A stretch of DNA of 64,000 nucleotides from Auanema rhodensis (taxonomy: Eukaryota; Animalia; Nematoda). The stretch lies in the NCBI GenBank assembly GCA_964057225.1, contig OZ059896.1:6200001-6264000 (forward strand). The letters are read 5' to 3'. The position numbers and the translations under genes were made by a program. Under the pieces are notes generated by a model, which was not told the origin of the DNA, did not search any database, and was given only the letters and a program-made list of their open reading frames with translations. Positions 1 to 64,000 of the stretch are shown one piece after another; positions within the stretch are counted from its first letter, which is position 1; the number at the start of each line of letters is the position of its first letter.

Positions 1-1768
1 AAGAAGACAAATGGTATGGCACAGGCAGTAAACGAGAAGATGATGAAATTATACAGCCTTTCAAAGTGTCCGTTCCTCAAAATGTTTTAGAGGTTAGTTG
101 AAATTTTACACAATCTATAGTTTTATTCATTTCAGGATTTGAAGCAGCGTTTAATATCGTCAAGAATTTCACATGATCAATTAGAGGATGCTAATGATTT
201 TACTTATGGTTTCAATTCGAAGTATCTGGTTTCACTCAAGGTATCTGATATTCTATTTTTACTTATTACAATATATATATATATATATATATAATATAGG
301 ATTACTGGATCACGGGATATGATTGGAGGAAATATGAAAAAATCTTAAATTCATTCAATCAATTTAAAACCGAAGTTGAAGGATTACAAGTTTATAAAAT
401 ATCTTATATTCGCACATGTGATTATAAATAAATGCAGATACACTTCATTCATGAGAAAACAACGAACGAAAGCGCTAGAAACTATAAAGCTATCGTTCCC
501 ATCTTAATGGTTCATGGGTGGCCCGGGAACGTTTTTGAATTCTATAAGGTCATTCCTCTTTTAATTGATCCAAAGAAGCACGGATTGTCATCAGACGTTG
601 GTTATACTTTAGCAAATTGATTAATACCTTCATTTATCTTATTTACATTGAAGATTGCTTTTGAAGTCGTGATTCCTTCAATACCGGGCTATGGCTGGTC
701 TGATTCTCCAAAAAAAAGAGGTTTTATCTAAAGTTTATTGTCGTATGTTCAATGTTTATATACAGGATTTTCTCAAGTGGAATGTGCGAGACTGTTTCAT
801 AAATTAATGAAAAGATTAAAAATCGATAAATATTATTTACAAGGAGGTGACTGGGGCTCCGTAGTTACGAGTTCCATAGCTAGAATTTATCCAGAAAGGT
901 TTGATTTATGAAAACATTATTTTCTAAAAATAGTTAATTTTTTCAAAATTTAGTATTTATGCTCTTCATTTGAATATGGTGTCTGTATTCCCAGGAACAA
1001 CATTTTTATCTACTGCATATGATATCTTAGCTACATTTTTCCCTAGATTGATGCTTACATCTTCAAAACTTCAGCACAATACGTTTACAAAATTAGGAGA
1101 AATAATGTCTGAAGCAGGATATATGTATATTCAGGCCACCAAGCCAGATACAGTGGGTCAGTTTATCCTTTACTATTTTTTTATAGAACGATATTTTTCT
1201 CACCCAGTTACTTTCAATTTGAAATATCTAAGTCATAATAAATTTTAGGAACAGCTTTAAACGACTCTCCCATTGGCCTTGCTGCTTATATCCTTGAGAA
1301 ATTTTCTACATGGACCAATAAGGAAAATATAAATTTGCCTGATGGGGGCTTAGCAAAGTATGTTTTATATAGTATTTACATCTATTATTTTTGCTTTAGA
1401 AAATTTTCGAAAGATGAGCTTTTAACTATGATCATGATTTACTGGTCAAATGGCAATATTGTGAATTCTCAAAGATTTTATAAAGAATGCATACAAGATG
1501 ATCGTATTCCAAAATTATCAAAGTTTTTTTTTTTCTGTTTTTGTTTTAACTCTTAATTTGCAGAGTTTACCTCAAGGTACCAACTGGACATTCCTCTGGT
1601 TTGAATGAACTTTTTGATAGAACACCTGTTGAGCTTTCAAGAATGTTCATGAACGTGACTTTTTACAATGAGATTCCTGATATGGGCCACTTTGCTTGTT
1701 TTGAAAAACCAATGGAGATGGCTAAAGATATACTAGCCTTTGTAAATATTATTCATTCTCATTTGTAA
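1..1768 (+). CDS. Epoxide hydrolase, microsomal EPHX1/JHEH type (alpha/beta hydrolase); 5'-partial, spliced
   Basis: Spliced exons give IIQPFKVSVP...FTYGFN...IHFIH...LMVHGWPG (oxyanion motif), VIPSIPGYGWS, LQGGDWG (Asp nucleophile), GYMYIQATKPDTVG, LNDSPIGLAAYILEKFSTWT and MGHFACFE (catalytic His); stop TAA at 1766-1768. The start lies before the window. Confidence 0.93.
272..293. repeat. (TA)n microsatellite in an intron
   Basis: Run of atatatat... visible directly. Confidence 0.9.
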
Positions 1769-2846
1769 ATTTTAATTATAGTAATAAAAAACTTTTCGTC
1801 TTTGTTCTAAATATACTGTTAGAATTAAAATCCTAAGTAAATGATACTTTCTCACAAGAGAAACTGAAAGCCAGCCAGACACTGGTTCAGTTAATACCAT
1901 TTACATAATCTGATATTTCGAATGAACTGTCAATAATATTTAGAACAATGGAACGAAGTGCTTTCATTACAATCTTTGTTGGCATATAAACGTATTTATG
2001 CGATTACTATACATGGTTCACAGCTAGAGGCATGAAACGAAATCGAGGTGTGTTCATGAAGAACTGTATCTGTTTTTCGAATAATTTGTCTTTTTATTGT
2101 CAAAATTAAAGTGGTATAGTTACTTGCTATTATTGAACTAATTTTATGAACATGTACAAGTAAACAATAGTCTGCTTAACAATGAGCATTATTAATTTTA
2201 AAAAATCCAAATAATATGGAGGATAAAAAATAAAGAATATGGTAGGCTTATAACATTATAATTTAAGGATACTTATTCTAGAAGGATGGTATAGCTATTC
2301 GGTTCTGAATTTATTCAGAACTGGAAAAACTTAGAATAAGTTTCGTCAAACGAATTTTGGAGAAGAAAGACTGCAAATGATTCGGGTTGCGCTAGATAGA
2401 TTGAAAGTAAGCATTTTTCTTCACATTTCCTTCTATAAGTAACTCTTTAACAGAACTAAGAAATAAAACAAATTATACGCCAAGGTAAACACTGACGCAC
2501 AAAACGTGCGTATACATCTTTTATAACATTCGGCTATGGTTAAGAATTATACTATTCAACAATTTTTAAATTTTTTTCGTAATGCTAAAATATTGATATA
2601 TTTAAATGAATGTGTTCAAGTTCCAGCATGAACAACTTGCTTCTTCTTTTCTGCTTGCTCTTTTTTATATTTAAAATATCTTTATTTACTTTTGTTTTGT
2701 AAATGGAAGTGTAGATATTGCAAGATCATCTGATTGTTTAATATTTACAACTAAATGCTCTTATTATTGTTTCTCAATGATATTAAAAATTGTTTTCACT
2801 TTGTTTTCATTTCCAGTTAAGGTTTAAGATCTTTTATTCCTTAGCC

Positions 2847-5800
2847 ATGGCTGAAGATGAGAATGTGGATGCTTTATCGATGACTAGTGAGGTAAAAAAT
2901 ATTTATAAATCCGAATATAATATCGAATTTTTTAGCTCGCAGAACGTCTGGGAGTTATAGCAGTTTCTTCAGCTAAGGAAGAAGATAGTAATTCCAATTC
3001 TTCTCAAACCCCTCAATCCTCCTCCTGTACTGTAGGTTCTACATATTTTTCTTATAATAAACATTTTACATAGGAGGGAGCGACTGTCTCCTCAGAATCA
3101 GTTCCAAGAGTACCCGATCCTGCAAGTGTTTCTTCTCAATCACTACTTTTGCCGTTTCTCCACATGCTTCCTAAAGAAGTTGTTCAAGCATCCACTGAAG
3201 TTAAACTTGAATTATATGAAGCGCTCTTAGAAGCTGGGTTGAAGGTAATAAGTTTCATATTTTGGGTATTTTCTATCATTATATTTGTATACTTTATTTG
3301 ATATTTTAATTTACATAATGCATTTTTCTATAGTTGGAGGCTCTTTCAATGATCGACCGAATCGATAGTGCTTATGAAGCTCTGCTATATGTTGGATCAA
3401 AATCATCAGACAGTCCTCTTTTGGGTTCCCCGTCAAATAGCCCCCATCCTTCAATCGCTGCAAATAGTCTTAGCCTTTTTGCTGGTGCCGCCCATAGGTA
3501 AGCCCCTGACACTAACATTAATTTTTTTTTTAACCTAGGCATCCCCCTAGTCGTAGTATCGAAGGAGCAATGGCTGCAATCCAAGATTCTGTAGCTCATC
3601 CCGATAATTTGGAACAGCCTGATCCAGTTTTCGAACAGGAGTCCTCCACATCTGAAAATTACGGTGCTTCCTGTGATGGGTTACTATCGCTTGCATGTTC
3701 TGCTGGCGTAAGAGTAAGAAGTTTAGCGATATATTATTTGGTTTTTTTCAGTTTGCTCGCTTAACAGAAGATTTAGTTAAGTTAAAAGGGTCGACCACAT
3801 TCTGTTCTAACTTAGATACAACTCCCCTTATGGAAGCGTGTGCCGCAGGTGCTTCATCTACTGTGATAAAATTGATTGATTTGGGTGCGGATATCAATGC
3901 TCAATCAAAAACTAGAAATACTGCCCTTGTTTATGCCTCTGCTGGGGGTCATCCTGAGGTTTTTGTTCCCATATTATATGATTTTTTCAAATTCGTTTTA
4001 GTGTGTTCGTGCCTTACTTAAAACAGGTAAATGTGATGTGACAAAAGCAAATGAAAATGGTCATTGCGCTCTGATGGAAGCAGCCAGCTCAGGTAAAAAT
4101 AAGAAATAAGAAAATTAATTTTTAAAATTTTACTTAGGTAATTTTGAAATTGTAAAATTGCTGATGGAACATGGAGCGAAACAACAGTTCCTGACGATGA
4201 ATAGTGAATTCAAAGTTTGTTTTTGAAATATTTTATATTTCTCTGTTCATATATTTAACTCGTTAAAATGCTCAGGAATCCCCGTTGACTTTAGCTGCTT
4301 ATAAAGGTCATGAAGTTGTGGTTAGATATCTTTTAAAAGTAGGAAATGGAGAATTATCCGACGAAGAGTTACATACTGCATTAATGGAAGCTAGTATGGA
4401 TGGACACGTTCCGGTATTTGAGGTTTATATATCTTTTTAAAAATTTTTTTAGGTTGCTAGAGCATTGCTTGAACACGGTGCTCCAGTTAATTTATCTTCT
4501 GAGTCTTATGAAAGTCCCTTAACTTTGGCTTGCAGTGGAGGTCACGATATTCTGGTTTTTATATTAATATTTTAGTATATGTAAACAAATTTGTTTAGGC
4601 TAAGTTGCTGTTAGAAGCTGGTGCTTTCATCGAAGAACCTAACGATGAAAGCTATACCCCGTTAATGGAAGCCGCAAGAGAAGGTCACACGGTATTTTTC
4701 TTACATTAATATATTTTTCACAATTTGTCATAGCGTGTTGTAAAAGTTCTTCTTGATCATGGAGCAAACGTTAATGCCCAAACTGAAGAAACTGGCGAAA
4801 CAGCGTTGACAGTTGCGGCTTGTGGTGGATACACGTATTTTTGTTGAAATAGTTTTAAACAATTATAAAAAATATAGGGAAGTGTTGGATTATTTGGTTA
4901 GGTACGGTGGCGATCTAGAACTGGGAGCTAATACTCCACTAATGGAAGCCGCACAGGAAGGCCACATAGGGACGGTAATATATGTTATAGGAGCTGCACG
5001 ATCTGTAAGTGCAAGTATATCATTAACAAAATATGAAGGTTTTTCTAGCAGGAGGGAGCTTGTCCTAACCTTCAGCATCATATGAATGCTGCTCTCGCTT
5101 TAGCTGCTGATAATGGGCATTTAGATGTTGTTGAATTTTTGCACAGAAATGGGGCCGATATTGTTTGTTTTACTGAATTTGAAAAAGTAACAAAATTGGT
5201 TTATAGACATTAGAATATGAAGGAAGAACACCCTTGATGAAAGCGGCAAAAAATGGATATACGGATATTGTTTCGTTCTTGATAAATAATGGAGTAGATG
5301 TGAATTATAAACCCCAGTCAGGGAATGATGCAACAGCATTGTCATTGGCATGTTCATCGGGTTATAAAGACATTGTTCGACATTTACTAGACGCAGGAGC
5401 CGATCCGAATATTGAATTAAAGGTGGTTAATATTGTTTTTTGTTTTTGCATTACCAACTCTCAGGATGGCGTTACTTGCATATTGGAAGCCGCTAAAAAT
5501 GGATATGTTGAAATTGTAGAACTTATGTTAGATCATGGCAAGTGCTTTCTTATAAATCGGATAAAGCATTTATTTTTTAGCGTTTGACAATAAAACAGCT
5601 GCTGGATGCATAGCAACTCAAACTGCTTCCAATAATCCGGGTACAACAAAAAATTCTAACCTAAGTCGTCGTAAAAAAGCTTCCAATCTTAATCCTCCGT
5701 CATATCTTCCTCCAGGTGAGCATTTTCTGAACTTTTTTACAACTTTAAAATCTATTTTCATATAATTTGTTTTATTCACAGGATTACTACCTGATAACCC

Positions 5801-8800
5801 GGTACGCATGACATAAACTTTTGCTAAATATAATTGTACTTTATAGCTTCAAAATACCGATCCAACATTTACTGATGCGGAATGGGCAAAAGTGTACTAT
5901 GGATGGTTAGCAGCTTTATACAATCTTCGGCACTCAGGTCCAACGCCTCCTTTGCCTTCGGTTCGTTTACTATAATAATGACTCCCTAATAAATGTGATG
6001 CCAGAATGATCGACTGCCTCTTTCTTACGACTACAACCTTTCCCAACCTGCTTTAGATGTTCATACACAGCTCACGGCTGAACAAGTCCAAGCATTGGCC
6101 AGCTATGTGGCAACTCGTAGGCTTTTTATAATGATTGCATGCACATCTACAATTTTTAGTTCCAGTTCCTATTGGACCGACAGGTGACAAGCCGTCGTAT
6201 CCTTCTCTTTCATCTAATTCTCAAACTAGCACCGCATCAACAGATTCAATACCTTTGTCAGTCTCCTCTTCTTCACCTAATTGCCCAACTGAAGTTTTGA
6301 CTAATAGTCCAAAAACATTATCTATGCCATCTACCTCTGGTATGAAGAAATACTCTAATCTTGTCATATCATTATCTGCAGCAATGGTTGCTCCAACGAA
6401 TACAATTAGTAATAGCACTCAGCCTGTTGGCACTGCTATTTCTACTTCCAAGAGGGAAAAGATCCCAACTACAGTTTCTTCACAAAAATATGCTTATATT
6501 CACCAACCTGGTTCTATAATTGTGGAAAGAGTTCCCATTTCCACACCAAGCCCAACAAATACATCCACCTCAACATCAATCACCACCGTGAAACCTAATT
6601 CTGGTGCCGCGTCTACTGCTACAGTTTCCACGTCTAGCGGTAACTTCTTGTCTAATACGTATGAAGCAATCAAGAAGAATTTCTCAGGTCTTCCATTGCC
6701 ATCAACATCAAATACTTTACCATCGGCAAGTATTTAAGATATTACAAAATATATTTCTTTTTAAAGGTTCTTCAAGCTGATTCTAACAATTTATCACACC
6801 CAGCCAAAAGTACAATGACAACGACAACAGATGACGGATCAGTAACTACTACAGTAAGCGCTGCGAAAGTGGAATCTGCTCTTGCCACCGATTTTTTGCT
6901 GAAAGGATGGACTGAGGCTAAATGTAAGGGAAATGTTGTTGAGCTTTTTCAAAGAGTTGTGAACCCAGGGGGAACTACGGTACAACAATTCACCAATCCT
7001 TTGCAACCAGAGCAACGCCGGTTAATAAGGAAAAAGTTCCAAGACTATATCTCCTTAGACACTCATAGTTCGTATAAGTCTAAATAATTACCTAAATTTA
7101 TCATTTTCAGGTACACCCGATATGAACTCTTTGAAACATTTCATCGATCTCTTTCAAGAATGGGACAAGCCATTGCCTGCGAAAGAAGTTTGCATTATTT
7201 TTTTTTTTTTTCTGATTTGTAATTAAGACTGAACTTGAGAATGACCCAATTTCTATGTGCGATATTATGAAAATGATTCGTCCTTCTGGGCAAGTAGGTG
7301 TTTCGTCGAATGCTGAAGTCTTGGCATCAACACTACCTACATCCTCTGCTCAGAATACTGCGTCTATTTCTGGATCGGTTAGTGCCGTACATAGACGAGC
7401 TCATAGTGAAGGAGATGAAGCTGAATATGCTAAGTACTTGCGTATATATTTTTCGATAATTACTGAGTAGTACAATTTAAGGCCTGTGATTAAAACAGTG
7501 TTTAATGTAGATAAAGCCACCGATTCTAATAATGATACTCCTCTTACCTTGGCTTGTTCCAATGGACACAAGGAAATGGTTAATGTTCTTGTAGCACGTG
7601 GTGCGAATATAGAGCATCGTGACAAGAAGGTTCATAATGCTTATTTTTTAAAAGTTAACTATTATGTTAGGGATTTACACCTTTAATATTAGCCGCAACA
7701 GGAGGGCACGTTGGTGTAGTACATGCTTTACTTACCGCTGGAGCGAATATTGAGGCTCAATCTGAAAGAACGAAAGATACAGCATTATCTCTTGCTTGCT
7801 CTGGAGGTAGAAAAGAAGTCGTAGAAGTTCTACTCACCCAAGGAGCCAATAAAGTGATTTTATAGATTTTGAAGCAATAATATTAAATTTTGTAGGAACA
7901 CCGTAATGTCAGCGATTATACACCATTGTCATTAGCGGCTTCTGGAGGATACGTGGAAATTGTGAATATGTTACTAAATGCTGGTGCCGAGATAAATTCT
8001 CGTACTGGTAGTAAATTAGGGATATCGCCATTAATGCTTGCGGCTATGAATGGACACAAAGATGCTACCAGAGTACTGTTGGAGAAGGGTTCAGATATAA
8101 ATGCTCAAATTGAAACGAACAGGTTGAACATAGACACTGTGCGGTTCGCATAGACTCTAGCTGTTTTCAGAAATACTGCGCTTACTTTGGCTTGTTTTCA
8201 AGGGAGAACTGATGTGGTACGTTTACTTCTTCAATACAACGCGAACGTCGAGCATCGTGCAAAGGTATGCGTTTTTTATATATATATTTTTTTCAAGCTA
8301 TTCTTAGACGGGGTTGACTCCTTTAATGGAAGCTGCAAATGGAGGCTATGTAGAAGTAGGAGTTCTTCTTCTAGATCACAATGCCGATCCTAATACTACC
8401 CCTGTACCCTCTAGCCGAGATACTGCTTTAACGATTGCCGCTGACAAAGGACATGACAAATTCGTCGAAATGCTTATAAATAGAGGAGCTGCCATTGATG
8501 CAAAAAATAAAAAAGGCTGTACGGCATTATGGCTAGCATGTCATTGTGGGCATCTGGACACCGTGAAGACTCTAGTAACATTTGGAGCAGATGTTGATAC
8601 TCAAGATAATCGAAAAGTATCTGCCCTCCTAATTGCTTTTAGAAAAGGGCATTTGAAGGTATTTTTTGTTTTTTGGAGTGTAATCTTATATCATCAGGTG
8701 GTCGAGTATTTGGTCAACTACGTTAAGCAGTTTCCAAATCAGCAAGAAATGGTACGATATTTGTCTACACTTACCACTGGTGATCAGGTTTTTAACATAT

Positions 8801-11800
8801 TTTAATGTCTTTTACTTGCTATTCGTTTATAGAAAGTTACGAAAGAGTTGCAAGATCTGCTTTGCAATGTGCAGAAATGTATAACAGTAATAGTTTCGGC
8901 AACTAAAGCTCAAGCAGAGCAAGCGAACAAAGCAGCTGAAAGTCTGTTGGCTCTTCTAGCCGAGGAGGTAACGCGGAATAATAAATTCGATTGCTTTATG
9001 GTTTTATTAGGAAGAGATGGCTAAGAACAAAAAACAAAAAAAACAAAAGAAGAAGGAAGAAAGGCGTGCCAAAAAGAAAAAGAACGGAGAAAAATCTAAA
9101 GTTTGTTGTGTACAAGATGTTTCTCCAAAGAAAGATCAATCTCCATCCCGGGAAGAAAGTGAAGTCTGTTTCTAAATATATTGTATTTTTTAATGCGAAA
9201 ATATTTAGGTTGAAAGTGAAGAAGAAAGTGAATCATCGAAAAAATTTAATCAAACCAATTTTTCAGCGTCTGTTCCAGAAAATGACGAAACATTAGTGCG
9301 TTTAAATAGTCATATTATTATTATCTTTGTTATTTTAGGTAGTGGATCGAGTTCCCTTGCTTAATGTTGAGCAGAATGGAGCTTCTCTTACTGAGGCAAC
9401 TGCAGTTTCTGCTAAACAAAAACGGCAATGTAATAGAAAAGCAAGACAACCTGAACGTAATATTTTTTGTTCATTAGATATATTTGATTTGCAATTTATA
9501 GTTACGATTGCCTCTCCTATTGTTAGTGTTGCCCAGCCTGCTGTGTCTTCTATATCAACGATAAAAACTCCTCCAGCTCTTCCTGTTACCTTAGTTAAAA
9601 TTTCTCCTACTACTACTGATGAATGGGTTAAAGCTAGTAAGAAAAAACAGGTGACTATATTTTTCGAATCGGATAGACGAACAATCATTAATTTAGTCTA
9701 AAACCAAAATTCTCGCTGTACCTACTCCTAGTGCTATTCTGGGTCATCAGAAAGAAAGTCATGTCGATGAAGCATATGGCAATTGGAAAGATGTTGAAGT
9801 TGTTAGTTTTGCAGTTTTCCTTATTTTCTATCTTTATCGTAGTGTCGACGCAATAAGTCTAAGACATTGTGCGTGGGAAGTAGCGTGATTGCTCGTGTTA
9901 TTGGCAGAGGTGGCTTCAACATCAATGCAATCCGAGAAGCTACAGGAGCTTCTATTGAGGTTGAAAAACAAGGTCTAAAGAAAGAGCAACATGACCGGCA
10001 AATTTTCATCAAGGGCACCCAAGATACTGTTCTGTATGTTAATCCTTTGTGTAATAATATGAATTTATTATATAGAAATGCTGCTCTAATGATCAATGGT
10101 CTCATCGCTGATAACGATGCTTCCGTAACAGATATTATACGACAGGTTTCTCAGTCACCTTCATATCTCTTAGCGGTATGTCTTATAGGTTCTTCATGGA
10201 AACACTTCTGTGGCTTCTTCGTCTTCTGAGAGTGGAAGTAGAACTAATGATGGAAAACCTTCGATTAACTTAGTGAACGCTGGTAAATCTACTCAGACTT
10301 GGGGAACGACGAACGTATGGCAACAAAGGATGGCAGCGAGACAACAACAGCAAGATCAACTTCAACAACCACAATCTCCACCGTCTGATGATGCATGCGG
10401 ACATGCTCACTCACAGTCTCCACCTGTGATAATTCATAAACAAATTTTGGAGCATGGTTATTTCATTTTAGAATTTAGATATATGATTTTTTTCTAGAAG
10501 TTCGTGATGAAAGTATTCATAAGTCTGTTGTCTCGACTTCACAATTCTCTGCATCAGAAGTTGAGGCGTCCTTGTCTCCTACTCCTTCATCATCTATTGT
10601 GGAATCGGAACCAGTAGCAATTATACAAATTTCACGACCTCTTTCGCCTAAAGAAGAAGATCTACGGAAGGCCCCTGGTTATCGGCCGCATATGCAAGCA
10701 AATTCCGGTAATCCAATAGTAAAGCTTTTTTAAAGATTTTAACAAAAATTCAGTTGTTTTTGTGGAGAAATCTCAGACTTCAGCTAAGACAGAATCACCT
10801 TCTATCTTATCAACTATCGGGGGTCAGCTTCCACTTCTAGAAGAAAAGAGCGTTTCAGCTGTTTTACCAGGATTAGAACATAACTCATTCCTCGATAAAA
10901 CCACTCATGCAAAATTAGCTCAAATTTGGGGCTCAGCTTCAGAATTATCTACCGTTAACGAATCAGCTTGGAACAGTCAAATTCTATTAAACAATCTTGG
11001 TTTAGGCTTAGATACCTCGGTTTGCAAAACATTTATATATTTACTATTTTTTTTTCAGAGATCTGACTGGCCCCTTTCTTCTGAATCTGATTTTCTGGGT
11101 GTTGGATTTCCACCAGCTTCTTCACAACCTAAGCCAAATCCTATTCCTGCCTCAGTTTCTACTTCGGTTAATGAATGGATGGCTCCTGGAAATAAAGCTG
11201 GATTATCATTTTCTAATCGATCTCAAGTATTTCTATCACAAGAGATCAAATAGTTTTCTTGTCTTTTTCAGAACCGCACAGGCATTATGCATACATCACC
11301 GCAACAAACATCGAATGCTGCTCCAGTATTACAGACTCCCCATCAAACTCGAACATTTGCTTCTAATCAGCAAACTGAAAATAATGTTCTTTTCAATCAG
11401 GTTTTTGATCTTTCTTCTAGTATGAATAATTTATTTATGTGTTAATTAAGCTTGCTGCTCAATTATTGACACATCAAGGATCAGCTTCTACATCTAATTC
11501 TAACCCGTATTTCTCCTATAACGAGCCATCGTCTATTGGTCCTTTAAAGCCTGTCACGCCTATTCATAATCCAACACCAAAACCTTTCAGCTCCTATCAG
11601 GTTCTTTTTGTTTGGATGATTATTTATCATCTGTAAATTCGTATATAGAATGCTACACAAGAGTATGAAAACTTGCATAGCTTACTCAATTCGTCATATC
11701 AATCTCATAATATGAATTCACATAGCAGTTCAGATTTTAATGGACAGGTTTTTATTGTATTAGACGTACTTGTATGTTATTATTTCTAGCAAACATATCC

Positions 11801-12167
11801 TTCTTCTAATGCGGTTTCTCGAACTGTTCTAACATCAAGGCCTGCTGTTCCATTTATACCGCCTCCCCCTCCACCTGGATTTGGGGCTGTTGCTCCTCCT
11901 CCTAACATGGGTGCCAATACTTCTGTTCCTCCTCCTCCTATGCGAAGTTCTTTTTTCAATAATCAACTTCCACCACCGCCTCATTCATCCTCTTTTATGT
12001 ACAGCAGGTTTGTTTATTTCATATCTACAATATTTCAATCTATATGTATATATTTTATATTACCTTAATTTTCTATATTTAGTCAACAAGCTGGTGGTAA
12101 TTGGAATCCCATCCCTCCATCTAACATTCCACAGCAACAAATGCCGTGGAGTGGTGGGTGGAAGTAG
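2847..12167 (+). CDS. mask-1: Ankyrin-repeat and KH-domain protein MASK (ANKHD1/ANKRD17 family), multi-exon
   Basis: ATG 2847 just after an AG acceptor; two ankyrin clusters (TPLMEA/TPLTLAC repeats at ~3800-5540 and ~7520-8700, incl. SRTGSKLGISPLMLAAMNGH and PVPSSRDTALTIAADKGH); Lys-rich coiled coil ~9010-9100; KH domain VIARVIGRGGFNINAIREATGASIEVE (9885-9965); Pro/Gln/Ser-rich tail ending MPWSGGWK* at 12165-12167. Confidence 0.93.
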
Positions 12168-12731
12168 GTTTTAGCTTAATGATTTCTGTATTGTTTTATA
12201 TAGTTGATATATTTGTTAAGTTGGTGTATTGTTTTCGGGTCTAGATTTAGCGTATGACATGAATCAGGGTTTCATGTTTAACGTCTCTGTGATCATATGT
12301 TCTCCCTCCCGGTGGGCTATCCTATTTTCCAGGTGTGTGTAACTTGTATTTAAAGGGTTTGTTATTTCATATATTATTCAGTATTATCCTCAACAAATCG
12401 GTGCATATTGTGCAAAACTCGGTTTCAAGCTATTCCAGTGAAAAGGTTTTCTGTCTAACGCAGTGTATTTTATGCGATATTATATTTTGGGTCAATTTTT
12501 TTTGTTGTACTCTTATTTTGCACTAGTATGTGTATTAATAAGCTTGACCAACTAGTTAGTCGATCTTGTCCTTTTTTCTGCCGATTATTTATTATTTAGT
12601 GATGTTGATCTGTTCAAAGATGAAAATTCCTCTTTTTGTTAATGTTTTCTCATGAGTTGATGTCATTTTACATTTTCATCAGTGCTAATTTTCTATGTTC
12701 CGATGATGAGTTTATTATGTAAATGGATTTT

Positions 12732-12850
12732 AATAAACCCTCACATACTAATATATTTTCATACATTTATAAATGTATAAATATATAGTTTTTTCGACTA
12801 TGAGTATTTTAGTTGTTTATTTACGTGATGATTCAAGAGTAATTTTTAAG
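12732..12850 (+). promoter_or_regulatory. Putative intercistronic region: AATAAA after mask-1, then TTTTAAG acceptor directly before the NFU1 ATG
   Basis: AATAAA at 12732-12737; acceptor ends 12850; ATG 12851. The ~110 nt spacing is typical of SL2-type operons. Confidence 0.55.
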
Positions 12851-13753
12851 ATGTCGTTTTTGTCTAATCGTCTTCATAAGAAGGCAATATCACTTTTCCA
12901 ATCTGGTTAGTAAATTTGCAGTGATATCATGTGCTAGTGATTTTTTTAGTGAGATCATTGTATATTCAAGTCCAAGATACTCCCAATCCCTTATCTTTAA
13001 AATTTTTGCCTGGTCAATCCATTCTTAGCAATTCTGCAACTCATGAATTTATGAGCGTGGCTTCTGCAAAAAACAGTCCTCTGGCTATGTAATGAAGATA
13101 ATCTTACTTTGTTTTATTATACATTTTAGGGAGCTTTTCCGAATCGAAGGTGTCAAATCTGTTTTCTTTGGTGAAGACTTTATCACAATTACAAAAAAAA
13201 CAGAAGACACTGATTGGGCTCTTATGCGAGCAGACATCTTTTCAACTATAGCAGATTTCTTGCAGTCAGGGAAAAATGTAATTCAAGAAAGCAGTCATCC
13301 ACTATATGAAGACACAGGTAAGCTTGGAGAAGATGGTTGCTTACTTTTTTAAAGCTATTTTGGAAGATGATGACGATACAGTCGCCATGATAAAAGAACT
13401 CCTGGATTCTCGTGTTCGGCCAATGGTACAGGAAGATGGGGGAGATATAACGTATTGTGGTTTTTCTAATGGTGTGGTGAAATTGAAGTTGAAAGTATTT
13501 TTTATTAATATTTCCTTGAAAAATTATGCGTTCAAGGGTTCATGTACAGGCTGTCCAAGTTCTTCTGTTACATTAAAGTCAGGAATTCAAAATATGTTGC
13601 AATTCTATGTCCCTGAGGTTTTTGTACTAATGCATACAGTTAATGTTTTCATATCTACAGGTAAAAGAAGTTGTTGAACTCAAAGACGAAGCCGATAACT
13701 TGGTCGAACGAGAGCTTGCCAAATTCGAAGCTTCCCGAGGAATTAGCGATTAA
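12851..13753 (+). CDS. NFU1: NFU1 mitochondrial Fe-S cluster carrier (C. elegans lpd-8/nfu-1-like)
   Basis: [61 protein letters not shown] and [27 protein letters not shown] (CxxC); stop TAA 13751-13753. Confidence 0.95.
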
Positions 13754-13865
13754 ATTACTTACGCAACTTTTACAATATATAATTTGAAAATAATAGAAAA
13801 TAGAACTTCGATAATTTAATGTGAACATACATACATTTGCTTCTGTTAAATATTATTATTGTTTC

Positions 13866-14312
13866 TCATATATCCGTGGGTACGCAACGCATATGACATT
13901 TGTGCCAACCTCGGTTGTCTTCGTAGGCGCAACTAAAAGCATGAAATGAACATGAAAACAATTCCAACAAACTAGGTTGTTGCATATGTGTCTTCGGTGT
14001 CGTTTGGGCATTTGTATCCTCCTGGGCATATACATTTATGTGAAATGGCAACTAATTCCATTCTTCTATCGATTACGATCTTAATGAAGTATTACACATT
14101 GTATTGAGTTGATGATAAGACAAACTTGTTGGCAATAATGAGCTTCATCATATATATTGCATATTTTAGAATCTAGGGTGAAGTGACTGTTCAAGTTGAT
14201 AGAGTTTTCAGAGACAGTCTATACATAATTATTATGTTAGTAACTGTGAGAGTTGTAAAACCTGAGAACACACTGATTGAATAAATATCCCAACAGTTAA
14301 AAAAATAAGCAT
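13866..14312 (-). CDS. Small secreted cysteine-rich protein (105 aa, 8 Cys in the mature part), 4 exons
   Basis: Exons 14312-14262, 14218-14126, 14079-13973, 13932-13866 with GT-AG introns join in frame: MLIFLTVGIFIQSVCSQ TVSENSINLNSHFTLDSKICNIYDEAHYCQQ IVIDRRMELVAISHKCICPGGYKCPNDTEDTYATTY CAYEDNRGWHKCHMRCVPTDI*. Hydrophobic N-terminal signal peptide. Confidence 0.85.
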
Positions 14313-14718
14313 ATTGATAATAAAAGCAGCTTATGAAGTGAGGAGAATAAGAATGAAGCAGAGAGAATGGAATAAGAGTTTCATATGTAAGTGTAACTAT
14401 TATAGGGGAACGTTAAACCAGTCTTTATCTTTTCAGTAACAAACTGCTTTCGGCGCATGTAGACTGATGTAGAACTATTATGTCGAGAGAATATCGTCTA
14501 TACGAAAACAAAGAGAAAACTGAGAAACAGTGACCCTGTATCATATGCGTCGAACTATGTTGTAATCACGAAATCGTACAATTTCAAAGAAAACAATCAA
14601 AAGCTTTTATTAATGCAAGAAATTACGTTTCAACGCGTGTAATGTACAAACCATATAAAAAATTGATTAAAAAAACTGGTCCTCATCCTTTCCGATAAAT
14701 CAACTGTAAGGATTTTCA

Positions 14719-17700
14719 CTAACGAAGCCTTCTGAAAAGAAAAATAATATTTTTAAGATCACTTCAAGTTTTGATCTCACATCGTCTGAATTCTGCTGTT
14801 TGCGAATATTCTTAATAAAAATTGGCCATCTTGATTTGGCTCAAATGTGGTTGGAACGATGATATAACGCCCTGATGTGAGACGAGCGCGCAAAGTCATC
14901 TAGAAAGAAATATAATATCGAACAATATGAATTACACTAAGAAAATTGTCACCTCTCTCTGATTAATGTAAGTTTTAGTTTTAGCTACCGGCTTATGAGA
15001 AGTAAAATAATCAAACGGCAATGGCCGATTTTGTCCATATCCGTTATCAACCTAAATTATGATTAAATTATATTTCATTCATATGTCACAAATCACTTGG
15101 TATATGGAAAATCCTATAGGAAGATTATCTAGCCCATTGTTTCGCATTTCACGTCTATATTTTTGTAAAACAGCAACAATAACAGTGCATTTACCGTCAG
15201 CTTCTAGATAATCAGATGTTACTTCAAAGTAAGAAGCAAACTGAGGATTTTGACCGTATGATTCTGGCAAAAGGTATTCATTAAAACCGAGAGTAATAAT
15301 CAAACCTGGGTAATTCAAACAACCTCCAGCTGTTCCATGTGAAGAATTCCATTCACCTTCCTCCATTTTCTCATCCCAGGTTTGCATTTTAGTAGCAGCA
15401 GGGTCCAGATTAATCTGGAATACATTTATGAGTTAATTTTTGGCTTCCATTATACTACTCCTGTCATTTCAGAAATTTCACTCATAACATCAGCTGATAA
15501 GTTACAAACTTCAATCTCATCGAAATGTGAAATAAAATCATCAAAAGACATCCTGCAACAGATCGAACTAGAAACTAAACAGTCATTGTAACAAACCAGA
15601 ATTCTCCATCATTACTAAAATTGAGATCAATTTCTCGCTTCTCATAATCCGGCAATCGATTCCATTGCTGTGACCCGTCCGACCAAGCACCGTTCCATTC
15701 CTGCATTTATGAACCAATGATGAATTTAATGAAACATTTACCTTGCTATTGCCCCATGGATTCCTCAGTCGAATTATGACATAATCTCCCAGACTGCTTA
15801 ACACTTTTATTGATGTTATACTGTAAGCATGCCCACAAACAAGACCGTTATCAAGCTTTGCCTCTTTCTCATTTTCTCTCGCCTACAACACAAAATTAGC
15901 AAAATAAATCCAGTTTCGGTTCAAATTATCGAATTAAAAAAATGCTCACATGAATACTACATCCAAACAGTGATCCCATTTGAATTCCACGAATAATCAT
16001 TGCAAGAACAATCGACTTGTCAGTTTTCTTGAGTGACATTGATTCCGTTAGTCCACCAGTAAAATCTTCAAGAGCTTCTACAATAGCCCCACCATCCAAA
16101 TGTTCATAAGAACCGTAAAGCCTGTAGAAAAACAATACAGAATAGCACATTTTACATTTGCATACTTGGCATAAGCTTTCTCTAGCAATGCACTCCAAAA
16201 CTCATTTAAATTTTGTGAATGCATATAAATTAAACGTCCATCACGGCATGGTAATCTGTCGTCAATTACTACATCTACCCATTTCCCATATCTCCAAAAT
16301 TGAAAATGAAAAATTCCTACATCAGTATTATAAGTTATCGAACAAAGTTACATATAAAATACCAGCATAGTTCTCTGTGAACGACTGATCAGGGGGCACG
16401 ACTCTATAGAACATCTCATCTCTTAAAGTTAAATTAGCTGCTGCTGCAAGTAGCCAACAGTCACCTAATTCTCCCTAGGAAGATTAATTGTCTAACTCTT
16501 TTATAAAAATGAATGATGATATTTTTAAATTCTACGAATATAATAATGTTATTTACAGCGAGTCTTATTATATGAAATTTCCAATGGGTTTACCTGTTTA
16601 ACATCGAAACGCGATTTTTCTTCAACAATCAGTTGTGGCTGTTCTGTAATTTCTCCAGGTCGAAGCCACTGAACAGAGCTATCATACTTTTCCCGATTAT
16701 ACCAAATACTAGAAGGTTGTGCAGAAAACTCTGGATCTTCAAACAAGCGTCTTTCTTGTAGGCACCGCTGACGTTCAGTTTGAAAATCCAAAAAAAAAGA
16801 GTTTCTTGAAACGTGACCGGGTATAGTTGGGGAAAAAGGTTGAATCTAAAAGATTTTTTCAAGTTGGGAAAATTGATCATGTAAAAATTTGAAGAACATA
16901 GTTATGAGCCGTACATTACGTCTGAATTTTCCACTAATGATGTTGTCCAAAATAACTTTTCCTACACTGCTTAGGCTATTACTTTGTCCGCCCATATTGA
17001 AGAAGAGATTTCCCAAAACCGAACCAATTATATGGCCGGTAGACTTTAAAAAATATGAATTTCATAAAATTTCATTTAAATACCGGATCGACATTCAAAA
17101 AACGATGAGCAGCCGAAGCAATCATATTCTGCATCATACTTTCCATACCACCATTTTTCGAGAACATATTAGATAAAACTAAAGACATCAGAAATAAATA
17201 AATTTAGCATTTTTTTAATATTTACTTCCGTCCCCTCCCATGCTGTTGATTGAGCCAACAACATCCCCAAATGAAGATGCACCAAAGCCATCAAGAAGAC
17301 CTGATTAATTGTAACAGCAAAATTTAAAAATTTTTTCAAAAATTAGTAAACCTCTAAACTCAGATCCTCCAGATGGAACTGTATCAAATTGAGCATTAAC
17401 ATCATTAGAGCTTTCCAATACTACCTGAAACAATTTATTAAATACCAGATGAATTAAAAAGACATGCAGGTCCGTCTTCATCATCGTTATTCTCGAGTTG
17501 TTCGTTATAGTACTCATTTGCTTCCTGATGTTCTCCAGAATAACAATTATTTTCATTTTCTTCTTCAATTTCTTCGCTAGAATGATCTTCATAAATACCG
17601 TGCTGACTATTCTGACCATGCTCTTTATTCAATTCACCATACTCGTATTCACCATATACCTGATTGTATCCGTCTTGGTTCCAATAATCATTTTCACCCA

Positions 17701-17902
17701 CTTCTTCAACATAGTCATTCTGACTATAATCTTCTGCAGCATAACCATCCTGATTGTATTCATCCACATCATCTTCTACATAAACATTTTCAAAATATCT
17801 TTGTAGAATTATATTGTTCAACCAAATCAAGAATTTTTCATTTGAAAACTAACCTGCAGCATCATAATTATAACTGTCATCGTTCTCTTCGTAATCAGAC
17901 AT
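14719..17902 (-). CDS. Atypical calpain (CysPc + C2-like domain III, no EF-hand domain); clp-1/clp-4-like with acidic and Gly-rich N-terminus
   Basis: MSDYEEND...; SRFDVKQ|[11 protein letters not shown] (Cys), [11 protein letters not shown] (His), IRLRNPWG (Asn); domain [11 protein letters not shown]...NPQF and [21 protein letters not shown]; N-terminal block IIGSVLGN...[14 protein letters not shown] resembles nematode calpains; stop TAG 14721-14719. Confidence 0.92.
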
Positions 17903-18438
17903 TCTTCAAAAGTTTTAAAATATCATATCAGAAATGGAAAAAAATGTTACAGTATAATAAGAACCAAAAAATTAGTAGTTGAAAAAAACTATTTTCAATA
18001 TTGCTAAAAATGACTTAGTTGTTGAACACTATTCCAGTCACGACAGTCATCATATATCGTACAAATAAATCAATATTCTGGTCGAATTTGACCAATCTTT
18101 CTGATCGTATTAAACGAAGTTTATTTGAAGGTGAAGAAATAGTCGCGTACAGCTAATATATGTATATAGGAATTAACGTGATATTCATGCAATATGAATA
18201 TTATAAATGTCATTCAGCAAATTCAACAAGAAATTATAACAATATTCCCAACAAAAGAGATCACATACAATTGAATAATAATCACAAAACATGATTGTAT
18301 GATCATCACTGAATTAGAGCAAAAAGCCATCCGAAATATTAATAGTAATAAGTTTTATATTCACATGATGCATGTGGCATATTTGTATCGACTTTACAAA
18401 ATCATTCAACATTATGAAATAAGGAAATATATCTTATA

Positions 18439-20772
18439 TCAGCTCTTTTTATTATTCATCATTTTTTTCCATTTATGTAAATCATGAGACGTTCTGGTTC
18501 TCTGACTTTCTTCATCTTCTTCAGGAACAGAAGTTAAGATGACATCATTCACAGGAGAAGGCCGGCGAGACGGAGACGCCAATTCTCCTAGAAATTATAA
18601 TTTATTATGTAAAAAGTAATTTTTATTGCCTTCGGGTGTTAGTAGAGCAGTATTTCTGTTAACTTCGTCTGCTATTTCTCGAAGAATGTCTGTTGAGCTG
18701 CCCGATGTGATCTTAAGATGAATGGTTGAAGAATAAAATTTTATATTAAAAAAACTTCAAAAGATGGTTTATGTTCATTGTTAAGAGAAAATTGGGAGTT
18801 TGTCAAGCGGGTGGGCCTGGAAAGTTTCCGCCCATCTCTGAATAGCATAAACATAATTTTCTAAGGTAAAGAAACACCTGCTAAATTGTCGCTTCAAACT
18901 ATCAAAAATCCCTGTTTTGGTTCTACTCCCAAGGCTTGTCCGACTTCCACATTGTCGATTAACAGATACTATCGATACGCCTTGAAGTATTCTCAATATT
19001 ACATACCAAAATATAAAAAGCGAATACCTCGTCTCAAAAGATTGTTACCTTCTAAATTGTTTTCATTTAGCGAATATTCATCTTCTATTCCCTCTTCGGC
19101 ATTGACATGTTTCATCATCATAATTTCCTCTTCTTGTGGTCTAAAACAGCGAACAAATAAAAAAAAGTTGTACTCTACTTACTCATATTGCGAAGCTGAA
19201 CCAATTTGAGGATTCACGGGCTTAACAGCAGCATCAGCCGAGTAGAGCGGTTCAATGCTTTCTAAAAGTAATAATAGCTTAATCACTTTGAAATTTCACA
19301 AAGAAAACCTCTGCTCCAGAAAATATCCTTCTGTTGCACTGGTGCCTCATTGAAATTATCATCAACAATAGTTAGCCCAACCTATATATTAAAATATAAA
19401 CATAAAATTGTAGAAAATCAAACAGATAAATTTCGATCCAATAAAAAGTTTAATTCAAAATCATCATCATCTTCTCCAAGGGGGTTCATTAAACTTTCAG
19501 CAACCTGTAATATTTCGTATCTATTAAACACATCAAACAAGAAAGAACCTTCATCCATCCTACATAGAAAATAAACTGTAGTGCTGTCATGATGAAAGGG
19601 ATGAATGGTAGAAACTGGATTAAATATTAAATTAAAGCAGAGCTTTAAATGCTCACCAAACTATTATGCTTAGGCTTCTCTCCATCTATAAGAACGGACT
19701 GCCTGGCAATAAGAGAAACAAAGAAATACGATCGCACTGCGAGAAAAACAACCTAAGAATGTACGATCAAAATTTAAAACACAAAAAATTATAACCTGGG
19801 GATACACTAGTGGAATTGGAACCCAATCAAAATTACTTATTTGCGCTAAGCCTTTACGAAAGTCAGTAATATGCTGTAAAATTATTTCAAGTTATTTAAC
19901 AATGTATCTCAAGCCTTTATAATTTCATTCAACATTAGATCGCAGGCTATTTTTCCAGACTGACGAGCTTCATATAGAAGAGTAAAACACCATTGCACAG
20001 GCAAAAAATATTTCGAAAACTTTTGTGAGCATTCATTGTATTTGAATAATTCACACTCCAGCATAAATCCTAATGACAAATATAGAACTTTTATTTGATA
20101 TGATGTACCTGAAGCTACTATGGTCTCCAATGAAGGAAAACGACGTCGAACTTGCATACTAACATCTCTAAGTAATAATACCTGGAAAACTTCATTTATA
20201 TTAAGAAGATAAATATACTTAGAAACTTGAGTAAGAACCATATATCGTATGATATTTCTACGGAGAACTCTACTTTTTTCATCACTACCCCGAATATATG
20301 TTGCCGTGACTAGTGCAATACTGAAACAGTAACACTATTTTTTAAAACAATTAATTTACTTACTTATCTATCCAACCCATATTGAGAAATATATCATTCC
20401 AACGACCAACAATTATTGTAACGAAAAATCCTAACATAAAAGTCAATGGTATGTAATCCAACTTTTGATCGAAAAGCGCAGCAAAGTCATCCCATAACCT
20501 AAATAGTAATATTTAAAAAAAACTTAGAGAGAGAAGGAATTACATCCGTTGCTTGTTTGTTAGAATATAATTAGAACGATAAACAACTGTTAACGCAGCA
20601 AAAACAATCGAAAACATCAGAAGCTCCTTAAAATTGTGTTGAGGGTCTGTTGCACTAACTCTTATTTTACCTTAAATACACATTTCCATATAGAACCTCG
20701 CCATCTTAATTGCAGTTTAACAAATGATATTAATGAAGCATTAGAGAGATCAAGGTTATATGAGACGGTCAT
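18439..20772 (-). CDS. Bestrophin family chloride channel
   Basis: TTCAG|ATG start; [10 protein letters not shown]...[30 protein letters not shown] (RFP motif), [41 protein letters not shown]; tail ends [13 protein letters not shown] at 18441-18439. Confidence 0.94.
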
Positions 20773-22070
20773 CTGAATCATCCGCATAAATTACCGTACA
20801 AGGTAGGAGTAGGACAACTGGACTGTTAGTATTGGACGTAGTGGATATATAGTATACCAATAAATTTGTGAAGCTATGTGAATAAACAGAAAAGGGTAGA
20901 CGAGTGGATGAGAAATTTATAAAATGTAGAGAGCCATCGGCTGAAAAGTGCGGTACTTCAAATATTTCAGTAGCTGATATCCACAATGTGAATTTAAAAA
21001 TATAATTTGGTAAAAAATGATTGGAGAGACTGAGAAAACTCTCAATTCAACACAAAATCTCTTTCTCAACGGTCAAATAATATTGAGTTTTACGATGTTC
21101 GTTTTGAAAAATAAACAAAGAAACATAGATAATAGAATTTCCTCACAACGGATTTAACTACATGTAGCCAATCAATAGTGAAAAAAAAGTGAACAAAAAG
21201 TTAAAAGCCGCGAAAAGTTTATTCGATTTTAAATAAACAAAGTACTATTCGAAAAACGGGATAGACTCTGGTGTGAATCAAAAATTCGAGTAAAATTTTA
21301 GACCTTAATAAAACAAAACGGCAATACAACTGACTAGTGAAAGACAGTTATAAGACAAAGAAGTTCACACCTCGTCGAACAACGTCAAATGGAAGCTGTA
21401 CTTTACCATGTACACGTATTTGTTTTGCGGAAATTTAAAAATTTTGAAAAGGGTTTGGGGCATTTTTGTCTTATTCAGAGTATTGGATTACCAGAAATCC
21501 ATTGACTTTTGAGCCAACAGAGCGCACTTTGCGCCGATGCCACCCATGTGGCACAGAAATCTTAAAATAACGTCCTCAGAAATGAAATTTAAGTTTATAG
21601 TATAGACTGCCACAGAAAGAGACACACTGTTTGTTTTGTGTTTTTGTTGTAATGTGTTTACTATATCTTGATGTTGATAGTAATGTTGCTCTATCTCAAT
21701 GTTTCTCCTTCGAAGATTATCTCCGCTATCGGTTTTGTGAATGCTTCTTCTTGCTGTTTGGTTGGTCGTGAATTCTTTTAACGCTGCCTACGTTGTTCCA
21801 ACCATAGATGCCAGTGGTGCATAGTTTTAGTTTGAAAAAAGTGCACTTGAAATTTACAGCAAGTTTTAAATGTGTTTATTGATTATTCTTGAATTTTATA
21901 AGAACATATTTGAATATCTAATTTAGATGCACGCTACCTTTATGATCATAAGTTTCATTTAACAAGGATAAGGTTCACGAAATCCTAAGAGTATAAAATG
22001 CGTTATATTTGTTAGTGCTGTATGTAATTTTTAGGGTGCGAATTTTAAATAAAATTTCTAAAGTAGCGTG

Positions 22071-23479
22071 CTAAAACGTTGTAATAGTTATCGTTAAAAG
22101 GAGAAAAAACCAGTTAAGATTAAATACTGGTGTATAGTTAATGATATAAAATACGTTCCATTGCTGAAGTCGGGAAATGTTCCTAGGTATAATTTTCTTT
22201 ATCAGCTAAAATAGTTTACTAACTTGTATTCTGCTTTTGATTCATCCCAAGAGTTCTCAGCGCCTATCAAATCAAAATTACAATGGTTGGTTTTGCATAA
22301 CCATTGCTCCATATCCGTGTACGATCGATAATATTGAGACTAAAATTTTGTCATATATTATACGTTTTATGAAACAAGCTAATAAAAAAATAGTGATAAG
22401 GGCATGAAACGTTTACCTCCATTTCTTGGCCCGATAAACCTGGAGCAAAAGAAATACATCCTCTTTGAACATCTCCATGGGGATTAGATGAAATAAAGCA
22501 CATCTAAAATTTGTTTGGTACAAAAAACAATCGTCATATCACCTGTCCTTTGCAAAATGTTCGTGTTCTTATATATGGCAAAGAGGGGGAATAAAAATCC
22601 ATATAGCAGTCAATCAAATTCTCTGTGGGAAATGTAAGGGTAGAATAATTCATCTGAAATCTCGAAAAAAATTCTGAAATTATTTTTTACTTAATACGGA
22701 ATTTCCATAGCAGGATATATCAGATGGTTGGCCAGTGTATTGTAGTTTTACACAGTTATTGGGATAATAGAAGAAGATTGGGTTTGTAGAAAAAAGGTCG
22801 TAATCGTTAGCCTTTGAACAGTCTATTTCTTGAGAAGTAAGAGTTGTGTTATCTAGTTCATACTGTATAAACATAACGAATGATTAGTAAAAACTTTACA
22901 TATGCTTACAGAATAGTTACGAAAAACACAGAAGGTACCAGCGCATGGCTTTTCCCATCTTAGAACTGTATTGATTCCATCATTGGCGGACTTATGACAT
23001 ATTTGAGCTTTAAGAGTCTTAACAGAATCTTCTTCGACGAGACTAACGTTTGCATTGCAAAAATTCCCTCTAGATTAAATTACTTAAAGTTCAAGTGTAG
23101 TTGTACTTACTGGCATATACATAAAGTTTGACCGTCCTGATTTACTCTACAGCCGAGCTCAGTAACATTTCCAATAATGCATCCCTGAAAAAATCATAAA
23201 AAATTAACACGTTATAAAAAGTATATTCATTTAATAGTACGAACTGTATTTGAGACGGTGTATCCTTCAGTATCGTAATAGTAGAAGCTTTGATAGCAGT
23301 AATCGGAAAAACATTCGTTTCCACAGCTAGAAGATTGAGGAAATACGGAAATAACAAAACAAACGTCAAATTTACTTCATGTTTATATCTCCAACATTCT
23401 GGCTACATCGACTACATTTTAGAAGCGGTTTGACTAACAGGAAAGGAAAAATAAGAAAAAAGTTCAGGAACAAATTCAT
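22071..23479 (-). CDS. Secreted, probably GPI-anchored Cys-rich protein with about three Ly6/uPAR-like (three-finger) modules
   Basis: Signal peptide MNLFLNFFLIFPFLLVKP; LKCSRC...CFSDYC...GC...GC...LCICQGNFCN; further C...CAGTFC and CKGQMC...RGC...LCKTNHCN modules; hydrophobic end WFFLLLTITITTF*. The phase of the last intron is somewhat uncertain. Confidence 0.78.
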
Positions 23480-23642
23480 TGCCAATAAAGGTTTGAACTG
23501 ACGGAATGGAAGCGGATTGAATACAATATTCTATCTATCTCTCTCGCTCGAATATTTTCATCAATGATAGCGGAGTCTGAAGAGCTAATGCTCGTTGTTC
23601 ATTTGAATAAGCCGTTGGTCTCTATTGAAATTAAAATCTAAT

Positions 23643-23665
23643 ATAATATATATATATATATATAT
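23643..23665. repeat. (TA)n microsatellite
   Basis: Run of tatata... visible directly. Confidence 0.85.
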
Positions 23666-23837
23666 TTCAAATATGACTCATTTTCGTGCCTGTTGAATGT
23701 ATAAAAAAATCATATTATTCGTTACAGTTATTTGTTGAACGGATGCTAGATGATTAAAATAACATGCCTCTAGAGAGTTGAAAACAAGCAACAGTTTTAT
23801 TGGTAACAAAAATTTGTACAGAACAATTTTTAAAATT

Positions 23838-25054
23838 TTAACAATATTTAGAAGTTAGAGTTTTTGGATCCATAATAGGTAATTGATCACAAATAGCATA
23901 AAGGCCTGAAAATAAAAGTATCAGTATTTTTCGCCAAAAGAAATTACATTTTTTGTCTTCAGAATTCAGAAACATTGTAGCCATATCAAACCGCTCTATC
24001 GAAGTCAGTCGTAAGAGGCAATCGCCTACAGTTATTAAAAATTCGTTGGTAATTGTCTTAATATATAATCTTGAGCTTCAAAAATTCCATAACTTCTTCT
24101 CACTTGGTTTTGTATTATATGTAGTAAACCTCTCAAGAGTGTGGATAAAATTTCAGTGTCCAATAAATCATCAAATATTTTCGAATAGATCGAGAAAGGA
24201 ATTTTCTAAACACATATTCATACTTTTTTCTATTTAAAAAGATAGAAACATGAACTTACCAAGAAATATTTAGCAAAAACAGATTCATTTTTCTTTAGAT
24301 ATTCAAAATGACTTAAGAAAATTGGGAAAGAATCAGGCACTCGAGGTATATCAGTATCGCAAACTATATGGGTCTTTTCCTCCTTGATAATTTCCTGGAA
24401 ACAAAATGACAGTAAATCCGATAAATGTGAATTAATACCACATCCTCTACATTAACAGACGAACATGAAGTAAATACTATATCATACGTTATTAAATTTT
24501 CATCCGATCTGATCTCATCACCGAGTTCAATGGGAGTGACGAATAATACTTCCACATTTTTCTGAGATTAGACTTTTTATTATTCTATTCATTAAAAGTT
24601 AGCAAATAACCCTCGTACCTTTCCTTTTACTCTTGTAACTAAGCCTTTGATAGCAGAATCTTCACTGAGAGACAAGGCCCGTTCCGCATCCGCCTCCGCC
24701 AACTGGAACAACTGCAACTTTTCGAAGACAATAGCTCTTCTAGTAAATATGTAAAATTATTTTTAGAACTTATATTAATCCCTACCTAAAAAATAATTTA
24801 GCTGAGTCATTCTTGAGATATATAGCCCTGTTACAGTCTACCAAAGCAGAGTTCCATTGACTCAAGTTTATATGTGCTTGAGCACGATTACCTGAAGTAC
24901 AAAATAGGTATATCGCATTTATCTATATATATATACCTAGTACTAATGGATCCAGATTAGTTAATAAACTTTCTGTATAGTAATGTATAGCCTTGTGATA
25001 ACGCTTCTCCTTGAAAGCTTCATTTCCAAGATGCCGAAGAGCGTCCTCAGACAT
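23838..25054 (-). CDS. RPAP3: RPAP3/SPAG1-like co-chaperone (one TPR-clamp block + RPAP3 C-terminal domain)
   Basis: [25 protein letters not shown]...[10 protein letters not shown]...ALVDCNRAI...KLFFRRA (TPR clamp); C-terminal [18 protein letters not shown]...[22 protein letters not shown] matches the RPAP3_C pattern. Confidence 0.8.
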
Positions 25055-25211
25055 ACTAATAGAGAATAGAACATACTATTTCAATTATCTTTTCAGAGTA
25101 TTAAGTTGATATAAACATCGGAAACATAAGAATATTTAAATTACAATATTTATCACAGATATAATAAATAATATATATATATAATTCAAATTAATTAATA
25201 TGTAAATAAAA

Positions 25212-28196
25212 TTAGTAAATATGAACTGTAGGAATAGCTCTATTACCCCGATCATAACGCAGTTTAAGAAAGTCTTGAATAAGAGAACGATCAACATCGG
25301 CCTAAAAATTGTAATACCGAAAAAGTGAATATTCAAATGCTTACTAAGACTGCACTGTTGGCAGCATCCGAAAGATTTTCTGGTAGTACTACAAGTAGAT
25401 TAGCTAGAGCGTGAAGACCTAAAAAAAAAATTAGGACAGTATTTTCGTCACATTACCATCAAACAATGTATTAGCTTCGTTCGATTTCCAGGACAAAATA
25501 TACTGTCGATAAACATTCAAATCACAAATCAGTGACATAGCACCCGCAGAATTGTAGGTAAACTGAAATATATAGTAAATATGTTTCCTATTTGAAACAC
25601 CTGTTGAATATGAGTTAGAAGCATTTTATGAAGTCTAACAGCTAGTTCAGATTGTAGAATCGTCAGATTTTCGCCATCGCAGCCTCTTTCCATGGCTGCG
25701 TGTTGAGACTTCAAAAACTTTAGAACCTGCTGACAAGCCTTTAAATTTGATTAAATAACGGCAAAACTTCATTAATGACTATACCATTGATCCACCAATA
25801 TTTAGCTGTTCTTTATCTGATTTCAAAAAGTCTGTTTTTTTTTGTTCGGTACTGAGAATATAACGACAATATCCAACTGAAGCACATCAATTGAATGAAT
25901 CTAGTACAAGAATAAACGCACTTAAAGCATTCAATTGTCGCTCAAGGCCTAAATTAATTTTTTGCTCTAATGAACGAAGGGCAGTTGTCCACTTTTTTGC
26001 TACACATTGCTCTACCGCTGTACCTCTGTAAAAATAAAAGTATAATATAATTTTTTTCATTATAGTAGTTACTTGACAAGTGGATAAACGGAATCTTCAT
26101 ATTGTTTGATAAGAAGAAGAACAATCGCAGTGTTTTGGGCAACAACCGAAAATATATAAGGAGGAGGTTCTGTCTTAGGTTCAGCCAAAGTAATTCCTGA
26201 AAAAGGTAAACCATCAATGATTTTAATTATAAAGCACACCAGCTATAGCTAATTCTATGGCATAATCCAAATGTTCTGTATATAAATATTTCAGCAAGAC
26301 ATCAAGAATATTTTCAGCCAATTTCGAAATTTCACTTTTTTCGCACAACTGAAAAGGGGAATGATGTTAATATAAAAACATTGGAAATTGAATTCGGTTT
26401 CCAATGAAGAAATTATTTCACCTGTGACGTTCGATGGAAAGCATTTTTCGTTTCCTGTAGAATACTGATGGCAACATCTTCTGATAAAAATGTTTCGCCA
26501 CCATAATTTTCAACAGTCATAAGTCGGGCCTGCACGTCGCGTTTTAATTCTTGGAAACTAAAAAGGAGTTAATAAATCGTGTACAATTAATCTTCTTACC
26601 CTCCACTTTGAATTTGCTTTTTAACATGATTTTTTGAATCATAAAATCGCTTAAGAATATAAGCACATTGACTATTTAGATAATCTGATTCTTCTTTAGA
26701 ATATGTTGAAAGATATCTACAAGTAGAATACTCTTGAGAAAAAAATTATATTGGTACCTATCAAAAATAGCTTTGGTGAGAGTTTGTAGAAATGAAGCAT
26801 CTGAACTTACATGCAGCTGATCTAATTCCTTGCATAACTTCAATGTACTAGAAAACTGGTGTGACCAAATCCAAAGTTAATAAGAATTACCTGGTGAACG
26901 ACTGTGCTAGCCCAGTTAAATATCCTTCATTATCATTACACTCTTTACAATCTCTCAAACGTGCATAAACGTTTTCTTTAATTTTCCCTGAGAAAACATT
27001 GAGCACCTAATAATACACATACACAAAAACAATAAAATGAGACCAATAGATACCAGCTTCTGAACTACTTGCATGGGCGAAGGAAATATGGCTTCAAGTT
27101 TGGGTTTGTACTGTTTAATCAGTTGTAGCGCATCCGCAAAAACATCACCATTTCGACTATGAGAATGAGCTTGGATGTACTCCACATAGCCATCAACACA
27201 ATCAGAATAGCCCTGTCATATTATATTAATTAGATCATAAACTCAATCATTATCTCTACCTTAAACTCACTCAAAATTTTAGCGACCTCGGACATTTTTT
27301 TCTCGTCTCTCTGCGAACGAGCAAACTCTTCCATTAAAAGATTCTCTACTTCTTTATATCTTAGTCAATAACATTATACAGTTCACACCTCGATATTGTA
27401 CCTATGAGATATCCTAATCTGAACATGAGAAAACTTTTCTTTGGAAAGCTCTTGAGATATTGAATATAGTTTTTGAATAAGGTCTGCTGATTCAAGAAGC
27501 TATAAAACTAATGTTTTTTGTTATGAAAAATTTTAAAAATACTTTATCTGGGTCAGTGAATATCATTGAATTTAAGGGTTGGTCAGAGAGAAACTCATCA
27601 AAGTGTTGGATTAATTGTAACGCATCATTAGCCCGTGATCTTGGCACATGAACCTAAATATATAATGTACAGAACAAAAACAAATTAAAATTATACCGAT
27701 TCTAATTGATCGCCCAAATGAACCACTTTAGTTGAAACATTTTGCATTGTAGAGTCCAATTGCTACAAGCAGATATTATGAAACAGAAAATGAAACAAAA
27801 TGTTTACTTACTTTCATTTTTTCAAGAGCTTCACCATTTTTTTCGTACAAGCTTTGCAGTTTCCGAACATAATCGATCTTGTCATTATCCAATTCCCGTT
27901 CCAAAGTATTTATTTTGGTCTAGAACATTAAAGATTTTCAGTTGATGAAAAATAATCAAGACAAACTTGGAATTGATCGCAAAGCAGTTGAAGACTTCCT
28001 ATTTCTTCTTCAAATTTATTTTTAAGAGTGATTGGATCTGCTATTGTTTCAGCTCCCCCAGTCATACGCCATGCCAATCTTTCGACGAAATCCATAGCGT
28101 CGAATGGATCCTATTTTTATATAATAAAAAATATATAACACAAACAACCTGTTCAAGATCTTCCACATAAGTTGAAAAATATTGACCTCCACTCAT
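25212..28196 (-). CDS. sec-10: Exocyst component Sec10 (EXOC5)
   Basis: YVEDLEQDPFDAMDFVERLAWR, VSTKVVHLGDQLES, ETFLSEDVAISILQETKNAFHR, FTYNSAGAMSLICDLNVYR, LHALANLLVVLPENL; ends IPTVHIY* at 25214-25212. Confidence 0.94.
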
Positions 28197-28594
28197 TTTG
28201 TTCCACTACTTTTCATTGAATTCCATATAAGAAAAAGCATATGAGCAGTACGCAGAAAAGATTAGTGCATATAACACCGACTTTGTTGTCGTAATTACGA
28301 CTTTGAAAAAGAATACCGTTCCGGTGGAAACATGTTCAAACTTAAAAATAAAAGACTTGGTAAATCAAATTTTTGTACTCAATTAGGAAGGTATAGGAAT
28401 AAAATCGAATCTAAATAAAAAATCAAAAACTTATATAAATTTATTAAATCATAATATAGTTTTACATTATTTACAAATATAAGGCAGGACAATTCTTCTA
28501 TTCGCATATGGCACATGTATTAAGTACGAATTGTGACTAGAAATCAATTTACAATTTAAAGCTACACTATTTGTGTAAAAAATCCCTAGTAAGT

Positions 28595-29393
28595 TTAGTT
28601 ATCATCAAACTTTTTAACATCTTCATTCTCATCTGGATAGAACCATAGCGGAAACATTCCGATGAGACAGCCAAGACTCAATCCCAACGCTCTAGCAGAA
28701 TTGGTCGTGTAGCGAGCCTGAATAGTTAATATATTGAGATTTGAGAGTGCAGAAAGGTAAACCTTTGAGCTCTCTAATTGTTTCGACGTTAAAGCCGGAT
28801 GTTTGATGCCTGCCTTGTTCACTAAGATTTCCACATAGTGTGCAAGCCCAACACCAGCTACATCCGATACAAGATTACCCAGGGCAGCAGCCGCCATTGT
28901 AGAAATACACAAATAAACTCCCATTTTCTAAGTCCTTTCGATTAAAATATCAGAAAAATATTTCTACCTGATCAATGAACTCCCCAGCGAATATCATAAT
29001 CATATTATCTAGAAAGCCAAATGCAACAAACGGTATAGCATTAACAAGAAACAGAGCTCGACTTTGTTCGATAGTAATCGGCAATACTAACTGTGAATAA
29101 ATTATACTTCTAAGGTAGAATTTCTAACTTACTGAATTTTGTTTCGAGCTAGCCTTATCCAATGCGTTTTTCAGCCATTTTTGTTCTTCTGTGGATAGGC
29201 GAGTAGCTATCTAAAACTACTGTTTTGCATAAATTTTGATTACTGAATTAACTTCCATTGCATCCTCTGGACAGTCAATTATTAATTTGTCAAGATGTTT
29301 AAATGCACCAGTTGTTGATTTCCTTGATGATTGGAGGTAATTTGTTTCCTTCAAAGTGCGAAAAAAAATGCGACTGCTGCCCAAAAACCGCAT
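28595..29393 (-). CDS. TMEM65: TMEM65 mitochondrial membrane protein
   Basis: Basic presequence MRFLGSSRIFFRTLK; NAIPFVAFGFLDNMIMIFAGEFID, ISTMAAAALGNLVSDVAGVG, GLSLGCLIGMFPLWF. Confidence 0.93.
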
Positions 29394-29536
29394 TCTAAAG
29401 AAAAATAAAAATGTTATCATTTTCAACATAAAAAAGTATATAACATTGATAATACAACGATAATTTCAAATCAAGAATACTCTCCTGTATTTCATTTATA
29501 AAAGCGAAATAAAAACAATCGAAAAAGAAGTTTTAC

Positions 29537-31123
29537 TTAATAACGTCTTCGGCCTCCTCGATGCTGTAAGTTACCGCCAAGTTCACCTCTTTGATTATGA
29601 CCTTCACATATGTTTTCATATCGATTAACAAACTCCTGGCGCACCTAAAACTACTTTTGTTTTGTCATTTTTATTCAAAACAGTAATTACCTGACTCTCC
29701 ACATTTGAAATATTGCGTTGTCCATTTTTATTTCCTCTTCCATGATAACTTCCATGACCTCTGCTTCTTTCAGTGTTCCGAGTACCTTGTTGTTGTTCTA
29801 AAATTCAAATTCTAAATTTATTTGAATGATATCTGTACTGAATGTTTCAGATGGAGCGGGTGTCATATCTGTAGTGCGTCCTCCTCTGTCAGCGGGAGGA
29901 GCTGAGTCCGCCAATGGATGAACAATACTTCTCGTTTTCGCTCTTCAATAGTACAAATATAGATACTTTAATACATAAAATGAACCTTCTCCTGGTGCTG
30001 CTGGCTCGTTCGATTTTCGTAATATATTGTGTAGCCGCTAAAACATCAGCTATATCAGAAACGTAAACTTGAGAGAACGCTTTTCTTTTAGTTGCGAATA
30101 AGTTCATTATGTTATTTTCGTGAACTCTAATTCTACTTGCCCTGAATTTCCCATGGCTTATTAGGTGAATGAACAAAGGGCGAACCAAAGAAATGAGTTT
30201 ATGGTAACATCAATCCGTTTCAATAATAAAAGATTTCTTGCATGACAATCGTGATTAAATCTACTAATCACCTAAAATTAAATAAATTTATGTTCTGCTC
30301 ACGGTTTAAAAAGACCTTATTAATGACAAGAGATCGTTTGGAATCGATAGAATCTTTAAACAGTGGTACGGGTTTTTCTGTGTAGCTTTTTAAGCGCGAG
30401 TCAGTCTGGAATTATAGCTTGGAGTATACTAAAGTTGTAAAAGTTAAATAAATAGTGAAGCATGCAAGTAAACAAACAGCTGTTGTTATAGCCGAAATTA
30501 TATCGCGAGGTGTCGGAGAGACGGCAGGTTTAGAAACAGACAATAGATTTAAGCTATTTTTCACGTTTTCCCAAATATCGTCATTATTTACAGATTTCTG
30601 AATAACATTTAAGATAGCCTGAGTTATCGACTATAAAATTAATACCGTGCATGACTTTGAAAGCATTGCCTTCGCGTGTAAACGAGCACTTTTGATTTCG
30701 TGCAATAAGAATAGGATAAGAATTTTTCGATTATCAGCCGTACTGAATCTATTTTCGATGGGACCACAACATATTGATTCTAGTGGGCATTCTAAAATAA
30801 AGATAGGAAATTCATACATCTACGAACTGACCAAGTTGACTGAGAAAGACGCTAAGATCTAATAAAAACCCATTGACGTCTTCATCGCTTTTCATTGCAA
30901 AAATGGTATCTTTAATTCCATAAAGACTCGAAAGCTCATTACATAACACACAAATCAGGTTTGAAAAGCCAACATTTATATCAGATTGTGCTAATGGACC
31001 ACAATCATCAAATCCAACCAGTGCCTCTATACTACAGAAAGAAACCAATCATTTCAAAATCATAATAGGTTACCCATGCAAATTATGCTCAGAAAACGAG
31101 AGAACTGGTGAATCAACATCCAT
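29537..31123 (-). CDS. FAM98: FAM98 family protein
   Basis: FLLDLSVFLSQLECPLESICCGP..RF...RKILILFLLHEIKSARL; LARNLLLLKRIDVTINSF; PPADRGGRTTDM; Arg/Gly-rich end HRGGRRRY*. Confidence 0.85.
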
Positions 31124-31365
31124 GTCAACCTTAATCCTCACTGGAAAAAAGCATTCAAATTACAACAAGAATATTTAATTCTAATGTTATGTGATTAAAA
31201 AAATAACATTTTCAAAATGTGTCCTGCAACAAACATTTTCCGCCCTTCAAATTAATAAGAAGTTAAGGTTGAGAACTGTTAGCAAAATAACTATTTTTTT
31301 CAAAATTTATTTAATATTTATAAATAACAATTAAATATAATGTTTGTTTATTAGTTAAAAATAAA

Positions 31366-31786
31366 ATGCCACGTTTATGGCGAGGAACATTACATCAGCC
31401 TTTTGCTGTCAAACTTTTCAAGGGAATTTGGAATGCTCATCCTAGGTTTGCAACCAGAACTGTTCTAGTTAAAGATAATGATGTTGATGGAGCTTTTCAG
31501 TTATTGAACAGGTTGTTAGATAGAAATAGTTTGAATTTTCTTCTCTCATTTAAGAATGATGGATTCTGAAGGGTTAATTAAAATAATTAGAAGAACGCAA
31601 TTCTATCAAAAACCATATATGCAAAGAAAAGCATTATCATTAGAAGCTTCTAGTGCTATATTCAATGAAGATATGAACAGGAAGATGAAGTACGTCATAT
31701 CTTTAGTTCTGTTAATTTTTTTATTATATAGATTTTTGATGCGAAAGAATAGACCTGATGCATATCCTGGTCAAATTACAGCTTAG
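31366..31786 (+). CDS. mrps-21: Mitochondrial ribosomal protein S21, 3 exons
   Basis: HPRFATRTVLVKDNDVDGAFQLLNR, EGLIKIIRRTQFYQKPYMQR, EDMNRKMKFLMRKNRPDAYPG. Confidence 0.93.
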
Positions 31787-32004
31787 TTGTTTTTTGTTTG
31801 TATCGCAATTGTTTATTCTCAGATATATAATAAATAATGAAGGTTTTATTACAGGAAACATATAGCTACAAAAAAAATTGAAGTTGTACAATATGGTGAG
31901 CTTATTCCAATAAATATCACAGGAGCCATAGTTCACGTGTTAGTATTACATTTCCATTAGAAAGATTAATTTGACTAGAAAAAGTTAGAAGCTCTTAAAA
32001 AAGC

Positions 32005-34322
32005 TCAATCATCCGGAGGATCTTCTTCCATATCCTCCTCATTTCTGTAAGCGTCGGGTGAATCAGAAGCTATATTAAAAGGTATCGGCAAAACATGGGA
32101 TCTGGGAGATCCAGGAGGAGCGGGTGGGCAAGTGTGCGGGCTAACTTCGAGCTTTCTTGAATCATTATTAGCTTCAGTCATAGCATTATTGATAATTTCT
32201 AACTAAACATATAAAGTATATAATATTTATTTGAGCCTTCGGCTACCTGGGTAATACTATCTTTATGTCCTTTAAGAATTGCTAAATTAAAATGACTGTA
32301 TGCTTTCCGAGGACGATCAATTTTCGCATGAAATTCACCTAGTAAATGGTGTAGCATTGCCATGGAATTGTACGGAAATTTTGTATTCTAGATTAAATGA
32401 TTTTATATGTTTGATACATGAAAACAAACCGTTAATTTATTTAATAATTCAATACCCTTAGAATAATTACACGTTGCTTCATAATGATCTATGAGAACCC
32501 ATACGGCATCAAGCATGAATGGATAGACTGAAACTATCTTTTCTAGAATTCTTTGAGCTTCCTAAAAAAACTTAATTTCTCATAATTATAAAACAACTTC
32601 ATAGATTCATACCATTCTTTCATCCATGCTTCCACTCTTCATAAGCAGTTTTGCTTTCAAAACATCTACACGGGGATCGTTAGGATGATACAGGGAGCAT
32701 CCTGAGAGAGCATTCTTCGCCTCTTCAAAACTATACAACAATTCAACACTGTATATTATACGCATACTTGTTTTCTTGTAAATGAAGAGCAATAATACTT
32801 TCGTATAAATCAAAATTTTGAGGATCATCTTGAATAGCTTCTTTCAAATGAGATATTGCCTCTAAGCTTCTATCTTAAATGCTCACATTAGCTTAGAAAT
32901 CAAAAATAACATTCGTACCCATATCTTTTAAAATTAAAGCCTTCAACATCATAGCCCCACTATGAACTCTCCCACCAAATAATTTCGTGTTACATGCTTT
33001 ATGAGCGAATTGAAGAGCACTGGAGAGATGCTTTGCTCCTCCTGAAAACAGTTATTTAAGTTTAACTCAACAATCGTAGGAATTAATAACAAAAGTGAAT
33101 AGTACCTAAAGATCTAGATAGATAACCAAATATAATATAGGCTTCAATTGAGTTAGCACAATTTCGCATTATTGTTGGTCCCAAGTTCTCTAAATTTTTT
33201 CGGTGGTCTGGTTCCTAAGCGAATCATATCACAAGATGAACAGTAGCGAAATAATCACTATTGCATATAAATAAGCTAAGATTTCCATTCCATCTGCTCT
33301 TTCATCATCCATTGCATGAGCTTTAGCTAGTTCAGATCTGGCATCGTTTTTCATGCCCATACTATAGAAAAGTCTTCCTAATTCTATGGAAATCTTACGG
33401 CTGTAACAGAAATATTATTCATTGTTATCATAAAAAAAACAAACTTGAATCCGATACGATCGGTAGTGAGTAGCTGTATTGCAGAATGAATATCAGATTC
33501 ATAGACAAGCTTATGAGCTTTTATAAACAAATTAATGTTAACAAGACTTTTATCCGGTTCAGTATTTACAGTTACTCCTACCCTTGCTAATTGATCTAAA
33601 GTACAATATGCCACAGGACAATGCTCCACAAGTGATCTGAAATTAGCTGTTCTAAATTCTTGTTTGTTCCAATATAGAAAAACTTCATATATTTTATAGC
33701 AGAACTTTTATCATTCAAAGTTGTCTCTCTTGAAACTAATAACTTGGCAATAGCATGATTAATCTTGGGTGGAGCACCTTCACTAGATATTTTAAGAAGA
33801 ACTCCTTAAATATAGTTGTATATATAAGTATACCTAAAGCTTATACCTAAAGCTTCTTCATATTTATGCTCCTTCATTAAAGATTTATGGAACCGATATC
33901 GTACATCAGCATCAGATAAATTCTGTAATAAATCAGTAAATTTTGTTCCGAAATCATAAAGATGTAAAGGAATAGCTGGCTGCTATGGATTACAATACCT
34001 TTGTAGTAATTCCTCGGGATACTTGAGAATATAATTGAATAGCTTGTTCGTAATACTAAACCAGTAATTAAAATTTATAACAATATGCTACTGTCTTACT
34101 CTTATACTTAGCTTATGTTGTTCCAAATGAGAGTAAGCATCGGCCACATAAACATTGTAATGATATTCCTGTTTTTGAGTCAAACTGAAATATATTAGCT
34201 AGTTCAAATAAAATAATATAATTAGACTACCCATTTGTGGCATTTTCTAACTCATGAACAAATATCACCTCTTCGTAAAGCTCATAATTATACAGAGTTT
34301 GAACACTTTCGAAAATCCTCAT
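32005..34322 (-). CDS. ANAPC7: Anaphase-promoting complex subunit 7-like TPR protein
   Basis: N-terminal LTQKQEYHYNVYVADAY, DVRYRFHKSL, PPKINHAIAKL and LVEHCPVA align in order with APC7 segments as recalled (PPQKYQLLVYHADSL, EVKYKMAEC, TPKINMMLANL, VLRQCPLA); many TPRs follow; acidic tail EEDMEEDPPDD*. Confidence 0.75.
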
Positions 34323-34909
34323 TTAATGAGAATTTTCTTCTACTGAACAATAAATAAAATGAAAAATGACAATGACCGAAACACTCAATAATTCAACATG
34401 TTAAAACTATATATTATTTAAATTACTTTTATTGTTATTGTACACTAATCAGTTATCAATACTGATTTTGACATTAAGAAATAAAATAGAACTGTACTAT
34501 TTAGCCGTTATGAATTTCCCTATATATTAATATGCAAAACAAGTTATGAATAACAGTAAAAATTCACTAAAGTGGTATTGATACTAAAACTAATTAGTAG
34601 CAGGATTGAATCGCGCTCCAGCTTTACAGTACATTCCTCAATAAGCAAGTAAATGTAAAGTAAATAACAATTATTCCCTTAGGCAGATTACAGAGCTTTT
34701 CAGTTGTAAATTATTATTATTAAGTGTTCAATGCTTACTCAGATCGTTTTCGAGAATATTTTTTGATGTATCCAGGAAGTTTTTAAAATTTCAAAGTGTT
34801 AATGTTATCTTTCCCACATCTCCGATTTCCGATTATCAGAACCTAGTCTTCTCTTAATTCTCCAGTTTATCCGCACTTTGATATATTTAACACTGCTTGC
34901 TCTTGACAA

Positions 34910-37900
34910 ATGACGGTGGGAATAACCACCACCACTGGCATTAAATTTAAATCCAACATTTGGTTTGTACGTTGATCCTGGTTCTTGCTTCATTTGTGTA
35001 TGGGATATTCTAAAACTGATATAGCCAATTCTTTTATTGATATTAATAAAAACTATGTAAAAAAGAATCACCATCATGCCAAAGGTTTCTTTTCTTGAGT
35101 TTTTCAATATATAAAAATTTCCAATTTTTTGTTGTTCAGGCCCCAACTCACTTATGAGCAATCCATATGTATGCGAAACAGAGTTGGATGAACTCAATGC
35201 TGATGATTCTATTATTGACTTTACTTATATATCTGAAGAGAAGTTTCTTCTAGTTTTTCTTCTAGTCTCTAATGGTAAGGTTTTTTTCTAATGGTGTTTT
35301 AAATTCATAATTCTATAGGAGATATTCAAGCGTATTATGAAGTGGGATCTGCTGGCCCAACGAAGAAAATCATAAATATTAGAAATATATGTAACAGGTT
35401 TTTTATTATGGAAATTTTTCTTTCCTATTAGTTTTTTTACAGGAATATTGATCCGGTCACTATTTCTGTTGCACCTGATGCTAGCTTCGTAGTTTTAGGA
35501 TTAATAGATGGAGAAATTCTAGTCATACCTATGAAATTGATTTTGGTATGTTTTTAAAATTTTTTTTCATATCTTACATAAACAAGACACATTTTTACCG
35601 TTATATTTGTATGATAAGCTCTTCTAATTGTTAAAATTTTTGATTCGTTTAAGGATGTTACTTGGTCAACTGGTAGCGCACATTCAACACTTCGCAATAT
35701 GCCTGTTTTCATTAATTTTATTTCTCCTGGCATTGATCCTCTTATGATAATTCCAACTTGTACGCGTTGTTTCTTGACGAAGTTTCCTGTAAGACCTACC
35801 GTTGCACTTACTAATAAGGTTTTTTTTACAACTTGTTTTATAACAGATATAAATTATTTAGCAAGGAAGTATTTATTTGATTGATCTAGAATCTCGGAAA
35901 TGTGTGGCGGAGCTTTCGGCTCCTGAAAGCTTACATAGAATTGATATTGTTTCTGACCCAAAAGAGATGACTACGGATTTATTAGTTGAATAATGTTACC
36001 AGATTACAAAAATATAAAATTACCCTGTAGGTTACCAGTTTCACCAATGCACAGTGGGTTATACCGTTGGAGAACTGTGGCAGAAGCTTTAGTGAAGTTT
36101 TAACTACCGCAAATCCATCAGAATTTCGACAAGTTAAAATATATTGATGCGCTTTTCTCATGACCTTCCTGTTTCAGGTGCAACCAATAGTATCACAATT
36201 GTTTATTCAACCGAATGGGATTTTAGCTATTAACAACGAATCAGATGCGGTAGAGTTATATGATAATATATCATCTGTGGGCAATGTTTCAAAAAAGCGG
36301 TACAAGGTATATTTTTTAAGTATTAGTTTGATGTTATTCATTATTTTCTATTTCTTAATAGATACCTCCTGATACATGGCTTGCTTTTTTCACTGATAAT
36401 GTTTTATTTGTGGTATCTGGGCAATCTGAATTACGTTGCGCTATTCATTTCGGGGTTAGTACATATTCTATTGTTTTATTTTCTGCTTCTTTTAAATATG
36501 ATATTTATATTACAGCTAAATTGTGTAAGACTCGATTACTCCGTCATTAGAGGCACAGCAGATTGGCGCATATTGGCTTTTCTTCCGCTTTGTCATGTAG
36601 GTACGAGTTTGTCTGCTTGCTTGATCATCAATGAACGAGGACTCGTTAGGATATCACAACAGGCTGAGTTAGTTTTCACTCACTAATCGATTTGTTACAA
36701 TATCCCTGACTTCTGCTGGAGTTAACATAAATATTATCAAAAGTTTTGCTGTCAATGTTTCATTTTTTGTCTAAATTAATTTTCCTCGGAGCACAATAAC
36801 ATTCTATATAATAGTTACTTAACCCATGTGGATGATTACTGCGTTTACAACAGCTGTTCTCGTGTATTATTATCGATAGCTTTCTGTAAGAATTGCTATG
36901 ATTTCTTTTTTGTTTTCATGATTGTTTTATTCTACTTTCGTTTTACAGGAGAACAATTGAAGAAATTGCTTCTGAATTTCTTTTTCGAGCTCCTGTTTTT
37001 TCTTTGAATAGTGTTTATCAAGTTTCTGAAGCCTGTAGGGTGGATTCGAAATCTTTGAAAGTATGCTTTTTCATATCAATTGCTTATATTTTAGTTAATA
37101 TTTAGAAGTCTCTGCTGCCTTGTTTATTGAATGCACGGAAGGGAAATAAGATTTCGCACATTGATCTAGCTCGGCTCCTTACGATGGCAAAAGGATTAGA
37201 AGTTTGTTCTTGAAGAAATTAGAACTAAGTTTTGAATTTCAGCTGACTATGGATCAACTTATTAATATCTTCTCAGCTACTCATCACGAGGACAGTTTAT
37301 TAGTCGAAGTATATTTAGTATTTAGTATTGTTTAAAAATTGCATTGTTTTTTCAGCTTTTGCGGCTTGTTGATGAAGATAAAAGAAGTCCTTTGAGAGTA
37401 CGAGTTGTAGAACTTTTTGCGAAAAAATGCCTGAATATGAAAGATAGGGAAGATTATGAGCTTTATCGGCAAAAGAAAGATTGTGAATTGAGGTTGAATT
37501 AAAGTTGTTTTTAAATTATATTCTATATTTAGTTCCTTTCTTTCACGATGCCCTGATGTGCTGTCCGATGTCAGTCTGCTCTTAACTGTTCCTATGTGGA
37601 AAAGCGCATGTCTCTTGGCTACAAGAAGTAAGGAAACGGCTGCAGTGGTTTTGGAACATATTTCTCATGATGGCGTTAGAATATGGGAATATTCTAACAG
37701 AAATATCCGCGCTCAAGTAGATTTTGCGTCTTATATCATTTGCTTGAACCGTATTTCAGATTCTTGCGTGTCTTTTTCAATTAGATTGGGGAAGCGTTAA
37801 CGACAAGCAGATTGAGAAATTGATTTCTTTATTATGCGGTTGGCACGCAGATTTTCTTGCTCCGGCTCATTACGAAAATTGTCTAAGAATCGCTGACTTA

Positions 37901-40844
37901 TACAAATCTAAGTAAGCTTTTGAAATAGTTCTTCATACATTATGTACTCAGGTTTCCAAGGCAATGTAATGCTTTATATCTGTTATCTGCTGTGTATTTA
38001 TTAAGTGAAACTAGTTCAAACAGTGTATGAAAGTTGCTTGTAAGGAAAGCTATCATTTTTACTAAATTTAGGAAATGAAAGCTGATATCCGAGGAATAGC
38101 TTGCGGGCTGAATAGTTCAGTAGCTATCAGTTTTGACGATCGTTTGACTGTATGGGGTGATATAACTAATCAGCCTACCAAACAAGCTGAAATTGGAGGT
38201 TTAAAAATTTGAAATCAATTTCAAGATATCATATGTTTAGATATACCATTGAAATGTGCTCGAAAAACTGGCCTTCCAGAAACAGTAGCTTCGACTTTGA
38301 AGTCCAGCAAGCTATCTTTAGTGCTTAGCATGCTATTTAATGTTGTTAAGATACTGTTTTAGTTACCTCGATCAGTGTATATGGAGGGTAGGCCTCACAT
38401 TGTTGCCTGTGGAACTGAAAATGTAACTGTGTTGACTACAAATGGTTTTGATTTTTTCTTCTCTTTCTTTTCGATAAATACAAACGTATTCAGGTAAGCT
38501 TTATTCGTGGGGAAATAATAGATTTGGTCAGTGCGGAGTTGGTCATAAAAACTCTATCCTGGAGCCTCAAGTATAGTTTGTAACAATTTGAATTTTTAAA
38601 AATATATTGTTAAGCTCTTGGAAGGATCTTGGCCACCAATTACTAAGCTTTCAAGTGGCCAATATCATTGTGCTATTCTCTGCGAAGATGGTTCAGTTTG
38701 GACATGGGGGTGGGGTCTATATGGTCAACTTGGACAAGGCCCACGATGGATTTCTGATGTTGTAAGCCCGCGTAAAGTAGATTTGAAGTATGTTTGCAGT
38801 ATGATAATATATACATATATTTGTTTAGAGGGTATAGTATCATATCAGTTTCTTGTGGCCGTGCTCACACCTTATTGTTAACAGATGATGGAAAAATTTT
38901 AATGACAGGCACTTACTATTACTCCTTCTCTTTTTACCAACTGTAAAATAATCTAGGTAATGGATCTTATGGACAAACTGGATTGAATGAAGACGTAAAG
39001 AAAGTTTATCAATTCCAGCTGGTCAACGTTAGTGATACATCAGCGAAGGTTTCTAAAATACATTAAATAGCTTAATTTTAAATTTTACCCTTTTCAGTTT
39101 GTGAAAATTACTACTAAATTTTATCATTCAATAGCTGTTACTGATGACAATAAAATTTTTGAATGGGGCAAAAATCCACAAGAACTTAAAATGAAGATGT
39201 TCGTAATGAGACGATTGAAAAATACTAATAAAGGAAACTCTGAGGAAAGAGGAGTAGTTTTCATAAATGTCTTATACAGGTTATATCACTACATTTTAGC
39301 CATCAAATTTACCAATAGAAGTTCCCCGTGAAGGCCTAGGTTGGCGAGAAACCCAACATTTACTTGATGGCTCTATTGTTGAGATTTCCACTGGACTTTC
39401 TCATTCTGCAGTAATAACAGAAAGAGGGTCCCTCTTCACATGGGGAAAAGTTTGCTAATTTGTAGTTGATATTACTTCTACATTGATTTTAGGCGTTAGA
39501 TTACCAGTTGGGACATGGGAATAAAACTGAACGTAGTGAACCGCATCAAGTATTTGAGCCCACTGAGACGAAATGGAAGCATGTGGAATGTGGTATTGTA
39601 GCAATTCTCTATATTTGCTGTATGATCTTAGTATAGGTGGAAATCATATGATAGCCGTAAGTTGTGATGGAAGGTGCTTTGGTTGGGGTCGAAATGATAG
39701 AACTCAATGTGGAGTACCCTCGGATAAGATGTCTGCTGCACCTCGAAAATACTTTTATCAACCAAAGGTTCTTGACCACTCATCTAGTATAATCAATATT
39801 TTGTAGGAAGGCACAAAGCGATGTGTACAATTGCCTGATGATTCTGTGTTTGTTATCAAACCAGCACTTGTAGCCGATGTGCTTGTTAAGCTTCCTCATT
39901 CTGGAAATTCTGCTGCTATACTTGACCACGAGGAGATCTTCAGGCTATTGAAACAAACAGATTTGGTTGTACTTAAAGTCAGTTCATTTCATACTTATTT
40001 ACTCGAAAAATGTAGAAAAAAATGTTTTCAGTCTATATCCCGACATTTTGTTGAAGTAAAGTTGGGACCGCAGTTGTCGCATTCTATTCCTATTGCTTTA
40101 TGTCATTTACTTGCTGGAAACATAAGTTGTGCCATAGATCAAATAGGAAGAGCTGTAACAATTATAGGACTAGTAATATATTTACGTTATTCATATTGTT
40201 AATTTTATATTTAGAACGATTCAGTTTTGGCCATAACTGCGTTGGCGTGGGATATACTTGCCAATCACGAAGATGCTCAAACAAAGTCTTTGCTTGAAAA
40301 GGCTTTTAAAATTCTACCATTAACAAATGCTCAAAGAAATAGTTCCCAACTTCGCAATTTGTGGCCCAATGTATCATTGGTTTAATTTCAAGTTTTGTTT
40401 ATCTTTGTTTTTGAAGGTCTGGGAATCGAATGGTTGTCAACGCGACCTGACAGCAGATGAAAAGTTGAACATTCTTGAGTATTGGACCCCAGAGGTCACT
40501 AATATCAATAATGTCGAAGTAAGTTTGAACTTTAGTTTTTCTGTTTGTCATATTAAATCAAAAGTATTTCTGCTCATTGATCATATAATGTTTCCTATGC
40601 GCAGTGTAGGCACTTTCTAATTTATATCAATTTTTATTAATACTTGTGAATATTTTTCTATTCTTTTAATAGTAATCCTGTATAGATTCCAAGTTCATCA
40701 CTACGATCAGGATCAGCTAGAGTTCGCGTTTGGGTTCAGTGTGGTCACGTAGAACCAGCATCGGTTGGTCTAGTGCAAGAATGTAGTACATGTACAGATG
40801 AATGGCGGGAAAAAGTTGAGGCAACTTTGGGTCATACGGGATAG
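34910..40844 (+). CDS. glo-4: Large RCC1-repeat protein, GLO-4/Claret-like (putative Rab32/38-type GEF); exact start uncertain (34910-35154)
   Basis: Long spliced N-terminal region, then RCC1 repeats (IACGLNSS..VWG, YSWGNNRFGQCG, SSGQYH..WTWGWGLYGQLG, SCGRAH..GNGSYGQTG, STGLSHS..FTWGK, CGGNH..FGWGRNDRTQCG); C-terminal QCGH...CSTC; stop TAG 40842-40844. RCC1 call is firm; orthology is inferred from architecture. Confidence 0.7.
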
Positions 40845-42382
40845 AAGCTCAGGTTTTCTATATAATTGCTGTGCAACTTTTAGAAGGGTTAAATTTTATG
40901 AAATGTATATATTTTTAACTTAAAGTTTAATGTTGGTATTCTACTTATAACTTACATGTTCTCTAAATATAATATTCAAATGGATTGGTTTCTCTATTCT
41001 CTATATTATGCTTGATTTTCTCAATTAAAATCTTTAAGGTTATCTATGCTACGTTTTATAATATGCGCTTGTAGTTATGAGAAAATGATTGTCTTTCTCT
41101 CTTTTGGTATATTTTGTGCCTTATATTCATTGTCTCGTCATTGTGAATGATCTTCGTATGAGTTTTAGTTCTAACAGTTAACTTGTTCAAATTAAGTGGA
41201 AATGTAGATATATGCTATAAAAATAAAAAATTGCATTTATTCCTTGTGTACTACTTGTAAATAGAAAAGAAGTGTAACATGCGAAAATAGAAGACATCGG
41301 ACAATTAAAGTAAGAACTTCAGATAAAAGATTCTTGAGATAATTGTTCTAAAACTTTTTTAGCAATCGACCTAAATTTTGTTTTTTTTTTGTGGACAATT
41401 GTTTTCAGATGGTGTGTCGGTTACATATGTTGCAAGATGTTTCTCAAAAATTTCGTAACGATCTTATAAAGAGTTTAGTTTTATCAACTTAATGTTTTAC
41501 AATTCATTTAAAGATTTTTCATATTCAAAAATACTATTAATTCCTTTCATTTTATTATATGTTATTGCTCTATGAGCATTTAACATTAATACCTAATAGG
41601 CTTCAAACATTAGACAATGTTGGGGTTTCTCTCTATCTCTTTCCTCTCCTTTTCTCTATATCTCTCTCATGCCACTCTCTACAAATAGGAATTGTATATT
41701 TCAACTTTTACTCTTATTCTAAGTCTTTTCTACATTTCATAGTCATCTAATTATATATTAATTAGATTCGTGTCTGTATATCTTCATGTTTTATCGTTTA
41801 TTCTCTCTCCTTGAGCACATGAGATGAAAAGTAATTTTTCACTGAAATATACTATGTTTCGTACTGTCGTTTTGTTTCTCAGCATTATTTAACTTGAATG
41901 TGCAGTCAGAGTTAAGATATATTCGAACTTGTCGATTTTAATTCATTGGAGTAACATAACAAGAAGCTTATCATATAGTATAAACTTCGTGGTGCTCAAT
42001 GAAACGTTTTAGCTGTATCTCATTTTCATATTTGGCATGCAAATCTAATAAAGCAATTGTATATGTGTTCAATTGTTCTACATTTCTTTCATTTCATGCA
42101 TAATTTTTTTTCTATTTCTCCAGCATTATGTAATATTTTGATCATTTTCTATTATACATAAGATAATTCATAAACGGTTATGAGGGTACTAAAGATATGC
42201 ACCTCGTTTTTTTTAACAATTTGATGGTGAATTAAAAGTACGAAAATTTTTTACTAATACTCTTGGCTTTTCTTTAATATATCATAACTTCTATATAGTA
42301 TTTATTTCTAAATTAAATATATTTGAGGCTCGTGGTGAGTGCTATAAATAAACATTGTTTATCTAATCATTTTTATACAATA

Positions 42383-45329
42383 ATGAGATTAAATCCCTAT
42401 ATTTGGAAATTATCTGCTAAAGTACTAACTGTAAGTAGTTTTCAAAAGTTCTTTTATTATTCATTTCCGTTTTTATCAGGTTTTTGCTGTGTGCTTATCC
42501 GTGCTCGGTTTCATTTCCAATTATGATAAATATGACCACTACTCTGGGTGCTTCATTGATACTTCTTTAAAGTTTATGCAAGATACGGAAGAAAGTTCGG
42601 AAACCCTAACATTTCACCCCTTTGAAAACTCATGTCAATTTCCTTTCGTCAGTTTTTACGCAGATGATATAAAGGTCAAGGATTTCAGAAAATGAATCAT
42701 TTGTTTTAAAAACTTATGCAGGATAATCACATATTGAAGAATAAAAAAAACGTTATCGTTCACTTTTTTTATATATTTCTTTAAGGTTTGGAGACATTCA
42801 GAACGATTGAGAACGTTAAAATGTGATTCTGATAGACCATTGGCTACACAGGATGTTGAAGGATATCTGTATATTCATCCACATCTTGCTAATTATCCTA
42901 ATAAAACAGAAAGTAATGAATGCGAAGTATTATAAATTGGATTGAATTTTTGAAACAAAAATCTTTTAGATTGATATTATAGAAGGAGGACTGAGAAGTG
43001 CGATAACTGGAAAAGGAAAAGATAGCTTCGAGGTTGTGAAAACATTAACTGTATGTCGGGCTAATGAAGAAAGTAATTCTGCTTTTTTGAAACACAGGCA
43101 CTGACAAACGTTCGATTGTTGGTAAATGCCGATGCATTTATTGTTCGTTGTCGAGATCGCTCACAAAACCAAACTGTTTGGAGCAAAGCGTTTCCTGGAA
43201 TGTATCAGGATGAATATGAACCCAACACGGTAAATCTAAATATCTGCTGTAATACCACTTATGACAAAGTATTTCTATTTATTTTAAAAACAAATATTTA
43301 ATAGATACATGTTGTTCCTGATTTGGAATCATTCGACAACTACGGAGTAGAGCGACGTTCTGATTTTGAACATAAAAAGAAAAAAACCCAAAGATATTCA
43401 ATTGATGTTCTAGGGTTTGACTCTACTTCTAGATCAATGTTTTATCGTCAGTTACCCCGCACAGTTCAAACTATGAAGAGGCTTGGCTATCATATATTTC
43501 ATGGATATCATAAAGTAAGTAAAAACGTTAAAAAAATTTTTTTGCTAGTATATATTATTTTCTCTTCTTATATGAATATATTAAGGTGGGTGATAATTCT
43601 ATGGTTAACTTAGCTCCAATTTTTGTTGGTGATGTACCTGAAGCTATAGCTCAAAAAAAATTGGATGAAAGTGGAGATATAAACTCAGATTGGATTTTAC
43701 CCTCTGATAAACAACTCGATCCAACTAATTTAAGATTTCTATGGCAATATATGAAAAAAAGTAAAAGTTCCAGAAATATATGAAAAAAGATTAAATATAA
43801 ACAGAATATGGATGTAAAACAATGTTCAATGAGGACATATCTGTGAAATTCTTAGGTTTATTCACATATCCTAATAAAGAGTTTAAACCCGGTTTCACTT
43901 CTGCTCCAGCAGATCATTACTACAGAGCTTATTATTTGGCAGTTTATAACGTAATTTTAGTTTCATTAACTTTATAAATAGGGAAGAGTACCTCACTTCA
44001 GAATTGGAAGTATGGTCCATGTAAAGATGGCACCCAAATTCAGAGAGAATTTGTGGATTTATGGCAGCGGTTTGCCCATCAATACAAAGATATTTGTCAT
44101 TTTGGCTTCAGCTTCATCACCACGTAAGTTTTATAATCATCGTCAATTTTGTTATTTAAATCAAAAGTTTTAATTTATTAAAAACTGTAGATTAACACAT
44201 GAGACTGGCCTATATTTGGAACTTTTGGATGAACATATTTCATCACGCCTAGATCTTCTTCATGAAACTGGTTACATTTTAATTATGAAAACGAAGAAAT
44301 TTTGAAATTTTTCTTCAGGATCCTTAGACAAAGCTGTGTCTGTTTTATTGGGAGATCATGGAAATCGTATTGGTCTTGTTCAATACACTTATACAGGACG
44401 TATTGAAGAAAGAATGCCATTAATGGCTGTACGCCTGCCTTCTACATTTAAAACTTATTATCCCACACAATATTCAAACTTCTTAGAGAATAAATATAAA
44501 TTAACTAGGTAATTTTATATAATTATCATAAATAGAATAAATTAATAGTGAAGTAATTTTGAAGTAACTTTGACATTCATCAAATGCTGAAAGATGTAGT
44601 AGATATGAAGTTCGAATTAGGTCGAAAAAGATATGGCAGAGGTATTTCCTTGTTCGAGCAGATACCCAGTAATAGGTAAGCATCTTCTTTTATAACATAA
44701 GAATTTAATTCCGTTTTTTCAGAACATGTTTTGATGCCTATGTACCAGAAAACTTTTGTACATGTCAACAAGATATGAGAAATGTAACCAACCTTGTAAA
44801 TAAAATTACAATGAAATCAACTTTTCATATTAAAGCTGTATGTTTCCAAAAAAAAACCTATAAAACGCATTTGTATATTCTTTCAGCACTCATTATCAAT
44901 AATCAGACAATGGATATATAAGAAAAAGCTAGCAAAATGTATTGATCCCGGATCAATACATATTGAGGACAAAGTTCAGACCTTATCTGTCAATCCTTAT
45001 GTACGTCATGGATTACGATCTAAAGCAAACTTGACATTAAACCATGAAATTTTAAAAAAACCCAACAAATATGAAGTAAGCTCAGCTAAAATTTTAAAAT
45101 AATTTTGTATTTTTAGTATTTAAATCACAACGTTCATATTCGAGGAAAGATTATGGATCAATATGAAATTAAATTATTATTTCGAATAGATAATTATGTA
45201 ATTAATGATTCTTTCAATGTATCATTTGAACCAGCCATTATAGCATATGAAGATACCACCATATCATGCTCAGAAACTAAATCACTCATTGATCTCTGCA
45301 TCTGTATAAATAAAACCAAATCCAAATAA
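42383..45329 (+). CDS. DUF229 family (alkaline-phosphatase/sulfatase-like) protein with N-terminal membrane anchor
   Basis: SIDVLGFDSTSRSMFYRQLPRT, GYHKVGDNSMVNLAP, PADHYYRAY, LLGDHGNRIG, GRIEERMPL, PENFCTC; ends DLCICINKTKSK*. Confidence 0.9.
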
Positions 45330-45543
45330 AAAATGAAAATAAAGTGAATACAATTACAATTAAATTTCTGTTACGTATGTCATGCTTTTTCTTAGTTTTT
45401 CACATTTTAAAAAAAAAATTTATTTGATTAACTTGAATATTACTTGTATATAATAGAAAAAATTCAAATAAACTTTATTTATATGAAATTTTCTAATCGA
45501 ATAGTTACAAGCCATCGTTCTTAATGATATCAGCACTATATAA

Positions 45544-45645
45544 CACATGCAACAGATGGCACATTATGAGATCAGCAATCTGTTGTTATCCCTAAGCATC
45601 AGTTTTACTGGCAGCAATTGTCACATTTGCTATTTCCGATCTGTT
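45544..45645. promoter_or_regulatory. E-box cluster upstream of the Olig-family bHLH gene
   Basis: CACATG 45544, CAGATG 45553, CAATTG 45615, CATTTG 45624, and three AACAGAT/ATCTGTT copies (45551, 45578, 45639). Function is inferred. Confidence 0.4.
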
Positions 45646-46432
45646 CCAAATTGTAAAAACATTATGAAAACATGTATATACATATTATATGAATTTTTTG
45701 AAAATTAAATGACGAAATTTATTAAAAAGTTTGTTTGAAAACCAATGTTCATATTTCAAAGTGTAATAGAATTTGCTTGAGAAATTTTTGCTGAATATAA
45801 CCGAAAAATCCAGAGACATATAAATATAACATACGTAATCATAATTATTAGTATTCTGAAACGTCTGAATATGAAAATTTTTGTTAAAATTATTTACAGA
45901 ATTAAGGGGAATTTATGTATATATGTGACTGTTATCGCTTTCCTTTCCGGCCTTTGTTATTATAATCAGAAAGCTGTCTATTCATATTAGTCTTGACAAG
46001 TCATTTCTCATTCTAGCTTGTCATGAATTCTCTTTAGCATTCGTATCCTGACACCAGCCCCCAAAAGGCTTTTGGGATTACCGTACTCTTTGGAAAAGCA
46101 GAGGGCAGGCAGGCCTCCTCCTTTTCGATAGATTATCTTGCATACTTAACTATAATATCTCATTTGTGAATTCTCTTTTGATTTAATAATTTGCATTAGA
46201 ATATATTTATTAGAATTTCCATTTATTCATATCATTTGAAAATAGATTTCCGTATATACATCCTATTTTTCATTTATTATTTTAAGGAGAGAGAAATTTA
46301 TTTTTCTTTAAAATTTAAATCCTCAAATTTATTTGAGATTTTTACTACTCTTTCATGTCGAATTCCATTTTTTTTCTATGATCTCGTTTAAATTAATTAA
46401 TTAAATGTATTCCAGCTCTATTGTATATAATC

Positions 46433-46806
46433 ATGTCTAGAGATTTTGTAAACTCTGATGATGCTGGAGTTCGTTTATCAATCAACATGCGAGAAAGATG
46501 CCGTATGCATGATCTTAATGAAGCATTGGATGATTTGCGTACTGTAATTCCATATGCTCACGGCGGCTCGGTTCGTAAACTCAGCAAAATTGCTACTTTA
46601 CTCTTAGCAAAAAATCACATAATCATGCAGGTAAATAGGAATATAGATACTTCATACGGAATGTAGAAGCTACTGAATATTAAAATATTTTTTTAATAAA
46701 AAAAAAACTTTAGGCCAAAGCTATTGATGAATTACGACAAATGCTTTTGTCCTTGCAACAATCCCAACAGAGTCAAAAGAAAACTGAAAGTTCAAATGCT
46801 GAATGA
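46433..46806 (+). CDS. hlh-17: Olig/BETA3-family bHLH transcription factor (hlh-17/hlh-31/hlh-32-like), 2 exons
   Basis: [55 protein letters not shown]|AKAIDELRQ; stop TGA 46804-46806. The paralog assignment is uncertain. Confidence 0.9.
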
Positions 46807-47250
46807 TCAATTTATGATTCCAATTTTTATATTTGATTCTAGTTGATCTATGACGTGCTAAGGAACAGGGAGCAAGAAACTTACAAATTTCATGAAGCAT
46901 GATCTAACTAAAGAAGGAATATAAACAAAACTTTTTATTTAATGATAATATATTTGATATTCATATTGTTTGCACGTTCATTTAAAGATATTTTCAATTC
47001 TACTTTGGTCATTTATGGCACCGAGGACTATCACAGCAAAAAATAGAAATGTTATCGCTGAATTCTTAGTAATGGTCACAAACAAACTTCTGGATTTTTC
47101 TTATCATTCTACATTTACAATTTAATTATGTATAATATTTGTATGTCTTGCTTTTATTCTGATTTCCTTACTTTAGAGAGATTATGTGATTTATCTAGAT
47201 TCAAGTTTCATCTTAAAAATAAACTTTCCAAATAACCTTATTACTGTATA

Positions 47251-47891
47251 CAGTCCTGTGTGATGAAAGTCGGATACCCCTATGTTACAGGCCCCATATC
47301 ATATAGTTTATATTCAGTCAAAATATATGTTAATATAAATAAAACTGATTTAAATAATATTTCTAAATTTATAAGGAAAAATAGTGTTTTTTGACTATTT
47401 TGAATAATCTTTTTGATTTAACAAAATTTGAGATTAGGAAAGAAGTTAATTCATTAGAAATATTTTTAAATGATTCTGAGCACAAAGCTCGATCAATAAC
47501 TAAGTTTTTCCTATGGCATAGCTGCAAACAAGTAAGCTTCAGCATCTGAATCTTACTGAATATCTATGAATAGAACTTGGTTAACGTACAACCAAATTCT
47601 CCCGTTTAAAAGAAAAATTGACGTTTAGTGTACTCCTAACATTCTATAAAAAATTATTTCTGAAGTCTTGATGAAACTTCTGAAATTCAAGAAAGAAGAT
47701 TTCTAGCAGTTTATGAAAATTTCGGAGACTCCAGAAAATACTTTTAAACATGATTTTTTGATTCTTTTAATTTTTTCTAAATTCGTTATCATTTTTTAAC
47801 ACTCAAAATATATTTTTTCTGATTTTTTGTAGTTTGTCTGAGAAGGTATACGGGATTCTAAAAGTTGTCCGAGGTTTTTTGCACATGACTG
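47251..47891 (+). mobile_element. Decayed, internally deleted Tc1/mariner-superfamily DNA transposon
   Basis: TA on both flanks; degenerate TIRs CAGTCCTGTGTGATGAAAGTCGGA and (reverse complement) CAGTCATGTGCAAAAAACCTCGGA; transposase C-terminal relics LNLTEYL*IEL (~47546) and RRFLAVYENFGDSRKY (47694-47741). Confidence 0.72.
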
Positions 47892-48779
47892 TATACTATA
47901 TATATATATATATTATATTTTATATGTATGTGTATGTTTACATGGATAAATATAACTTGAATTTTATCGTGATTATATATCATAAAGAAAGCAGCTTTGT
48001 CAAAAAAATAACACGTTGACAATCATATGACTACTTTCTATTTCGTAGTAATATAGGTAAACCGGAAAAGGAAAAAGTTGCTTCATCAGCAACTTTTTAA
48101 AATGTTTCAAAAATAGCTCCTTGTGACTTTAATACTATATTAAGATAAACTTTAATAATCTTAATAATCGTTTTCATTATTTTTACTAGAATTGTAAAAA
48201 AATATGTTTTATCAAGAAAAATAATTATATTCACTTATCAATGAACAACCACACAAGTTTCACGGGTTTATTTAAGATGGATAGAAAAGAAGGAAGAATA
48301 ACAAATGAGACAGAGAGAAAGGTGCTAAAGGAGAAAAAGTACTGAAAGGATGATTGTTGAATCACATGAAACACATGAGTTATGGAGTAAAAACAATAGT
48401 TTCTAATAGAACAATTTATATAAGTTCATTTATATTCAACTGTAGCCACACACTACAATCAATGAAGATAAAGCTGTTTCATCAATCCCACACTATTCAT
48501 CTAAGAAAGAAAGAAAACGAAAAATAGAATAAGAGATCATCGAAAGAAAGAAAACATATGATAGAAAGCAAAGAATAAGGCAAAATGAGAGAGAACAAAG
48601 ATTTAAAAAAGAGGATTTTCAAATAAACTCCAAGTCAAATGAAGACTAAAGTTGTTTGTGTTACAGACAGTCAATAATCACTTGTGTACTTACATATTAC
48701 CTCAAATTCTCTATCTTTTGTCCCGTATAAGAAGTTTGATTGAGATGAGCTTAACGGAAAAATAAAGAAACATTACTGA

Positions 48780-48920
48780 AATACATAAGAACATAAGAGA
48801 GTACGAGAGAAAGAAGGAGAAAGAATAAGAATAAGTAATACGAGAAGAGAAAAGAAAAGGAGCGAGCAATTGGGATAAAGAGAGAACGAGAGAGAAGAAG
48901 AGAACTCGAGGAGGGATAAG
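48780..48920. repeat. Low-complexity GA-rich tract
   Basis: Degenerate gagaaagaaggagaaagaataaga... purine-rich run. Confidence 0.7.
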
Positions 48921-49873
48921 ATAGTAGATCATTAAGTGGAAGATCAAATAGTCAATATGATCTACATTAAAGAACCAGATAATGAAAAGAGCAAAATCAT
49001 ATTCATATTTGGTATCTGACTTTTTGAAAATTTAAACTACTATATAAGTCTAAAATATAAGTCCAAACAGAATGTTGGTTATATATATAATCATAAGCAT
49101 ATTTTTATTGACAAATTGATTATAAAAAAACAGAAAATAAAAATAAATAGTAAAGTATTATTATATAAGTTTGGAATTCTTAAATCTTAGCTCATCAACA
49201 ATTTTACTCAAAAATATAATAAAATGGAACTCATAGTTTTGTTCTTTAAATTTTAAATACTGATCTCAATAGTTTCACTAATGTTTATTAGAGTTAAATC
49301 TGTTTAACCTTTTTCTTGTGCTCTGTTTTTTCCCGTTTTTGAATTGTTTTATATTTTTCTTTGTGCTAGGTTAAGGAAGAAAAAGTTCCGAGATTGCAAG
49401 AAAGAATAATAGTTGGAATGGTGAAAAAAAATGTTTGTGTTGGAAGAAAAAATTGTTTGTGACTTTGAATCAAGCATAAAGTGAAAAAAAATTGTAGAGG
49501 TGTTGTTGATAAGAAAGTTAAAAGCTGAAGGATTTTTAGCAAATTGTTTGTTTATTCATTTGATTCATTTTCTATCAAACTATTGTCCAAAGTATTCAAA
49601 GTATTTCGTACTTTTTATCGAACTTGTAAGTTAGTTTTAGAAAATATTCTATAAATTATATAATACTGTTCTAAGATTTGTATTAAAACGTATTGTTTCA
49701 ATACCTAAAAACTTGATTGCATCTGTTTTCTTTTTTTTTCACATTTTTCTCTTATTTTTATCAGAAAAAATGGTTTATTGCACTCTTATCATTTTTAACT
49801 CGTAATGGCTATTTAGGTTTTTTTTATCATTTTATCTATAATAATATTTTACTTTTACAACTGTCCACTATGA

Positions 49874-49955
49874 CCTCTCACTCTCCCTCTCACTCTCTCT
49901 CTATTTCTCTCTCTCTTTCTCTCTATTTATTTTTCTCTCTTTCTCTCTCTCTATT

Positions 49956-50004
<49 letters not shown>
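49874..50004. repeat. Compound (CT)n microsatellite
   Basis: About 130 nt of interrupted ctctct runs. Confidence 0.95.
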
Positions 50005-50009
<5 letters not shown>

Positions 50010-50385
50010 CTATAATAAGATCCTGATCCTTCTTCGTAGTTATTGGGTTTCTATCATTTTTTCTAACCCTCGGATTTTCTTTCCGTTGCTATTCTTTTTA
50101 ATTTCCACATTTTTTGAACAAAATGAGGATATGCATATTAAAATGAATACAAAAATTAAAAATTGTACGAAAATAATACAAATGTAGCATTGTATACCAT
50201 TATATTATATTTAAAAGTTTTAAACTTCGTCTTATTGTAAAAAGCTTTTTAAACAAACTTATAATTAAATATCTTTTTTTACTAATAAGCCTTAATCTAC
50301 TATACATTCAAAGAAAGACTTTTAAGATCAAAATGTTAACTGGCAAACTGATTGTCAGAAGGAACAAAGTATCAACCCTGTTGTA

Positions 50386-50498
50386 TTATCTCACGTCATC
50401 GGCTTATCGTTTGGTGACAGAGGAAATATTGTGAGCACGAAAGCAACCAATCATTGATGATTGTCTGTAAAAGGGCGGAGCTTATACTTATTATAAAA
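50386..50498 (+). promoter_or_regulatory. Putative Pol II promoter module (GATA, CRE-like, CCAAT, GC box, TATA) upstream of glutamine synthetase
   Basis: TTATC 50386 and 50404, TCACGTCA 50391, CCAAT 50447, GGGCGGAG 50473, TATAAAA 50492, in canonical order. Confidence 0.5.
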
Positions 50499-52676
50499 TG
50501 GTATGATTCTTACGATCTGCAATTTACTAAGTCATTTATATCTAATTCTTGAGCTTCAATCATCTTTGTTCCAATCTGATATGTATTTTTTCTGTATTAT
50601 TATCGGCATAACCTTCATCAACAATATTATGAAAATATTTATCAATTCATAATCTTTGCAATATTAAATAACTTCAAATTGCCGTTGTTACTACTGTACT
50701 CTATAAGTTCAATATGCGGACACTTGACAACGTGATATTCACATGATTTCAATTATTTATTTCAAAGATGTTTGGAACAGTTGCATTTCATTTGCCATGT
50801 TTTCTTTTCCTTTATTTACATTTTTATTCTTTATTTGTTATGCTAAACTTTCTCTTCTTTTCTAATAGAATAATTTTCAATCCAGTTATCTTCACTAGAA
50901 CTATTTTGGAATTCGAGCTAAGAGATATTTCTCAAATAAAAAATAAAATATCTATATATATATATCTATATATATATTAAATTATGTATATGATACTTTG
51001 TGAAACAGTTCAAGAATCCAAAATTCATTTGATCATATACTATCACGTGGATATCAATCAATCTTAAGGATCATCTTTCTTGATATTATATATTTCTCAA
51101 ATTAGTTGTTCTCTTGTTCTTGTATCTTGTTAGAATATTCCATAATTGAAATATATTCTTTAAGAATTCCTAAAAAAAACTTTTTTTCTTTCTTATAATT
51201 AAACTTCTGCTTGTAAAATATTGTTTAGTATCTTTCTCACATTCTTATCTAATCAATGAATGCTATAATCTATGCATTTATTCACGTGTACAAGTCATAG
51301 AATCTTTGTTTTTGTTTGAGAACAAAGTATTATAATTATTAATTATTATTAATCTTATTTGGATTATAACGAAAAATCAGCAAAACAATGACCGTTTTGC
51401 AATTGTTGTTTGTATGCAAAAATATACAAACAAACCAATTCCAACTAGTTTTTTAATTTCTTTACACAGTAACAGCAGTAATAGCTCACACTTTAAAAAA
51501 TAACAAACTATTCGGAACTATAAATACCAAATAGTTAAAATGATAGTAAATTTTATTTTACTAGCTTTTTCGCTGTAGCTGATAAGTTCTTTTTTGCCAT
51601 TCGTTCCCTATTATTTCGAGACGATTAATCCATAATATGTTACATAATCGTTCTTTGATTTGATAATTTATCTAATAGTATAATTTGGCCGAAATTATCT
51701 TTGTGCTTAACTGATCATTGAACTATTGTCAGAGGCTTTGTACCGATTATACCAGAAGAAAGAGAAACCATTATTTTTTATGTATATAAGAATCCACTAT
51801 AGTTAACAATCCTTATTCAAACGAATAATGTTGATATAGTACTTTTCTCTTTGTTTTTAAATTTATTAACTTTTTACAAATAGTTTCTCTTTTGCCATTT
51901 ATTTGGAATGAATTATCAAATTCTTCTCTGACAAGAATAGATCAACACAGGCGGAGTACTATAGAACAAAGTACAGATTTTGATACTAATTCTAAGCCAT
52001 TTTGTTTGAAAAGTAATATTGTTCCGATATTAGGTCTCACAAATATATTTCACTTCTATATCAGGGCATCTCGTCTGTTATAAAGAAGTATGTTTTACTT
52101 TAATTATTTTATATTGTTGTGCACTATTTCTTTACTTTATTGTTTTATGTTATGCTCTTCCTATCTTTTGTACAACTGTCTTTCTCAATATTTTTATGAG
52201 AATTTTGTTGTTTTGTTATGTGTTCACTCAATAGTGATAGCTTCAATTTCTTGGCGGCAATCAGTTACTTAATCCCACATTTTGATAACATGGAACCCTG
52301 ATCAGCACATTTTTGGTTTCAACCTCCGCATGACTGCTTTCTTATCTCTGTATTCCAGTTTAATACATAAGCATCAAAAAATTTGACTTTCAACTGTTGT
52401 TAAAACGACCGAAGGTGTTTTGTAATTCACATGTGGCTAATGTGACCCAGCTCAGTTTTTTTCCGAACATTGTCCCTTTTTTTCTGTAGTTTGGACGTTT
52501 TTTGTGTTGGATGGTTGTTTATGTCCAATTTGAGACAAACACATTTCTATACGGATTACTTTTTGATTTTCTGTTCTCTAGTGATATCTCGAATTTCTAT
52601 ACATTAACATCATTGTTTGAATAGTTTCTGATCTATATTTTTGGATTTTTGGATTTTTGAATTCTTCATTTCAGTG

Positions 52677-54567
52677 ATGGCTCAGAATCTTCGTAGTCAG
52701 TTTGCTACTGACAAGGCAATTACTGCTAAATTCATGGAGCTCGACCAACGTGGCAAAGTTCAAGTTGTTTATATGTGGATTGATGGAAGTGGTGAAAACA
52801 TCCGTGCTAAGAGCAGAACCATTGACTTTGAGCCAAAGTCTCCTGAAGGTCAGTTCGTTTTTAGAGAAAAGATCTCAAAATTTTAGAATGAGAGTAAAAA
52901 TAGTTTAATGTCCTATAAACACAAATGAATATTCTTTGAAAGAATGCGATAGGGGTCATTTGTAAGTGGACTTAATAATGAGTTTACTAGATAAATGATT
53001 TTTTGATAAGAAATATTAGTTCAAAATAATCTTGTCTATTTGTTCTGAAATAAAATTTTTTCAGAACTTCCTATTTGGAATTTCGATGGTTCTTCTACTG
53101 GGCAAGCAGATGGTCCAGACTCTGATGTTTATCTGAAGCCGGTAGCCATATACCCTGATCCATTTAGACGTGGGGCCAACAAACTTGTGCTCTGCGAAAC
53201 TTTGGATAACAAGAAGCAACCAACTGGTAAGTATAAGAGATGATCATATGATTTTGAGCATTTAAACTGGGATGGGTGATTACAATTGCTGTAATAGGGG
53301 TCAGTAAAAATACTATGAAAGCTGTTAGATCAGTTTTGTAGATAAGCGATTTGATTATTTTATCGTGGCAGGGGAAAAAAAGGTTTAAAAGTCAAAAACA
53401 AATAACAAGAAACTTCTCGTTACTGTCTAATCCTCCACGAACTTTTGAATCCTTTTCGTAGTCTAATTGTTTAAATAGATTATTTTTAATCTTTTTGCAG
53501 CTCATTTGCTGTTTTATTGAAAAAAAAAGAAACTTCACTGATTTCAGCTACCAACCATAGATCTCGATGTGCGGAAATTATGTCGAAGCATTCCGACCAA
53601 AAGCCATGGTTCGGTATGGAGCAAGAATACACCCTTTTGGATTGTGACGGACATCCATTTGGATGGCCAAAGAATGGATTCCCTGGACCACAAGGTGAAA
53701 CCTTATATATCCATAAGAGATATTGGAAGTTTCTTATAAAATTTTAACTTTTGCATTTAAGGACCATATTATTGTGGAGTAGGATCAAATAAAGTGTATG
53801 GTCGAGATATTGTTGAGGCTCACTATCGTGCTTGCCTTTATGCTGGAATTCAAATCTCTGGCACCAACGCTGAAGTTATGCCAGCTCAATGGGAATTTCA
53901 AGTAGGACCATGTGAAGGAATTTCTATGGGTGATCAACTTTGGGTTGCTCGCTACCTTCTTCAAAGAGTTGCTGAGGAATATGGAGTTGTAGCTTCTCTT
54001 GACTGCAAGCCAATTAAGGGTAAATATAAAATATATTTGGATAGAATATATTCTATACGATAGGAGACTGGAATGGAGCCGGATGTCATACTAACTTCTC
54101 AACTGAAAAGATGCGTACTACAGGTGGAATAAATGAAATTATGGATGCTATCAACAAACTTAGTCTTGTTCATCGTCAGCACATCGCTTACTACGATCCC
54201 CATGGTGGAAAAGTAATTTATCTTTTTTAAAATTCAGTTACTGATCACTTATTAGGATAATGAGCGTCGTTTAACTGGTCTCCATGAAACTGCTAAGATT
54301 GACCAATTCTCATATGGTGTTGCATCTCGTGCTAGTTCTATTAGAATCCCTCGTTCAACCGAAGAGGATGGATATGTAAGAAGAAAATTAGAAACTTTTG
54401 TTTTAATTTTGTTATTTCAGGGATATTTCGAAGATCGTCGTCCTTCATCCAACTGCGATCCATACACTGTTTGTGCAGCCCTTGTACGCACATGTTGTGG
54501 TGATAATGCTGATCGCAAGTTGTCGATGATGTATGTTCCAAGTGCTGGCTCATTCCCCAGTCAATAA
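52677..54567 (+). CDS. GLUL: Glutamine synthetase (GS II); likely gln-3-type
   Basis: TTTCAG acceptor before ATG; [89 protein letters not shown]; stop TAA 54565-54567. Confidence 0.97.
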
Positions 54568-54935
54568 ATGAATATAACTTAATCTGTTTCTTTGATTTTT
54601 TGTCCTTTTTTTTATTATTATATACATATAATTATGATTATTGTTTAGTTTTTGTAAAAATAATAATAAAAAAAATAATATAAATTATTGTTTTGGATTC
54701 AAATCTCTGAAATGAGAAGCCATAAGAATAGATTAGAATTGTTAAAAAATCTAAAATATTTAAATAATTATCAGAAAGATTATTTTATAATAATGTATTT
54801 TCTTACAACGAATAATACTATTACAGAATATTAGAAAAACATAAAGCTTTGTATACATGATATTTATTTATTTTTATTGGTAAGTACGACATATAAACAT
54901 TATGATATGTAAATTTAACATTTAAAAAATCACAT

Positions 54936-55833
54936 TTAAGCTGGAATGATATTTTCTTGGCCCGTTTTTCCATTTGTTACAGTAATTGTCGATGGATTTA
55001 TTGAATCATCCTCCTGAGACGTTGAATATTAGAAATTTGGAAAAAAAATTTAAAACTGCAAAGCAAAGAAAAATTTGAAAGGGAAAGGAAACCTATGCTA
55101 AAACAAATGATATGAATAATGCCATAAGGATGTTACTACTTTAAAAGTGTATGTTTTAACTAATCTATGTATATTAATGCAAATGAAATAGTGAATAGAA
55201 AGAAGAGAGGGTGAATAGGGTAAAATATTGAGCATTTAGTATAAAAGCGTTTGTATACTAGAAAAGTTGTAATATATATAAGATATATTATAATGATATA
55301 TCGGACTTCTTTCATTCCTTATTAGCGATGTAGAAAGCTGTATAGTAGGATCATGCTATCCTGTTTTCTTCTTGTCATCTTCATGCAATTGTGGAAATAA
55401 CAGGTATGATGTGATTCTAATGCTGACGGCGACGGAGATATTGGCCTGTTTGTGTTGGCAAGAAGAATGGGAGAAATTTAGTTGTGAAGTAGTACACGTC
55501 CGTCTAATTCTAACAGAAAGGATGGTTTTAATTATTATTACTATTAAGCCGAATCTATGTTACCGTCAGCCCAGATGTAGCCGAAGAGGATGTCATCTCA
55601 TCTTCCGTTGCACCGTCCAAATTTAAAAACTGGGACTCTTCAGGTAACGGAAGATAAGCGACATTCTTATAGTAGTAGTAAGAAGATGAAGATGAATCAG
55701 CTACCTGATTGCTGGAACGGTACCAGTCCACTATACAGACTAGTGAGAACAAAAATAAAATTCCAAATAGTAAACAGATGGGAGCCAGTTGAGCAAATTC
55801 CATTTGACCTACGTCTTGCCAGTCAATTGACAT
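54936..55833 (-). CDS. Small single-pass membrane protein of unknown function (about 100 aa)
   Basis: CATATAG|ATG; MSIDWQDVGQMEFAQLAPICLLFGILFLFSLVCIVDW (TM); probable 39-nt in-frame intron; NVAYLPLPEE...SGLT, donor at 55563 joins in phase to exon 55013-54936 EDDSINPSTITVTNGKTGQENIIPA*. An alternative last exon near 55503-55417 is possible. Confidence 0.6.
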
Positions 55834-58800
55834 CTATATGGAAAAGAGCCTCTGATAGCACACAGTTTCCTAAATTCTGAATAACTTCCAACAGAAAACA
55901 GTATTCTCTCTCACCTGCAGGTTTAGAATCTTTTTTTCGAAAGTAAGTCCACTGATCTGTATCAGATACTTATATTAGTGTAACTGCAATAGTTCTTGTA
56001 AGAATAAGAAGATAGGAATAGTTCTCATAAACGTTTAAATAAATTGATTAAATATATTCATTATTTATAAAAAAATGTTAATCTTGAATTTTAATAACAA
56101 TAAAAATATATTTAGACTTATATACGTAATTGACTTTTAATATAAATGGCAGAGATTGAATAACTTTTTCGAATGAAAACGAATGATTAAAAGAAATCAA
56201 AAAATGAAAATGATATTATAAACTATGTATATTATATGTCTGTATATTCAACAATATATACAAGTTGTACAAATATTAGATAAAATAATTATATACAGTG
56301 AGTTTCAGAGAGATGTTTGAAAAGAATTGTGTGATTTAAGCCCATTTAGCAGCCACATAATAAATCAATAATATTTTGTCTACAAAAAATTTTATGAAGT
56401 GATATAGGATGTAGATGATAAGTTGAATTAGGAATGATTAAAAGTAAATAACCAACTTTAAAACGAACAGAGATAAACAAACACAATATTTGAGTAAAAG
56501 ACGATGAAAGCTTCTTCTCTTTCACTCATTCACTTCTATATATCTCTATCATTCTGTCTCACACTTTCAGCTCTTATTCGATCTTTTCTTTCAGCTTTCT
56601 TTGAATAGCGGTCAAGAAAAATCAATAAAAACAAATATATGAACTTTCTGTGAGTTCTATTGGCTTTGCTCTAAAATACAGGACAGACAGAACAGCATTA
56701 TCTCAATTTTCTCGAAGCCTCGAAACAATATGAAAAAAAGCACAAAGAGAGAGAGAGAGCACAAAATATGTATGTTTAAATTATATTATTGTTTAATTTA
56801 TAAAGTTATGATAAGATGAGGAAAGGGAATTATAATAATCTAAACAAATTACTAATGTTTAGAAAACCGATGAAAGAATTTTAATAAAATAATAAAACTG
56901 TATATAAGCTGGAACCTTGAGAAACAAGAAAAAAAGGAGATAAATTTGAAACATATGATGATAGCATAAGAATGAAACTGGTTTAATCGGTAGAAAAATC
57001 AATAATTTAATGTATCTTAACTATTTTGAAGTGAAGAATATGTTGAATAGAATGAACAGTTTTATGTATTATCCGTATAAATTTAGAAAATAAGGCAATT
57101 ATGATATTTCCATAAATAGAATAAAACATTTTGATTTTTTTTCTTAATTATAAAATAATGTTACATATTTAAAAGATAAGAATAGGAAAAGTGAACAAGT
57201 GCGCTTCTAACGATAGAAATACAACGATAAATGATTGCAAGCACGAAGAAAAACGAAATTAACTTGCGAATGACGGCTTTCACTTGTTCAAGAAGCTTTC
57301 ATATCTTCTAGTTTGTTTCTCTTTCACTTTTTATTTTGATTAACATACTTTTCCTTGTTTTTCTGGTTTTGAAAAATAAAAACTAAGAAAAAACTTCCAA
57401 ATTTAGAATATAAATTTTTACATTGATATTACCTCAGATAAGCTATATTTTCTAAAAAATATCTATTTCTTTTTATTTAAATTTATTTTTATTCTCATAG
57501 TATAGTATACTGTTGGAATTTCATTAACAATCTTGAATTGTAAAGATAGTTTAGTGATGCTTCTGAAATTTGAAAAAAAGATGAAGCAGTTTACACATAA
57601 AGTCGTTTTTGAAAAACTTTCTCGACGATTTCAATTGTTATTTGTTTTCTCTACATAACAGGTTTGTGCAATGATCAGAAAAGGAAGAAAACTGTTCATG
57701 AAAAACAGAATAAAGGGTCAAGTTCAATAAGTAGAAGAAACAGGAAAGGTATAATACGCATTAATAATACATTAGTGACATTTTTTTTTTTAAAAAATGT
57801 AAAAAATTTAGGTGAATATAGTTGTAAATCATTAAACATTCTTAACGATCTGACCAAATTCAATATATGAATATGAAAGGGAATATTTTGTTTAGACTAA
57901 TGAACCAGAGAATAAATCGAAATAGATGAGAAGCTGTTTATGAAGAACTATCAACAGAACAGATTTGTTATGATGACGCAGTTTGAGGATAAATTGAAAA
58001 ATCAAATAACTTGAAAATGAAACTTCACATTATATTGAAAATGATTATTGATGAAATATATTTTTAATATTATTCAAATAATAATAAAAAGTTATGAAAA
58101 CGTTATTTATTATAAAAATATTGAGAAGAACACATAATATGGTCCGGAAAGTGAACTACGATAGACAGTTGAATATTATGTACAAACATCACAAAATGAT
58201 GATATAATCACTAAATTATATATATATATAAGAAGAAGAAAGGCTTTCATTAATTATTAGGAAAGAAAACTTTTTATTTTATGGAAAATGAATGAAACAT
58301 CCAAAAAAAAAGTAATGAGATCAACACATATAATTAGAACAGAATAATATGATAGTTAATATATTAAAGGCCATGATAAATACAAATGTGACCCATATTC
58401 TTAGAAGAACAGTAATAATAATTGAAAATATTATAGTCCAGTTATGATGATTAATCCAAGTTCGAAATAGATCAGTCATATATTGAATGATAAAAAAATA
58501 TAAAGAATATAATAAAATAAACTATATGAAGTTAAAATATAAGATTCTTTTAAATTCAAAAAATAATATAATAATAAATATAAAATTGAATCTTCGAATA
58601 TTTTTTAATATTTTATTTAGTTAGAATTGTAGGATTTTTGATTGACATGTGTAATTCCAAAAATCATTTCAAAGTTAAAGATATCATTCAACCTGATGTT
58701 AAATTGTGATTATTTATATATAAAAAAGTGAGTTTTTTCGAAATAACACATTCATTTCATATATTTTCATACAAAATACATAATAAATATAATAATAACA

Positions 58801-59139
58801 ATCACATGTATGCTAGAGTTTGAGCTCTAAAATATTAAGAGAACCTTATCCTGTATTATATATCGTTCAGATATTTTCAAATAACAATCAATCGATCAAT
58901 GTTAAAAGCACCAGATTCAAATGGAATTATGAATTATATAAAAAATTTAAACAAATTCGATGATGACAATATATTGGAGGGTCTATGTACAATTAAAAAA
59001 ATGGAAAATGAAAACGATCATGAATGATTTATGAACAACTTGAAGGAATGAAACCATCCGTTTCAATTCGATATGTTTCTTGTGATGTAGTGTCATGTCA
59101 TGTTTGACATACGTAACATTTTTTAGATAAGCTAGCATC

Positions 59140-60671
59140 TTACAACCTTGTTGATTGTTCTCGACGCATTTCTTCAATATTAACATAAGCTGGCTCATCA
59201 AAAGGATCCTTTGTTGTATGAAAAACATCAGAAACAATCATACTATCACTAGTACCATATGGATCGATATCCTAAAAAACATTCTTTAAAATATAAAAAT
59301 TTGTTTCACAAGCCTCGAGTGATTTCGGAAGTGGTGGAACATATTCTAAAGGTGGCGCAGAAGCTATACCAACATCAACACCTCTTGTTTGTAGCTCTTT
59401 ATTCAAATAATATCTGGAATTAATAAGAAATAAAATAAATTATATGATACAATTAGACATACTGATATTGGTTATATCTCTGTTTTATTTGCCATGAATA
59501 TTGCTGTTCTTCTAAAGTCAAGATTCGCAAGAAGTTTTCTAATTCCGGAACTTCAAAAGCATCCCACTGAAAAATAATGAGATACGAATATTGCGATTTA
59601 AAAATAATTAAAACTAAATAATTAAATATATGTTTCACAACCTACCATGATATCACCAGTATCATTTTCTTGTAATACTAAAATATTACCACACTTAACA
59701 CTTGGCCAATTCAAGACAACTTTAAGAGGACAAACATCATCAGCTATTTTAATCATTTTTCCTATAAAATATTTAAATGAAAGAAGTATGTGTTGTGTGT
59801 TCAATGCCATAAAAGAAAATATACAATTTTAATTTGTATAATGTTGTTTTCTAGTAATTCTTTTCTTTTCCCGAGAATTTTACACATAGTAAAGTCAAGA
59901 TGTTGCCAATCAAGTTCATCAAGATGCCAGACACTTAAGAGCTCTTGAAAATAATTTCATATCCATATAAGCTGGACTTCTGATTAGGTCTGGGTGAAAG
60001 TCAAATATTCATTCAACTAACTTTTCTATTTCTTTTTTTTAATTGTTTTCTCGTTTTCTTCTAAAGAAAAACGTATTTGAATTCGGGAAAAGAGAAAGTT
60101 TTCATCCAAAGTATTATGAAAAAAATAAAATGAAACTTACGCATTAATGTTTCTTCATCTGCAGCATATGAACACTCATATAAAGCAAATTTTCTTGGGT
60201 TATCAGCTACTCGAAACTTTCGAAGAAGAGTTACAATCATTTGTCTTAAAACCGAGTAAATAGATGAAAACATATTAATTAAAGGAATATACCTTGTCGT
60301 CATTGTACTATTGATATTTATTGTTTTCACTGTATTTCTTGGCAAAAAGAAAGATGTTATAGTCCGTTGCTTCATTGTATTTGTGGAATTTACTGCAAAA
60401 AAAGACTTCAATTCTAACTGATTGGTAAAATCATTTTTGGATCAGAATACTTTCAAGATATTCATGAAAAGCAGAATATTATAAAATAAAACGATTAACC
60501 ATTAGTATATATGCAGTTGAGTACTAATGGATATCTTTTAACCGAGAAATATTTATGTACTTCTCGATTCATTTACATTCATATCTTAGTGTCTTCCTCA
60601 TTCTTCATCATCATGCTTTTCACGTATAGATAATTGAAAAATCTTCCCTCAACCTTAGCTATGTATTATAT

Positions 60672-60725
<54 letters not shown>

Positions 60726-63692
60726 CTTTTTCTTTCTTTAATTATAGACCTTCTCCTTATTCATCCTTGCTCAATACCTTTCAACATACTCCTTTCAACT
60801 TTGCGGTTTTCTAACAGCTCTTACTGATGGAGCTATGATTGAGTGGTATTGCTTCAGTTAATAAAGCCTAACAATGACATGTTTCTCTTATATTCACGAT
60901 CTAATGTCACTTAAATTGAAGGCAAGACGCATCATGTGCTTCTCTAACGCTTACTACTTATTGAATATCCTGTCTTCATTTATATTCGTCTGATTTATTT
61001 ATTCATCGTAAACTGCAGCTCTCCTTACTATTCAATAGCCTTTGGAAAATTTTTATTTTACTTACAACCAGTAACTCAGCTTCATTGTTTATTAAGGATG
61101 ATGTTAAGATTTATATTTTTAATTTTTAAAAATTAGTTTGATCAAGTAGTACTCTGATCTTTTCTTATATATTCATACTTACATACATATATATTATACA
61201 TATTTCTTCTATAAGTTCATAAAGTATCTTATGAACACATTTAATTTTATTTATTTTTAGTATCATTTTTCCAAATAAAAAAAACATTGAACGAATCATT
61301 ATAAACTTTCAGGAAATGGAACAAAAACCAAACTTTGGAATTGTTTTGCAAAATGTATTTGAAGAAGTTTCATATTTTAATTATATTGAACAGTAGAAAA
61401 AAATACTATATTTTAGGGAGAAAAATGGCCAAGTAAAAATATTGAAATAATTTCTCAGAATGATAATAATCAGGTATTTCAATAAATAGTTTGATAAAAA
61501 GAATATTTATATATAAACAGACTGAGAATATAACTGAAATAGCTAAACTGATTTCAACTCATATATCTGATATTTTAATTCAAAGACTTAATTTACAAGA
61601 AGACAATACTGTTCAACAGGCTCATACATCTTATAATTCTCATTCAAATCATAGAAAACGTATGTTTGTCTTATTGGTAATCTCTCAAGAGAATTTCAGC
61701 ACGGACTTCATCGTGTGACTCAAGAAGATCTTTGATGTCATCTCCTAAGCCTCCATCACACATCATTACAGAGGTTTTCAATTAGGTTTTCAACATTCAC
61801 TTATTTCAAATTCCAGAATACTTCGAAATTTCACAGTGAAAATCGTCTTAGTCGTACTGCTCGACCAACACCTACACCATTAGAAAATCGAGCTTTTCAA
61901 TTAAGACGGAAAAGCTTAGAGAGCAGAAAAGGTAATCAAAGTATATTTTTTGTTTTTTTTTGTCTTATTTTGATTTATCTCATTTTCAGTTCAATATACT
62001 AAACCATTGAACTCAAAACGATGTACTATTGAAGAATTACTATAATAATAATATCAAATAATACAAATAAGTTTAAATATTAATTGTAATTTTGAATTAC
62101 CTGTATTCCTAATATCATACACCGTAGGAGGATTCTCGCCAGCTACGATACTTATGGGCCGAGTGAAGTTCATATGAATCTGTATATGTCCAGAAAAGAA
62201 ATTTCCATCCGGACTCTGTGAAATAATATTCCTTCTGAATTTCATTTGGTTTCTATGAACCTACCAAAATCATTTGAAGTCCTTCCTCACTATTTAGATT
62301 ATATTCTGTAACTTTTCTTGCTAAATCATCTTCTTCATATTGTGCAGTCCATTCGCATGGCGTATCTTCTTTAACAAATAACTCATGAACTCTTAGTGTC
62401 TGTAATTGAAAGTATAAATAAATTTCAAATAATCATTGTAAACGATCACATAAAGTTAATCTAAACTCACTTTACCACTGGGAGCTTGTAATGTTACAAG
62501 ATTTTCCAACTTTCTGCTCGTAGCTGACGGTGCAAAAGATTTAGGAAGCGTCATGGACCCTGATTTTGGTAAAGCCAACGATGATTCCTGAAAGATATAT
62601 TTATAGTATACACAAAATGTGTTCAAAACAAAAAAAATGAAATAATATTTCGAAGTTTAAATCCTACTTCAGCTACGGTATTGCCATTTTCTTTGTCTGT
62701 ATCTAGCTTTGGAGATAAAGTATGACTAGCCAACATTTCTTTTAACTCTTTTGGAATTGTCCCTAAAGTCCCATCATTCAATTTTGGATACAAAGATTGA
62801 AATTCTCCTAAAGACATATAAAGAATTCCGATACTATAATTAAATAATGTTACCTGATGTTAGTGATGATCCAGCTGATCTACAATCTAAAGTTACAAGT
62901 TCTTGACAACGTTGATGACAAGTATAGTTACATTCTAAATATTAAATTTTGAATGGAAAGTTTAAGAAAAGTTTTTTACTTTCACACTTCACCGCTTGTC
63001 TTAGAATTCCCCATATGAAATCTCCGCACTTATCGCACCACGTTGGATGTAATAAGTTAATACATCTGAAAAAAATTATTTTGATGCAATGAAAGTTTTG
63101 AAAGTTCGGTAGCACTTACTGAAAGCTATGACCTTGTCCTTGATGTGCTTCTCCTGCTAATACAAGATCGTTCAAAGGTCCGAAATGCTGACGCTCCAAA
63201 GTGTCTGAAAACTGATGCGATGAGTCCAAATCAGCGAGCAAACAAGTGTTCCAATCCCAAGACTGAAGAAAGAAAGATATAGACAGATAATTTATCCAAA
63301 AAATATGTAAAAAAATTTAATTTAATGTACTTGATTACTGAAATAGTCTAAAGTGATTCTTTGAAAATGAAAAAAACTTGCATCATATTCCATAGCAGGC
63401 GTTTGAATTATATCGTCTAGCTTGATACTATTATAAGATATAACATCATCCAGCATATCATCATGATTTGAACTAATATTAGGTGTAGTGTGATTAACTA
63501 ATGATTTACCAAGCTGAAAATTCAATACTTGTACTGAACATTCAAATAGAACACAAATAATTCATGAATACTTGAAAAGAAAAACGAACCATGGCTGAAT
63601 TGGATTGATCCAGGTTTCCAATTCCTAACTGGCTCATCCACTCACTGATTCCAGTCAGCTGGGAGAGTTTTGCTCGAATACCAGAAAACCAG
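59140..63692 (-). CDS. rsf-1: Ras-association domain family protein RASSF (C1 + RA + SARAH); 5' end uncertain, possibly outside the window
   Basis: C1 domain GHSF..HPTWCDKCGDFIWGILRQAVKC..CNYTCHQRC; RA domain FSGHIQIHMNFTRPISI, TSFFLPRNTVKTININS, LLRKFRVADNPRKFALYE; SARAH LVLQENDTGDIMWDAFEVPELENFLRILTLEEQ; ends EQSTRL*. Confidence 0.93.
60676..60722. repeat. (CT)n microsatellite in RASSF intron
   Basis: Uninterrupted run of about 22 CT units. Confidence 0.95.
61316..62045 (+). CDS. Nested antisense gene in a RASSF intron; hypothetical 159-aa hydrophilic protein, 6 exons
   Basis: TTTCAG|GAA ATG; exons 61316-61354, 61417-61473, 61521-61659, 61700-61773, 61817-61931, 61990-62045; all five GT-AG introns (40-62 nt) are phase-compatible with no stops: MEQKPNFGIVLQNGEKWPSK...EIAKLISTHISDILIQRLNL...PLENRAFQLRRKSLESRKVQYTKPLNSKRCTIEELL*. 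Confidence 0.8.
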
Positions 63693-64000
63693 CTAAAAAT
63701 AAAGAAAAACAGTAAAGGAAAAAATTTTAAACTATAACCGAATCAGAATAGATTTTTTATAATTTTATAAAAAAAATTTATTTTATTAAATGAAATACCA
63801 ATAAAGAATATTCTATTAAATTTTTAAAATTGTATACTTTGAATAGAAAAAAACGAAAATTTATATATTTACGGTTGAAACGTCTAATATGAAAGATTAC
63901 ATATATCAGATCTTTCGTTAAATAATGTTTTAAAAACTAAACAAAACTAATAATTAAACATTAATATAATAACTTATCAGTGATATATTTAATTACTAAC

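What the first reader, a model, noticed from the sequence alone, without database searches (positions are those of the whole stretch)
61316..62045. Six-exon gene hidden antisense inside the RASSF (rsf-1) RA-domain intron
Seen: the 1.7-kb RASSF intron (60393-62100) holds a plus-strand gene with a TTTCAG acceptor before the ATG and five consecutive phase-matched short introns, giving a 159-aa protein. The ORF track shows only one piece. Its stop is ~55 nt from the RASSF donor at 62100, so its 3' UTR probably overlaps the RASSF exon in antisense. The protein has a helix-like segment (EIAKLISTHISDILIQRL), Ser/Arg-rich kinase-type sites (RTSS, RRSL, RRKS) and a basic ENRAFQLRR motif; I do not recognise the family. 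Inference: a possibly lineage-specific gene able to interfere with, or form dsRNA against, its host.
Basis: partly seen in the sequence, partly recalled or inferred. Interest (0 to 1): 0.8.

Follow-up and report, generated by a model that had tools for sequence, protein, structure and literature searches.

The report
Conserved small gene inside RASSF intron
A real six-exon gene for a small, mostly unstructured protein lies backwards inside an intron of the RASSF signalling gene; it has kept that position in many related roundworms, but its relatives are already catalogued as unnamed proteins and its function is still unknown.

Summary
Exons 61316-61354, 61417-61473, 61521-61659, 61700-61773, 61817-61931 and 61990-62045 (+) join in frame through five GT-AG introns of 40-62 nt to give 159 aa. 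They lie inside intron 60393-62100 of a minus-strand C1+RA+SARAH (RASSF) gene.

The ORF chain alone is weak evidence: 3 of 100 shuffles do as well. Conservation decides it.
- Orthologues lie antisense in the same RASSF intron in Auanema sp. JU1783, two Pristionchus species, Cylicocyclus, Ancylostoma, Trichostrongylus and an unnamed Logan sample.
- Three intron positions and phases are shared.
- dN/dS against Auanema is about 0.07.
- A Heligmosomoides-like orthologue exists as a spliced, polyadenylated mRNA contig.

The product belongs to a nematode family with no Pfam model, seen here only in rhabditine (clade V) worms. All members are annotated "hypothetical", including C. elegans K11H3.2, which lies outside rsf-1. 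The family has an N-terminal Trp helix, a central amphipathic helix, a Ser/Arg/Pro linker and a C-terminal FHSENRL...TPLENRAxxLRR helix. This genome holds two further paralogues.

The gene is therefore not specific to this species. Host interference or dsRNA is untested, though the short 3' gap (55 nt here, about 5 nt in one species) makes antisense overlap plausible.

The joined protein was never searched; all searches were exon by exon. The scan found other conserved nested genes in this genome before.

The parts
61307..61312 (+). TTTCAG acceptor-like site 3 nt upstream of the start codon (possible SL trans-splice site)
   Evidence: Sequence read directly. Function is inferred, with no RNA data.
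61316..61354 (+). Exon 1 (39 nt, MEQKPNFGIVLQN), ending at a phase-0 intron
   Evidence: The phase-0 intron just before the ..W.. exon is shared with paralogues L004 and L005 and with the Pristionchus and Cylicocyclus orthologues. MEQKPNF resembles the MEQSPNF start of the Caenorhabditis members.
61417..61473 (+). Exon 2 (57 nt, GEKWPSK...NDNNQ), carrying the conserved Trp
   Evidence: It aligns with ANEWA, ASKWA, ADEWA and ANLWA in relatives and is followed by a phase-0 intron, as in the orthologues.
61521..61659 (+). Exon 3 (139 nt), the central conserved amphipathic helix ITEIAKLISTHISDILIQRL
   Evidence: 63% identical over 30 aa to the syntenic Auanema exon, E 1e-9. It is a conserved block across 17 orthologues. 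AF2 gives pLDDT 93-97 for the homologous helix.
61700..61773 (+). Exon 4 (74 nt, phase 1), Ser/Arg/Pro linker with RTSS and RRSLMSSP
   Evidence: An R-x-S-L-x-x-S-P-like element recurs in relatives. The homologous region is predicted disordered.
61817..61931 (+). Exon 5 (115 nt), C-terminal motif KFHSENRL...TPLENRAFQLRRKSLESRK
   Evidence: 83% identical to the syntenic Auanema exon, E 5e-17. Two paralogue hits in the own genome. Profile hits E 2e-12. hhalign to the Caenorhabditis group gives 98% probability.
61990..62045 (+). Exon 6 (56 nt including stop TAA at 62043-62045)
   Evidence: A phase-1 intron lies at a comparable place, 8-12 residues after the LRR motif, in L004 and Cylicocyclus. 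This is the least conserved exon.
62046..62100 (+). 55-nt gap between the nested stop and the host exon; it holds only variant poly(A) signals
   Evidence: AATAAT three times, AATACA, AATAAG, and no AATAAA. The next AATAAA on the + strand is at 62417.
60393..62100 (-). Host RASSF intron (1708 nt) that contains the whole nested gene
   Evidence: Splice sites read. The flanking exons match RASSF orthologues.
62101..62245 (-). Host RASSF exon 5' of the intron, faced by the nested gene's 3' end (the end at 62245 is an ORF limit, not a mapped splice site)
   Evidence: 71-81% identical to the homologous exon in seven other species, always next to the nested gene's 3' end.
60141..60392 (-). Host RASSF exon 3' of the intron, the start of the RA domain
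   Evidence: Pfam RA, E 2.7e-6. Splice sites read.
62945..63115 (-). Host C1 (phorbol-ester/DAG-type zinc finger) exon region (ORF limits, not splice sites)
   Evidence: Pfam C1_1, E 2e-6.
59463..59566 (-). Host SARAH-like exon (WDAFEVPELENFLRILTLEEQQY...)
   Evidence: It is 67-86% identical to the matching exon of orthologous RASSF genes whose products carry Nore1-SARAH.

Best explanation
This is an ordinary, functional protein-coding gene nested antisense in the RASSF (rsf-1-type) intron between the C1 and RA exons. Shown: it was inherited in that position from the common ancestor of diplogastrid, strongylid and Auanema-like rhabditine nematodes. It encodes a 159-aa member of a nematode protein family seen here only in rhabditine (clade V) worms and without a Pfam model. 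That family includes C. elegans K11H3.2 and P. pacificus PRIPAC_76815, all annotated 'hypothetical'. Shown or predicted: the protein has a short Trp-containing N-terminal helix, a strongly conserved central amphipathic helix, a disordered Ser/Arg/Pro-rich linker, and a conserved basic C-terminal helix (FHSENRL...TPLENRAxxLRR). Inferred: it acts as a small, phosphorylation-regulated docking or adaptor protein. Its helices would bind partners. Its LRR-x-S/T-hydrophobic tail (RRKSL here, RRASI in hookworms, RRMK-L/I in Caenorhabditis) would be a substrate or pseudosubstrate site for a basophilic AGC-type kinase. Inferred: the nesting is kept mainly because any rearrangement separating the pair would break the host gene, not because the two genes need each other.
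For: Gene model: six in-frame exons and five canonical short introns. Purifying selection: pN 0.18 against pS 0.73, dN/dS about 0.07 versus Auanema on the two alignable exons; at DNA level only those two exons align between the two species' introns. Family: profile of the motif exon gives Auanema CAI4221344.1 at E 2e-12, plus Pristionchus and Trichostrongylus. The wider profile gives four Pristionchus species and about ten strongylid genera at E 1e-18 to 1e-47. The Caenorhabditis group, including K11H3.2, is linked by reciprocal hits and by hhalign at 98%, E 1e-13. Same intron, same orientation: in seven other loci the order is always RA exon(-), helix exon(+), motif exon(+), the exon homologous to 62101-62245(-), C1 exon(-) where those parts lie on the contig. 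Gene structure: the phase-0 introns before the Trp exon, before the helix exon and before the motif exon are shared with orthologues and with paralogue L004. Expression of an orthologue: a 901-nt Logan contig carries an intronless CDS, AATAAA and a poly(A) tail. Architecture: AF2 predicts helix, disordered region, helix, with pLDDT 93-97 on the central helix and pTM 0.2-0.3. Of the 25 columns invariant among 17 orthologues, 21 are kept here and the other four carry conservative changes (C to T, Q to E, V to I, R to K). Opposite nested pairs are common: 567 in C. elegans (PMC12274878).
Against: There is no RNA evidence for this species, so the start, the last small exon and the 3' end are models. 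The N-terminal third is poorly conserved here: the SLD..FSEL motif of relatives is missing and the protein is shorter than most orthologues (159 aa against 200-300). The functional reading rests only on sequence patterns. The phospho-acceptor after LRR is not invariant (RRANA and RRAIA in trichostrongylids, RRMK in Caenorhabditis). There is no Pfam, PDB or Atlas relative. No paper mentions K11H3.2. Passive retention of the nesting is an argument from general principle and was not tested.
Confidence: 0.85

Rival explanations
1. The nested gene matters mainly as a cis-regulator of its host. Either its transcription or its 3' UTR overlaps the RASSF exon at 62101-62245 in antisense and modulates the C1-containing RASSF isoform (interference or dsRNA). 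Or its promoter drives a short RASSF isoform, as reported for ceh-10 and polq-1.
For: Its 3' end always faces the same host exon. The gap is only 55 nt here without a canonical AATAAA, about 75 nt in Auanema and about 5 nt in Logan contig L022. The pairing has been kept across three major rhabditine lineages. Nested genes can induce short host transcripts in C. elegans (PMC12274878).
Against: The protein itself is under strong purifying selection, so it is not merely a transcript. The gap is 170-1070 nt in Pristionchus and the strongylids, and the orthologous mRNA contig has a 3' UTR of only about 60 nt, so overlap is not conserved. In Caenorhabditis the only family member found lies outside rsf-1, and rsf-1 is absent from the list of 567 opposite nested pairs, yet both genes persist. 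There are no expression data.
Confidence: 0.1
2. The copy in this genome is a decaying duplicate: an expressed or silent pseudogene of the family, whose function is carried by the two paralogues.
For: Its N-terminal part has diverged and is shortened compared with orthologues. Two paralogues exist at C4:16.67 Mb and C7:15.29 Mb.
Against: The reading frame is intact across six exons and all ten splice sites are canonical. Of 25 family-invariant residues, 21 are kept. dN/dS is about 0.07 against Auanema. It is the copy in the ancestral position.
Confidence: 0.04
3. It is a chance chain of open segments in an AT-rich intron and not a gene.
For: Comparable spliced ORFs arise in 3 of 100 shuffles and in 33 of 158 window tiles under bare GT-AG rules.
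Against: Exon peptides hit the syntenic intron of other genera at E 5e-17 and 1e-9. Intron phases are conserved. Relatives are annotated in more than 15 species. An orthologous mRNA exists.
Confidence: 0.01

Closest known systems
Auanema sp. JU1783 CAI4221344.1 (P0001, 'unnamed protein product', 154 aa)
   Same: Orthologue. It lies antisense in the same RASSF intron. The motif exon is 83% identical and the helix exon 63% identical. The introns before the helix exon and before the motif exon have the same phases.
   Different: Its annotated N-terminus and C-terminus look like read-through of introns: it lacks the first exon and the small last exon modelled here. The linker is not alignable.
Pristionchus pacificus PRIPAC_76815 (P0006) and strongylid hypothetical proteins, e.g. 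Necator RB195_002658 (P0010) and Cylicocyclus nassatus P0009
   Same: Same family and, where context was available (P. pacificus, P. fissidentatus, Cylicocyclus, A. caninum, T. colubriformis), the same nested position and orientation. They share CLEQLARAISAHVTDILIERL-type and RYHSENRL...ETPLENRASRLRR blocks.
   Different: They are longer (200-300 aa) and have a clear SLD..FSEL..A..WA N-terminal motif that is degenerate here. Their genes are larger, with introns over 1 kb. The gap to the host exon is 170-1070 nt.
C. elegans K11H3.2 (NP_499186.1, P0031) and its Caenorhabditis orthologues
   Same: Same family by reciprocal profile hits and hhalign (98%, E 1e-13) over the ETPLENRASRLRR helix. They share an ..AEEWA.. 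N-terminal motif, an MEQSPNF start like MEQKPNF here, and RRxS-rich linkers.
   Different: The C. briggsae copy lies among mrpl-36, mitochondrial-carrier and gpdh genes, not in rsf-1. They lack the YHSENRL half of the motif. The C. elegans model itself lacks the C-terminal motif. Which of this genome's three paralogues is their orthologue is unresolved.
Opposite nested gene pairs of nematodes (e.g. ceh-10 in polq-1, nos-2 in him-14, F37A4.6 in isw-1)
   Same: A protein-coding gene lies wholly inside an intron of a host gene on the other strand and is kept there over long evolutionary distances (PMC12274878).
   Different: This pair is not in the C. elegans list of 567, so it is a pair the model worm does not have.
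Basophilic-kinase substrate or pseudosubstrate peptides (Kemptide LRRASLG; PKI pseudosubstrate), recalled from memory
   Same: The C-terminal helix ends in LRR-x-S-hydrophobic (RRKSL here, RRASI in hookworms), or in non-phosphorylatable variants (RRMKL). This resembles a PKA/AGC consensus or pseudosubstrate.
   Different: There is no sequence family relationship: Pfam gives nothing. The acceptor Ser is not invariant. This is a resemblance in how it might work, not membership, and it is untested.

Membership tests
K11H3.2 / PRIPAC_76815-like nematode protein family (no Pfam model) | C-terminal block [FY]HSENRL...(E)TPLENRA[SF]xLRR | tested here: met
   Exon 5 carries KFHSENRL...TPLENRAFQLRR. 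Profile hits at E 2e-12. The T-P-L-E-N-R-A and L-R-R columns are invariant in 17 orthologues. hhalign gives 98%.
K11H3.2 / PRIPAC_76815-like nematode protein family (no Pfam model) | Central amphipathic helix ..IS.H[VI][ST][DE][IL]L[IM].RL | tested here: met
   Exon 3 reads IAKLISTHISDILIQRL, against LARAISAHVTDILIERL in relatives. tblastn to the syntenic exons gives E 1e-9 to 2e-3.
K11H3.2 / PRIPAC_76815-like nematode protein family (no Pfam model) | N-terminal SLD..F[ST]EL...A..WA motif split by a phase-0 intron before A..WA | tested here: inconclusive
   The intron position, its phase and the Trp are kept (..IVLQN|GEKWP). The SLD..FSEL part is not recognisable here.
K11H3.2 / PRIPAC_76815-like nematode protein family (no Pfam model) | Orthologue position: antisense in the RASSF intron between the exon homologous to 62101-62245 and the first RA exon | tested here: met
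   The same order and strands are seen in seven other loci. The Caenorhabditis members fail this feature.
Opposite nested (intronic antisense) protein-coding gene | The whole CDS lies inside one host intron on the opposite strand | tested here: met
   CDS 61316-62045 (+) lies inside intron 60393-62100 (-).
Cis-natural antisense pair with exon overlap | Mature transcripts of the two genes overlap in exonic sequence | not testable with these tools
   Only a 55-nt gap and the lack of a canonical AATAAA are known. No RNA data exist for this species.
AKAP (RII-binding amphipathic helix) | Helix fitting the RII-binding consensus, or the Pfam RII_binding_1 model | tested here: not met
   No Pfam family at E up to 1 for three family members. 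By hand, the hydrophobic register fits, but Ser/Thr occupy core positions and no register satisfies the published consensus as I recall it. That consensus comes from memory, so this is a lead only.
PKI (cAMP-dependent protein kinase inhibitor) | Sequence membership in the PKI family | tested here: not met
   No Pfam hit. No PDB sequence relative at E up to 10.

The most novel reading that the evidence does not exclude
The nested gene has stayed in the RASSF intron since the rhabditine ancestor because the two genes are functionally coupled. Either the nested gene's promoter or antisense 3' end controls which RASSF isoform is made (with or without the C1 domain). Or the small phosphoprotein acts in the same RASSF/Hippo-type pathway, so that co-location secures co-regulation.
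Probability: 0.1. Interest if true: 0.55.

Novelty: new member of a known kind. Interest (0 to 1): 0.3.

Why it matters
The result adds one correctly modelled gene to this genome. It also ties together a scattered set of "hypothetical proteins" (K11H3.2, PRIPAC_76815 and many strongylid parasite entries) into one family with three sharply conserved helices and a defined gene structure.

It shows that the pairing with RASSF is ancestral for diplogastrids, strongylids and Auanema-like worms but is absent in Caenorhabditis. That gives a natural comparison for asking whether nested and host genes influence each other.

The family has been seen only in nematodes and is present in major animal and human parasites, so its function would be of practical interest. 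Nothing here points to a new kind of mechanism.

Tried and rejected
1. Pfam scans of the exon peptides and of three family members found nothing.
2. A PDB sequence search with the family profile found nothing at E up to 10.
3. An ESM Atlas look-up of the Necator member gave no usable hit.
4. Rfam on 59000-64000 found nothing at E up to 1, and no tRNAs were found in the window.
5. The word search with the Auanema protein alone found only itself; the profile was needed.
6. A literature search for K11H3.2 found no papers.
7. I tested microsynteny between the C. briggsae K11H3.2-type locus and the two paralogue regions of this genome. There were no shared ORFs within +/-10 kb. Only loose linkage of L005 to gpdh (0.33 Mb) and mrpl-36 (0.8 Mb) was seen, so orthology is left open.
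8. A full gene model of paralogue L005 failed: my middle exons do not stay in frame. Only its first two exons and its last exon are trusted.
9. A 'strict splice site' chance control rejected the true model itself, because one real acceptor is purine-rich. It was replaced by the loose control.
10. The AKAP-helix and LIR-motif readings were considered by eye and dropped. Core positions are polar, and W-x-x-[LIV] is not conserved.
11. A LATS-type HxKxxT site in exon 3/4 is not conserved in Auanema.
12. Fold search was not run. The models are isolated helices with pTM 0.2-0.3, and matches for such models are meaningless.
13. Look-ups of the Necator, Nippostrongylus and C. elegans proteins returned no contig.
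14. A window-wide AATAAA scan was uninformative. The tail was checked by script instead.
15. Left out by rule: any search, exact look-up or fold of the joined 159-aa model, which has no reference. All searches used single exons by reference or database proteins.
Full report
**What is there**

The window is G000:C4:6200001-6264000 of a 181-Mb, 32% GC nematode genome.
- The exons are 61316-61354, 61417-61473, 61521-61659, 61700-61773, 61817-61931 and 61990-62045 on the plus strand.
- They join in frame to 480 nt, giving 159 aa plus a stop.
- The five GT-AG introns are 62, 47, 40, 43 and 58 nt.
- TTTCAG sits three bases before the ATG, and the stop is at 62043-62045.
- The mechanical ORF list shows only one 75-aa piece.

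The host on the minus strand is a RASSF1/5-type gene. It has a C1 domain (Pfam E 2e-6), an RA domain (E 2.7e-6) and a SARAH-like exon. Its intron 60393-62100 holds the whole model. The intron ends just before the RA domain starts rather than inside it. The nested stop is 55 nt from the host exon at 62101.

**Is it more than chance?**

Taken alone, barely. I allowed bare GT-AG introns of 40-65 nt, at most five of them. Under those rules a spliced ORF of at least 480 nt appears in 3 of 100 dinucleotide shuffles of the region and in 33 of 158 tiles of the window. A stricter splice-site control rejected the true model itself and was discarded. The case therefore rests on conservation.

**How the searches were run**

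The joined 159-aa model was never sent to any search, look-up or folding tool; that step is left out.

Exon-sized queries are blind in the word search, because it only considers candidates of 0.55-1.75 times the query length. Pfam had left the exons open. I therefore used the one large profile search, with an alignment of the motif exon and its two in-genome paralogue hits.

**Conservation**

*Paralogues in this genome.* The exon-5 peptide finds two paralogues, at C4:16.667 Mb (L004) and C7:15.291 Mb (L005). Both are 56% identical, at E about 1e-6.
- L004 gives a clean seven-exon, 178-aa model. The intron before its ..W.. exon and the intron before its motif exon are phase 0, and the intron after its motif exon is phase 1, as in the window gene.
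- L005 could only be modelled for its first two exons and its last exon.

*The family.* The profile search of 1.84 billion representatives returned three proteins, all from nematodes:
- Auanema sp. JU1783 CAI4221344.1, at E 2e-12;
- a Pristionchus fissidentatus protein;
- a Trichostrongylus fragment.

A wider profile recovered four Pristionchus species and about ten strongylid genera at E 1e-18 to 1e-47, plus weak Caenorhabditis hits. A Caenorhabditis profile then recovered C. elegans K11H3.2. It also hit Haemonchus and Pristionchus members reciprocally, at E 2e-8 to 3e-5. hhalign between the two groups gives 98% probability, E 1e-13, but over the C-terminal 41 columns only. Every member is called "hypothetical", "unnamed" or "uncharacterized", apart from one UniRef label of "Transposase" that looks spurious. 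None has a Pfam domain. No paper in the library mentions K11H3.2.

*Same intron, same orientation.* I checked the genomic context of the family members with the look-up of encoding contigs.
- In Auanema, P. fissidentatus, P. pacificus and Cylicocyclus nassatus the gene lies antisense inside a gene whose product carries C1 and SARAH (and RA in all but the truncated P. pacificus record).
- In Ancylostoma caninum it lies between split RASSF fragments.

I then mapped the window's own exon peptides onto those loci, and onto a Trichostrongylus contig and a Logan contig. The order is always the same where the parts lie on the contig: RA exon (-), helix exon (+), motif exon (+), the exon homologous to 62101-62245 (-), C1 exon (-). 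It is therefore the same intron and the same orientation in eight species counting this one, and the nested 3' end always faces the same host exon.

*Gene structure.* Three intron positions are shared with the annotated orthologues, all phase 0: before the Trp exon, before the helix exon and before the motif exon.

*Selection.*
- Against Auanema, the helix and motif exons give pN 0.18, pS 0.73 and dN/dS about 0.07.
- At DNA level only those two exons align between the two introns.
- Of the 25 columns invariant in 17 orthologues, the window protein keeps 21. The other four carry conservative changes.

*Expression of an orthologue.* A 901-nt Logan contig (SRR15275159) is identical, over the part they share, to the Heligmosomoides polygyrus entry. 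It carries the whole CDS without introns, an AATAAA and a poly(A) tail. At least one orthologue is therefore made as a spliced mRNA. There is no RNA evidence for this species.

**Caenorhabditis differs**

- The C. briggsae member lies among mrpl-36, a mitochondrial carrier and gpdh, not in rsf-1.
- Neither rsf-1 nor any T24F1 gene (T24F1.3 is rsf-1 as I recall it) is among the 567 opposite nested pairs of C. elegans WS290 (PMC12274878 Table S1).
- Pristionchus is the outgroup to strongylids, Auanema and Caenorhabditis (established phylogeny, from my own knowledge). The nested state is therefore ancestral, and Caenorhabditis lost or moved it.
- Which of the three paralogues here corresponds to K11H3.2 is unresolved. 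L005 lies on the same contig as gpdh (0.33 Mb away) and mrpl-36 (0.8 Mb away), but there is no microsynteny within +/-10 kb.

**The protein**

AlphaFold2 models of the Auanema and Necator members, each run with a family alignment, predict no compact fold (pTM 0.29 and 0.21). They predict:
- an N-terminal helix over the SLD..FSEL..A..WA motif;
- a central helix with pLDDT 93-97;
- about 100 disordered residues;
- a C-terminal helix beginning at PLENRA, with pLDDT 72-81.

The linker carries a recurring R-x-S-L-x-x-S-P-type element and several RRxS sites. The tail reads LRR-K-S-L here, LRR-A-S-I in hookworms, LRR-M-S-I in Pristionchus and LRR-M-K-L/I in Caenorhabditis. From memory, this resembles a PKA/AGC substrate such as Kemptide, or a pseudosubstrate.

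My reading is a small, phosphorylation-regulated docking protein. That is inference only. The AKAP-helix, LIR and LATS-site readings did not survive inspection.

- The 55-nt gap has no AATAAA, only variant signals. The next AATAAA on the + strand lies beyond the host exon.
- The gap is about 75 nt in Auanema and about 5 nt in Logan contig L022. Antisense overlap with the host exon is therefore likely in some species.
- It is 170-250 nt in Pristionchus and Cylicocyclus, and about 1 kb in Ancylostoma and Trichostrongylus. The orthologous mRNA has a UTR of only about 60 nt. Overlap is thus not a conserved property.
- Nothing tested here shows interference with the host.

**Verdict**

The gene is real, conserved and correctly delimited. 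It is a new member of a known kind: an opposite nested gene belonging to an already annotated but uncharacterised nematode family. It is not species-specific. The nesting is probably retained passively, because a breakpoint between the two genes would destroy the host.

Earlier notes of this scan on other pieces of the same genome reported similar conserved nested genes (nos-2 in him-14, F37A4.6 in isw-1) and called the genome Auanema-like. My closest hit is also Auanema.

Noticed in passing
window 60676-60725: A (CT)n microsatellite of about 25 units lies in the host intron, roughly 600 nt upstream of the nested gene's start. Similar (CT)n/(GA)n runs flank paralogue L005.
   Followed up: no
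L004:828-1702 (= G000:C4:16666124-16666998, +): A paralogue with a clean seven-exon, 178-aa model (MNNSSNTDLDKNFNETINQ|ANEWA... EVSRFHPENRL...MENNAFRLR...). The introns around its Trp and motif exons have the same phases as in the nested gene. The nearest Pfam signal is a weak ABC2_membrane exon about 3 kb upstream.
   Followed up: partly
L005:1450-2244 (= G000:C7, about 15.291 Mb, minus strand): A second paralogue (MHYSYDSVDLEEVFNETIND|ASKWADD... MQKTRFHSENRLLRTAGPFKLPLENRAYRLRL...). Its middle exons could not be put in frame. A nematode FAR (fatty-acid/retinoid-binding) gene lies 3-4 kb away, at L015:6349-7492.
   Followed up: partly
P0031 (C. elegans K11H3.2, NP_499186.1): The C. elegans model ends in ...TINTLLPPTEVPQCFKTESFDTITSSWRNAIGESSE. 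It lacks the ETPLENRASRLRRMK tail that most other Caenorhabditis members recovered carry (C. japonica P0032 also lacks it). The database model may miss or misplace its last exon. The locus could not be fetched.
   Followed up: partly
L010:10001-10648 (Auanema sp. JU1783 CAI4221344.1): The annotated first exon (MTQKVILRLISNKKTILFKVDTWSS...) and the tail (...EARKGSVNLI) look like read-through of intron sequence. The true first exon and a small last exon are probably missing from that model.
   Followed up: partly
L022:247-498 (Logan SRR13325286, unnamed nematode): The nested orthologue's stop codon lies about 5 nt from the antisense RASSF exon. Its 3' UTR must therefore overlap that exon if the gene is expressed.
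   Followed up: partly
P0007 (Haemonchus placei) and P0019 (Heligmosomoides polygyrus): P0007 carries the RYHSENRL...RLRRAT block twice in tandem, which is probably an assembly or annotation artefact. UniRef labels P0019 'Transposase', which is almost certainly a spurious name.
   Followed up: no
window 45330-54567 and L010:3805-5521: A glutamine synthetase gene lies a few kb from RASSF in Auanema. According to another first-stage note, the same is true in this window. Local gene order around RASSF therefore appears to be shared with Auanema.
   Followed up: no
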